In this document: piece after piece, positions 1 through 64,000 of the stretch
Numbering within the stretch: the stretch's first letter is position 1
How the letters are laid out: each line of letters begins with the position of its first letter
Source: Eledone cirrhosa
Lineage: Eukaryota
NCBI GenBank assembly: GCA_964016885.1
Contig: OZ024741.1
Coordinates: 199,082,001-199,146,000, forward strand
DNA: 64,000 nucleotides
Direction: 5' to 3'
Position numbers and translations under genes: made by a program
Notes under the pieces: model-generated
Seen by the model: the letters and a program-made list of their open reading frames with translations, nothing else
The model's database searches: none
What the model was told of the DNA's origin: nothing

Positions 1-257
1 TGTGAGTAGAGACATCTCAGTGAATCGAGAATTTATGCTGCCTACACGTGCCAATACAAGGTTGAAAAAAAAATATTTCTAACGCGCGAGAAAATGATAG
101 TGCAATTTTGAAAGTGACAATGATGAAAAAGAAAGGCTTCAATCAGCATAATCATTGGTGTGAACTTTTGAAAAAAAACAAAAAACTTGAACGATGAACA
201 AAAGGCAATGGTTCATCGAAAATAAATGTTCCTGTTGAAATGTTTTTTAAAGAATAT

Positions 258-396
258 CAAATTTCTTTTTTTTTTGTGTTTTGAAAGAGTTCGTTGTAAG
301 AAACGGGAAACATATATATATCGTGAAATGTTTTTTTTTGTTTTGAAAGTGTTCGTTGTAAGAAACGAGAAACATATATATATATATTGGTGAAAT
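258..396. repeat. Local tandem duplication, two ~62-bp units
   Basis: gttcgttgtaagaaacg(g/a)gaaacatatatata occurs near 289 and 351 with matching flanks. Confidence 0.75.
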
Positions 397-996
397 GCGA
401 CAGTTAATTGATGCGTGAGAGAAAAAGTATGTCTGTGCGAATTCCACATGTGCGTGTGTGCGTGTCCTTGAGTATTTTCATAGTTTGTCGCTAAATTTGC
501 TGTGTATTCGTAATGTTACTCACAAAACCAGATGTGCTATTTTTTTCTTTTTTTGGGGGGGTGACCACTTATAGCGATGAACGGCTGCGTGTTCGTATCA
601 CGTCAGGGTTACCAATATAGCGAGGATACTGATGTATGAATGTAACAAAACGAGACATTGTTTGTGTATATAATATTTAATTAACGGTAGATAGAATACT
701 TGACATGTCAAAGATAGATGTTAGAATGAAACAAAGTTAGTAGTTACCGTTTTGGTTGCCAGGCAAACGCGGCTGGCAGAGGGCGCCTGGCTAAGGCCAG
801 GCGCCTGTTCGCCAAATTAATGGCAGAGCCAAATGAGAGGCTCTTCGACCTAGTGCCGAAAAGGCAAAGAGAGAGAGGAAGCTTAAAGTTGTTAGTTTTA
901 TAGGGCTCTGACCGGAAGTTGCAGAAAGGGTTCCACTTCCCGTCTAGATCCTAATCAAAACAAGGGAGACAACCGCTACAAAAGTTTAACTATAAT

Positions 997-1050
997 TGTT
1001 TATATTTTAGGCACAAGGCCAGCAATCACCCAGTACATTACTGGTACTTT
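997..1050 (-). mobile_element. 5'-truncated SINE 3' end with 16-bp target-site duplication
   Basis: SINE tail (ggcacaaggccagcaat...actggtactt) flanked by aaagtttaactataat at 981-996 and 1051-1066. Confidence 0.8.
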
Positions 1051-1603
1051 AAAGTTTAACTATAATAAAGATAAAATAGAAAGTACAGTAAAACATAAAA
1101 ATATTACTAAACACTTCAATAATGATGAAGGTTATGAGCTATTGCTCATTAAAAATCCATCTTATTTTCGGGACTTATATCGCTCAATAATTATCTGCAG
1201 CTGTTTGTTTATATCTTTATACTTTTATTTGGTCTAACAGATCTCACTTTGATCAAATTCATATATGTAATTCACGTCATCCACAAGTGTCTTACTTCTG
1301 CGGATACTGTTAAAAAGATGAGACATGGTGTATATATATTTCCTTTTTAAGTAAGGAACGAGGCAGAGATGGATCACGGATAAACCTGTAAACCCTTTAA
1401 ATAAAACACCCGAATGGATGACGGAAATGATACTTTCAGTTAACTTAATTATTCTGTAAATAAACAATGTATTGTATTAATAAAGAAGGTTAACATGGCT
1501 TTAGTAATATTTGTTTCCCTTTTCGTATAGTTACTGTATTTATAGTTACTTGTTTATATTACAAATACTGTATTAGTTTTATGTTTTGAACTGATAATAA
1601 ATA

Positions 1604-1781
1604 ATAATTGTTTCTATTTTAGGCACAAGGCCAGCAATTATTCAGTACATTACTGGTACTTTATTTTATCGACCCCGTAAGGATGAAAGGCAAAGTTAAC
1701 CTCGGCGGGATTTGAACTCAGATCGTAAAGGGACGTAACTATGTTGGAAAGCATGTCCGACCCTCTACCGATAGTGCCAAT
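1604..1781 (-). mobile_element. tRNA-derived SINE (Meta/MESC-type core)
   Basis: Reverse complement has A-box-like TGGCACTATCGG, B-box GAGTTCAAATCC, core GCCTTTCATCCTTACGGGGTCGATAAAATAAAGTACCAG and an (ATT)n tail; many copies in the window. Confidence 0.85.
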
Positions 1782-1937
1782 GAATTTCAATATTTTATTT
1801 TTTCTAATATTGGGAATGAAATTGACTGGCAGTCAAATTACCAGGGAATAAAAATTATCGGAGTCAAAATACCGGAAGTGAAATTACCAGAAGTCAAATT
1901 ACCGGCTACCATTCTAACAACTCTGCCAATTTGTCAC

Positions 1938-2108
1938 GGCAGTATCGGTAGAGGATCGGACGTCATGCTTTCCAGCATAGTTATGCCCCGAGTTTAAATC
2001 CCGCTGAGGTTAACTTTGCCTTTCATCCTTACGGGGTCAATAAAATAAAGTACCAGTAATGTACTGATTTAATTGCTGGCCTTGTGCCAATAGTAGAAAC
2101 AATTATTA
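1938..2108 (+). mobile_element. tRNA-derived SINE, inverted relative to the 1604-1781 copy
   Basis: Same A-box, B-box, core and tail as the other copies, with a small internal deletion. Confidence 0.85.
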
Positions 2109-2514
2109 TATAAATATTTGGTCAGCTAAATGTATGGCTTTAGCTATATGCCAAGGGTTTCGGTTCTTCAGTTTTGCCATTGTGTCAAGTTCTTGATCAA
2201 AGTTTTTTTAAACTCTTTTCTCTGTAAATAATCAAATCATCAACACTATTTTCCATGCTTGTGTAGGTTAGACATATGTTGTTTTCTGACTTTGTAGGCA
2301 TGTCCACGGGTGTTAGACACATGGAATTCAAAAAGGTGCTCTTGGTTTGTCTATGGTATGTCGTTCATGCACGCTAACATTAGACATCCAATTTACTGCA
2401 TTTTACTTTCATTAACTGCTTTGATTTATTTACTATTTTACAATTTACTTTTATCTGTGTTTTAAACAAAATTATATTTTGAATATTCAAGTATATTTTC
2501 GACAATTTTGCCAA

Positions 2515-2523
2515 TTCCTTAAC
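2515..2523 (+). promoter_or_regulatory. U12-type (minor spliceosome) branch-point sequence
   Basis: TTCCTTAAC lies 10 nt upstream of the exon start (CAG at 2531-2533), with no polypyrimidine tract. Confidence 0.75.
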
Positions 2524-2533
2524 TAATGTTCAG

Positions 2534-2596
2534 ACATTCACTGGATCCATATTAGTGGCTGTGAATCCTTACAAAAGTCTACCAATTTATGAAGAG
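2534..2596 (+). CDS. Unconventional myosin motor domain, exon a (TFTGSILVAVNPYKSLPIYEE)
   Basis: cag|ACA...GAG|gtaagt; matches the myosin N-terminal YTY.G.IL.AVNPY motif; phase 0/0; upstream exons are outside the window. Confidence 0.93.
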
Positions 2597-2694
2597 GTAA
2601 GTACAATTAAATACCTAAATGTTGTTGTTAATAAGATTATGATTTTTAACACTATCAATCTTATCTTTAGAAATAAAAAGATTTTTTTTTTATT

Positions 2695-2856
2695 TACCGA
2701 CGCCGAAGATGCTGCCTCCTCGAGGACGCACCCTAATTTTGACAACCAAAAATTTGGAAAAAATAATAAACAACCTTCAGCCTCCAGGACACATGGTAGA
2801 TTTATGAGACTTATTTTAGGAAAAAAGTAGTTTCTTCGACGCCGAGAAATATGGTA
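2695..2856. mobile_element. Degenerate Tc1/mariner/pogo-type MITE remnant
   Basis: TACCG... start and ...gagaaatatggta end resemble TA-flanked pogo/Tc2-type terminal repeats; family recognised from memory only. Confidence 0.4.
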
Positions 2857-3119
2857 CATCTACAAAGGGGTTGGATTAAGAGAATTGGTAGAGTGTTGAA
2901 TAAAATGCCGTTGTGATAATATTCTGGCTCTTAACCTTCTGAGTTCTATTCTCACTAAGGTCAACTTTGCCTTTCATCCTCCAGGGATGGATAAAATAAA
3001 GTATCACTCAAATACTGGGGTTAATTTAATTAACCTGTGCCTAAATTAGAAATCAATATTTAGATCTGTACTATATTTTGATCGATTACCTGCTGATGAT
3101 CACAGATCAAACTGACCAA

Positions 3120-3360
3120 AACATTGTGTAGGTATAAATATTTTCATGGAAATTGTTCTGATGAACTTTCCTTTTTGTTGCCTCATTTTTATGAATTTAA
3201 ATGGAATACTAGATTTGTGGCTAGGTCTCATCTCTTTACAGCTGAAGTTCCTAAATGTAATCACAAATTCTATTCTGATAGTTTATTCCCTGGCACATCT
3301 TGCCTATGGAATTCTCTTCTGGCTTCCTGACCACTACAACTTGCAAAAATTCAAAAGAAC
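3120..3360 (+). mobile_element. LINE (CR1/L2/Jockey group) ORF2 C-terminal remnant
   Basis: YKYFHGNCSDEL...SLFPGTSCLWNSL resembles the C-terminal SFFPRT..LWNSLP motif of LINE ORF2. Confidence 0.6.
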
Positions 3361-4209
3361 CAACCTCAGTACTGAACTGATACTTTTTATCAACCTCAAA
3401 AGGATGAAAGGCAAAGTTGATTTCTCCAGGTTTTAAGCTCGAAGTGCAGAGAGCCAGAATGAATATTACAAAGCATTCTATCTGGCGTTTTAGTAAGTCG
3501 GTCAATTTTTCACCTGATATATAGCACATCTCAATAAGATATGTTAATATAGAGAATTATTTAATGTTTTAAATCTTATTGTAAAAGTGAAATGTCTGAG
3601 TATATTATCTCACCTGCTGTAAGTTCAGCTCCATTGCAGGTATTTCAATGTATTTCTAGCTAAAACATTATTTTATATTGTGTCCATTCACATTGCTATT
3701 AAATGTAGATACCAGAACATCTAAAAATGTGACTTATGATAGGCCGCCGTACTATCCCAAGTGAGATTTATCTTATATCTGGTTAACGTATTGGATACTA
3801 ACCTGCTGGAAAATGGCCCTGGTTCTATGATACAAAACTGTTTATTTTAAGTTTTTTTTAATATTTATCTAAAAACCTTCCATCGTACCTTTATGTAAGA
3901 AACTTTGGTATAATCCAATCACCAGCTTAATACAGAGATTACTAATTCCCTACAAATTCTTGATTATTTAAAAAATTAATCGAAACATAGGCAATGTATT
4001 TCCTTAGAAGTATGGTACCGGAAGGGTTAATGTAATGGAACCAGGGTTAATCACTTATTAAATATCCATTTTTAAGAGTCATTTGCATTCATTTATTTTC
4101 ATCAAGCATTATTGTCTCCTATTGTAGATATTGAATGAATAGCATAGTAAGATGTTCTCATAACCAAGTATTTCCATGACAACTAAATTTCAATGTCTTC
4201 TAATTGCAG

Positions 4210-4353
4210 AAGGATGTCCAAGAATATAGTGGCAAGAAGTTAACTCAGGTGCAGCCACATGTTTTTGCCATTTCTGAAGCTGCATTTCAGCATCTTCGTA
4301 CATCTGATGACAATCAATCTTGTATCATTAGCGGAGAGAGTGGTGCTGGGAAG
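4210..4353 (+). CDS. Myosin exon b with P-loop (…PHVFAISEAAF…NQSCIISGESGAGK)
   Basis: ttgcag|AAG...AAG|gcaagt; 144 nt, phase 0/0; GESGAGK P-loop; GC donor. Confidence 0.95.
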
Positions 4354-4690
4354 GCAAGTAATTTCATAACTTTTTACTGTAAATTCTAGTTATGATATCA
4401 AGAGATACTAAATCATTGGACTTGTATCTATTTATACTAGGTTATATGAGTGGTAGCAAACTGTTTTGTTTTCTTTTCAGAATATGAGATACCCCCCCCC
4501 CCCTTTTTTTTATTATAGAGATTTAATGCTTATGAAAAACTCTTTTTCCTTGTATCTGTTTTTGCTAGTTTCTATTGCAGTATATTACCTTCAAGGTTGA
4601 GATCAGTTTTATATTTTATTTAAGGCAAAAAAGTTGGTTGATTTGGTTGTCTTTTTTAAAATCCTTTGTTTTTTCTTCTCTCTCTTATAG

Positions 4691-4799
4691 ACAGAAACAA
4701 CTAAATTTATTTTGCAATATTTATGTTCGGTTACAAATCATACGTCATTTTGGGTGGAGCAGCAAATCCTTGAAGCAAATACAATTTTGGAAGCTTTTG
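4691..4799 (+). CDS. Myosin exon c ([11 protein letters not shown]…[15 protein letters not shown])
   Basis: tatag|ACA...TTTG|gtaagt; 109 nt, phase 0/1; continues GESGAGK-TETTK and starts LEAFG. Confidence 0.95.
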
Positions 4800-7176
4800 G
4801 TAAGTCTTGTTTATAAGCATCAACATTAAAGTATGAGAGAGTTGTTAATTAGCATGAAGAGCAGAGCATGCATGAGGTGAAAGAGAAAGTGAGTATAACA
4901 GACCTCAAATGTAGTATGCAAGAGAGAAGACTACATAATATGGTCATGTGATGTGAATAGGGATGATTATTGGGTGAAGAAATGCCAGTAGCTCCCAGTG
5001 AAAGAAAGCTGCAGTAGAAGAAGCCCAAGGAAAACCTGAGCAGAGGTGGTGAGAATGAACCTCAAAAGGCTAATCCATCTAATCCATACAAGCATGGAAA
5101 AGCAAATGTAAATAGACGATGATGGTGATGATAATTGCTTCTCTATAGAGTTCAGCTTTGAAGCAGGAATTTACTTCAATTTATAATTTTCATTTGGAAG
5201 ATCACTCATCACTATAAAATCTTGTGAGAAGGGAAGCTGTACTGGATAAGACCCATCCAACTATGGAAAAATGGAAGTTAAAAAGGATGATGAGAATGAT
5301 GTGTGGCAAGGTGTTCTGTACAGAAAAGGAAAAGCCCTCTGTTTAATGGCAGTGAATTGATAATCTGTATAGCCTTACAATACTAATATTATGGAGATAT
5401 ATGATGTTTTGTCATCCACTACTAATTTAATCAATATGTCATGGATGATGTGATTGCATATTAATATATTCTCACTGAGTATATTAGAAAGCTTCTGGTA
5501 AATCATCAAAGATTTCGCTTATAACTTTTTCTTGGGAAAAGTATGAATATTGTACAATAATCCCATTACCCTTTCAGAAATTTTTGATACTAACCTGCCC
5601 CAAAACTGCCTCTGGTTCTATGAAACAAAACACCCATTTTAAAGGGCACCTATTTAAATTAAAACCTTACAACAACATGATTTTATATAAAAACCTTTTG
5701 TTACAAATGCAACCTCAAATTCTCCATTAATCAAAATGCAGTATATTTCATAAGAAATACAGTCATAGAAGGGTTGAAAGAAACTAATATCTTTGTGTGT
5801 TATTTGTACCAGTGAAAAGAAGACTAAATGAAATATATATCAGAAGTGTTATGTTGTATTGAAATGAATCAGTGATAGTAATTAATCTGTAGTAATTGGA
5901 GAAGACTTAGTAGAGTACAGTTTTCTAGATGTATGACATTAACTAGTAATAAAGATTTAGTGTAATAAAGCTAAGATTGATGAGCATTAAAGTCATCAAT
6001 ATATGTAGTAATAACAATTATTTTAGTATAGACATGTAATAGAAATCAATAATACAAAATGGGTAAAAAAATTGCTCTAATTTAGTAAAAGAAAATAGGG
6101 AGAAGTATTTAGATGAAGTATTACATTGTATGTTGTCAAATCAAATCTCTATTAAACATAATTGCAGTAAGGACTCATTCATTTTATACATGTAAGTATG
6201 AACCAGTAACTCCTAATGGAGTCATAGGGGTGCTGGTATGATATAGAGTGTGATTTGGGCATTTAAAACTTGGTGAAAGCAATCCCCTCTCCAAGTCGGA
6301 ACACAGCTGATTTCTTCCAGAGAAGGAGAGAATGAAAAAGAGATATAGAGAAATAATTCACTCCAGTACTGGATTAGTACTTTATTTATTGACCACGAAA
6401 GGATAAAAAGCAAAGTTGACCTCAGCAGGATTTGAATTGAGTGAGTGCAAAGAGCTGGAACAAATACAGCAAAGCATTCTATCTGACATGTTAATGACTC
6501 GGTCAATATGCTGCACATTTTATACATATATATCATAGTTCAATATAAGAACATACATTCACTTGAAAGGAGGCGAAGGCGACTAGGATTTCTATCTAAA
6601 GCAAGATAATCTATTTTTTTAATTTGATATTATTTGCAAATACCAAGTCAAGATTTTTTAGTTTGTTTTTATAAGTATGTGTTAGAATAAATTGGATTTC
6701 AAGTACAACACATACCTTCATTGTTGTTCTTGACATGCAAGAAGTAGAGCACTTTACTGGATATTTTACAGAATCTATTTTGGTATTACATATTTTTGTA
6801 TTAAAAATTCCATTAAAATTGATTTTGCTTTTCATCTAAAGGTCAATATAATAAATGGAAAAAGTGAAACGAAATTTCATTTCTCACTTATAGTCAATAT
6901 AATATTTCATACTTATAGTCAATATAATATTTATCCGTAATATACTCATATTGATTTAAGAAAGGTATTACTATACTAGTAGAAATGCTACTATTGTGTG
7001 CTTTAATCCTTTCAATACACAACTGTCTTAAGTTGCCCTTGGTTTTATGATATAAAATGATTATGTTTATTTTAAATTGTTTATATTTATTTAAAAACCT
7101 TCTATTATAGTTTTATGTTAGCACTTTTAAGTTCTAGATACCAGCTTAATAATGAGAAAATTAGACACTTTACTAA

Positions 7177-7432
7177 ATGCTGAAGCATGGAACAAACTGC
7201 CTGTGTCAGTTGTTAGCTGCCGAGACACTGCATCCTTTAAAACCCTCATGCTTCCCAAAATTTGCCAAAACTACACCTGATGTCCCTCTTCCATACACAT
7301 GCACACATGTGTATATCATGACTCATGCATTGTTCATTTTCGTTTGTACATTACTCTATGTACTATACATACACTTTTGATGAGTTGTAGTGCACCTGAG
7401 CACTGTACACAATATTTTCATTATTATTATTT
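7177..7432 (+). mobile_element. CR1-group LINE 3' end inserted in a MITE
   Basis: EAWNKLP-coding segment, 3' UTR and (ATT)n tail; similar to 28935-29265. Confidence 0.7.
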
Positions 7433-8423
7433 ATTTAAATTAATGATTATTTGCAAAATATAGGCAGTATCTTTCAATAGAAATAAGGTAATGAAAGGAT
7501 TAAGTGGATAGCTGACAAGCCCTATATACCTTGAGTATGAGCAGTGTTATATATTTGTTTTTTCATTGAAAATACTCTACATAATCCATATATTGTACCT
7601 AGCAGTGTTATTTTCTGGCTGTTTGGTTATATATTCCTCTGCATCTTTTCCTTATACTACCTATTATTATTGGGGTTGTTTCAATTTTTAATCCCCTCAT
7701 TTTTTGCCATGTGTAGCCCAGTTTTTAGAATAGGTATACCACATAAGAGGTAACTAAGATGGTTGCCATCAGGAGGGGCATCTGACTGTAAAGCATTGTC
7801 TCAAAATATCCCATACAACTCATGCCAGCATGGAAGAGTGAATGCAAAAGCAATGATGAGCAATGATTTTGAAAGAAAGATGAAAAAGATGAGCCTAGCC
7901 AGAAGGTATCTTGGATGTTAGAAGAGGAACCTAGGATGCTTAAGCAGGAGCCGGTTTCCACAGAATCATATAACTTCACAGTGATCTGACAGAATAACTA
8001 TGAACTGCTTACCTTAAATGTTTGATCTAGAAGAAAATCAACCAACAAATATATTGATGAAGTGCAAGATGTCATGCAAATGTCAGAAGCACTAATAGAT
8101 GTCAGACTCTACAAGCCTCAACTTATCCCAAAAAGGCTTATGGGTGCAATTGGGTGCAAACACCTTCAATACACTGAATTTCAAGCAGGAAGATTTGTGG
8201 AATGCACTGACCTGATCTAACTGGTGGATTATCCCCAGTGTTTTAAATTTTTTAAAATTATATATATATTTTTAAAAATTATTGTTTGATTTGTAATATA
8301 ATTATCTATTTATTTTGTGTTTAATTTATATAAAGATTTTAGCATGTTTAATATAAACTCTATAATGTCTCTGATCCTCTTATTTTTATATGTTACTGTT
8401 ATTATTAATATTATTTTTTTCAG

Positions 8424-8998
8424 GAAATGCAAAAACAGTTCGAAATGACAACTCTAGTCGCTTTGGTAAATTCATGCAAGTTTGCTTTGATAAGAACAAC
8501 CAGATTATTGGCTGTATCGTGCAGGATTACTTACTTGAGCAATCCAGGATTACATTCCAGTCAGCCAATGAACGAAATTACCATGTCTTTTATCAAGTGG
8601 TTGCTGGTGCTACAGCTAACCCAGAGATCAAGGAACAGTATTATCTTAAGGATATTACCACTTACAATTACTTAAACCAGAGTGGCTGTTACAAACTTGA
8701 TGGATTTGATGATTCAGCCATGTTTGATGCCTTACGTCTTGCCTTTGAAGTACTAAATATACCATCAGTGATGGTCAGTGGTATATTCTCGGTGATTTCC
8801 TCTGTTTTGTTGCTAGGCAACTTGCAGTTTGAAGATATTGATGGTGAGAAGTGTCAACTAACTGAAAGCGACAAAGATATATTAAGCAATGTCTGTGATC
8901 TACTGGGTCTTTCTAAAGAAGGAATGATCGAAACAGCCCTCTATCGCCAAATACACGTTCGTGGAACTGTTACTAGTATACCATTTAAGGTACAAGAG
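8424..8998 (+). CDS. Myosin exon d with switch I ([17 protein letters not shown]…YLLEQSR…ERNYHVFYQ…SIPFKVQE)
   Basis: ttcag|GA...GAG|gttagt; 575 nt, phase 1/0; canonical motor-domain motifs. Confidence 0.97.
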
Positions 8999-9182
8999 GT
9001 TAGTATTTGCTTCTTCTTTTTGGGTATTAAACTGTTGCTGTCTCAGGTTGTTGTTGTTTGTCTGATCAAAATCAGTGATCAGTTTTCAGTGCCCACTGCA
9101 AGGAGGTTAATAACTTAGGCCCCAAGTATTTCCTGTGTTTTTGTTTTCCCTCTTTCACCACCCGTAGTCAGGTCACTCTTGA

Positions 9183-9430
9183 GTGCTACTGGTAACATGT
9201 AACACAGTACAACCTGTCTCATGGATGAGTCATTGGCGACTAAACCGGCAACCCCACTAAATTTGTTTGGTGAGGAGGGTGATATTGGGCACCCTGCGGG
9301 AGGAAAAACAAAGTCCATCAAAAGGTGGAAGAACTCAGGAGGTCGACAGAGCTTGTTAGCCTTAGTTGGGAGTATGTCTAGGAGAAGGATAACTGATTTC
9401 AAAACTATAGTAGATGGGACTCCTTAATCA
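9183..9430 (+). repeat. Interspersed repeat, second copy at ~21865-22130
   Basis: gctactggtaacatgtaac.cagtacaacctgt...ttggcgactaaacc.gcaacccca...tggtgagga shared between the two loci; possibly a LINE 5' region. Confidence 0.65.
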
Positions 9431-9821
9431 CTTAGGTGGTCTTTCAAGTGGCCAATGGTTTCATCCATGTGATGAAGATGGATGAGTTGTGGCTCAGTCG
9501 CCAGCTTACAAGTAATTGTCGGATGAGAATTTGAGACCCACTGATGTCACTTTTTTTCCTAATGATAATCATGGAAATATAGATTGTTTAGGGTCCCTGA
9601 GGATGGGAAGATGGAGTGATGTGCCATTTAAGGCATAACCATAAATATGGTCTGAGAAAAATGTTGAACCCTTATACATCATATACAAACACATGGAGCA
9701 AATTATTATGTTTGACTAAACAAACCAATCATTCATCTGAACAAATAACACTACTTCCACTAGAACCACCACTTCACACCACTACCACACTTTGTCTGCC
9801 ATCCTAATGTTTATTCTTTAG

Positions 9822-10019
9822 CCCTTTAGCATTCACATTACTCTATATTTGCTATTATATTTTCATGGTAAAGGCTTTATCTCGCATAATTATCTCACAT
9901 AATATCGAATCTATGAGATTTTGATATTATCTATGTTGAGAACAATACCTTAACATCAGTTTCAACAGAAAAAGGTAGAGAATTCTGACTGGTTTGGGCC
10001 GGTTTGAACATTAAAGGGG
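9822..10019 (+). mobile_element. piggyBac-type MITE (family B), diverged
   Basis: CCCTTTAGCATT start and aaaggggTTAA end; internal similarity to 53720-53928 and 34567-34786. Confidence 0.7.
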
Positions 10020-10636
10020 TTAAACAATGTTTAATTTCACCATTTTGTAAGTTTTTAAAATTGAATATCTTATTTATTGTTAAAAACATGACAAGAATAT
10101 TTAAGATCTTACTTTCTTGTTACATTTGTGAGTGTGTGTATACATATACACACATATCTCTATCAACAGTTTGATATATTTATGCATTACCAGTGATTGC
10201 TGACATTTGTGCACATCTATCCCCACATAAATAAGCCAAAATGTTGATATAATTATTCTATACTAGCAGCATGTGTAGTGTGTATATTGATATTATATGC
10301 AGGTAATATACATGTAGATATGATACATCAAATAAAATCGTAATTGACAATATATAATACATAGAAATTGAACGAAGACTGCGTTACACTGTCTTATTTA
10401 ATCAGTAACGTAATCCATGATACATTAAAAAAGACGATATTATATATAAACTGCATTAGGAGGAAATTAGTGACAGAAAATTAGTATGTTTATTTAAGCG
10501 ATAGCCAAGCGGAAGTGTTGACATTTCAGAAATTTTCAAGAACTGAATCTTTAAATAAACAAAATATATTTAATCAACAGCCACGAAATTTAGTTGATAA
10601 ATTATGTAATATTCATTCATTATTTATTCAAAGTAA

Positions 10637-10823
10637 GGGCGATGGATTGGCAGTATCGGTAGAGGGTCGGACGCCATGCTTTGACGCATAGAGTTACGGT
10701 CTTTGCCATTCTGAGTTCAAATCCCGCTGAGGTTAACTTTGCCTTTCATCCTTACGGGGTCGATAAAATAAAGTACCAGTAATGCACTGGGTAATTGCTG
10801 GCCTTGTACCTAAAGTAGAAACA
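10637..10823 (+). mobile_element. Full-length tRNA-derived SINE with 18-bp TSD
   Basis: A-box TGGCAGTATCGG, B-box GAGTTCAAATCC and Meta-type core; attatttattcaaagtaa at 10619-10636 and 10824-10841. Confidence 0.9.
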
Positions 10824-11691
10824 ATTATTTATTCAAAGTAATCCAACTTATTTTACAAACGGGATGAAAAAAATAAAAAACGTACGCAATCCCGCAGACC
10901 TTCCTTTATTATAGTTGATCTGGGTGATGCATTATGTCCTTGAGCAAGATTCTTCATTTCATGTTACATTTTCTACCAGAAGTTGTGACCAGTAGATAGT
11001 ATCAGCAATGGAAAGACCAATGGAAACATTGTTTCCTTGGTCCGATTTGACAAATTCCATCCCTCTTGGTAAGTGAATGAGGTCTGGGGGCCTGTTGATC
11101 GATTTCCTTCCTTATAAAGTAAAGTTGTAAATCGGTGGCTAGTCGAGGGACAGAATTGTATCAGATTCCAGTTGCTAATCACTTTACCGTGTCAGCTGTC
11201 ACAAACAGTCATAGCCAGCATGGGCTGGTGTTTGGATTCTGTCGATCGATTGGTTATTGATTAGGCGATACCCGCTGATGAAGCCATATACGCCGATATA
11301 TATATATATATACACACACACATACGTGTGTCTGTGTGTGTAAGTTGGTAGTGACAGAGTTATGACAAAATGCACCCAGTTCATCCTGTAAAGTTGTTGG
11401 CATTAGGATGGACATCAGGCCATAGAAGACCAAACCAAAAGTGGAGCATGCGAGCAAGATGAAGTCCCCTGGCTGATCAAGCTGCAGTACATGACAACCA
11501 TCTAACCCCTTCAAGCAAGGAAAATAGTCATTAAACAGTGATGATGATGGTGGTGGTGATGATAGTGGTGATGATAATACTAGTGATGATGATGATGCTG
11601 GTGGTGGTGGTGGGGATGATGATGATTGCTGCAGATTTTAATTTTGATTTCATAAATTACTTATCACTGGTTTTCTTTTTTTCTGTTTCAG

Positions 11692-11841
11692 TCCAGTGAG
11701 AACAGGCATGCCATGGCTAAAGCCTTATATTCGCGAACATTTGCCTGGCTTGTTGATAGTATCAATAAATGTATCACCCCTGGAACTAACAGATCCAAGT
11801 TTATTGGCATTTTGGATATTTTTGGATTTGAGAATTTTCAG
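11692..11841 (+). CDS. Myosin exon e with switch II (…[17 protein letters not shown]…[13 protein letters not shown])
   Basis: ttcag|TCC...CAG|gtaagc; 150 nt, phase 0/0; DIFGFE switch II. Confidence 0.96.
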
Positions 11842-12353
11842 GTAAGCATTTCTTAAGAGTGTTCAGTGTGTTGTGTAATAGATAGATATTCTTGGTGAAC
11901 TGAAGTCACAAAGTCATGAAGTGAGCTGATGTATATTGTCTCTCTGAAACTGTTTTAGTACTTGAGAAAAGTATTAATGTCACAAAATCCACCATCACTT
12001 TCTTTGATTAGGAAAAGAAAAGGAAAAATCAAGCAATTGACATATTTATGTGAATTAAATAAGCATTTGATTGATTGATTGATTAATTAATTAATTTACG
12101 AAAGATTTAATACAAGATATTTGTTATCTTAATCTAAAATCTTATGTTCATGATATGCTTAAACACTTGTCATTAATTTAATATCTGTCACATCGCATTC
12201 TGAGAAATACAATACAACACAGCACGCATCAACAATAAACCACCACAACAGCATACACACGCACATGCACTCCCAACTTGCAAAATCAAATTTTGCTCTT
12301 AGTACAAATACTGTGCTAGGTTGTCAACCACTATCAATACCCCCCCCCCCCCC

Positions 12354-12410
<57 letters not shown>

Positions 12411-12412
<2 letters not shown>

Positions 12413-12596
12413 GAAGGAGGTGTGATAAGGAACCAGATGGACCATAACGCACCAGAGTACTCAATACTGTGGGTAATAGGAAAATGTTTAACCCCGACGG
12501 CTGACCTCAAGCCGTTTTGACGGCTATTTCCGGACTGTCCAGAAATAGCCGTCAAAACGGCTTGAGCTCTGCCGTCGGAGTTAAACATTTTCCTAT
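12411..12596 (-). mobile_element. Non-autonomous fold-back element in (TA)n (probably derived from a Penelope pseudo-LTR)
   Basis: ~55-bp-arm hairpin at 12476-12596 plus a conserved tail shared with 12631-12826 and 35095-35297. Confidence 0.65.
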
Positions 12597-12630
12597 ATAT
12601 ATATGTATATATATATGTGTGTATATATAT

Positions 12631-12826
12631 ATATGAAAAGATCACGGACCCTGATGGCTGAGCTCCGGCCATTTCAACAACTAGATCCAAATGTTCAGAT
12701 CTAGCTGTCGAAATGGCCGGAGATCCAGGGTCCTGAATCTTTTCATATTACCCACTCTACTAACCCAAGTATCGAGTACTCTGGTGTGTTATGGTCCACC
12801 TAGTATCTTACCACACCCTCTTTGTT
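12631..12826 (+). mobile_element. Related fold-back element, opposite orientation
   Basis: Hairpin 12631-12748; tail ...gagtactctggtgtgttatggtcca... is the reverse complement of the 12411-12475 and 35095-35172 segments. Confidence 0.65.
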
Positions 12827-12990
12827 ATATATCATATCATATATATATATCATATATAGTTGCTAATTGCTCATCTGTAAGAGTTGTGTAATGACTTTTA
12901 ATTGATAAACCGGTATAACCAGGTAAGAGAGCTCCATGTCAGTGTATCTATCCATCTTAAAGGTGGTTATCAAACGTAAGGGAGTTACTA

Positions 12991-13286
12991 TGTATGAAAT
13001 AAACATTAAGACAGAAGTTACATGATTGTATCTATTAATTATACGTATTTCTGTGACACCAGCATGGGACTGTTATGCAATCATTACAACAGCGACCTGC
13101 TCCGAACATGTCCTCCAGACTTTTGCAAACATGGTCGTGTTAGCCTATAACACATCAACCATTTCATATTTGTGTTAACACCTGATGATGTTACACTGGT
13201 GGAGGTTGCTGTTGTAACGATTGCATAACAACCCCATGATTAATAAATATGATTATGTAACTTCTGTCTTAACATTTATTTCATAT
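12991..13286. mobile_element. Fold-back element with nested imperfect inverted repeats
   Basis: atgaaataaacattaagacagaagttacat / atgtaacttctgtcttaacatttatttcat and tgttatgcaatcattacaacagc / gctgttgtaacgattgcataaca; an isolated CTGATGA near 13182. Confidence 0.6.
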
Positions 13287-13763
13287 ATATACATATATAT
13301 ATATGTATATATATATATATATGTATGTATATATGTATGTATATATATGTATATATATATGTATATATATAGATATAGATAGGTAATTATACACGGGTGT
13401 GTATGATTGTGTATAGAAGATTATATTAATAAGAGGAATTCCAACTTTGTCTGATTTACTCGTTTTATTTACAATCCTTTAAAATATATATAATGGTAAT
13501 GCTAACAGGAAGAAAAATAATATACAGAATACCAAAAATAGGACAAAATACATAACGAAACCAAATATAATATCACGACCAAAAGTTCATCAAGCGAACA
13601 CCAACAGGAATATAAATCCTGAACAGAGAAAAATTCATTTTTTAACGTCAGGACAACAAAAACCGGAAAAAGAAAAACTCCAGGAGGAAACATACCCAAA
13701 ACAGCTGTACACGTAGATCCTAAAATAATTAATTTATCTAAAAGAGATCTTGACAATGATGAA

Positions 13764-15950
13764 ATGCAAATTCTGTCAAAAGGACTGAAATTCACACCGA
13801 CTCCAACAGTCAACCACCAAGAACTGAAGGAGGATACCCAAGAATTCTGTCGAAAATTACGTCTTGTAGAATTCTTCGCTGATAAAAATAATGAGAGTGA
13901 TGAATCACTAGTAAAGAATAAATCAAATTTCACTCCGCCAAAAGGAAGAAATATCTATCTCGACCAATACATTGACATCCTGTCTAAATTTCCTCTTAGA
14001 CATAATACTAATGTTAGGCCAAACATTAACGAATCAGAAATGTCTGCACTTAAACGTATACAAAATGATAAAACAATAATAATTAAACAAGCAGATAAAG
14101 GGGGTGCAGTTGTTATAATGGATACTGAATACTACAAGGATTTGGTTGAGGAACAACTGAAAGACACAACATTCTATCATGAAATACCGTCAAATATAGA
14201 CCACAACATCATGAAGAAGATCAACAACCTGGCTTCAAAATACCACAACTCATTTACTGATAAGGAAAGAGACTACATCACCAATTTTGAGCCGAAACCC
14301 AGCAACCTGTATGGCCTACCGAAAGTTCACAAGTCAAAAGAAATACAACTGGCAGTAAGAGAACAAAACAGTGAGTACATTAAATTATTACACCCAAAAG
14401 ACTTAAAACTTAGACCTATTATAGCTGGTCCAACATGCCCCACTCACCGTCTAAGCAATTTTGTTGACATTATTTTGAAACCACTATGTATTCACATACC
14501 CAGTTTCATCCGGGATGATATCGACTTCCTGTCCCATCTTCCCCAAACCACGGAAACGAATTCACTTCTACTCAGTTTTGATGTGGTAAGCCTTTACACC
14601 AATATTACACATGATTTAGGAATAAAGGCGGTTAAATACTGGGTGGAAAAACATAGAGAAGTGATTCCCATTAGATTCACAGCGCCATTTATATTAGACG
14701 CAGTTAAACTTATTCTGGAAAACAACACTTTCTTCTTCAATGGAAAGAATTACATCCAAATTAGAGGCACAGCGATGGGAATGAAGTTTGCTCCCTTTTA
14801 CGCGAACTCTGTAATGGGATACTTAGAACAACAACTCTACCAAGAAATAGAGGAAAAATATAGTACTGACTTTAGAAAGTACATTGAAAAATCTTGGAAG
14901 AGATACCTTGACGACTGTTTCATCATCTGGACAGAATCTCTAGATACTCTGGATGAGTTCAATATCCTCCTGAATAACCTACACCCATCTCTCCAATTCA
15001 CAAAAGAGATGAGTAGGACCAAATTACCATTCCTAGATATAATGATAATCAAAAACGACACCACCATTACCACGGATATATATTATAAACACACAGACAC
15101 CCATCAATATCTGAATTTTAAGTCGTGCCATCCACCTCATACAAAACGCAACATCCCATACTGCCTATCCAGAAGAATTTGTACCATTGTAGAAGATACG
15201 AATACCAGGTACAAACGCCTAACAGAACTAAGAGAATTTTTGCTCAAACAAAAATACCCATCTCTACTTATAGAAAATGGCATACAGCGGGCTATAAAAA
15301 TACCTCTACAACAACTTAGGACAACCCAAGGAAGAAGAAACCAAGAACTGGTCATACCATTTATAATGACACACAACCCATGTCACCAGAATATATTCAA
15401 CACTGCCAAAGCAAACCTACCGATCATTGCTCAAAGTAATGAATTAAAAGGCTTAATCACAGATCGATCTTTGACTCTTAGTAAAAGACAGCCAAAAAAT
15501 TTGAAGCAATTGCTAACAAAAGCAAAGTTTGACCTTAACAACAAAGACCAATCATTCACTGTATCTAAATGCAATGATAATCGATGCGGCACATGTCAAT
15601 CCATACACGCCGGTCAATATATGAAAACAAAAACTGGAAAAATATTCCCAAATGCAAATATGAACTGCAAAAGCAGAAATCTAATTTACTGCATTAAATG
15701 CCCGAATTGTGAAGAACTATATGTCGGTCAAACTGGAAATGCACTATCGGAACGTGCACGGGTACACCGTCAACAAATCAGAAACCCAAATGTCCGTCAG
15801 ATACCCCTAAGCGGCCACCTGGCAACATGTGGTCAGGGAATATTTATAATATTCCCATTCTACAAATTACACAGCCCAAGTGAAATCAAGAGAAAAATCA
15901 AAGAAAAGAATTTTATTGATAAATTCAAACCCAAGCTAAATGAACAATAA
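13764..15950 (+). CDS. Penelope-type reverse transcriptase with GIY-YIG endonuclease (728 aa from the first Met; frame open from 13623)
   Basis: NLS...LSKGLKFTP N-terminal motif, ADKGG, LYGLPKVHK, LRPII, FDVVSLYT, GTAMG, RYLDD, LPFLD, a Cys-rich linker and IYCIKC...YVGQT...R...H. Confidence 0.95.
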   Translation: MQILSKGLKFTPTPTVNHQELKEDTQEFCRKLRLVEFFADKNNESDESLVKNKSNFTPPKGRNIYLDQYIDILSKFPLRHNTNVRPNINESEMSALKRIQNDKTIIIKQADKGGAVVIMDTEYYKDLVEEQLKDTTFYHEIPSNIDHNIMKKINNLASKYHNSFTDKERDYITNFEPKPSNLYGLPKVHKSKEIQLAVREQNSEYIKLLHPKDLKLRPIIAGPTCPTHRLSNFVDIILKPLCIHIPSFIRDDIDFLSHLPQTTETNSLLLSFDVVSLYTNITHDLGIKAVKYWVEKHREVIPIRFTAPFILDAVKLILENNTFFFNGKNYIQIRGTAMGMKFAPFYANSVMGYLEQQLYQEIEEKYSTDFRKYIEKSWKRYLDDCFIIWTESLDTLDEFNILLNNLHPSLQFTKEMSRTKLPFLDIMIIKNDTTITTDIYYKHTDTHQYLNFKSCHPPHTKRNIPYCLSRRICTIVEDTNTRYKRLTELREFLLKQKYPSLLIENGIQRAIKIPLQQLRTTQGRRNQELVIPFIMTHNPCHQNIFNTAKANLPIIAQSNELKGLITDRSLTLSKRQPKNLKQLLTKAKFDLNNKDQSFTVSKCNDNRCGTCQSIHAGQYMKTKTGKIFPNANMNCKSRNLIYCIKCPNCEELYVGQTGNALSERARVHRQQIRNPNVRQIPLSGHLATCGQGIFIIFPFYKLHSPSEIKRKIKEKNFIDKFKPKLNEQ

Positions 15951-16327
15951 TAACGCCTAGGGGTATTACTTCTACTACCACTATGACCACGACCACTAAC
16001 AACAACAACAACAACAACAATAATAATAATAATAAAAGTGATGTTGATGGTGATGATTAATAGAAAATGCTATTTTCATCATTTCAAAAAGCAAAACAAT
16101 TGATACGTTGGGTATGACTATTGGTCGTTAGCATGCTCAACCAGCCGTGACGCTTAAACCAATCAGCTGTAGTAATTCAGTGAAGCTACACACTGATTGG
16201 TCGAAATACAGTTTACAGGGCTTTGCATTCTGGAGCCACTTTTCTCTGTATAAAATGTATAAAAGGTAGGAAATTTACCCATCTCATTACAGTTGAAAAT
16301 TGCAAACTCGACTGTCAGCACATATCA

Positions 16328-16366
16328 TGAACCTGAAGATTGCGAAAGCATGAAAGTACTTGTTCA
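16328..16366 (+). ncRNA. Minimal type I hammerhead ribozyme in the Penelope 3' pseudo-LTR
   Basis: TGAAC-CTGAAGA-T-TGC gaaa GCA-T-GAAA-GTAC-TT-GTTCA: stem I TGAAC/GTTCA, palindromic stem III AGTACT. Confidence 0.75.
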
Positions 16367-16490
16367 ATTAACACTTAGAATTTAATATTCTATCATACTA
16401 TTTCATTATAATACCATTATATATATTTTAAAGGATTGTAAATAAAACGAGTAAATCAGACAAAGTTGGAATTCCTCTTATTAATATATG

Positions 16491-16522
<32 letters not shown>

Positions 16523-16524
16523 TA

Positions 16525-16861
16525 CACTTTTACCTGTTTCAGCCATCCGGCTGAGGCCATGCTGGGGCACCACCCTTGTTGCTACACACCCCATCTCCAG
16601 CCTGTACAGGTTGGCCACTGGTGTAAGAGGGAGTTTGTTGCTGCTGCCCTTAGGTTTCCCTCGTGTCTTGCTGTGGGCTCATCCGGGATCCTGGATAACA
16701 AGGTGTCGAGATGTTTCTTGAAGACATCCACCTCCACGTCATGCAAGTCTCTCAGATCCCTCGGCAGGCTGTTGAAGAGTTGAGGGCCCTTGAATCCCAG
16801 GCTATTGCAATACCTGCTCCTTATTCTAGACGTGGAAGACAGGACCTTTGGCACCACACAG

Positions 16862-16862
<1 letters not shown>
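16525..16862 (-). mobile_element. CR1/L2-group LINE 3' fragment (second copy at ~18570-18890)
   Basis: [13 protein letters not shown]...[16 protein letters not shown], a LINE ORF2 C-terminal motif. Confidence 0.75.
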
Positions 16863-17081
<219 letters not shown>

Positions 17082-17235
17082 TAGAAGCTCTAATATGATG
17101 TGATATCAGAATAGAGGTGTTGGCCCTGTAAGGTGGCCGTGCTGTAGTATTTCATGGAATCAATTTTCTTATGTGAATTGCTGTTTTGGTTGCATGTGTG
17201 TGTGTGTGGGTGTGTCAAGTATTGCTTGCTGAGTT

Positions 17236-17760
17236 CTAATCTGTTATTATTTGTAGGTTGAGTCTACATACGAGCAAGGCTTCCTTAATTCTTAAATTGC
17301 CCACATTTCTCTCTCTGGCTTCAATACTGACAGTTATATTTTTGTTGGTGTGTCTGCATTTGTCAATGTGTTTTTTGAATGAGGATGCGTGTGTGTTGAG
17401 GTGTCCTGTAATGCGAGTATTGAGTAGTTCAGTCATGCTACCAATGTAGAACTCCTTACATTTGCTGCATTCAGTCCGGTATGGCACATGCCTATGTTGC
17501 AGATAGGGCAGCTAGTCAGTGAGCATTGGTTGTTGTTGTCTCCGGATTGCTTTTTAGACAGATATCCATGCAGTGAAGGGCCGGAGTGTGCTAATTGTAT
17601 GTCCAGTCCTTCTTTGCAGATAGCTCTGCAGATAGCTGTGGTTATGCTTTCGCTGAAGTGTGGCATTCTCATGAAGCAGGTGTTAGGGGAGGTCTTATGC
17701 CTGTGGCGCCTTCGATTTCTAAGTGGATGTTGGGTATCTGTTCGTCTTCAGTACATCGAT
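17236..17760 (-). mobile_element. Degenerate Penelope-like GIY-YIG fragment (different family)
   Basis: Frameshifted ORFs ...CSLTSCPIC..., YRTECSKCKEFYIGS...LNTRITGH...LRIKEAL. Confidence 0.75.
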
Positions 17761-18220
17761 GAAGTGTGCAGTGTGAGTGATTTGGTGCTCTGTCTTGCAT
17801 TTATTCCAGATATGCGTAAGTTTATTTCTTATGTATTTGGTTTTAGCACCAAGGGGAAGGGCTAATCTATAATGCACAAACACATCTCTCATGGTGGCTT
17901 TTCTATAGAGGTTGGCGCATATAGCGCCTTCTGTTATTCTAAATAAATACTAAATCGGCAAATGACGTCATTCTTGTGAATAGCAAAATAACCATAAAAC
18001 AACACTTGAAAACAATTTAAGAAATTTAAATCTAAATTTAATCCCAGAGAGAAAAAAATGGGAACATTATTCTCTGAGAGTTCCTTAGAGGAATTTTAAG
18101 AAGGGAATTTTAAGCCTTGAAATATTAGGATGAAAGAAACAACAGCAACAACAAAAAACAAAACAAAACAAAACAAAGATTACCAGCTAACTTACTTTTT
18201 TGTTACCTTCATCTTACAGT

Positions 18221-18275
<55 letters not shown>

Positions 18276-18413
18276 CATGCACATGTATGTATATTGTTAT
18301 ACTTTTGGAGGGTTATGCTGCCAATAAAAACACACACACCTGTTAGTTTTCACTTCAATTTATTACAAATTTCCAGTTGGTTGGTTTAATAACTGGATGG
18401 TTGTTTATTTATT

Positions 18414-18456
18414 GTCAAAGCTCTTTCATCTCACATTCTATGACCTCCTCAGTGAC
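18414..18456 (-). ncRNA. Hammerhead ribozyme motif within a repeat (related segments at ~58920-59100 and ~61200-61330)
   Basis: Reverse complement GTCA-CTGAGGA-ggtcatagaatgtgagat-GAAA-GAGC-TT-TGAC; stem I GTCA/TGAC; stem II weak. Confidence 0.55.
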
Positions 18457-19401
18457 TAATTTGTTATTTTGTGTGTCTCTTTTGTTCTGTCCTGCACCAT
18501 CTTATTTTTGTGTGTTGTGTGCTGTGTACTTGGGTTGCGCTTGCATTATATTCAGGTGTTACTCTTTTACTCTTTTACCTGTTCCTGCCATCCAACTGAG
18601 ACCATGCTGGGGCACCACCCTTGTTACTACACGTTCTATATCCAGCTTGTGTTGGCTGGCCTTTGGTGTAGGCGGGAGTTCATTGCTGCTGCCCTTAGGT
18701 TAGCTTTGTTCCATGCTGTAGGCTCATCTGGGATCCTGGATATCAGAGTGTCAAAATGTTTCTTGAAAACATCTGGCCCACACCATGCAGATCTCTTGAT
18801 TTTCTTGGCAGCTTATTGAAACCCAGGCTATTGCAATATCTGCTCCTTATTCTAGATGTGAAAGAAGGAACCTTTGGTATCACACAGTGATGTCTTATTT
18901 GGCTTTTTTAATTAATTTATTTATTTCTATGTTTATTTACTTGTCACTAGTTGGTTGCTTGTTCTATGTGTATGTGTCTGATTTATTCTATTAGTTTGGT
19001 GCTTATGTGTATTTATTTGTCCTTAATTACTAGTTGTGATGTTGCTAAGCCACTCATGTTTTCTGTTTAATTTTGGTTGGAGTTTGTTTATGTTTGTCAC
19101 TTCTGTAGTCTTCCAGAGCTTTGTGTCTTTTCTGTGTGTGGATAGAATTTTTATTTCTATGTTCTTTAGTGTGCCCCTTGTTCCATTTTGGCATGTTGGT
19201 GGAATACTGATGAGTTTTTCCTATCTTGGAGTTCTCTCCAGTGTTCATTACAAACTATATATATACACATGCACACATGCACACACATGCGTGCACACAC
19301 ACACAAACACACACACACACACTGTACAATTTATTGAAATGTTGCTGCTTTATTTTTTGTGAGATTGTTACCTGACTTTGTTTTTCTTTAAATAAATTCA
19401 G

Positions 19402-19416
19402 GAAACATGTGATAAG
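19402..19416 (+). CDS. Candidate 15-nt in-frame microexon of the myosin gene (ETCDK)
   Basis: CTGAC branch site (19372-19376), pyrimidine tract, then cag|GAAACATGTGATAAG|gtgagt; phase 0/0 matches the host intron. Confidence 0.45.
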
Positions 19417-19607
19417 GTGAGTCCTCCATATTCACTGCCACACCTATATCAATTAGGCACTTGTATTCATTACCTTTGACCCCTAAAGCACATTTTTATG
19501 TAACCTTTGCCCATGACTTAATTACTTCTGTACAGGGTTAATGAAAATCATCTATGAATTATTTTACTCTAAAACTAGCTTTTAAATTCTTAATGCCAAA
19601 TTGTGTA

Positions 19608-19647
<40 letters not shown>

Positions 19648-19731
19648 AAGTTATATTTAAAATTGTTGGGTTACAACTAGTAAATATTTATAACTGATAT
19701 AAAAGCACTCGACAAATATTTGGAGTATATT

Positions 19732-20080
19732 TACAATATTAAATAAATGGAAAACTATATTTATAAAACCATATTTATTTCATTATATATATTTCGGGGA
19801 TATCATATTAACAATATGCTATGCCTTCATCAGACAAAATACAATATAAACAGTTTTATAGATAAATAGATTCGACATACCGTAATAACACCGACTTCAC
19901 AGCGTAAACCTCTTCAAATGAAGTCGGTGTTATTACGGTATGTCGAATCTATTTATCTATAAAACTGTTTATATTGTATTTTGTCTGATGAAGGCATAGC
20001 ATATTGTTAATATGATATCCCCGAAATATATATAATGAAATAAATATGGTTTTATAAATATAGTTTTCCATTTATTTAAT

Positions 20081-20086
<6 letters not shown>
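19732..20086. repeat. Perfect 168-bp inverted repeat with a 19-nt spacer; each arm carries a hammerhead core
   Basis: 19732-19899 reads as the reverse complement of 19919-20086; CTGATGA at 19985-19991 and GAAA at 20023-20026. Confidence 0.92.
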
Positions 20087-20115
<29 letters not shown>

Positions 20116-20211
20116 TTAAATTTGGTGGTTCACCACTGGGTAGAATTGGTCTCATTCAAACTGTCCGGCCTCCTGTTATTTTACTTTATAATATATATAT
20201 ATATATATATG

Positions 20212-21845
20212 TAAAGTGGTCGTGTAGGGTCACAACAAAAAGCAACCAGCCCACACTGTAAAGTGGTCATGTAGGAGTCATGACCAAAAGCCCCCAGCAC
20301 TCACTGTAAATGTGGTTGGCGTTAGGAAGGGCACCCAGCCTTAGAAACCAAGCCAGAAAAAGTTCTCTGTGAGCAAATCAGTCACCTGACCCAACTTGCC
20401 TCAAACAGGAAAACATGTCTAACCCATGCTAGCATGGAAATATGGATGTTAAACAGTGATGATGATGTTGAAAACATCTGGAATGGTGGGACGCACCATG
20501 GTCACCTGGATAGTAAACCAAGTAATACAGAATGGAGTCATAGCAAATGACTGGCATAGCAGCAGCATCGTTAATTGCTACAAGGGCAAAAAAGAGGCTC
20601 TAGTTAGGGGAAACTATGGAGGCATTAAGTTAGTTGACCAGGTCATGAATATCACAGAAAGAGTTATCGCACAGCTGATTAGGGACCGAATTGATCTAGA
20701 TGAAATGCAGTTTGGATAAAAGTACCACAGATGCTCTGTTCCTCATAAGGCAACTACAGGAGAAGTACCTAGCTAAAAGTAAACTCCTCTACTTGGCTTT
20801 TGTTGACTTGGAGAAAGCTTTTGACAGAGTCCCCTGCTCCATTATCTGGTGGGCTCTTAGAAAATTAGGAGTAGATGAGTGGCTTGTGAAAGCTATAAAA
20901 GCCATGTATAGAGGAACAGTCAGCAAGGTTAGAATTAACAATGACTATAGTGAAGAATTTAGTGTAAAGGTAGGTGTTCACCAAGGCTCCATCCTTAGCT
21001 CCCTCCTGTTTAATATTACCCTACAACAGAAGAGTTTAAGACTGGCTACCCCTGGGAACATCTGTATGCAGATAATCTAACTTTCATAGCTGAATCTATG
21101 GCAGAACTAGAGAAGAAATTCCAAACCTAGAAGCATGGCCTAGAATTAAAAGGCCTTAAAGTTAACTTGTCTAAGACTAAAGTTCCAGTATGTAGAAAGG
21201 AAAATAGGGCACAGATTGCCTCTGTGAAATGACTTTGCTCAGTGTGCAGGAAAGGAGTAGGTAGAAATTCCATTCTATGTCCCAAATGAAAGCTATGGGT
21301 ACATAAAAGATGTAGTGGGATCACAGACAAGCTATCATAGAATGTAGGCTTTATATGTGGCTGATGCTCAGGTACAGTAAGTAGCAAGTGCCCACAGGAT
21401 ACTAGTTCTTTCAAATGACCAGATAGTGTTATAGAGATAGTCGACTCTGTTACCTGGGTGACAAAAATCCAGCAGTGGAGGAGGCTGTTCTGAAAGTACA
21501 GTAGCCAGAATACGAACGGGATGGAAAAAGTTCAGAGAGCTTACACCCCTACACATTCCTCCCACTTCTTTTCACATCACCCTTACTCTGTCAAGTTATG
21601 TTGGTGTCACAAAAATATCCAGCCCACACTGTAAAGTGGTCATGTATAAGACACGGCAAAAAGCACTCAGCACACACTGTAAATGTGGTTGACGTTAGGA
21701 AGAGCATCCAGCCATAGAAAACCAGCCAGAAACAGTTCTATATGAGCAAGACACGGTCACCCAACTCAACTTGCCTCTAATGGGACAAACCCGTCTAACC
21801 CATGCTAGCGTGGAAAATAGATGTTAAACAATGATGATGATGATA
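20212..21845 (+). mobile_element. RTE-clade LINE RT fragment (stops and frameshifts) flanked by RTE-tail SINE-like pieces
   Basis: YKGK...NY.GIKL, EMQFG, AFVDLEKAFDRVP, GVHQGSILS; (GAT)n-tailed segments at 20212-20467 and 21600-21845. Confidence 0.85.
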
Positions 21846-22385
21846 TATATAATGCCAGATCAGCGCTACTGGTAACATGTAACCCAGTACAACCTGTGCA
21901 TGGTCAGTTCGTTGGCGACTAAACCAGCAACCCCACCAAGCTTGCTTGGTGAGGAAGGTGATTTTAAAACCCTGTGAGATGAGAAACAAAACCTGTCAAA
22001 GGGCAGAGTAACTCAGGAGAGTCAACGGCCATCCAATAAAGTATTTTGTTTTGTGGAGCGGGAGACTCGTAGTCTTCATTAAGACATCTCTCTAGGAGAA
22101 GGTCACTCTGATATAAAACCTGCAACTTTGTTTGCATCCAATGATGTAGACCAATTCTACTTTTTGGGTAAAAGCATTCAATGTTCAGAGAGTAGGATTG
22201 GCCCTGTGCAAAGCCTTTCTTCACTTAAAAAGGCTTGAAGCACAGGCATCACTTTTTATGTGACACTTTTTGCAATGCATGGCATGCTGGCCATAGGCAA
22301 ATCCCTAGCAAGACTAAAGAGCCACGTCCGTGATGTTCATGCTTAAGTATCAAGCAATGAAATTACATGCAATTTAGTTGCAGCC

Positions 22386-22429
<44 letters not shown>

Positions 22430-23987
22430 ATAATAATAATATAATAATATTAATGGGAGTAAGTATACTAATTTACTAGGTGTTTTTTTAGCTCAGTGCA
22501 ATGATGGTCATGCAGAGCTGTTATATATTTATAGTTTATATATAAACCAAAGAATTAAGGCATTTATAAACTGACAATTATTTCTACCCAGGTTTTGTTA
22601 CCTATAGTGAATTATTTTATTTTAGTTAATAATTCGCAACTTGTATAGACCACTGGTGTCATTGGAGTTTATTTAAATGCTGATATAATTTACTCCAAAT
22701 AATGTTTAGAACAGAAAATACATGAATTACTCATTATATATATATACACATGTATAAATATATCATCATGATCAACCCATGAATAAAAGTGAAAATATCA
22801 ACAAACTCTAAGGTAGATATTCAGTCACATGTAATCCGTGCTCTTATCTTACACAAACAGGGGAATATTTCCCTTTTCCCACTAAAATTTACAATATAAA
22901 TGTTTATTTTCTATACTTAATATTCATGCACATCATCATGAATACATCATGTGACTCATATAAATCAGCTTAGTTACACAGTGTAGACATAGTCATGCAA
23001 ATATTTAGCTATCCCTATCATTCTACAATATCCCCTCTTATTTTTATGTATAAATATGAATTGGCTCCCTTAGAATATTATTAAATTATAAATAATATGA
23101 ATCCCGCAGAGATAACTTTGCCTTTCATCTTTTAGAAGTCAATAAAAAAAGCTTTTCTCTCTTCCTCTCTCTCACACTGAGCATTCCACATTCTTAACCT
23201 AATTCTCAAAGAGATTCAAGGTGTCACATGACTGGTCATTTCGGTTTACTAGTACACTCCATCCAACTGGCTTCCAAGCAGATTCTGCCTACCCAATTTC
23301 TCTTACATGGCTTGGGTGTATCTAAGGCTGTGAGATACTCTGCAGTGGAATGGCACAAAGAACCTTATGATTGTGAACTGAACTTTTGGGCATATTACAC
23401 TCATTACTAGACAGTCCTTAATTGTTTAATATTGTTTATTTAAAAAGGAGTAGTTGATTGGCAGAATTGATAGAGCATCAGATAAAATGCCATTGCAGTA
23501 TTTGTTCTGGCTTTTTACATTCTAAGTTCAAATCCCACCGAGATCAAATTTGTCTTCCATCCTTCCGGAGTTGATAAAATATAGTACCAGTCAAAAACTG
23601 GTACTGTTCCTCAAAATGTGCTGGGTTGTTAGAAATCAATATTATTGTTTATATAAAAGAAATAAATTTATGGAAAGTAGAAACTAGTATTGCTTATATA
23701 AAAAAACTTTCAACCATTATCATTTCTCAGTTTGAAAAACTCCATAAAATGGATGTTGAGAGAGAAGAGAGAGAGAGAGACACACAGAATTTTTACTGCA
23801 CTACTTTGTGAAGTATGTCATTATTTATATGCAGTGAGTTACATAAAAGACCTGTGGAAATTTGTAATGATAGCATATTAAACTAAAGTTATAGCCATCA
23901 TCAACAAATTTGTCCTTGAACAACTCGGGTAATAATATAATTCAGTTTAAGGATTAATTTTTTAGGTTTCCATTAAATCAATGTTAA

Positions 23988-24215
23988 CCCTTTTGATAGC
24001 AATCTGTCAAAATTGTCTATTTTGAAAAGTTAATCCTTACATTAAATCTTTCCAACATAATTCTATTTAAGAAATTTTAAAGTAATGTTCAAAATATCAG
24101 CTTACTAATGAAAAAGCTAGTTATTTTACTAAATTCTTCCTAATTTTGGGTTATTTTCAAATTTAATTGAAATACATAGGCAGTGTATTTCATTAGAAAT
24201 ACAGTAATGGAAGGG
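23988..24215 (+). mobile_element. piggyBac-type MITE (family A)
   Basis: TTAA|CCCTT...AAGGG|TTAA ends; related copies at ~3783-4030, 5585-5778, 7003-7503, 26930-27180(-), 44127-44330(-), 46512-46765, 47009-47252, 52736-52900(-) and 53535-53700. Confidence 0.8.
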
Positions 24216-25459
24216 TTAAAATGTATAGAACACTATGTCTCTTAAATGCACCTCTAAATAAAATCTTTGGATTAATGAAACACTTTCACTCTGTAGTGAT
24301 GCCACTCTATTAGTAAAAATCATGTTTGTTTCAGTTACCTATTTTATTGTTTATTTGCAGTATTTATGTTTTTCTTTTGTTGTGAATGCTTGGTAAATCT
24401 TTTAACATTGTAGCTGAGATGTTTCATGTAGGATTGTATTTTCCTGTACAATGCACTTGCTACCCAGCTAGCCAACCAGGCAGCCAACCACCCAAAATAA
24501 GGCAGCCCTTGGAACAATGACACTTTTATTTCCAATACAGCAATCACTTTATAAAGGCAGAAAATTGGCAGAACATCGGATAGAATGCTTTGCAGTATTC
24601 GTTCTGTTTCTCTGTGCTTTGAGTTCAATTCAAAGTTGATAAAAAAAGGTACTAGTTCAGTATTCTTCCTCCTCACCTCTCTCTTTCTCTGGAAGGAATT
24701 GACTGTGTTCTGACCTGGAGAAGGATGCCAAAGACATGATGTATGTCACTACAGCACCTCTATAACTCCACCTGTAATTATGCTCTATACATATATGCAA
24801 CCATTTTGTAAAATATCAGAATCTGGATAGTTAACTAAATGCTTGTATAGTTGTATAGTCTCAATGTATTTGAAAGATATATAATTTTTGTTTGTTTTCA
24901 TGTTTTAATAACTTAAAGAGTATTTTTATCTTTTTCACTAGTTCCTAGTTTTTAAGCATTATTGGGTTCTGTTGCTTTCTACATTGGCAAACTGAAGCTA
25001 TGGGAATATGGGAGAAATTTGTATCTCTCTAACTATTGATATATTCATGTGGTGTAAAATATTTAAAACCTACTCGAGATTTAATGTGAAATTCAGAGAT
25101 GAGAATTAAAATCTGTTCAGAATATTTTCAGGTGGTTGATACCTTTTATAAGTAGCATCTCCATACTGGAAAAGCTATACTAAGAATTAAACCATAGGTG
25201 AATTAAAAAATCCAATTTTCAGCAATGTGGCAGTGATGAGGATGAAGACAATGATGACAAGGATGATAACAACATTACTGATTTATAACATAGGCACAAG
25301 GCCAGCAATTTAGTGGGCAGGGGTTATTTTATCAACCTCGGAAGGATGAAAGGCAAAGTTGGTCTTGGCAGGATTTGAGTTAAGAATGTAAAGAGCTGTA
25401 ATTAAATTTCACAAGACATTTTGTTCGATACCTTAACAATTCAGCCAATTCAATGATCT

Positions 25460-25577
25460 AACTACCAGCACCACCAACACCATCATCATCAGCAGAAGCA
25501 CCACCAACACCATCATCATCAGCAGAAGCACCACCACCACCATAATTATCACCACCACCATCATCATCATTATCATC
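25460..25577. repeat. (CAC/CAT)n low-complexity tract with a 30-bp tandem duplication
   Basis: ccaccaacaccatcatcatcagcagaagca repeated twice. Confidence 0.85.
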
Positions 25578-27997
25578 AAGAAGAAGAGAGCTTTGTGTCA
25601 CAGAAAACCAATCTGCTCCAAAATGAAGCAGAAAACATGGGAGGATAAAGTAATGCATAGGAAATACTGAAAAAAGAAACTGATGTGAACCAAAATATAG
25701 AATAGTAGTCAAGGATTGAAAGCAGATGGAGGAGGACCTGATAATCACTGCACAAGGCCAGGGTTTGGAAATCTGATTCTATCAAAATTGCTTCATCAAG
25801 CATGAAATCCATTGTCTCAGGATGCCTGGATTTGACAAAAACTGAATAAACTCTTAATCAAAGCAGACTAGAAAATGTGCAGGAGTTAACAAGATCAAGA
25901 TGGCTAAGAAGTGGTACAAACATTCATCAAGTACAGTCACTGACAACAATTATGTCACCATCTTCTAGAAGATACTAATCCACACTGATAGTAAGATCAT
26001 CATCATCATCGTCACCTGCATTGCTACCACCACCATCACCACCACCACCACCATCACCACAACCACCATCATCATCATCATCAGCCAGTTTTCGATACTT
26101 ACATTGACTGGACAGATATTTCCCACCCTTCTACTCATTGTGGTCCTTCATCTCCTCTGTGAGCTTCAGCAATTTGAAATCAGCTCTCACAAGCCCTTCT
26201 TTGATCTTCCTCTACTACAGCTTTCATTAACTGGGGTTTCTTGGTACTTTTCCACCCAATGATCATCATCCATATGTATCACTTATCCATACCAGCACAG
26301 TCTTCTCTCCTGTACACTGCATCTGCTTCATCTTATACCTCAGCTCATCCATGATTTTAGTTAAAGGGTTGGGAGGACCCTTCGGTCATGTCAAGGTTAT
26401 AAAAGCCACCCTAATGTTGGTGATCTACACAATAAATGCACCCAGTACATGCTGTAAAATGGTTGGTGATAGGAATGGCATCCTGCTGAAGAAAGCTTCC
26501 CAAACAAAGAGTTGGGAGGACTCTACAGCTGTATTGAAGTTATGACAACATCCCTTGTGCACTCAATAGAACATAAGACCTTACATATGTGAGATGCAGA
26601 GACCCAGCTTGTCTGGGAGGTAGGTAGTCCCACTTCAGTACTGACTTAGTCTATTTAGACCCATCCAATGATGATGATGATGATATCAATCCCTATGTAT
26701 TATTGGTGCGATTTCATTATCTTTGAATGGAGGAAACTAGAACTTATACTTAGTAGGATCTGAAATCAGAGAATAAAGGCACAAAATTAAATACCATTAG
26801 ATAATAATACCACTGAGTTGAATCATTGCCGCAAGGTAAAAATATGTTGACAAAATTTAGTTTATTTGGTTGACTTCTTTTCCCAATTATTGGATTGAGG
26901 CTATGCTGGGGCATTACCTTAAAGATATTTAACCCTTTCAATATCATACTTCTGATGAAAAAACACTGTTTATAATGTTCAAATAATTTTGAAAGCACTC
27001 AAAAATTTTGAGTGATTTCGTAATTAACTAACTTTCTCATTAGTAAGCTGGTGTTTGGAATGTAACTTAACAAAGGGTCTTACATAAAATTATGAGAGAC
27101 GTGTTTTAGATAAATATGAACAGTTTTATACTGTTAAACTAGCAACAGTTTCAGGTAATTTGGTACAAAAAGAATCAATTCAATCATATTGACTCCAGTA
27201 CATATTATTTCCATGGTTTGTATTAATTTTATTGATATCTTTTTGACAAACTGCTAAGTTAGGGGACATAAAAAAAGACAAGATTGACCTTGGCAAGATT
27301 TGGATTCAGAGTGCACATAACTGGAATACCACAATTCATTTTATTTTGTGTTCTAATTTGCCTATTCACTACCTACCTATAATTATCTTATTGCACTTTG
27401 GAAGATGAAAAGCAGTAGGATCCAGTAGGATCTCAAACCTAGAGACATATCAAAATACAGTAATACATGATTACACAAAAATGCCAGCATAACCAAGTAA
27501 ATAGGATATCAGACTTTCAGTTCTGAGATTGTAAATTGAGAGCTACACTACAGAAACTAAACTTAGCTAATGAAGTTATGGCATCATAGGTGTTTGTAGA
27601 AGGATTAAGTTTATAGCCTTGTAACTCATCTAGTATTATTAGAGTATAAACTACTTTATATATATATATCTTCTCATGAAAATGGGAAAACTGGAATGGA
27701 AGCTGTTAGAACAGCAAAGTACCTTTGAAGTGGCATTGAATGAGGTTGAAATCTGAAGAGCATATTTTAATGTTTGTGGCCTGTTCGCTTTCATTCATTC
27801 TTTTTCTCATTCCTATCTTCTCTTCCTTTGAGTCAACTCACATTGAGCCGCTGATCTCTGTCCTTCAAGGTAATATTTTACCTAACTTTGCTTCAACGGT
27901 ATTTTGCTGTTCTAACAGCTTCTATACACCGAGTTTTCCTATTTTCCTGAGAATCCTAATACACTCGCATCTCAAAACTCTATTTTCAAGTTAATTT

Positions 27998-28026
<29 letters not shown>

Positions 28027-28035
<9 letters not shown>

Positions 28036-28203
28036 TGAGATTCTACAGGACTAGAACTGTTTCATTCTTTAGAAATCATAGGATTTCTAAAGAATGAAAC
28101 AGTTCTAGTCCTGTAGAATCTCATCTATATTAAAACTTTTATACTCTGCAATGTATTGAGTACCTTACTTACTGTGGTTAACTCCGATTCAACCCGGAAT
28201 AAC

Positions 28204-28204
<1 letters not shown>
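28027..28204 (+). mobile_element. Fold-back hammerhead-type mini-element in (TA)n (family also at ~31145-31290 + and 55852-56030 -)
   Basis: 51-bp arms 28027-28077 and 28082-28132; GA-TTTC-NNNN-GAAT-GAAACAGT.CTAGTCCTGTAGAA shared by the three copies. Confidence 0.7.
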
Positions 28205-28245
<41 letters not shown>

Positions 28246-28563
28246 CTATAGTCAATTCTATGAGTTGATAATGCGTAAGACGTTCGGATATTTATTTAAC
28301 AAACAAATGTGGTCTATTCTATATCCAAATTAGGGAGAGGTATGGTATTTCAGGGGTAAATCCATTTGGTATACTTCCGGTCATCTTAGGCCACGCCATA
28401 CTCAATTTCTACCTACTACTGCTCTTAGGTATACATAAATATATGCATACGCACAAACATATATTTCCGATATATACATGCATGTGTTTATGTATGTGTG
28501 TATGTATGTGCGTATATATATATATTATCTATCTATGTATGTTTGCTTATATATATAATAATT

Positions 28564-28882
28564 CAAGGACGATTTGTTAAGCCTTCATTACTTTTATTGA
28601 TTGTTGACGCATGTTTTGCTATTGATCAGCTCAAGATTTGATCTGTATCGATCTGGTCTGACTCTGGAATCAAAAGCTTGTTTGGACCAGATTGATAGAT
28701 TGAATCTTGAGCTGATCAATAGTGAAACACGCGTCACCAATCAATAAACGTAATGAAGGCTTAACAAATCATCCTTGTATATATTACACTCTGGTCAAGC
28801 TCTACACCTCACTACTGACATGAACCTAAACATCGGGTGCTCACCTGGGTGAACCTACAGTAACTTCACGTTACATTCCCTA
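28564..28882 (+). mobile_element. Fold-back mini-element with ~95-bp arms and the 3' half of a hammerhead
   Basis: Arms 28564-28658 and 28685-28777; GAAACACGCGTC at 28724-28735; flanked by TA-rich sequence. Confidence 0.65.
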
Positions 28883-28934
28883 GATATATATATATAGATG
28901 TGTGTGTGTTTATGTGTATATATATATACCTGAG

Positions 28935-29265
28935 TACCTTTTTTATTTCCATGTGTCTAACACACGTGGACATGCCCACAAAGTCAGAAAACAGCACAGT
29001 TCCCATGACTTTCAGAAACATTTTTTCACGCTCAGAGTTGCTGAAGCATGGAACAAACTACCTGCATCAGTTGTTAGCTGTCGAGACACTGCATCCTTTA
29101 AGGCCTCCATGCTTCCCGAGATCCGCCAACACTACAGCTAACACATACACACATGTACTTCCCTGACATTTGTATATTATTCTATGTACTATACATACAC
29201 CTTTGACGAGTTGTAGTGCACCTGAGCACTTTACACAATAATTTCATTATTATTATTATTATTAT
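28935..29265 (+). mobile_element. CR1-group LINE 3' end
   Basis: TRGHAHKV...HFFTLRVAEAWNKLPASVV...SFK followed by an (ATT)n tail. Confidence 0.8.
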
Positions 29266-29350
29266 ACATATATACATATCATCATCATCGTTAAACATCT
29301 ATCTTCCATGCTAGCATGGGTATATATATATATATATGTATATATCTATA

Positions 29351-31090
29351 TCATCATCATCACCGTTTTACGTCCGTTCTTCCATGCTAGCATGGGTTAG
29401 ACGGGTTGTCCTGTTGTGGGCAGTGTCTGGTCGACTGACCATGCCTTGCTCATACAGGAACTGATTTTGGCTTGATTTCTACAGCCGGATGCCCTTCCTA
29501 ACACCAACCTCATTTACAGTGTCTGCTGGGTGCTTTTTTCCGTGGCGCCTACACGTCCACTTTACAGTGTGGGCTGGGTGCTTTTTTGCCATGGCACCTC
29601 CACGACCACTTTGCAGTGGGAGGGTGTGGGGGCATATTGTCTATATGCTTCAGCTTGTACCCATGGGAGGTCGGGTACTCTGTATTACTGCGTGATGCCA
29701 GAAGTCACGGTCGTGTGTCATCGCCTTTGAGAGGTGTAATTGGGTAAGGTCGGCTTTTATCACCTCATCCCAGGTCTTCTTGGGTCTCCCCACTCCGCAG
29801 TTTCCATTGACTTCTAGTGCTCTGCACCTTTTTATGCAGCCGTCATCCTTCATACGCATCACATGTCCATACCAACGCAACCGCCTCTCCTGCACACAGC
29901 ATTTGATTCCTCTTATGCTCAGTCTCTCTCTCAATTCATTTATGCTTTGCCGTTCGAGTATATTGCTATTACACATCCATCGGAGCATGCAGGCTTCGTT
30001 TCTTTCTAATCTACCTAAGTCTTCCACCTTCAGCGCCCAGGTCTCACTACCATGTAATATTGCTGTTTGTATACACGCATCATACAGTCTGCCTTTCATT
30101 TTGAGGGAAAAACCTTTTGCAGCTAGCAGTGGTAGTAGTTCCCTGAACTTCTTCCATGCCATCCTTACCCTAGTTATTGTACTTTCTGAACACCCACTTC
30201 CTGCTAATTCGGTCACCTAGGTAGCAGAAGCTGTCTATTGTTTCTACAGAGCCCTCCCAGAGATTGGTGGTATTTGTTTCCTGTGGCTGTTTGCTGCTTG
30301 CTGTCCCAACACAGCTGCTACATGGGAAGCCTACATTCTTAATTAAGCTTCCTGAGATCCCGCTACATCTCTTGTGTACCCATTGTTTGCATTTGGGGCA
30401 GAGAATGGAGTTCCTACCTACACCTTTCCTACATACTGAACAAGGCCATTTCCCTGGGGGAATCTGGGTTCTGTTTTCTCATCCACTTACAAGAACCTTA
30501 GTCTTTGTCAGGTTGACTCTGAGGCCCCTTCTTTCTAGTCCCTGCTTCCAAGTTGGGAATTTCTTCTCTATTTCCACCATGGATTCAGCTATAAGTGCGA
30601 GGTCATCCGCATACAGGAGTTCCCATGGGCATCCAGTCTTAAACTCCTCCGTTATTGCCTGCAGGACTATGATGAACAGGAGAGGGCTAAGAACAGAGCC
30701 CTGGTGGACACCAACCTGTACGCTAAATTCCTCGCTATACTCATTGCTGATCCTAACTTTGCTGACTGCTCCCCTATACATGGCTTGTACAGCTTTCACA
30801 AGCCATTCATCTACTCCTAGTTTTCTAAGAGCCCACCAGATTATAGCACGGGGAACTCTGTCAACGGCTTTCTCGAGATCGACGAATGCCAGGTAGAGTG
30901 GCTTACTTTTAGCTAGGTACTTTTCCTGTAACTGCCTCACAAGGAAGAGGGCATCAGTGGTGCCTCTTCCTGGTACAAACCCAAATTGCATCTCATCTAG
31001 TTTCACCCGGTCCCTAATCAACTGTGCTATAACTCTTTCTGTTACTTTCATGACCTGGTCCATCAGCTTTATACCTCTATAGTTTCCTCT
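29351..31090 (-). mobile_element. 5'-truncated RTE-clade LINE (RT and C-terminus) with (GAT)n tail
   Basis: ORFs 30479-31063 (QFGFVPGRGTTDA, GVHQGSVLSP, LLYADD) and 29650-30216 (HGSETW, RRLRWYGHV, GRPKKTW). Confidence 0.92.
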
Positions 31091-31306
31091 CTCTCTCTCT
31101 ATATATATATATATAATGTATCTATGTGTGTGTGTAATGTTTATATGATGATTTCATATGAATGAAACAGTCTAGTCCTGTAGAAGTCATTTCAGTATAT
31201 AATAAAGATGCTTATTCTCTATCAACATATTGAGTACTCTTTGCAATTGAGGTTAACCCCCCCCCCCAACACTACTCATGAATCTACACATTATATACTA
31301 TATTTG

Positions 31307-31345
<39 letters not shown>

Positions 31346-31699
31346 GTACACATACATATATATTCACATATAGACATGCACACACACATAAACGTATTTA
31401 TGAGATAGTGAGAGAAAGTGAAAGAGCTAGTACAGTTACCTTTATATTTAGATAACATAAGTTTATGTTGTTCTAAGGTATTTGCTGTAAAAGGGCATTA
31501 AGCTGGGTTCAGTATATGAGGAGCAATTGTTGCTATCTTTAGAGCACAGCACAGCCTCTGCTAGAACAAAAATAGATGATAATTAAGCAATACCAACTTT
31601 GAACATGCTGTGAGAAATAAACTCTATAGGTTTCTGTAATGGAGATTGCATGATTTCCACAATATACCTGTGATGAATCTGACACCTCTCTCTCTATTT

Positions 31700-31700
31700 A

Positions 31701-31769
<69 letters not shown>

Positions 31770-31846
31770 GTGTATGTGTGTGTATGTATATATATATATT
31801 TATGTGTATATATATGTATATATGTATATATGTATATATATGTATG

Positions 31847-31900
<54 letters not shown>

Positions 31901-32042
31901 TGTATATATATGTATATATGTATATATATGTATATATATATATATATATGTATATATATGTATATATATATATATGTATATATATGTATATATATATATA
32001 TATGTATATATATGTATATATATGTATTTATGTATATATATG

Positions 32043-32099
<57 letters not shown>

Positions 32100-32144
32100 G
32101 TATATATATGTATATATATATATATATATGTATATATATGTATG

Positions 32145-32201
<57 letters not shown>

Positions 32202-32390
32202 GTATATATATGTATATATATATATATATATGTATATATATGTATATATGTATATGTATATATATGTATATATGTATATGTATATATATATGTATATATA
32301 TATATATGTATATATATGTATATATATGTATATATATGTGTATATGTATATATGTGTATATGTATATATATATATATGTATATATATATG

Positions 32391-32425
<35 letters not shown>

Positions 32426-32491
32426 GTATATATATGTATATATATGTATATATATGTATATATATGTATATATATGTATATATATGTATGT

Positions 32492-32531
<40 letters not shown>

Positions 32532-32556
32532 GTATATATATATGTATATATATATG

Positions 32557-32595
<39 letters not shown>

Positions 32596-32781
32596 GTATA
32601 TATGTATGTATATATATGTATATATATATGTATATATATATGTATGTATATATATGTATATATATATGTATGTATATGTATGTATGTATATATATGTAAT
32701 GTATATATATATGTAATATATATATATGTAATATATATATATATGTATATATATATATGTATGTATATATATATATGTATG

Positions 32782-32821
<40 letters not shown>

Positions 32822-32960
32822 TATGTATGTATATATATATATGTATGTATATATATATATGTATGTATATATATATATGTATATATGTATATATATATGT
32901 ATATATATATATGTATATATGTATATATATATGTATATATATATATATATGTATGTATAC

Positions 32961-32992
<32 letters not shown>

Positions 32993-33503
32993 GTCTATAT
33001 ATATATGTATATATATGTATATATATGTATGTATATATATGTATATATATGTATGTATATATATGTATATATATATATGTATATATATATGTATATATAT
33101 GTATATATATGTATGTATATATATGTATATATATATATGTATATATATGTATATATATATATGTATATATATATATGTATATATATATATGTATATATAT
33201 GTATATATATATATGTATATATATATATGTATATATATATGTATATATATATATGTATATATATGTATATATATATATGTATATATATCTATATATGTAT
33301 GTATATATATGTATATATATATATGTATATATATCTATATATGTATGTATATATATGTATATATATGTATGTATATATATGTATATATATGTATATATAT
33401 GTATGTATATATATATGTATGTATATATATGTATATATATGTATGTATATATATGTATATATATGTATGTATATATATGTATATATATGTATGTATATAT
33501 ATG

Positions 33504-33554
<51 letters not shown>

Positions 33555-33555
33555 G

Positions 33556-33606
<51 letters not shown>

Positions 33607-33607
33607 G

Positions 33608-33672
<65 letters not shown>

Positions 33673-33791
33673 GTATATATATATGTATATATATGTATAT
33701 ATATGTATGTATATATATGTATAAATATATGTATGTATATATATGTATATATATATGTATATATATGTATATATATGTATGTATATATATG

Positions 33792-33830
<39 letters not shown>

Positions 33831-34075
33831 GTATATATATATGTATGTATATATATGTATATGTATGTATGTATATATATGTATATATATATGTATGTAT
33901 GTATATATATATGTATGTATATATATATGTATGTATATATATATGTATGTATATATATATGTATGTATATATATATGTATGTATATACATATGTATGTAT
34001 ATATATATATGTATGTATATATATATGTATGTATATATATGTATATATATGTATGTATATATATGTATATATATG

Positions 34076-34156
<81 letters not shown>

Positions 34157-34330
34157 GTATGTATATATGTATGTATGTATATATATGTATGTATGTATAT
34201 ATATGTATATATACATATATATATACATATATATATACACATATATATATATATACATATATATGTATATACATATATATATACACATATATATATACAT
34301 ATATATGTATATATATATATGTATACATGT
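31700..34330. repeat. ~2.6-kb compound (TA)n/TG/CA microsatellite
   Basis: Almost pure alternating purine-pyrimidine sequence; source of the long I/Y/M/C/V pseudo-ORFs. Confidence 0.97.
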
Positions 34331-34566
34331 GTGCGTGTGTGTTCATATGTTTTTGTATGAATCAATGAATGTGTGTGCATATATGTATACACTCGCTTTC
34401 AGTTACTTTAGAGTTTATTTTTGACCAGTTACCTTGGTTACTTGGTTGTAAAGAAAAGGAAATTGCCATCATCTCTTGAATAAGCATTCATTCTTTGAAT
34501 CGTAAGAATGTTTTACAGATTTTTCAAGGTTCCAGATATCACGGTCATTTGTAGCCTATGAATTGA

Positions 34567-34786
34567 TCCTTTAGCATTTAAACCGGCTGTATCTGACCAG
34601 AATTCTCTCACCTCTTTCTGTTCAAACTGGCTGTAATGGCCTATCATACTAATGTTAAGGTATTGTTCTCAAAATAAATAATATAAAAATCTCATAGATT
34701 CAACATTATGTGAGATAATTATTTGAGGTAAAGCCTTTACTGTGAAAATATAATAATAAATATAGAGTAATTAAAATGCTAAAGGG
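34567..34786 (-). mobile_element. piggyBac-type MITE (family B)
   Basis: tCCTTTAGCATTT...AAATGCTAAAGGG|TTAA; reverse complement of 53720-53928. Confidence 0.8.
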
Positions 34787-35040
34787 TTAAGGAGCTGTGT
34801 TCTTTTTCCTTAAATCCATGTTCTGTCAGGTTACACATCAAGTGGGTTGGTGTGTAACTGTTGCTCCAGTAATAATAGGTATATAATTGAATGTGTATCA
34901 TAGAGACAGGATTGACAAACTCCTCATCAATGGTTCAGAGATATCTTCCTTCTTACTAAATTGTCACTGAGTGGACAGCTGACTTCTACAATGAGCATGT
35001 TTTTTAATGTGTGGTTCTAAACGTCAATGTCTCTAATGTA

Positions 35041-35094
<54 letters not shown>

Positions 35095-35297
35095 ACGAAG
35101 GAGTTGTGGTAAGGAACCAGATGGACCATAACACACCAGAGTACTCAATACTTAGGGCAGTAGAGTGGGTAATAGGAAAATGTATGACCCCGACGGCAGA
35201 GCTCAAGCCGTTTCAACGGCTAATTCTGGACTGAAATAGTCCAGAAATAGCCGTCGAAATGGCTTGAGCTCTGCCGTCGGGGTCATACATTTTCATA
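35095..35297 (-). mobile_element. Fold-back mini-element in (TA)n, same family as 12411-12596
   Basis: ~60-bp-arm hairpin at 35172-35297 plus the shared tail. Confidence 0.7.
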
Positions 35298-35308
35298 TAT
35301 ATATATAT

Positions 35309-35667
35309 ATAAAAAAAAAATAAAATTTAGCTTCAAGCATAGCTTTATACAATATGTATAAATATTTCGTATCTCCAAGGAAATACAGTTTTAGGAAGCC
35401 GTAGCTATGCAAACACTGAGGGGCTAACGCCCTCTGGTGATGTCCAGCAGAAGCAAGGGGGACAACCATCTATGCATTTCAGGCTTAACTGGCTATCGTC
35501 AGGACGGTTCCTCCCACCGCTTGTGACTGCTGGACTAGAAGACAGCTGAGAATATATACTTTTCTCGTCTGTGTAAATGAGGTGATTAATCTCATGAAGC
35601 TGCATAAGTTGGCTCAACTTATAATAAAAAGAAATAGGATTTCGCTTCAAGCATAGCTTTATACAAT
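35309..35667 (-). mobile_element. Retrozyme-like hammerhead monomer, copy 1 (period 314 nt, terminally redundant)
   Basis: gcttcaagcatagctttatacaat at 35330-35353 and 35644-35667; hammerhead at 35464-35509; close similarity to 40095-40474. Confidence 0.78.
35464..35509 (-). ncRNA. Type I hammerhead ribozyme
   Basis: Reverse complement AACCGTC-CTGACGA-tagccagttaagcct-GAAA-TGCA-TA-GATGGTT; extended stem I (tccagcag/ctgctgga). Confidence 0.75.
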
Positions 35668-38600
35668 CATCATCATCATCATCATTTTACGTCCGCTCTT
35701 CCCTGCTCGCAAGGGTGGGACGGGTCTTTTTCAGCACAGCATCTCTCCACTCGTCACGGTCCCTCTTCATGAGCTTTAACGATCTGAGGTCTGTTCTCAC
35801 CACCTCCGCCCATGTTTTTCGTGGTCTACCTCTACCACGTCTTCCTTCAACTGGCATTTCCTGGCACTTCTTCACCCATTGGTCATCCTCCATGCGCATC
35901 ACATGTCCATACCATCTCAGTCTCCTCTCCCATACACTACATTCTATCCCTCTCAGACACAGTTTCTCTCTCAACACATTCATGCTGGGTCGTTCACGCA
36001 CATTTACACTGCACATCCAATAGGGCATGCTTGCCTCATTTCTCTCCACCTGTCGCATATCCACTGCAGTTGCTGCCCATGTCTCACTACCATGCAGCAT
36101 CACGCTCCTCACACAGGCCTTTCGTACGCAGGGAGAAACACTTCGTCAGCAGAAGAAGCAGCTCCCTAAACTTCTTCCAACCCGTCCTTATTCTAGATAC
36201 TATGACCCCGGAACACCCTCTTCACATGCTAATCTGTTCTCCAAGGTACCGGAAGCTATCCACCACTTCTATAGCACCCTCCTGCATTTGAAAAATGTGT
36301 CTATCAATGCGACTTCTACTGTCTAATTTCTGCATATCGAACATGGCCATTTCCCTGACGGAATCAGAGTGTTGTCCTCTTTTCTACTCATCAACACTTT
36401 TGTCTTAGCTAGGTTCACTCTCAGTCCTCTTGCTTCCAACTGCTGTTTCCATAGCCAGAATTTATTCTCTAGCTCCTCTACTGATTCTGCTATAAGAACC
36501 CGATCGTCAGTATAGAGAAGTTCCCATGGACAGCCAGTCTTAAACTCTTATGTTATGGCTTGGAGGACTATAATGAACAAGAGCGGGCTGAGGACCGAAC
36601 CTTGATGTACTCCTACTTGTATCTGGAATTCCTCACTAAACTCCATTCCTACCCTGACTTTACTGAGAGTACATCTGTACAAAGTTTGCACTGTCCCCAC
36701 AAGCCATTCCTCAACACCTAGTTTCCTTAGGGACCACCAGATGACATATCGGGGTACCCTATCAAAGGCCTTCTCTAGGTCAACAAAAGCTAAGTATAGT
36801 GGCTTATTTTTCTCTAAGAACCTCTTGCAATTGTCTTACCAAGAAGAGGGTATCTGTTGTACTCTTCCCAGGCACAAAACCAAACTGCATCTCATTTAGT
36901 TTGACCCTTTCTCTAATTAGTTGTATTAATATCCTTTCTGCCACTTTCATAACCTGATCCATCAGTTTTATACCCCTATAATTGCTCCTCTCCAGAGCAT
37001 CCCCTTTACCTTTGTAGCAATTTATGAGAATACTGCTGCACCAGTCTTTGGGTATGACACCACCATATATAGCCTGATTGATGATGCGTGCAACCAGTTT
37101 AGTGCCTACGTCCCCTCAAGTCTTCAGCATCTCAGCAACTATTCCCGATGGTCCGACCGCCTTACCATTTTTCATTTCCTTAATCGCCTCTTGGACCCTA
37201 TATTCGTCAATCTCAATAGCTGGTCCCTCTGTCAGATCTACTAAGCATAATTTCTCTCTCTCCCATTCATTCTCCACATTCATCAGTCTCTCATAATGAC
37301 ATTTCCAGGCCTCCTTTTTCTGATCATTCGTGGCACTAAGTACACCGGCATCATTCCGGACACATTTATCTCCAGCAACATCCTGATTTTTATTGACACA
37401 CTGCCTTGTAATGTAGAACACCGCACGCCTCTGATCTTCCCATCACAGAATATTGGCAAAGCTCCTACTCTCAGCCTCCCTGCGTGCTAAGTACACCTGA
37501 CGTCTAGCTTCTCTCTTAGCGGCTGTATATTCTTCCCTACTCCCACCCTTTTTCCAAGCCTTCCATGCTAGTCTTTTGTCTCTAATGGCCTTATCTACTG
37601 TGCTGTTCCACCACCAGGTCACTCTCTGTCTGGTTGGAGCTCTGCTCCAGCCACAAGTTTCATCAGTAGCCTGCAGCAAGTTGTCACGTAAGAAATTCCA
37701 GTTATTATCTATGTCATACGTCTCTAAATCGTCTTCTTTTTCGTCATATACATCTTGAAGGGCTTTCCTAAATTTGTATTTTAGTGAAAGGTCTTTTAGC
37801 TTCCAGACCTTTCTTCTCCACACCTTCCTGTATGTCTCATTCCATCTCTTGCTTACTGAGATATCACTAACGACTAACCTATGCTGTGGGGTACATTCTT
37901 CCTCAGGGTATGCCTTGGTTTTAGACACTATCTGCCTGTCCCGCTGCCTAACTAGTAAGAAGTCAATCTGGCTTATGTGCTCGCCAGATTTGTAGGTTAT
38001 TAGGTGATTCGCAGGTTTCTGGAAGTTTGTGTTGCAAATAGTCAGTGTACTTGCATCACAAAATTCAAAAAGTCTCACTCCTTCTTCATTTCTTGAGCCG
38101 TAACCGTGCCCACCATGTACCCCCAGTGTAACCATCCTGGAGCTGTCCAACATGACCATTGAAGTCCCCTGCTAGCATAACGATGTCTCTGTCCTCTGTC
38201 AATTGCGGTTGTTTGTAAAAGTTTCTCGTAAAAGCAGTCTTTCTCATCTTTGCCTAAGCCTGCTTGGGGAGCATAGGCAGAGATGATTGTCAGTAGTCTC
38301 CTGCCTACAACTAATCTAAGCTTAATTATTCGATTACTAACTCGAACTACCTCTATTGTCTTATTGATCCATCTCTCAGCCAGGAAAATGCCTACTCCCC
38401 CTAACCCATCATCCTTACCTACCCAGAAAAGCTTATAGCTAAGATGTTTGCCTACGACTAGTCTCGCAGAGGCACCTCTCCATCTCACCTCTTGCATGCA
38501 GCATACATCCACATGCCTTCTCTCCAGCATCTCTGCTATTTCAGCAGATCTACCTCTGAGAGTGCCAACATTAAGTATTGCAACTCTGAGATGTGACATC

Positions 38601-38720
38601 TTCATATTTTGTTGTTGTTCCTATTTGTTGCTGTGCTGATAAGCGTTTTGGCATTGATACACTGGTTGGATGCCCTTCCTAACACCAGCGCCACTTTACA
38701 GCATGGACTGAGTGCTTTTA
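35668..38720 (-). mobile_element. Near-full-length RTE-clade LINE (APE endonuclease + RT), decayed
   Basis: LNVGTL...CMQEVRW and ISAYAPQ (38075-38605), SQIDF...QHRLV (37443-38159), GKAVGPSGI, RT core, HGSETW...GRPRKTW and a (GAT)n tail; several frameshifts. Confidence 0.93.
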
Positions 38721-39054
38721 TTTGCGCCACCAGCACTAGAGAGGATGTCTTACTAGACTCAAGGGCCCTCTCTACCCCTCCATTTACAGCATGGTCATAA
38801 AAAAAACAAACACTTATTGACACGACACACACTCACACACCAACACTCATGCAAACAAACTACAAACACACACGCTACTCACACAGCAACACTCATGCAT
38901 GCATACAAACACACACACCACTCACATACACACACATATATATATATATATATTACCGGCAGTACTGATACAAAATCAAAATCATGTCAACTGTTGACTT
39001 TTCCCAGTCCAGTTCAGTTTTTATATAATAATAATAATAATTGTTTGCTTTACG

Positions 39055-39561
39055 CTGGTGATGGTGGTGGTGGATGGTGTCAGTCATGGTGATGATGGTG
39101 TCTGGTGGTGGTGGTGGTGGTAGTGGTGGTAGTGGTGGATGGTGTCAGTGATGGTGATGGTGGTGGATGGTGACTGATGGTGGCGATGGTGGATGGTGCT
39201 AGTGATGGTGGCGGTGGTAGTAGTGGTGGTGGTGAAGGTAGTGGATGATGTCGGTGGTGGTGGATGGTGGTGGTGGATGGCGGTGGATGGTGACAATGAT
39301 GGTGGTTGTGGTGGTGGTGAAGGTGGTGGATGGTGTCAGTATGGTGATGGTGTCAGTGGTGGATGGTCAGTGATGGTGGTGGCAGTTGTTGTTGCTGTCG
39401 TTGTTATTGTAGTTGCTGCTGCTGCTGCTGCTGCTGTTGTTTTTGTTGTTGTTCTTCTTCATTTCACTGATGCTGCTGCTGCAGACAATGGTGCTGTTGC
39501 TGTTATTGTAGTCGCATATATATAAATACATACATACACACACATTCAACACAGACAATGG

Positions 39562-39594
<33 letters not shown>

Positions 39595-39625
39595 AGTTGC
39601 TGTTGTAGTTGTAGTTGTTGCTGTG
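39055..39625. repeat. (GGT/GAT/GTT/GCT)n low-complexity tract
   Basis: Direct inspection. Confidence 0.9.
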
Positions 39626-39672
39626 TTGAAATCTGGTTGCATCCACTGAGATATACATATACATACATATAT

Positions 39673-39734
<62 letters not shown>

Positions 39735-39854
39735 TAAAATAACAGATTAAAGTTTAAGCAAAGAATCGCTGCTTTCACCCTTAACGGGATCTTCTGATAT
39801 ATATTTATCCTTATCGAGCCCTCTTTGGATTTTAGTCTTCAAATTTATTATTAT

Positions 39855-39908
<54 letters not shown>

Positions 39909-40094
39909 ATACATCAAAGGAGTTAGCAGTATGTCAACAGTCAACAGGTCAGCCAGCTTAGATAGGGTAATGAGTTATGTGGTGATGGTGGGGAGCGAGT
40001 GTAGACGTTATTGTTATATATAAATATTTTGTATATATGTATAAATATTCGTATATATGTATAAATATTCGTATATATGTATAAATATTCGTAT

Positions 40095-40474
40095 ATATGT
40101 ATAAATATTTCGTATCTCCAAGGAAATACGGTTTTAGGAAGCCGTAGCTATGCAAACACTGAGGGGCTAACGCACTCTGGTGATGTCCAGCAGAAGCAAG
40201 GGGGACAACCGTCTATGCATTTCAGGCTTAACTGGCTTTCGTCAGGACGGTCCCTCCCACCGCTTGTGACTGCTGGACTAGAAGACAGACGAAAATATAT
40301 ACATTTCTCGTCTGTGCAAATGTGGTGATTAATCTCATTTGCATATGAAGCTGCATAAGTTGGCTCAACTTATAATAAAAAAGAAATAGGATTTCGCTTC
40401 AATGATAGCTTTATACAATATGTATACATATTTCATATCTCCATGGAAATACAGTTTTAGGAAGCCGTAGCTAT
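40095..40474 (-). mobile_element. Retrozyme-like hammerhead monomer, copy 2 (period 323 nt, 57-nt terminal redundancy)
   Basis: 40095-40151 is repeated with a few substitutions at 40418-40474; hammerhead at 40208-40251; ATTTGCAT at 40337-40344. Confidence 0.8.
40208..40251 (-). ncRNA. Type I hammerhead ribozyme, intact core
   Basis: Reverse complement ACCGTC-CTGACGA-AAGC cagttaa GCCT-GAAA-TGCA-TA-GACGGT; perfect 6-bp stem I, palindromic stem III ATGCAT, AUA cleavage triplet. Confidence 0.8.
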
Positions 40475-40810
40475 CAGCCGTACTAAGAGTGAGAAATGAA
40501 ATTTTGTTTCATTCTTTTCCATTTATTGTTTTCGGTGCTCCCGGCCGACTAACTCACTCGATATGCAAATTAGGCTGCTCAGCCGTTAATATGCATAAGG
40601 AAAGTATATACTTTCAGACGCTCAATCATCTGGCAGGAAGGTATACGATGCTGGCGATAGCTAATAAGCTTGAAACTAGTACATCGTTCCTGTGTCAGTG
40701 TTGAACAAAAAGGCGACGATGGTTGCCTGATCACTGTACGGTGTAATTCGGGCTGTTTGTTTACAAATAAACCGAACATTATAATAAATGTTCGGTAAAC
40801 CCATACGTAC
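40475..40810 (+). mobile_element. Second hammerhead-bearing structured unit (retrozyme-like family 2)
   Basis: ATGCAAAT at 40563-40570, hairpin gaaagTATATActttc, hammerhead at 40645-40687, terminal hairpin accgaacatt/aatgttcggt; single copy in the window. Confidence 0.6.
40645..40687 (+). ncRNA. Type I hammerhead ribozyme with one core substitution (CUGGCGA)
   Basis: ACGATG-CTGGCGA-T-AGC taataa GCT-T-GAAA-CTAG-TA-CATCGT; stem I extends through cagga/tcctg across a bulge. Confidence 0.7.
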
Positions 40811-40815
40811 ATATA

Positions 40816-41065
40816 TCATCATCATCATCATCAACGTTTAACGTCCGTGTTCCACGCTTGCATGGGTTTGGACGGAGGTAGTCCCACTTGAGGCAAGAGT
40901 GATTGTCTTGCTCACATAGGACTGTCTGGCAGGTTTTCTACAGTTGGATACCCTTCCTAACACCAACCACATTTACAGTGTGGGTCTGGGAGGTTTTTAC
41001 CGTGTTGCCTACACGGCCACATTACAGCGTGGACTGTGTGTTTTTTTGTCGTGACACCTACATGA
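40816..41065 (-). mobile_element. RTE 3'-tail / RTE-derived SINE-like fragment
   Basis: (CAT)n followed by sequence matching 61495-61750; a similar piece lies at 41975-42192. Confidence 0.75.
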
Positions 41066-42569
41066 TATATATATATATGTGTGCATGTATGTATATATAT
41101 ACATACTACTGTACGTCTGTATACATATATGTATGTACGTATACATACAGACATATATATATATATATATTTATTAAAATAACAGATTAAATTTTAAGCA
41201 AAGAATCACTGTTAGTTAATCATGGTGTAATAGTAGAAAAAGCACTCTACGTTACACAACTCATCCAACGTTGATGTTGAATCCTGTAGTTGATGATAAA
41301 TATTGGTTTGATTAAAACAACATGAGGCTGGACTGGTGATGTTCCTTTAAAGTTTTATTGTTGTAAAACACTATATATATATTTATGTAAGACCCTGGTG
41401 ACGTCATCAGGTGCATATTAATACCTAATTAGTTAAACAATAAAAGAAAATATAGACAAAATATTTGATTTGGAGATGGCCTGCCACCTAGGTATTATTG
41501 TTGTCGCTGACCATCCCTGAATAGCAAGCTAGTCAATGCAAAGCATTGTGGGTTTGGTAGGCCCGGCCAAGGTGGGTGTGGGGCTAGTATGGTGGTGACA
41601 TATATCCTGTTTTTTATAGATACTACTATGCTGATGATAGCTACTCTGACCATAGTGACCAGGGTGGGCTTAGTCATTGAAATACACTGTCAGTGAAAAT
41701 ACACTGGCCAAAACCAGTTAAGTATGATGATGATGAAGATCAGATTACTGTAGATGTGGAGGCCCGGTTATAAAATTCTAAAATGACCAAAACAATTCTA
41801 TAAAGTGTTTAAAAAATATAATGAAAGTTTGGTGTTAAATAAATGAACAAAAATGAATGATGAAAAATACATTTAATACATTTAAGAAAAAGTATAAATT
41901 ATAAAAAGTTTAAATTAGGAAAACCTGTAAAAAAAGGAGTAAGTATCGATAAAGTATAGACACACACACACACATCATCATCATCACCGTTTTACGTCCG
42001 TTCTTCCACGCTAGCATGGGTTAGACGGGTTGTCCTGTTGTGAGCAGTGTCTGGTCGGCTGACCATGTCTTGCTCATACAGGAACTGATTTGGCTTGATT
42101 TCTACAGCTGGATGCCCTTCCTAACACCAACCTCATTTACAGTGAGTGCTGGGTGCTTTTTTTCCGTGGCGCCTACACGTCCACTTTACAGGTACACACA
42201 TGTATATTATTGTATTCATTGCCTGTGTTTCGATAAAATAATATATTTAGTTCTCATTAATATGTGTGTATTTGTATTGTGAAGGAATGAGTGTGGCTTG
42301 GTGTTCTGTCTATAATGACTTATGTGAAGGTCTGAAGAATGAAGTCAGTACTGAGGAAATTTAATTCCAAGCACTCTAGGAATGGGGACACATTCTGGAA
42401 CCTTGTGTTTAACTTGGACAGCCCTCATATGTAACTTTCGGTATAAATACCTGAAAAACATGTAACCAGGCCATTGAAATATATATATATAGTGTTTTTG
42501 CAACAATAAAACTTTAAAAGAACATAACCAGCCTGGCCTCCTGTCATTTAATCAAACCTATATATATAA

Positions 42570-43348
42570 TGGCCATGTTCGATATGTAGAAAAGGAGTTG
42601 GCATAAATTCTATATAATGTAGACAATGCAGATCTTGTAACACAAGAGGTGTAGTAGGATAGCAGGAAAACTAACAGGAAGGGAAAACTACATATGCAGT
42701 AGATGTTCAGGGAAATTTGATAGTAGAAGGTGGTTGATAGCTTCCGATACCTAGGTGATCAGATTAGCAAGGGAGGGGGATGCTCTGAGGCCATAGTATC
42801 TAGAATAAGGATGGATTGGAAGAAGTTTAAGGAGCTGCTTCCTCTGTTGACAACAAAGGGTTTCTTCCTTCAAACGAAAGGCCGGTTATATGATACCTGT
42901 GTGAGATACGTGATACTGCATGGTAGTGAGACATGGGCAGCAACTGTGGAGGATATGCAATGGCTGGAGAGAAATGAAGCAAGCATGCTCCGATGGATGT
43001 GCAATGTCAATGTGCGTGAATGACCAAGCATAGATGAGTTGAGAGTGAAACTTTGTATAAGGGGGATAAACTGTAGTGTGCGGGAGAGACGACTGTATTG
43101 GTATGGCCATGTGATGCACATGGAGGATGACCGTTGGGTAAAGAAGTGCCAAGATCCCAGTGGAAGGAAGACGCATTAGAGGAAGACCACGACAATCACG
43201 GGCGGAGGTGGTGAGAGCTGACCTCAGATCACTGAAGCTCACAGAGGAGATGACGAAGGACCTTGACGAATGGATGGATGCTGTGCTGAAGAGGACCCGT
43301 CTCACCCTTGCAAACAGGGAAAAGCGGATGTAAAATGACGATGATGAT
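42570..43348 (+). mobile_element. RTE-clade LINE 3' fragment
   Basis: VDSFRYLGDQI...HGSETWA; (GAT)n tail. Confidence 0.88.
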
Positions 43349-44709
43349 ATATATATTATATATATATATATGTGTGATATTTGCTCAATTTCTGTGTGTG
43401 AAAACCCTAGCTTTTGCAGATGTTACCCAGGCATTTACTAACAAACTACACCAATAATTAATGGTATAAATTTAAATTTATAATCTGGGTAGAGAAGCTG
43501 AAGGCTCTGAAGCAGTTGTCCATAATTATTCACTTTCTCACATTCAATTACATACTATAACAGGATATGATTGAGGCAAGCCAACTAAAACACTCATGCC
43601 ACATGTGATAGAGAGGCTAAGATACTGGAATAGCCAAGCACCATCATAAGCATCAATTGATACTTCAGTAAGGCAAGCTACTAACTTCTTATGTATAAGA
43701 CTGAGGCAGTCTCGGGTTGTTGTTCTCCTGATCGAGATCAGAGATCAGTAATCAGTAATTGGTTTCCAGAGCTCACCACGAGGAGGCTGACAACTTGGGC
43801 CACTCCCTACCATAAATGACAAGAACCTTCTTGTCTTTCCTCCAGGTTCCCCGAACATCATGAATGTTCCAGGCTGAAAAAAAAAAGACAATTCCATTCA
43901 CATCTATGATACATTAAAGTGGCTAGGGCAAGTACAGAGGTTGTATATGGTTTGGTATAATTGTGACAGTTATCCAATGTTCACTAGATCTTCCTTTCCC
44001 CCTCAATTGTGTGTATTTATTTTAATATATGTGTGTAAGTGTGTATATATTTCTATGTGTGTATGTTTCCATGTGTATATATGTATACATATTTGATTTT
44101 GTATGTATATCTGTTATATGTATATATGCCTTTCATTAAAATACTTCTAATGAAATGCACTGCATATGTTTTTCAATTAATTTTTAAAATAATCAAATAT
44201 TTTCAAAGAATTTAATAAGATGATTAACTCTTTCATTAGTAAGCTGATGTTTAGAACATTATTTACATAGAATTATGATGAAAGGATTTAATATAATTAT
44301 AAACTTTTTCCAATGTTGTACCATATATCCAGGGTGGTTGCAGACAGTTTGGTTTCAAAAAGGACATACACACACATACTCATACATGTGTGGTGTGAAT
44401 ATATATTTACAAGCATGTATGTTTGCACTCTCACTGATGCAGATTCCCTCACACACAAACACACAATCACAAATGCTTCTAACTAGTTGTCAATATGAAT
44501 TGAACCAGCTTTCCTTAGAATCTGATATGATATAGTTCATTATAGTTGTAATACACATTAGTTCTTCTCTAATCTTTATCCTTATTGAATTATGGATTAG
44601 TTTTTTTGCAGCCATTTTTGCTTTTGTTTTCTCCCTCCCAAATAAAATCCCTTATAAATGTAATTCATTGCACCATTCTCAATTGTTCATTGTTTTTTCT
44701 TTTCTACAG

Positions 44710-44802
44710 ACAAACAGTTTTGAACAGTTATGTATCAACTACACTAATGAGAAATTGCACAAATTTTTTAACAGTTATGTTTTTGCCCTGGAGCAAGAAA
44801 TT
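44710..44802 (+). CDS. Myosin exon f, relay helix ([31 protein letters not shown])
   Basis: tacag|ACA...ATT|gtaagt; 93 nt, phase 0/0; follows the 32,868-bp intron 11842-44709. Confidence 0.96.
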
Positions 44803-46392
44803 GTAAGTATTGCTGTCTATTGTTTGTCCAGTGTTTCTTTTTAATATTTTGGTTTGTCTGATAAGTTAGTACCCATTCCCTTTTTTACATCCACCTCAAC
44901 TGGAGAATTGGAACATAGATAATTCCTGGATACCTGAACATCAATTATTGCAATTTCAGATTATCCAAACAAGATCTCAAGGTCCTGAGAAAACTGAATT
45001 AATTATATTGTGTGTAAACAGAACTTGAGAATAACACGGATGCTACTATTTTGTCTTTTGTTTACAATGATTAAAACTGAATTTGAATTATTGAAAATCA
45101 TGTGAAAAGGTGGTATCAGCACTTGTGTGATGATGGCATCTTTTGTGGAGAGTTATCAAAACTACTCTGTCAGTTGGTCTCAGCCAGTCACTTTAGTATT
45201 AAGATAATTTTAACATGTAAAAATGACTGACATGATGAAGGATTTAAAAGCAAGGCAAAATCAGTGGTGTTTTAAATCAGTCTGTTACTGTGAAGACCAT
45301 TGACAATCAAATTCAAAAGCAAGATTTTTCATTATCTGGATCATAGTAATAAGGTATCCTAAATTTTACAAAGATAATATTTTATTGATTGAATGATATA
45401 AAAATTCTGTAAATATATTTTTTAAATGTTATTATGTATAGCTTTCTTTGTTTACAATTAGGTTAACTATCTAAACTAAATACTCTCTGATAATCACATT
45501 TTGATAAATGCGATCAAACTAATTGAGTTAAGTTGTAGTTTCTGAATATATAACTCCATTTAAGATGTGATAAACTTTTAAAGTTCTGCACCACATAAAA
45601 CCAAACTAGCAAGACATTTTAGAAAAGTACAAAACCTCAATTTTGACTGCATTGAAATTATAGTCTACTTTCATTTATTTGAATTAACAAACCAGTTTTT
45701 AGATATGTTCTGCTACACCATTACTAGATGTTAAGATAAAGAGCTAAGAATGTTTAGGTAGATGCTTATATATGTAATTTTATGCAGTTATACTCTCAGA
45801 ATTGAATATTATTATGCACACACGAGCCCTTAACTCCTGATAGGGTTATAGAGGCATGTTTTAGGCATTTTAAACTTGGCAGAACTCAGCTCCTTTCCAT
45901 GTCTGATCACAACTGATTTGTTTGAGAGAAAGACAGACAGAAAGAAAGGGAGTGAGAAAGAAGCATATAGGAAGAATCAAGTTGGTGGACTCTAGGTGCA
46001 ACAGGTTCAAATTTGACAAGGCCCACTGACATGTGTCCTTGTACAAGAAAAATAACTCTGCTTTACCCCAATATCTACTCTTATAAGTACTCAGTTGGTG
46101 AGTCGTTAGTAAACTGTAGGAAGACTATTCAGAGGTTGAAATAGTTACTTTAACAGTATGACAATATCTAAAATTTCATGGGGAAATATATATAAATGAA
46201 ATATACACAGAAGCATAAAGCACAGCTACCTGCATAATCTTTTAGCAACATAATCTTTTTAGTGTAATTTTCTATGCTGATTTAGAATAAAGGGGGATTA
46301 ATAGAGAAGAAAGATTTAGTTTGTTGTTTTCTAGATATTTAATATAAGAATAAATTATTTTATTATTGCATTGATTTTATGTTTTTTTTTAG

Positions 46393-46467
46393 TATGATAA
46401 AGAAGAAATCTGCTTCTCACATATAAATTATACAGACAACAGTTTGTGCGTGGAACTCATTGAAAAG
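46393..46467 (+). CDS. Myosin exon g (YDKEEICFSHINYTDNSLCVELIEK)
   Basis: ttttag|TAT...AAG|gtaaat; 75 nt; matches EY..EGI.W..I.Y.DN..C.DLIE. Confidence 0.93.
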
Positions 46468-48179
46468 GTAAATAATCATTTGATTATCATAGTCTTCTCC
46501 CTATAGATAGCTTAAGCTTTTTGTTGTTACAAACCTGCCCAAAACTGCTGTAGTTTTATGATACAATTTTGCTCATTTTAAAACGATCATACTTAATATT
46601 AAAATCTTCCATAATAATTTTATTCAAGGTGCTTTTTGTAATTTTCTAAACATCAGACTACTAATGAAAATGTTATTTTATTAAATTCCTCCAAATTTGT
46701 TGATATTTTCAAAATAAATGGAAGCGTATAGATTATCTTTAAAAATATGATAATAAAAGAGTTCAATATACTTTTGATTATATTATTGATTTTGTGGTTG
46801 TTTCATGCTTCTTTAGAAGGTTATGTTGTGTTTTATAGATCTCCCAAGATAAATATTTGTGAGGCTTAGCTAATTAAGCCACAACTTATTAGTCAAATGT
46901 TGGTGTTGGTTGTGAGCCCAAGAAAGATACTTCACATTTTATGGCTCAGCTACTTGACTGTAAAAAGTAAATGGCTGGTTCACCACTGTATCACTGCCAA
47001 CATTTTAACCCTTTCGATACAAAATCACCTGAAACTATTCATGTTTTTATGATACAAAACTGTTTTAAAGTGTTTATGTTTATTGAAAAACCTTCCATTA
47101 AAATTTTGTGTAAGAACTTTTAAGTTGTGCCCAAAACACCAGTTTAATAATGAAAACGTTAGGTTACTAAATACCTTCAAATTCTTGATTATTTTCAAAA
47201 TATTTGAAAATCATAAGCAATGTGTTTCATTAGAAATATGGTAACAAAAGACTCAATAGCATATATTTGAATATTTTCATAGGCTAAAAAACCTCAGGCA
47301 TTGTCATTGTGCCTGCTAAAGATCAAACTATCTTTTCTCTCAATACATTACCTGTTTCAAATTTCCATTAAATGATGCTTTGGGCGACAACTCACGAAAA
47401 AAACAAATATTTTCCATTTTGAGTTGTTGCCCTTACATTTGTTTGATTTTTGTTTTGTTAAAATTTGTTCAACAATCTTTACCTCTCAGAAAGCTGGATT
47501 TAGTTTCAGTTAACCGAAGTTATTGTATTCACTATATTAAGTATACATTTCACTAATTTTATATTGAAGTACTTAGGTGATGGGAAAAAATAGGGGAAAT
47601 ATTTGAGGTTCTACTCAACTAATCTTAGCTCGTTTGCATAATGAATCTTACAAATTCACCACTGTTGTTGATTATAAAGGTGGGTGTATTAAAAAAATGT
47701 TAATAATGTATTCCTGGTTATATGTTTTTTGCTGTTTGTTGACATGTATCTGAATATAGGAATAGACATTTCTTTTGTATCTGGCTAGCTCAGGTTTGAC
47801 CCCGAGCAAGATAGTTGGTTAATATCCATGAGCTCGGCTGATCTTGCTTAGTGATCCAGCCAGATCAATTGAAGATGATTGCTTCTGACAATTGCTTCAG
47901 GACCTGCTAAAAGGCGTGCTTGAGAACTCTGCCCAACAATCCTCCCAGGAATATGTGGGTGAAGAAGTTGTAGTATCCATATGCAATTTATGATAAATAC
48001 TTATTACTCTTGAGAAATGGAGGTATTGCTAAATGGATAAGACATTGAACTTCTTCGTTAGATGTTCAAACAGGCTGCAAGCAATTTGTTGACTTTTTAG
48101 AAAAAAACACACACTATTCTACAATATAGCATTTCATCTAGTTGTCAACATTCTTTCAAACTTTTCTTAAATTTTCCAG

Positions 48180-48230
48180 GCACCCCGATGCATACTGAAA
48201 ATATTAGATGAAGAATGCCGATTTCCTCAG
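48180..48230 (+). CDS. Myosin exon h (APRCILKILDEECRFPQ)
   Basis: ttccag|GCA...CAG|gtaagt; 51 nt; LLDEEC.FP motif. Confidence 0.93.
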
Positions 48231-49610
48231 GTAAGTTTATTCTTGCTTTATAAATTCTAAATGAATATGTACTACCTTTTAGTCAAATGCAAAACAAAAG
48301 ATTTCGTTAGTTGGACAATTCTGCATACATTACCATGTAATGTAGTGAAGATAAGAAATAAATGGAGCTTGGGATGTACTAAATACCCAGGCAAACATCA
48401 CAGTAGCAGAAGCCAAATTAAAGACCATGGACGGTTAAGTTAATTTATTGGAATAAAAAAACTGCAGCTGCCTTGGGCAATCGAATATGATATGTTTTTG
48501 CTAAAGTCTTTAGGTGCCCATGCAGTCACAAGCAGACATGGATATCCTCTCAACCTTCTCTCCATTAATCCAGTAGAACATCCAGGATGTGACAGCTGGA
48601 AGAAGAAGGGGCTGCACCAGCATTGGGATGGTACTTTCTTTATCAACCCTGAATAGATGAAAGGCAAAGTGGATCTCTGCAGGGTTGAAAGTCAGAACAT
48701 AGAGAGCCAGAACAAATATTCAATGCTCTAATGGTTCTACCAAATTGGATGCTTTTATTGGAATTAGTAAATAGGTCCTGTTATCTTTCGAATATAATTG
48801 ATGTTAATATTATTCTAGTGAAAATATTGGATATAAAAATATGAACTGAGTGAAAGAAGCCTCTGTTGGCTACTAGGTGTTTTCTCTCTCTATATGCTGG
48901 TTGTAAGATACACAATGCTCTATAGCAATAAGACATCATTGTGTAGTGCAGAAGGTCTGGTTTCAGTGGAAAACAAAATACTGTGTGTAAGTATGATATG
49001 GAAGTTGACATCAAATAAATGAAAAAAAAGGAGTATCAAACATAGGTAATATAAGCACGAGATCCACAACTAATATGGACCACTTGTAGAAATGTATGAT
49101 AACAGTAGCTGTGACTATTGCAAATTGATGGTAGATAGTATACATGGCAGTGGATGAGCAACAGGCATATAAAAAAGTGCTACAATGAAATTTGAAAATA
49201 CTGGGCTTCGCAATACTAATAGAGATGAGCTTTAGCACAGACTTTGCTAATCAGTGCTAGCATGGAAAAACAGATATTGAAGTACTGATGATGTCAGTGA
49301 TGATGATGGTAGTGATGGCAGTGATGTTACTATCATTGTATATTTTATAACCCTTCTCTATATATTTTAACATTCATGGATTAAGAGGACACTTTAGCTG
49401 TGCCAAAGACATGACAACCTCCCTAGTGTTAGTGATATGTATGATAAATACACCCAGTACATGATGTAAATTGGTTGGTAATAGGAAGGGCTTGCAGCCA
49501 TAGAAAGCTTGCCAAACAAAGGATTGAGAGGACTCTTAAATTGTGCCAAAGACACGACAACCTCACTAGTGTTAGTGTCATGATAGTAGAGTACAAGATC
49601 AGTGGCTCCA

Positions 49611-49672
49611 ATTGAATTCAGCCCCCACTAACAGATTGAATTCAGCCCCCACTAACAGATTGAATTCAACCC
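49611..49672. repeat. 24-bp tandem repeat, about 2.5 copies
   Basis: attgaattcagcccccactaacag repeated. Confidence 0.85.
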
Positions 49673-50429
49673 ACATTAGCAGAGAAACCAAACATTACGG
49701 TGATGATGATAATGATTTTTGTTAAATAATAGTTTCTACTTTTGGCAAAAGGCCAGCAATTACCCCAGTTCGTCACTGGTGCTTTATTTTATCAACCCTG
49801 TAAGGATGAAAGGCAAAGCTAACTTCTTAAATTCTTTGTCTAAAATTAGATTACTCTCACCTGTCTCTTGATTCATTGGTGTAGATATAATTTTGTGCAG
49901 CCTGTAATCGATTAAATGAAAATCTAGTTAATTATCATCATTGCTTTCAATATGTAAATTGAATGAATTTACTATACTGTGCCATATCTCTCAATCTATC
50001 TCAATTTACTATAGAACATCTCTCTATCTATCTCAGTCCTATGCCATCATATATTTGAGACCTAACTATTTATTTCATATAAACTTTGTTAGTCAACCTT
50101 TGTCACACATCTACCTTTGTTAGTCAATTCCTTAAAATGGTTGCTTTGCACCGACAATTGAAGGAATTCTTTAACAAGTTAAAATGTAGGAAACCAATCT
50201 TTTACCTCTCTTCTCAGAGATAGAGTTTCTAACTGTAGAAGCTCCAACCCACACTGACCTTGCCTAATTAATACATAGACATATTTATACCATCTCAGAA
50301 CACCAATACTACTATACTGTTATTACAAGACTAGTATTTCTTATAGAAAATACATACATTGAAAAATAATAGCAGCATCAATAATTGTACTGGAGGTGTA
50401 CATATTACCAAATACAAGGTAATAATAAT

Positions 50430-50612
50430 AATTGTTTCTACTTATGGCACAAGGCCAGCAATTATCCCAGTATATTACTGGTACTTTATTTTATCGACCC
50501 CGTAGGGATGAAAGGCAAAGTTAACCTCGGCGGGATTTGAACTCAGTCCGTAAAGGGACGTAACTGTGCTGCAAAGCATGGCGTCCGACCCTCTACCGAT
50601 ACTGCCAATCCA
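50430..50612 (-). mobile_element. tRNA-derived SINE with an acaaggtaataataataat TSD-like repeat
   Basis: Full A-box, B-box and core. Other copies at ~2868-3060(+), 3370-3510(-), 6360-6515(-), 23448-23645(+), 25280-25455(-), 48620-48750(-), 49730-49825(-) and 51303-51520(-). Confidence 0.85.
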
Positions 50613-50639
50613 CAAGGTAATAATAATAATAATAATAAT

Positions 50640-51260
50640 GACAAAGCACCCATTCTCTGAGATATGCCAATACATACAGACAGAGAGATCAAAACCAACC
50701 AACCAGATATTATAGTCAAAGACCACAAAGAAAAAGAATGCTTTCTAATAAATGTATCAATCCCTACATCATCATCATCAGGTTGAGCTTGCTCGGCTTT
50801 CTACGACACGTTTCCTCCATCCATCTCTGTCTCTCATAGCGTTTGCCAGTTCTTCCGCAGTGCATCCAGTATCGTCCTCAAGTTGCTTGACGTATGTCTT
50901 CTTGGGACGACCATCGTTTCTTGCTCCATGAGATGGACTCCACAACAACACATCACCTGCTATTTCTGCCTTGCTGCGCCAACAGTGGCCAGCAAAGCTG
51001 AGTCTCTGTCCACGTATTGCCCTGTTGATAGGTGGTATATTGCCATAGAGATCCTTACAATCCCTACAGACAACAATATATCTTCCAAGGAAATAGAGAA
51101 ACTCTCCAAATATTAAGATCTAGAGATAGAAATAACTCAAATGTGGAAAATGAAAACACCTAGACAAGTACATAACCAAAACCACAGGACTTACAAATAT
51201 ATACAGCATACAAAAAAATAGCACTACTAGGCACTGTACACACATTACGAAAAGTACTGT
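50640..51260 (+). mobile_element. R4/Dong-like LINE restriction-like endonuclease remnant, interrupted by an RTE 3' fragment
   Basis: IL*DMPIHTDREIKTNQPDIIVKD...LINVSIP|TDNNISSKEIEKLSKY; the insert 50769-51057 (-) is flanked by caatccctaca at 50758-50768 and 51058-51068. Confidence 0.75.
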
Positions 51261-53165
51261 GCTCGGTAAAGCAGTAATGATGCACAATAGAAAAAAAAAA
51301 TAACGATTTCTGATTTGGGCACAAGGCCAACAATGTTTGGGGAAGGAAAGTCGATTAAATCGACCCCAGTACGTTACTGGTGCTTTATTTTATCGACCCC
51401 CTTAATGATAAAAGGCAAAGCTAACCTCAGCAGGATTTGAACTTAGAGCTCAGAGAGGTGGAATGAATACAACAAAACATTCTATCCGACGGTCTAATGA
51501 TTCTGCTGCCAATTCGCCACATTTGTCGTCAACTAGAGGAGTGGCAGCTTAGCTTTAGTGGATTCCTTAGACACAAAAAATATAGAGAAATATACAATCC
51601 ACTATTCCCTGTTTTACCAACTCCCTGTCAAGATGAGAACTTCAGTACAGAATCTTTGTGACGTTGACAAACTGAATTTTGACACCATTAGATGTTGATA
51701 GAGAAACATGATATGTGTGGGTCATTAGATCTGTGGATCATATGCGCCATAGTTTGCTCTTTCAGGACTGAGCTGGGCTAAACAATAACAAAATCACATG
51801 TCATGTTGTTGCAAAGCACATAAAACTGATATATAGGAGTTACCTCCCTTGGACTTAGAAAGCAAGTTAGCTGCTAAAAAAAAAAGCACAAAAACAAAAA
51901 AGGGATTTTGAATATACTTACAAAAATGATAAAGAAACCTTCAGATAATACTTACGGTGTTTAATTACCACTTCTTTTCTTGTGTGTATGTACACATCCA
52001 CATACTCATGTAAACACACACAGACACACACATATGAGCTGGAAACTTTAAGGGAAACGGAGTTTCTAGCAAGACCAGCTGAGCTTATAGATGTTATCCT
52101 ACCATCTTGTTCAGCGTCTACCCCTGGATACTGGTAGTTGGTTTTGGCTTTAAAATCTGAGAGATTCTAACCATATGCCTGTAATATCAGAGCTCTGATC
52201 TCTCAATTTGGAGATGTAGCAGCTCTACCTGGAGCAACTCTCTCATCTCCAAGCTATGAATTCTATTAAGTATTTTATTTAATTAATGTAGAATTTGAAG
52301 GGATTTACTAAGTTTATTAAGATGGTATGCGGGGCAATAGATTGGCAACATTTTTAGAGCACTGAACAAAATTCTTTATAGTATTTGGTTACTGCTCTTT
52401 ACCGTCTAAGTTCAATTCCAGTGGAGAGATTTTGAAGTGCTTGGATTTCGGTTTTATTACCAATGTTTATATCTGTTGTTGATATACACAAACAAAGGAT
52501 ACGCACACACATACATACAAACATACATCTATGTCAAGCTTCTGCACAGCTTCTTTCTACCAAATTCCTCTCACAAGGTATTGTTCAACTTGATACAATT
52601 GAAGACACTTGCTCAAACAGCTGTTCCATAGTATCAAGCCCAGAATCATATGGTTGCAAAGCAGCTTCTTAGCCACTTAGCAAAACCTGTGTATGTGTGC
52701 TGAACTTGTGCCTAGAAGTATTTTTTGGCCCTTAACCCTTTTGTCACTGTAATTCTAATGAAATAACTGCCTATGGATTTCAATTAATTTTGAAAATACT
52801 CAGATATTTGATGGAATTTAATAGAATATTTAACTCTTTCATTAGTAAGCTGGTATTTAAAAACAATGTCTTAAATAAAATTATGAGGGAAGGATTTAAT
52901 CATCAGCATCATCATCATTGTTTAACGTCCACTTTTCATACTAGCATGTATAAACAGTACTGGCCTTGTGCCTGAATTAGAAATCAGTATTTGTACTATG
53001 TCTCAGTGCAATTGAATGCAACTAGGTTGTCATGTTCTCCAATTGCAGGAGGTTTTTTAAATATTTCTAATCATAAAAGTAATGCATGTCTTGTGTAAGA
53101 TGTGTCAGAAAATGGTGGAAATTGAGTTCTATCTTATTTATTTTTTTAATTCGATTTATATTCAG

Positions 53166-53405
53166 GGCACCGACAAATCATATTTAAATAAACAACACCA
53201 GGAATTGAGTACTCATCCATTTTATATAAAAGGACAAGATCGTCGATGCTGGGAAGTGGAGTTTGGGATCAAACACTACGCAGGTGCTGTAGTATATAAA
53301 GCACAAGGATTCCTTGAGAAAAATAAGGATGTCCAACAAGACCAACTTTTTGAACTAATGTATAACTCAACAAATCCATTTGTCAAAGACCTTACACGAT
53401 TCCAG
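53166..53405 (+). CDS. Myosin exon i (GTDKSYLNK…FGIKHYAGAVVYKAQGFLEKNKD…LTRFQ)
   Basis: ttcag|GGC...CAG|gtaaga; 240 nt; HYAG.V.Y...FLEKN.D motif; no later exon recognised in the window. Confidence 0.96.
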
Positions 53406-53719
53406 GTAAGAAATATATTTTTGTGTTAGGATAAAAAGGAACCCACTTTTTTCTTTTTCTTTTTTTTTTGTGTTTTTATGTTGTTTTCTTTAAAATCTTC
53501 TGTTTTTCAACTATTTTTGGTTATGCTACTATTTAACTCTTCAGATATCAACCCACCAAAAAACGCCTCTGGTTCTATGAAACAAAGCCTCTCATTCTAA
53601 AGGGTTCCTATTTAAATTCTTCTAATAATATAAGAACCATATATTAAATTTCTATCTTAGTAAATCCCTCAAAATTCTTGCAATTAATTCAAATGCAGTG
53701 TGTGTAATTCTTTTTTTAA

Positions 53720-53928
53720 CCCTTTAGCATTTATATTACTCTATATATACTATTATATTTTCACGGTAAAGGTTTTACCTCACAATTATGTCACATAATA
53801 TCAAATCTATGAGATTTTAATATTATTTATTTTGAGAACAATACCTTAACATCAGTATGAGTGGACAGTTACAGCCAGTTTAAACAGAAAGAGGTGAGTG
53901 GATTCTGGCCGGTTTAAATGCTAAAGGG
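53720..53928 (+). mobile_element. piggyBac-type MITE (family B) with intact ends
   Basis: TTAA|CCCTTTAGCATTTA...TAAATGCTAAAGGG|TTAA. Confidence 0.88.
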
Positions 53929-54799
53929 TTAAATACTGTAAGGTGTGGTCATTTTTATCATCTGGTTTCATTTGATGTTGCATTAGAGACTCAATTTGTT
54001 TTTATTTATATTCAAAATACCATGTAAAATAAGAGCTACTTATGTAATATATATGAATTTATAATTAATCAAGAGAAAAGCCAATATTTGATGTAAATTT
54101 ATTTCTTCTATAATTGGTTCAGTGGAGATATTGAAGAAGGAATACAGTGGAGGGATTCTCCATGGATTGCAGAAGACATTTAAAATTAGTCCTTCAAATT
54201 AAGGAAACCCCTGGCATTTATATAATGCTTCTCTAACAGTGAATTAATTGCCTTGAGAGGTTGTCTGGTACTTGACAGGTCAAGAGAGTCCTCTCTCCTG
54301 TATGCTGTCTTTGTTCATCCACCACTTTATGAGGGCTGAGTTATTAAGTACATTGTTTAGGGAGATTGGAGGTTGTTTCATCCACTACAGGCTAAAGATG
54401 TCTCTCCACATAGTCTCTGGTCTCTTATCACATTTACTTTTAGTGTTGCAGTGCTTGTAATGGAAGGTGCATTTTTTATAGGACAGTAAATTACAAGTCA
54501 ACTTAATCCAGCATCATCTCCATCATGAGGTTCAGTTTCTTGAGGCCACTCTTTGTCTTTTTTGGCCTCCCTGTGCCACAGATTCTGTCTACTTCAAATC
54601 TTTAGCGCTTATTTTTATACAACTCTTGCTCTCCTTATGCTTCTTGTGACCATACCAATGCAATCATGTCTCATGCACGCTACATTTCATTTCTTTTATA
54701 CCCAACTTTTCTTTCAGTTCACTTGTGCTCAGTTATTAATCTACACTAACACTTCACATTCACATATGTATACATAATATCTATCTATCTAGGGAGGGT

Positions 54800-55620
54800 A
54801 AAATTCCCGAGATCCATGGATGAGTTCTCTCCAGTGGTCTCTGTCCCTCAACATCGCCACCAAGTCCTGCATCTCCTAGAGACCAGTGTCTGTCCTTAGG
54901 GCACCAATATATGTCAACCTCGGTTTCCCTCTTCTAGTGTGTCCGTGTAGAAGCTCCCACAGGACCCGTGAGCGCAGTGTCAACTCTGAATCTCGGTAAG
55001 CATGTCCAGCTAAACTCAGTCTCCCCTGTGTTACTTTCGAGTTGACTTTTGGGAGGCTCCCATACAGCTCTGAGTTCTTCATCTTCAGTGTATTCTGATT
55101 AATGTTCAGAGCCATCTTCAGCATTCTTGTGTAGCACCCATCCACCATCTGAGAGTGTGTCTTGGTCAGTGTCCAAGTCTGAGACCCGTACAGCATCACA
55201 GTCTCCACTGTAGCGATGAAGAGATGATCTTCAAGTTTTTATGAAGGTCTGACTTCCACACTGACCTCAAACTGTGACATGCCACCAAGGCTTTGCTCTT
55301 CCTCTCAACCACATCATCCTCTGTGTTCCCAATTTTTGCTCCTAAATACAGGAAGTCTTCAACCAACTCTTACGGCTTCCCACCTACATTCATAATATTC
55401 TCTGTCCCTGGTTGTCTTGTACTCACATGACTGTGCCCGAGGAGGACAGTGATGTGAGTACAGAGGAGTTCCATTAAAGTGTGTAGAGCTATCAACACCA
55501 GACCACCTCATAACATCCCGCTTCTTCTGGGTGACTTCAATGCACATCTGAGTAAGGAGAGCAGTGAAGATCCTTGCTGGTACTTCCATATCAACACCAA
55601 CCGAAACGGGATGTTAACAT
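54800..55620 (-). mobile_element. Decayed RTE-type LINE fragments (another family)
   Basis: ETVMLYGSQTWTLT...RLSLAGH...RGKPRLTY; a GDFNAH endonuclease remnant on + near 55530. Confidence 0.75.
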
Positions 55621-55704
55621 GAATGGATCTGTTATTTTTATCTAAAGACATTTTTTCCAATTCCATCCCGCCCGTCCCCTCAATCTATTTTATTTCTCAT
55701 TCTT

Positions 55705-55740
55705 TCTTCTGATGAAAGACTAGCGTCCGAAACGTTAAGA
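55705..55740 (+). ncRNA. Minimal hammerhead ribozyme motif
   Basis: TCTT-CTGATGA-aa-GAC tagc GTC-c-GAAA-CG-TT-AAGA; palindromic AACGTT. Confidence 0.65.
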
Positions 55741-55820
55741 CCCTCTTCCTGCTATATCAAGCGTTAACCTAATATATACCTTCCGCTGTACCGATTGTGT
55801 TGTTATTTCTGTTTACCTTT

Positions 55821-55852
<32 letters not shown>

Positions 55853-56074
55853 CGTAGGTCCCGGGTTGAGTCGGGGATAACCACAGTAAGTAAGGTACTC
55901 AATACATGGCAGAGTAAAATTTTTTTATATTTTATAGAAGGAGCTTCTACAGGACTAGTACTGTTTCATTCAGATGAAATCTTCAGGAAGCTGGGTGTCA
56001 TATTAAGTTCTGGTATTTATACATTTAGGTAGTGGTAAGGGAGGGGTGGTGGAAGGGGTTGGGGGGTTTGGGGG

Positions 56075-56116
<42 letters not shown>

Positions 56117-57364
56117 TTTATGTCCGCTTTTCCTTGCTTGCAAGGGTGGAGCAGATCCTCTTCAGCACAACATCTCTCCATTTGTCACGGTCCTTCGTCA
56201 TCTCCTCTGAGGTTGGCTCTCACCACCGCCACCCATGTTTTACACAGAGTCTAGAATCGAGAGGCCTAAAGGCCAGTTTAGCAAAGATAAAAGTTTTAGC
56301 TGAAGGGAAAGCAGTATCAACTGAGAAGCCCCAATGCTTGATATTTGGAAAGGGAGCAGATAGGAGCTGTCAACAGTTTGCCTACTGTATATAGATGCAG
56401 AAGAGTAGCTAGCAGTAACAACTCCCAAGAAATGAAGTATCCTCATTTTCCCAGAAAGCTCTTTAAAACTAATTGGTAGTTTCTAATATGTAGGTGGCTT
56501 AATCAAAGGTGGAAGAAGGTATTGTGAAAGTATAATAGCCAGAATAAAAACAGTAACGGTTGGGGTGTGTTCAGGGAGCTGCTGCCTCTCCAAATGAAAA
56601 GCATATTGCTTGATGCTTGTGTATGAAATGCAATATCGCATGGTAATGAGACATGGGTGATAAACTTGGAAGATTTGTGAAGCCCAGAAACAGGCCTGTT
56701 GCTTGGGTTTGGTACTCGGGGTTGTCTCAGTACAATCTGGGTGGGCACTCGAATACCATAGGGAATTTTCTCATCAACTTCTTTGGTTAACTTTTTTGTT
56801 TGTTTTTTAAATGTATTTTTGCTTTTTGTTCCTATTTTGGGAAGAAAAATTACCAAAGCCAAGATATCAAGGAGTGTATTTTAGGACATTTCTTTTATAA
56901 ACTCTGTTTTCTAAATCTGAGGTTGCACTGTTGTAGAGTAGGAGAGCAGTGCCATCCAGTGATCCTACCTTGGTGAAAGGTCTGGCTGGAAATGAAGTGA
57001 ACAACAGAGAAAAGTGAGCTGCAAGAATAACTGGACATTAGATGTATTGTAGTGTGTAAAAGAGAAGACTGGTGATATGGACGTAGTATGCATATGACAA
57101 ATGATTGTTGGGTGAAAAGGAGTTAAATGATGCAAAACTAGAAGGCAGCAGTAAAAATGGAAAACAGGTAAAGAAGTGTTGAGGTTTGATCTCAGGATGT
57201 TAAGCATCACAGAGTTGGTAACAAAGAACCATGTTTAGGGAGATGCTGTGTTGAAATTCACCTGTCCACTCCATACCTGCATAGAAACATTGATGTTAAC
57301 ATAATGAAGACAATATTCTGTACAGGATAGTAGATTGTTGTTTTTATTAGTTATATGAAAAAAT

Positions 57365-57543
57365 AATTGTTTCTACGTTAGGCACAAGGCCAGCACATAA
57401 CCAGTGTATTACTGGTACTTTATTTTATCGACCCCGTAAGGATGAAAGGCAAAGTTAACCTCGGCGGGATTTGAACTCAGAATGTCAAGGGCCGTAACTA
57501 TATGCGTCAAAGCAAAGCGTCCGACCCTCTACCAATACTGCCA
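57365..57543 (-). mobile_element. tRNA-derived SINE
   Basis: Near-identical to 59966-60156. Confidence 0.88.
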
Positions 57544-59539
57544 GAAAAAATAATGTGATATTTTTAATAGTATCGTTGATTCCAAAAGAATGCTTGTAGT
57601 CTTTTCAAAATACAATTATTTGAGTATTTAATTTTTCTTATATTAATTTCTAGTTCTTTGTGGTAATGAAGCAAAGCAGTAGAATTGTGAGGACTTAGTT
57701 GATATTTCCAATGTGAAGCCTATAACTCCTAAATATTCAGAAAAACAAATTATGTATTAATCTTTTTCAGCTTGTTTAAAGGCAACAGAAATAATTAATT
57801 CTCCATTAAAATGATGATAATGATATATATATATGGATGGATGGTACTGAGTAAGGCAGTTGGTGATAGGGAAGCTGTAGGAGGGAGATTGGTGCAAACT
57901 GACAGGAGGAGACCTAAGTGTTGTCCCACTCCTCTATATCATTAATTCTTAAGATACTTGCTGTTTAAAAATGTGGATTAAAAAATGGCTGAAATCTTGA
58001 TATCGCACATACCAAATGTGCATTTTTTTTTCATCCTATCAGTGGGAGAATGATTCATACAAGCTAATAATGCATTTTTTGAGACAAAAAAGTTAATGAT
58101 TGTGAAGACATTTGACATAAGTTCGAGACTGCGATGCAAAATTTCAAATTTCTAATTGGTATGTTTACGCCTAAAAGTTTTTTCATTAAAACATCTCAGA
58201 ATGATTTGTTTTAACAAATTTAGAACCTATTGTAGAGTTGTGAATAATTAGAAGTTGGTTATAAATAGCCAAACAAAATTTTTATATTCTGCAAAGGGTG
58301 TGAAATGCTGCTTTAGGTGCAACCATATCAATCACATTAAATTGGATGGAATAAGGTAAAATTTCACTGTGTTTAGTAGTAAAACCTTTTCACATTGAAA
58401 TGCGCCTCAAAATAATCTATTTCAACTAATGTAAATTCTATTAGTGTCATATCTGGGCATGTTTTAGTGTAACAAAGTGAATAATTGTCAAGATATTTGA
58501 TATTTTCTCAGGTGAATGAAAATGACCAAATTTGCAATTGTGTGTGTGTGTGTGCATGCATGTTTCAATTTAACCGTTTGAAAAATGAGTACTTAATACC
58601 ATAGAGATTAATATTTTTTTTATTAAGGCCATCTCAGAGTCCTTGTTAGTCTGGTGTTTCATCCATGTATTCACAGGTTCATCAGACAGCTGAGATAGCA
58701 GAGTAACAGGACTCCCACTTGGTTTAATACAATATATATATATATCGCCCTGGGGCGAGATATATTGTCTTTAAAGCATAGTAGACCCCAGTAGACCACT
58801 GATGAGGCCCCCCCCCCCCTTCTTGCTTTCTTATTCCCACTGCATTTTAAGTTACCTTAATAGCAACTACACAGCCATTTCTATTCTCCATATATTTCAT
58901 CATTATATATGTATATATATAAAACGATATTTAGGGCTGGTCATGTTACTAATTTTGCCAATAAAAACACATGCACTATTTGACTTTTACTTCAGATTTA
59001 TTATTAGTTATTAGTTAGTTCATCAAAGCCCTTTCATCACACTTTCTGTGCCATACATACTCATTGACTGTTTCTTCTTCTCTGTGTTTCCTCTTCTCTA
59101 TAGTCTTATTTTGTTTCCTTCATGGAATAAGCAAAGTTGGCCATATTTGGCAACATGACCATCCCCAAAATATTACAATATCTGCTTCAACACATAATTT
59201 CACATCGAGAATCTTGCAAAACAAATACATACATATACATATATATGTCTAGCCCATGCCAGTGTGGAAAAATTGACGTTAAATGGTGATGATGATATAT
59301 ATATATATCATCACCATCATTTTTACATCAGCTTTTCATGCTGCTTGCATGGGTTGAAATAAGTGATTGGAACAGATTGGATTGCCAATAAGATCCTCCT
59401 TAATGGTTTGCTCAGATATATTCACTTTTTACTTGGTTTCTATAGCTGGATACACTTCCGAATGTCAACCACTTGGCATAGTGAGTATGTGTGTATATAT
59501 TTGTATATATGTTTAATGGACATTAAATGATGATGATGA

Positions 59540-59574
<35 letters not shown>

Positions 59575-59580
<6 letters not shown>

Positions 59581-59924
59581 AGGGTAAACATTGATGCAAT
59601 TCAATTCAAGCACTCAACGTACTTTTTCCACATAGGAGTGACGGAGTAAATATCGAATAAGTAAAAGCGAAGTAGTTTCAGATGTTCAAGTCCTTTAATA
59701 ATAATGCTGTGATATATATTTCAATGACGACACTGGCCACACTGTTCTGTGTGCGAGTGTCGTGACATCATCAGACAGCTTGTTACATAATAAGGTTGTT
59801 TCCGAGGCAATCCAAATTGAATCGACATGGGAACGGATGAAGTTTGTGCTTTTGGGTTTTTCAAGGGAACGGATGAAAAACCCATTAAAGGACTTGAACA
59901 TCTGAAACTACTTCGCTTTTACTT

Positions 59925-59928
<4 letters not shown>
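59575..59928 (-). mobile_element. Non-coding mini Penelope-like element in (TA)n with a 45-bp inverted repeat
   Basis: 59655-59699 is the reverse complement of 59884-59928; hammerhead lies between them. Confidence 0.75.
59706..59779 (-). ncRNA. Hammerhead ribozyme with a long stem II
   Basis: Reverse complement GCTGT-CTGATGA-T[gtcacgacact...agtgtcgtcat]T-GAAA-TATATA-TC-ACAGC. Confidence 0.78.
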
Positions 59929-59965
<37 letters not shown>

Positions 59966-59967
<2 letters not shown>

Positions 59968-60156
59968 ATTGTTTCTACGTTAGGCACAAGGCCAGCAACT
60001 ACCCAGTGCATTACTGGTACTTTATTTTATCGACCCCGTAAGGATGAAAGACAAAGTTAACCTCGGCGGGATTTGAACTCAGAATGGCAAGGGCCGTAAC
60101 TCTATACGTCAAAGCATGGTGTCCGACCCTCTACCGATACTGCCAATCCACCGCCT
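59966..60156 (-). mobile_element. Full-length tRNA-derived SINE
   Basis: Reverse complement of the 10637-10823 type with few differences. Confidence 0.9.
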
Positions 60157-60247
60157 TATATTATTATATATATATATTATATTATATATATATATAATAA
60201 TGAAATGACAGGAGGCTGGATTTGTGTAAATCCTTGAAAGGTTTATT

Positions 60248-60305
60248 ATACTATGATCATTTCAATGACCGGGTTCCGTATGAATCCGGTGATATCATCA
60301 GGTAT
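60248..60305 (-). ncRNA. Hammerhead ribozyme (decayed relatives at ~41320-41415 - and ~42445-42560 +)
   Basis: Reverse complement ATAC-CTGATGA-T[atcaccggattc atac ggaacccggtcat]T-GAAA-TGATCA-TA-GTAT. Confidence 0.75.
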
Positions 60306-60481
60306 TCAAAATATAATACGGGAATGTAATAGATAAAATCCATGGGGCTGAAAATCGAGGACCTGAGGGCGATCGCTATCTTGCACCTTCTACCTTAGCC
60401 GGTCGCTCTTTCTATATTATTACATTGCGATTGACCATACGGAATAGACCAGCTCTATCCAGTGGTGAACCTCAAACCTGA

Positions 60482-60514
<33 letters not shown>

Positions 60515-60527
60515 TATACATATATAT

Positions 60528-60997
60528 ACTAGAAGTTGATGGAAACCGCGGAGTGGGGAGACCCAAGATGACCTGGGATGAGGTGATAAAAGCCGACCTT
60601 ACCCAATTACACCTCTCAAAGACAATGACACACGACCGTGACTTCTGGCGTCACGCAGTAATACAGAGTACCCGACCTCCCATGGATACATGCTGAAGCA
60701 TATAAACAATATGCCTCCACACCCCCCACCGCAAGGTGGTCGTGGAGGTGCCACGGCAAAAAAGCACCCAGCCCACACTGTAAAGTGGACGTGTAGGCGC
60801 CACGAAAAAGCACCCAGCACTCACTGTAAATGAGGTTGGTGTTAGGAAGGGCATCCAGCTGTAGAAATCAAGCCAGATCAGTTCCTGTATGAGCAAGGCA
60901 TGGTCAGCCGACCAGACACTGCACACAATAGGACAACCCGTCTAACCCATGCTAGCGTGGAGGAACGGACGTAAAACGGTGATGATGATGATGATGA
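60528..60997 (+). mobile_element. RTE LINE 3' end, near-identical to 29351-29815 in inverted orientation
   Basis: GVGRPK.TWDEVIKADL, 3' UTR and (GAT)n tail. Confidence 0.88.
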
Positions 60998-61357
60998 TAT
61001 ATATACATTTATATATATATATATATACATTTATATATATATATATATATACATTTATATATATATATATATATATACATTTATATGTTGGTACCACAAC
61101 ATCCAGTCCGAAACAAATGAGGTCGTGTAGGTGTCACAACAAAAAAACACAGTCCACGCTGTAATGTGGCCGTCGGTCAGTCAATGGCAACATTGAGGAC
61201 CGAATAAATTAGATTACCGATATAAAAGACACAGAAGCAAAAAGCGAAAACCAACCAAACAGTGAGTGTGTTCTGTTATTAATTCTGGCAATATTACACA
61301 AATATGACCCTCCCCAAGTATAACAATATATATACATACATTTATATATATATATAC

Positions 61358-61486
<129 letters not shown>

Positions 61487-61494
61487 CATATATA

Positions 61495-64000
61495 TCATCA
61501 TCATCATCATCGTTTAACGTCCATCTTCCACGTTTGCATGGGTTTGGACGGGAGGTTTCCCACTTGAGGCAAGATTTGTTGTCCTGCTCGTATAGGACTC
61601 TCTGGTGGGTTTTCTACGGCTGGATGCCCTTCCTAACAGCAACAACGTTTACAGTGTGGACTGGGAGGTTTTTACCGTGTTACCTACAGTCACATTACAG
61701 CGTGGTCACATTACAGCGTGGACTGTGTGTTTTTTTGTCGTGACACCTACACGACCTCATTTGTTTCGGACTGGATGTTGTGGTACCAACATAACTTCAC
61801 ATTTAAGGGGTGGTGTGGATGAGGTGGGGGTAGTGGGGCCGGGGTGTATTTTGTTAGAGGTGCCTACTGACTGTAGGTTTCGCTTTGTACATAGGCAAGA
61901 CAGGTCTTCTGTATGACTGTGTAGCGCCAAAGATCTCGGTCCAGTGACATTGTCTTGGGGAGGTGTAAGTGTGTGAGGTCGGAATTTATCAAGTCCCAGG
62001 TTTTTCTGGGTCTGCCTACTCCGTGGCTACCGTCTATTTTTATCGCCCTGCACTTTTTTATACAGCTGTCGTCTTCCATGCGCATCACTTGACCGTACCA
62101 ACGTAGTCTTCTCTCGAGTAAACAACATCTGATCCCTCTTATTCCTAATTTCTCCCTTAGTTCGTTTATGCTTTGCCGTTCACGTATATTACTATTACAC
62201 ATCCAACGGAGCATGCAAGCTTCGTTCCTCTCTAGTCTGCGTATATCCTCTGCACACAATGCCCAGGTCTCACTGCCATGTAACATTGCTGTTCGTATGC
62301 AGGCATCATACAGCCTGCCTTTCATTTTTAGAGAGAACCCTTTAGCGGCTAATAGTGGTATAAGCTCTCTGAACTTTTTCCATTCCGTTCTGACTCTAGC
62401 TACTGTACTTTCAGAGCACCCTCCCCCACTGCTGATTTTGTCACCCAGGTAACGGAAGGTGTCCACTATTTCTATAGTACCATCTGTGCAATGGAATGAG
62501 CTAGTATTCTGTGGGCACTTGCTGCTACTTATAGCACCAGAGCACCGGCCACATATAAAATCTATATTCTTAGTTAGCTTACCTGTGATCCCACTACATC
62601 TTTTATGCACTCATACTTTGCATTTGGGACATAAAATGGAGTTTCTGCCTACTCCTTTCCTACACACTGAGCATGGCCATTTCCCAGATGGGACCGGTGC
62701 CTTATTTTCCTTCCTACAAACTAGAACTTTAGTCTTAGACAAGTTAACTTTAAGGCCTTTGAGATTCTAGGCCATGCTTCCATGTTTGGAATTTCTTCTC
62801 TAGTTCAACCATTGATTCAGCTATGAGCATATAGGAGTTCCCATGGGCAGCCGGTCTTGAACTCCTCTGTTATAGCCTGAAGGACAATAATAAATAGTAG
62901 GGGGCTAAGAACGGAGCCCTGATGAACACCAACTTTTACGCTTAACTCTTCACTATATTCGTTGTTAATTCTAACCTTGCTGACTGTTTCTTTATACATG
63001 GCTTGTATAGCTCTCACAAGCCATTCATCAACACCTAGTTTTCTAAGCGCCCACCAGATAATGGAGCGGGGGACTCTGTCAAAGGCTTTCTCCAAGTCAA
63101 CAAAAGCTAAGTATAAAGGTTTACTTTTAGCTAGGTACTTCTCCTGTAGTTGTCGTACAATGAAAAGAGCGTCTGTGGTACTTTTACCTGGCACAAACTC
63201 GAACTGCATTTCATCTAGATCAATTCGTTCTCTGATTAGTTGCGCTATTACTTTTTCTGTGACCTTCATGACCTGGTCGATTAATTTAATGCCTCTATAG
63301 TTACCCCTATCAAGAGCATCTCCTTTACCCTTGTAACAGTTAATGATGATGCTGCTGCGCCAGTCCTTCGGAACAACCCCATTCTGTACGACTTGGTTAA
63401 CTATCCGGGTGACCATAGTGTGTCCCACCGTTCCAGATGCTTTCAGCATTTCAGCAACTATTTCCGAAGGCCCAGCCGCCTTACCCGTCTTCATATCTTT
63501 GATTGCCTTACCTATTATACTACCTTCAACTAACACTGCTGGTCCCTCTATTGGATCGATGTGGGGCAGACTGTCTTTCTCCCATTTATTCTCCTCATTT
63601 AGTAGCCTCTCGTAGTGACACTTCCAAGCTACCTTCTTATCAGCGTCAGTGATGGCAAGTACGCCGTCATCATTAAGTACACACTTCTCCCCGACAATAT
63701 CACTGTTTTCCTTGACACATTGCCTAGCAATCCTGAACACCTCACGTTTTTGGTTCTCGCTTTGTAGAACATGCTTGAACTTTCTTTCCTCTGCTTCCCT
63801 TCTTGCGAAGTACACTTGTCTCCTAGCTTCCCTCCTGGCCACTTGATAGTCTTCTCTACTTCCCCCATCCCGCCATACTTTCCAAGCCTGCTTTTTGGCC
63901 TTGATTGACTCCTCCACCTTACTATTCCACCACCATGTTACTCTCCTCCTGTCTATAGGCCTGCTCCAGCCACAAACTTCATCTGCCGCCTTCAGCAGGT
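61495..64000 (-). mobile_element. RTE-clade LINE RT region, cut off by the window end
   Basis: ORFs 62817-63917 (GKAAGPS, NYRGIKL, DLEKAFDRVP, GVHQGSVLSP) and 61864-62610; (GAT)n tail. Confidence 0.93.

Follow-up and report, generated by a model that had tools for sequence, protein, structure and literature searches.

We hold, with a probability of roughly 0.7, that the genome of Eledone cirrhosa contains two abundant families of type I hammerhead repeats, F1 and F2, with motifs resembling snRNA promoters ahead of the ribozyme, whose units likely promote their own transcription, probably by RNA polymerase II, and were likely copied by Penelope-type enzymes. One copy of each family lies in the window, i.e. 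the whole stretch of 64,000 nucleotides that was analysed.

Two hammerhead repeat families at one site

The two copies at the site, and a second F1 copy in the window, are built as follows:

40095-40474, minus strand: F1 retrozyme copy, 1.18 times the 323-bp unit (40095-40151 repeats 40418-40474), 5'-truncated, tail-less end
40472-40474, unstranded: head-to-head junction of F1 and F2, overlap of 3 nt, single genomic occurrence
40472-40816, plus strand: F2 retrozyme copy, first part, unit of about 434 bp, 5'-truncated
40817-41065, unstranded: uncharacterised other repeat, inserted into the F2 copy
41066-41155, plus strand: F2 copy, second part, tail-less end in (TA)n
35304-35667, minus strand: second F1 copy, octamer deleted (8 nt, near 35595), 3' end tailed

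The F2 copy at the site is thus a single truncated unit interrupted by another repeat, and no ORF of 150 amino acids was found across 40095-41155. In a first look at the genome, 1,571 candidate places were obtained for F1 and 2,073 for F2. F2 forms tandem arrays at G000:C1 (loci L214 and L215), the former (G000:C1:9968300-9972500) being an inverted pair of F2 multimers of which 7 and 2 units were seen, while F1 was encountered only as 1.x to about 2 units. With more than 1,500 candidate places each, F1 and F2 can be described as abundant protein-less hammerhead repeat families, and their short non-coding tandem units with a predicted type I hammerhead per unit are those expected of retrozymes. 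The initial annotation had called the two units dissimilar, which holds at the BLAST level (best E 0.068), but a chain of intermediate families suggests a distant homology between F1 and F2.

Two observations concern the surroundings of the copies. A 20-bp tandem repeat (4.9 copies, window 40015-40115) extends the terminal bases at the 3' end of F1 in a manner resembling slippage copying. In addition, an open frame at window 8375-9118 (plus strand) contains putative myosin motor-like motifs, and the repeats may be intronic in a myosin gene.

The ribozymes were located at the following positions:

40209-40250, minus strand: F1 type I hammerhead, predicted from sequence, core at 40245-40239, stem III a palindrome, cleavage predicted between 40214 and 40213
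40646-40686, plus strand: F2 type I hammerhead, core at 40651-40657 (A6 privately changed), stem III a palindrome, cleavage predicted between 40681 and 40682

A search of the whole window at the Rfam gathering threshold gave 0 matches, and therefore the hammerheads in the window were called by motif and pairing; the core, stems I-III and the cut site were recognised by sequence in both families. A gathering scan of 20 loci likewise returned no match, and an E-value scan of 20 further loci returned only U13 and microsatellite noise. Hammerhead patterns searched across the genome gave 48,374 matches versus 154 in the control, and a second pattern 41,758 versus 3,395. The core follows TATATA by 50 nt in F1 and by 40 nt in F2. 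Both copies deviate from their families, as the F1 copy at 40095-40474 has an A-C mismatch in stem II, where most family copies have G-C, and the F2 copy reads CTGGCGA in the core instead of the family CTGACGA. Having one ribozyme only, each copy at the site could not release a monomer, and the two could yield at most short transcripts.

Further hammerhead-family copies or fragments are situated elsewhere in the window, at 19633-20104, 27997-28201, 31146-31185, 41370-41410 and 55859-56066. They are of the G1/G2, G5 and F6-like types, with a decayed one recognised by eye near 41400, and several occur as inverted pairs. Outside the window, family F10 (L257, L267) has a 320-bp unit whose hammerhead is a variant (U3...A8 in place of C3...G8) with a long palindromic stem III; a U1/U2-like promoter lacking the octamer stands ahead of its ribozyme.

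Octamer, TCAG and TATA motifs across the families

Upstream of both ribozymes, the same succession of motifs is found, numbered here from the predicted transcription start:

40334-40346, minus strand: F1 octamer block, ATGCAAAT at 40344-40337 with flanks AT and GAG, at -73, resembling the host U6 proximal box
40324-40328, minus strand: F1 TCACC, at -57, the position of TCAG(T) in host U1/U2 promoters
40285-40315, minus strand: F1 hairpin with TATATA (40301-40296), z -4.3
40271, minus strand: F1 predicted transcription start, AGC followed by A, at TATA+30, p 1.6e-5 versus the window background
40197-40208, minus strand: F1 motif resembling a distal element, agreeing with the host snRNA distal box in 10 of 12 letters, situated in the stem I 3' arm, where it would be at -260 of the next unit's start
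40561-40573, plus strand: F2 octamer block, ATGCAAAT at 40563-40570 with flanks AT and TAG, at -72
40579-40583, plus strand: F2 TCAGC, at -56, the position of host U1/U2 TCAG(T)
40600-40615, plus strand: F2 16-bp palindrome with TATATA (40605-40610)
40635, plus strand: F2 predicted transcription start, GGC followed by A, at TATA+30, first base of the extended stem I, p 6.5e-5

The octamers and TATATA boxes described at the outset for both units were recovered at exactly these places, with gaps of 35 nt (F1) and 34 nt (F2), and the second F1 copy indeed lacks exactly the 8 nt spanning the octamer. The window contains seven octamers, and only the F1 and F2 sites are followed by TATATA 33-36 nt behind; TATATA alone, with 1,181 overlapping matches in the window, is uninformative here. 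The p values of the two starts were obtained by scoring against 123,906 background positions. A host-type distal box upstream of either window copy is absent.

The conservation of motif and spacing across the families, proposed at the outset as a check, was borne out. In the copies from similarity searches that span the region (38 F1 and 36 F2, a sample favouring young copies), the octamer is exact in 36/38 F1 and 34/36 F2 copies, the octamer-TATA spacing is kept in 37/38 and 34/36, and C precedes A at the predicted start in 38/38 and 34/36, respectively. In an F2 sample anchored on the hammerhead, the gap is kept in all 28 copies and the octamer is exact in 15 of them. Eight of the misses belong to a single array, in which the units have the one-letter variant ATGCATAT in common, indicating that a variant octamer can be multiplied. 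At L214, one octamer variant is common to 8 of 9 F2 units, as would be expected if a single circular template had been copied repeatedly.

A layout pattern that barred the base usually following the octamer in F1 and F2 gave 2,576 genome matches versus 23 in the reversed control and revealed further families. Over eight families, identity averages 0.73 in the 3 nt that follow the octamer, 0.76 in the TCAG block and 0.82 in TATA, compared with 0.34-0.44 in the spacers. F3-F7 had been retrieved by a pattern that included octamer and TATA, and F9/F10 by one that included distal box, TCAG and TATA. Between F1 and F2, the identity in the middle of the spacer is 0.08. Family F8, found by a hammerhead-only pattern, has the octamer in 11/11 copies and the C-A step at TATA+30 in 0/13 copies, and a sense-strand octamer is absent in six other hammerhead families (the Penelope repeat of the window and G1-G5). 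Because BLAST connects the octamer families into a chain, the layout appears to be conserved by descent and not by independent invention.

Octamers were also noticed in other arrangements. In family F3 (L070, L250, L321), the main octamer is preceded by another two octamer-like repeats at a spacing of about 33 nt. In hammerhead copies with a long stem II (L135, L143, L145, L157), an octamer on the other strand lies about 140 nt ahead of the core, possibly as an antisense promoter.

Relation to host snRNA promoters and choice of polymerase

For comparison, a small host set of 10 U1/U2 and 5 other promoters was assembled, in which tandem arrays were counted once and host scores are training scores; 14 dispersed U6 matches, and 11 of the 12 for U6atac, were without a promoter and were excluded as retrocopies. 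None of these 14 U6 matches keeps the octamer within 200 nt. Three distinct U6 promoters and that of U6atac have ATG(C/G)(A/T)AAT(G/T)AG at -76 to -78 and TATA at -30, the octamer or a one-letter variant lying at -76, -77, -78 and -77, respectively, and at -75 in U13. The 10 distinct U1/U2 promoters have the octamer in 0/10, a TCAG-like box at -56 to -58 in 10/10, and, at -30 to -33, a box resembling TATA. A distal box at -257 to -288 (-257 to -270 in U1/U2) is common to both classes. Anchored at TATA+30, F1 and F2 place the octamer at -73/-72, TCACC/TCAGC at -57/-56 and the C-A step at +1. By these predicted positions, they share with U1/U2 genes the TCAG-like box, the TATA-like box near -30 and the start context, and with U6/U6atac the octamer block followed by (G/T)AG, while their proximal octamer sets them apart from U1/U2. 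Octamer and TCAG occur together in no host gene among those examined, only in the repeats, whose putative promoter is a hybrid of a U6 box and a U1-U2 box, with U13 as the closest host gene.

In vertebrate snRNA genes, the octamer is distal. The octamer had been interpreted at first as a POU-factor site, but in this host it occupies the proximal (PSE) position of U6-type genes and not a distal one; a POU factor and the SNAPc complex are both candidates for its reader.

To compare whole promoters, a three-block model was trained on host U1/U2 only and applied to about 790 positions per unit on both strands. The best site lies 16-26 nt before the core, on the sense strand, in F1, F2, F3, F5, F7, F9 and F10, i.e. 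in 7 of 10 families that have an octamer or distal box together with a core, versus 0 of 6 other hammerhead families; since the families are related, these are not independent trials. TATA had been part of the search pattern for F3, F5 and F7, and TATA together with TCAG for F9 and F10. F6 and F13, single copies without an intact core, were excluded from this count, and their best model sites lie 72-73 nt after the octamer. In F4, F8 and F12, which have the octamer, the model site was not ranked first. With TATA left out, the PSE and start context still gave p 0.006 for F1 and 0.002 for F2; by itself, F1 TCACC matches the PSE weakly (p 0.13 for the family majority). A promoter-only pattern without a ribozyme term gave 178 matches versus 7 in the control and returned U1, U2 and the hammerhead families F9 and F10.

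The best distal-box match of F1 (p per site 7e-5), which no pattern had sought, is the motif in the stem I 3' arm listed above, whereas F2, F3, F7 and F8 gave no distal-box match. As this arm belongs to the ribozyme of the previous unit, the F1 promoter would be complete only across a unit boundary. The initial proposal that each monomer carries its own promoter thus finds strong comparative support in family-wide motifs and spacing that match host snRNA promoters and in the C-A step at TATA+30, and its transcriptional part is a prediction: given this match in sequence and spacing, the units likely promote their own transcription.

Several host loci came to light alongside. A pattern of distal box plus octamer gave 148 matches versus 11 in the control, and U13 was the sole new gene among the 49 matches examined. 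This U13 snoRNA (L287, G000:C7:10330300-10331300, minus strand; 49.7 bits, above the gathering score) has the distal box and the octamer at -75, and is the host gene nearest to the retrozyme promoters in spacing. In the U6 array L123-L132 (G000:C19), 5 of 10 examined units have an insertion of about 190 bp at the TATA box, which displaces the octamer from the gene, before which a TATA-like box remains. A repeat found at L227, L228, L239, L240 and many contig ends has the distal box and octamer about 200 nt apart; its copies are about 9.3-9.8 kb apart, often near contig ends, and L227 had no match in Rfam.

The same motifs could be a relic of an ancestral capture of an snRNA promoter, or be kept for RNA folding or the binding of a Penelope protein, with the RNA supplied by read-through from host genes, as a 2020 review proposes (PMC7761336, in part). 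The homology chain of the families fits such a history, and shared variants within families are not significantly rarer in motif columns (Fisher p 0.45-1.0). The units are also strongly self-paired, with z -2.3 and -5.8 for whole units folded as circles, and both octamer and TATA lie in hairpins. Folding of the region from -50 to -8 gave z <= -1.8 in 7/12 families versus 1/15 host promoters. The TATA hairpin, which had been counted as part of the promoter layout, is present, but these frequencies and the strong circular fold lead us to read it as part of a compact RNA, a retrozyme trait that more likely serves RNA folding than promoter function. At the site itself, only the F1 hairpin is strong; the F2 palindrome is perfect but of weak energy (z -1.6). 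Against a mere relic or folding role, the four blocks and their distances hold host-promoter positions while the spacers are near chance, the hairpin arms vary in sequence while TATA is kept, and the F1 distal motif lies at the host distance. We consider this explanation unlikely and prefer that of a promoter carried by each unit.

Such a promoter could also be of the U6 type, read by polymerase III into short transcripts that terminate at T runs. The extended octamer block matches U6/U6atac in 4/4 and U1/U2 in 0/10 cases, and no background site of the window attains the F1 or F2 score. In vertebrates, moreover, the TATA box selects polymerase III (PMC1761439, in part). The spacing differs, however, as the octamer-TATA gap of 34-35 nt is shorter than the 38-40 nt of U6/U6atac, and in flies the second box is 4 nt closer in polymerase II than in polymerase III genes (PMC1761439, in part). 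The TCAG box and the start context are those of U1/U2 genes, whose promoters in this host likewise contain a TATA-like box. A T6 run lies at +213 in F1 and T4 runs lie at +315 and +329 in F2, all before the next ribozyme, and yet multi-unit arrays exist. A T6 run would stop polymerase III. Combined, the spacing, TCAG, start context and T6 run probably favour transcription by polymerase II, and we regard a polymerase III promoter as improbable.

Copying, known relatives and wider meaning

The 3' ends of F1 and F2 copies are fixed and lie in (TA)n; their 5' ends are ragged. By a rough script, an inverted partner of the same family is found at the 5' end in 21/29 F1 and 11/29 F2 loci. Both families have two alternative 3' ends, tailed (about 45 nt in F1 and 60 nt in F2) and short, and where a locus has one end per strand, one is tailed and one short (10/10 F1 and 4/4 F2 loci). 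Penelope-like elements leave matching footprints of 5' truncation, an inverted 5' partner and an optional tail (PMC8557442, in part; PMC11167929). The F1 and F2 copies, which also have an AT-rich target, show this apparent Penelope-type pattern, and Penelope-type enzymes likely copied them into the genome.

Among the loci examined, no autonomous element shares its ends with F1 or F2. Families F3 and F12 each abut a truncated Penelope ORF at one locus: at L321 (4259-4337), an F3 piece is joined directly to it in a head-to-head composite, and at L320 (5300-5790), an octamer-bearing F12 repeat lies just upstream of another truncated ORF in matching orientation. These composites are possible leads to autonomous drivers. 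The window also contains a Penelope-type ORF of 775 codons with RVT_1 and GIY-YIG (13623-15950, plus strand). Its 3' terminal repeat (16073-16499), of a family different from F1/F2, has its own hammerhead at 16333 and CCAAT- and TATA-like words but no octamer in this pLTR, in contrast to the snRNA-like promoter of F1/F2. An inverted piece of this repeat lies at 13422-13498.

The divergent arrangement at the site had been viewed as a cassette, and this did not hold: the 27-nt F1/F2 junction was found a single time in 3.0 Gb when up to 2 mismatches were allowed, whereas head-to-head partners are routine among F1 and F2 loci. The pair is a one-off composite and likely a by-product of insertion; its two head-to-head copies are truncated and probably inactive. 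A functional bidirectional cassette, with both units selected as a pair, would account for two intact, divergent proximal promoters 218 nt apart; with private defects in both ribozymes, F2 split by an insertion and F1 having no upstream distal motif, in addition to the single junction, we give it very little credence. A single twin-primed event was considered for the pair, but both outer ends are short, compared with long plus short in 14/14 same-family pairs; two separate insertions, or later tail loss, would be as likely as a single twin-primed origin.

For the units in general, we propose that transcription of a tandem or multi-unit source would start about 30 nt after TATA and read into the next unit. 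The ribozymes of successive units would then cut, probably as dimers in view of the short palindromic stem III, a hammerhead form reported to cleave efficiently as a dimer (PMC4209133, in part). The released monomer would span cut to cut and hence include the promoter sequence; it would likely be circularised, and the circle reverse-transcribed beyond one unit by a Penelope-type enzyme into (TA)n sites. Copies longer than one unit are compatible with an accumulation as circular RNA. In this manner, an external snRNA-type promoter could survive retroposition, while plain U6 retrocopies lose theirs.

For newt satellite 2, Coats, Zhang and Epstein reportedly demonstrated by experiment in 1994 an active snRNA-type promoter with the octamer as a distal enhancer and the vertebrate PSE proximal. 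Published accounts agree on an snRNA-type promoter (PMC2220036, in part) and polymerase II transcription (PMC6765202, in part) of this satellite. F1 and F2 are likewise tandem hammerhead repeats with a putative internal snRNA-type promoter, polymerase II transcription and self-cleavage being established there and predicted here. They differ in that their octamer is proximal (-72/-73), beside TCAG and TATA, and the distal box is another motif. Their motifs follow the genes of their own host, and the layout, here known from sequence, is common to many families. The promoter reading of F1 and F2 is well supported by the comparison with host genes, and newt satellite 2 is its precedent.

Metazoan non-LTR retrozymes share with F1 and F2 the non-coding units of low GC (150-450 bp, although some units here reach at least 466 bp), the type I hammerhead with palindromic stem III, dispersed and tandem copies, a self-paired fold and co-occurrence with Penelope-like elements (PMC7229834, 10.64898/2026.07.22.740005 and PMC7761336, each in part). 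Circular RNA has been demonstrated for coral, mussel and axolotl retrozymes, as far as the available parts of these sources go, while F1 and F2 are known here from DNA. Retrozyme RNAs are abundant in all tissues tested. Unlike our reading, those parts describe no promoter; the 2020 review states that promoters are seemingly lacking (PMC7761336, in part). We found no report on promoters of invertebrate retrozymes in the literature searched, which did not cover subscription papers.

The polymerase III promoter of the schistosome Sm-alpha SINE-like repeats is of the tRNA type. These repeats resemble F1 and F2 in having a promoter and then a hammerhead per unit and in needing tandem copies for propagation, but F1 and F2 carry a putative upstream snRNA-type promoter inside the unit (PMC6765202 and PMC2220036, each in part). 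Penelope-like pLTRs share the 5' truncation, inverted 5' partner, partial tandem and hammerhead in the repeat, as well as an optional 3' tail from two reverse-transcription starts and AT-rich or (TA)n targets, whereas F1 and F2 have no ORF and longer tails than the 30-40 nt reported (PMC8557442, in part; PMC11167929; PMC4209133, in part). Insect PSEA/PSEB/TATA promoters have a proximal element of about 21 nt, a second box near -30 and spacings that are offset by 4 nt in polymerase II relative to polymerase III genes; their sequences differ wholly, and the analogy is for spacing only (PMC1761439, in part).

More tentatively, and at somewhat less than even odds, animal retrozymes beyond newts may as a rule be parasites of snRNA promoters. 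Each unit would rebuild the SNAPc promoter of the host lineage round the ribozyme, with the stem I 3' arm as distal box and a unit length (310-323 bp in F1, F9 and F10) set by the host distal-to-start distance. The promoter, complete only across the unit boundary, would be carried in the circle, and the octamer families would use a U6/U1-U2 hybrid, at polymerase II spacing, of a kind unused by the host U1, U2 and U6 genes examined.

If true, a host-matched snRNA promoter would explain the constitutive expression of retrozymes, and the 1994 newt result would become a general rule. It would also show a way for a retroposon to bring along an upstream promoter, which is lost from ordinary U6 retrocopies. 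The reading makes single-base predictions of transcription starts, at 40271, 40635 and their equivalents in arrays, and outlines the snRNA promoter grammar of this lineage, useful for guide-RNA expression. For the genome itself, it would mean tens of thousands of possible binding sites dispersed among its sequences.
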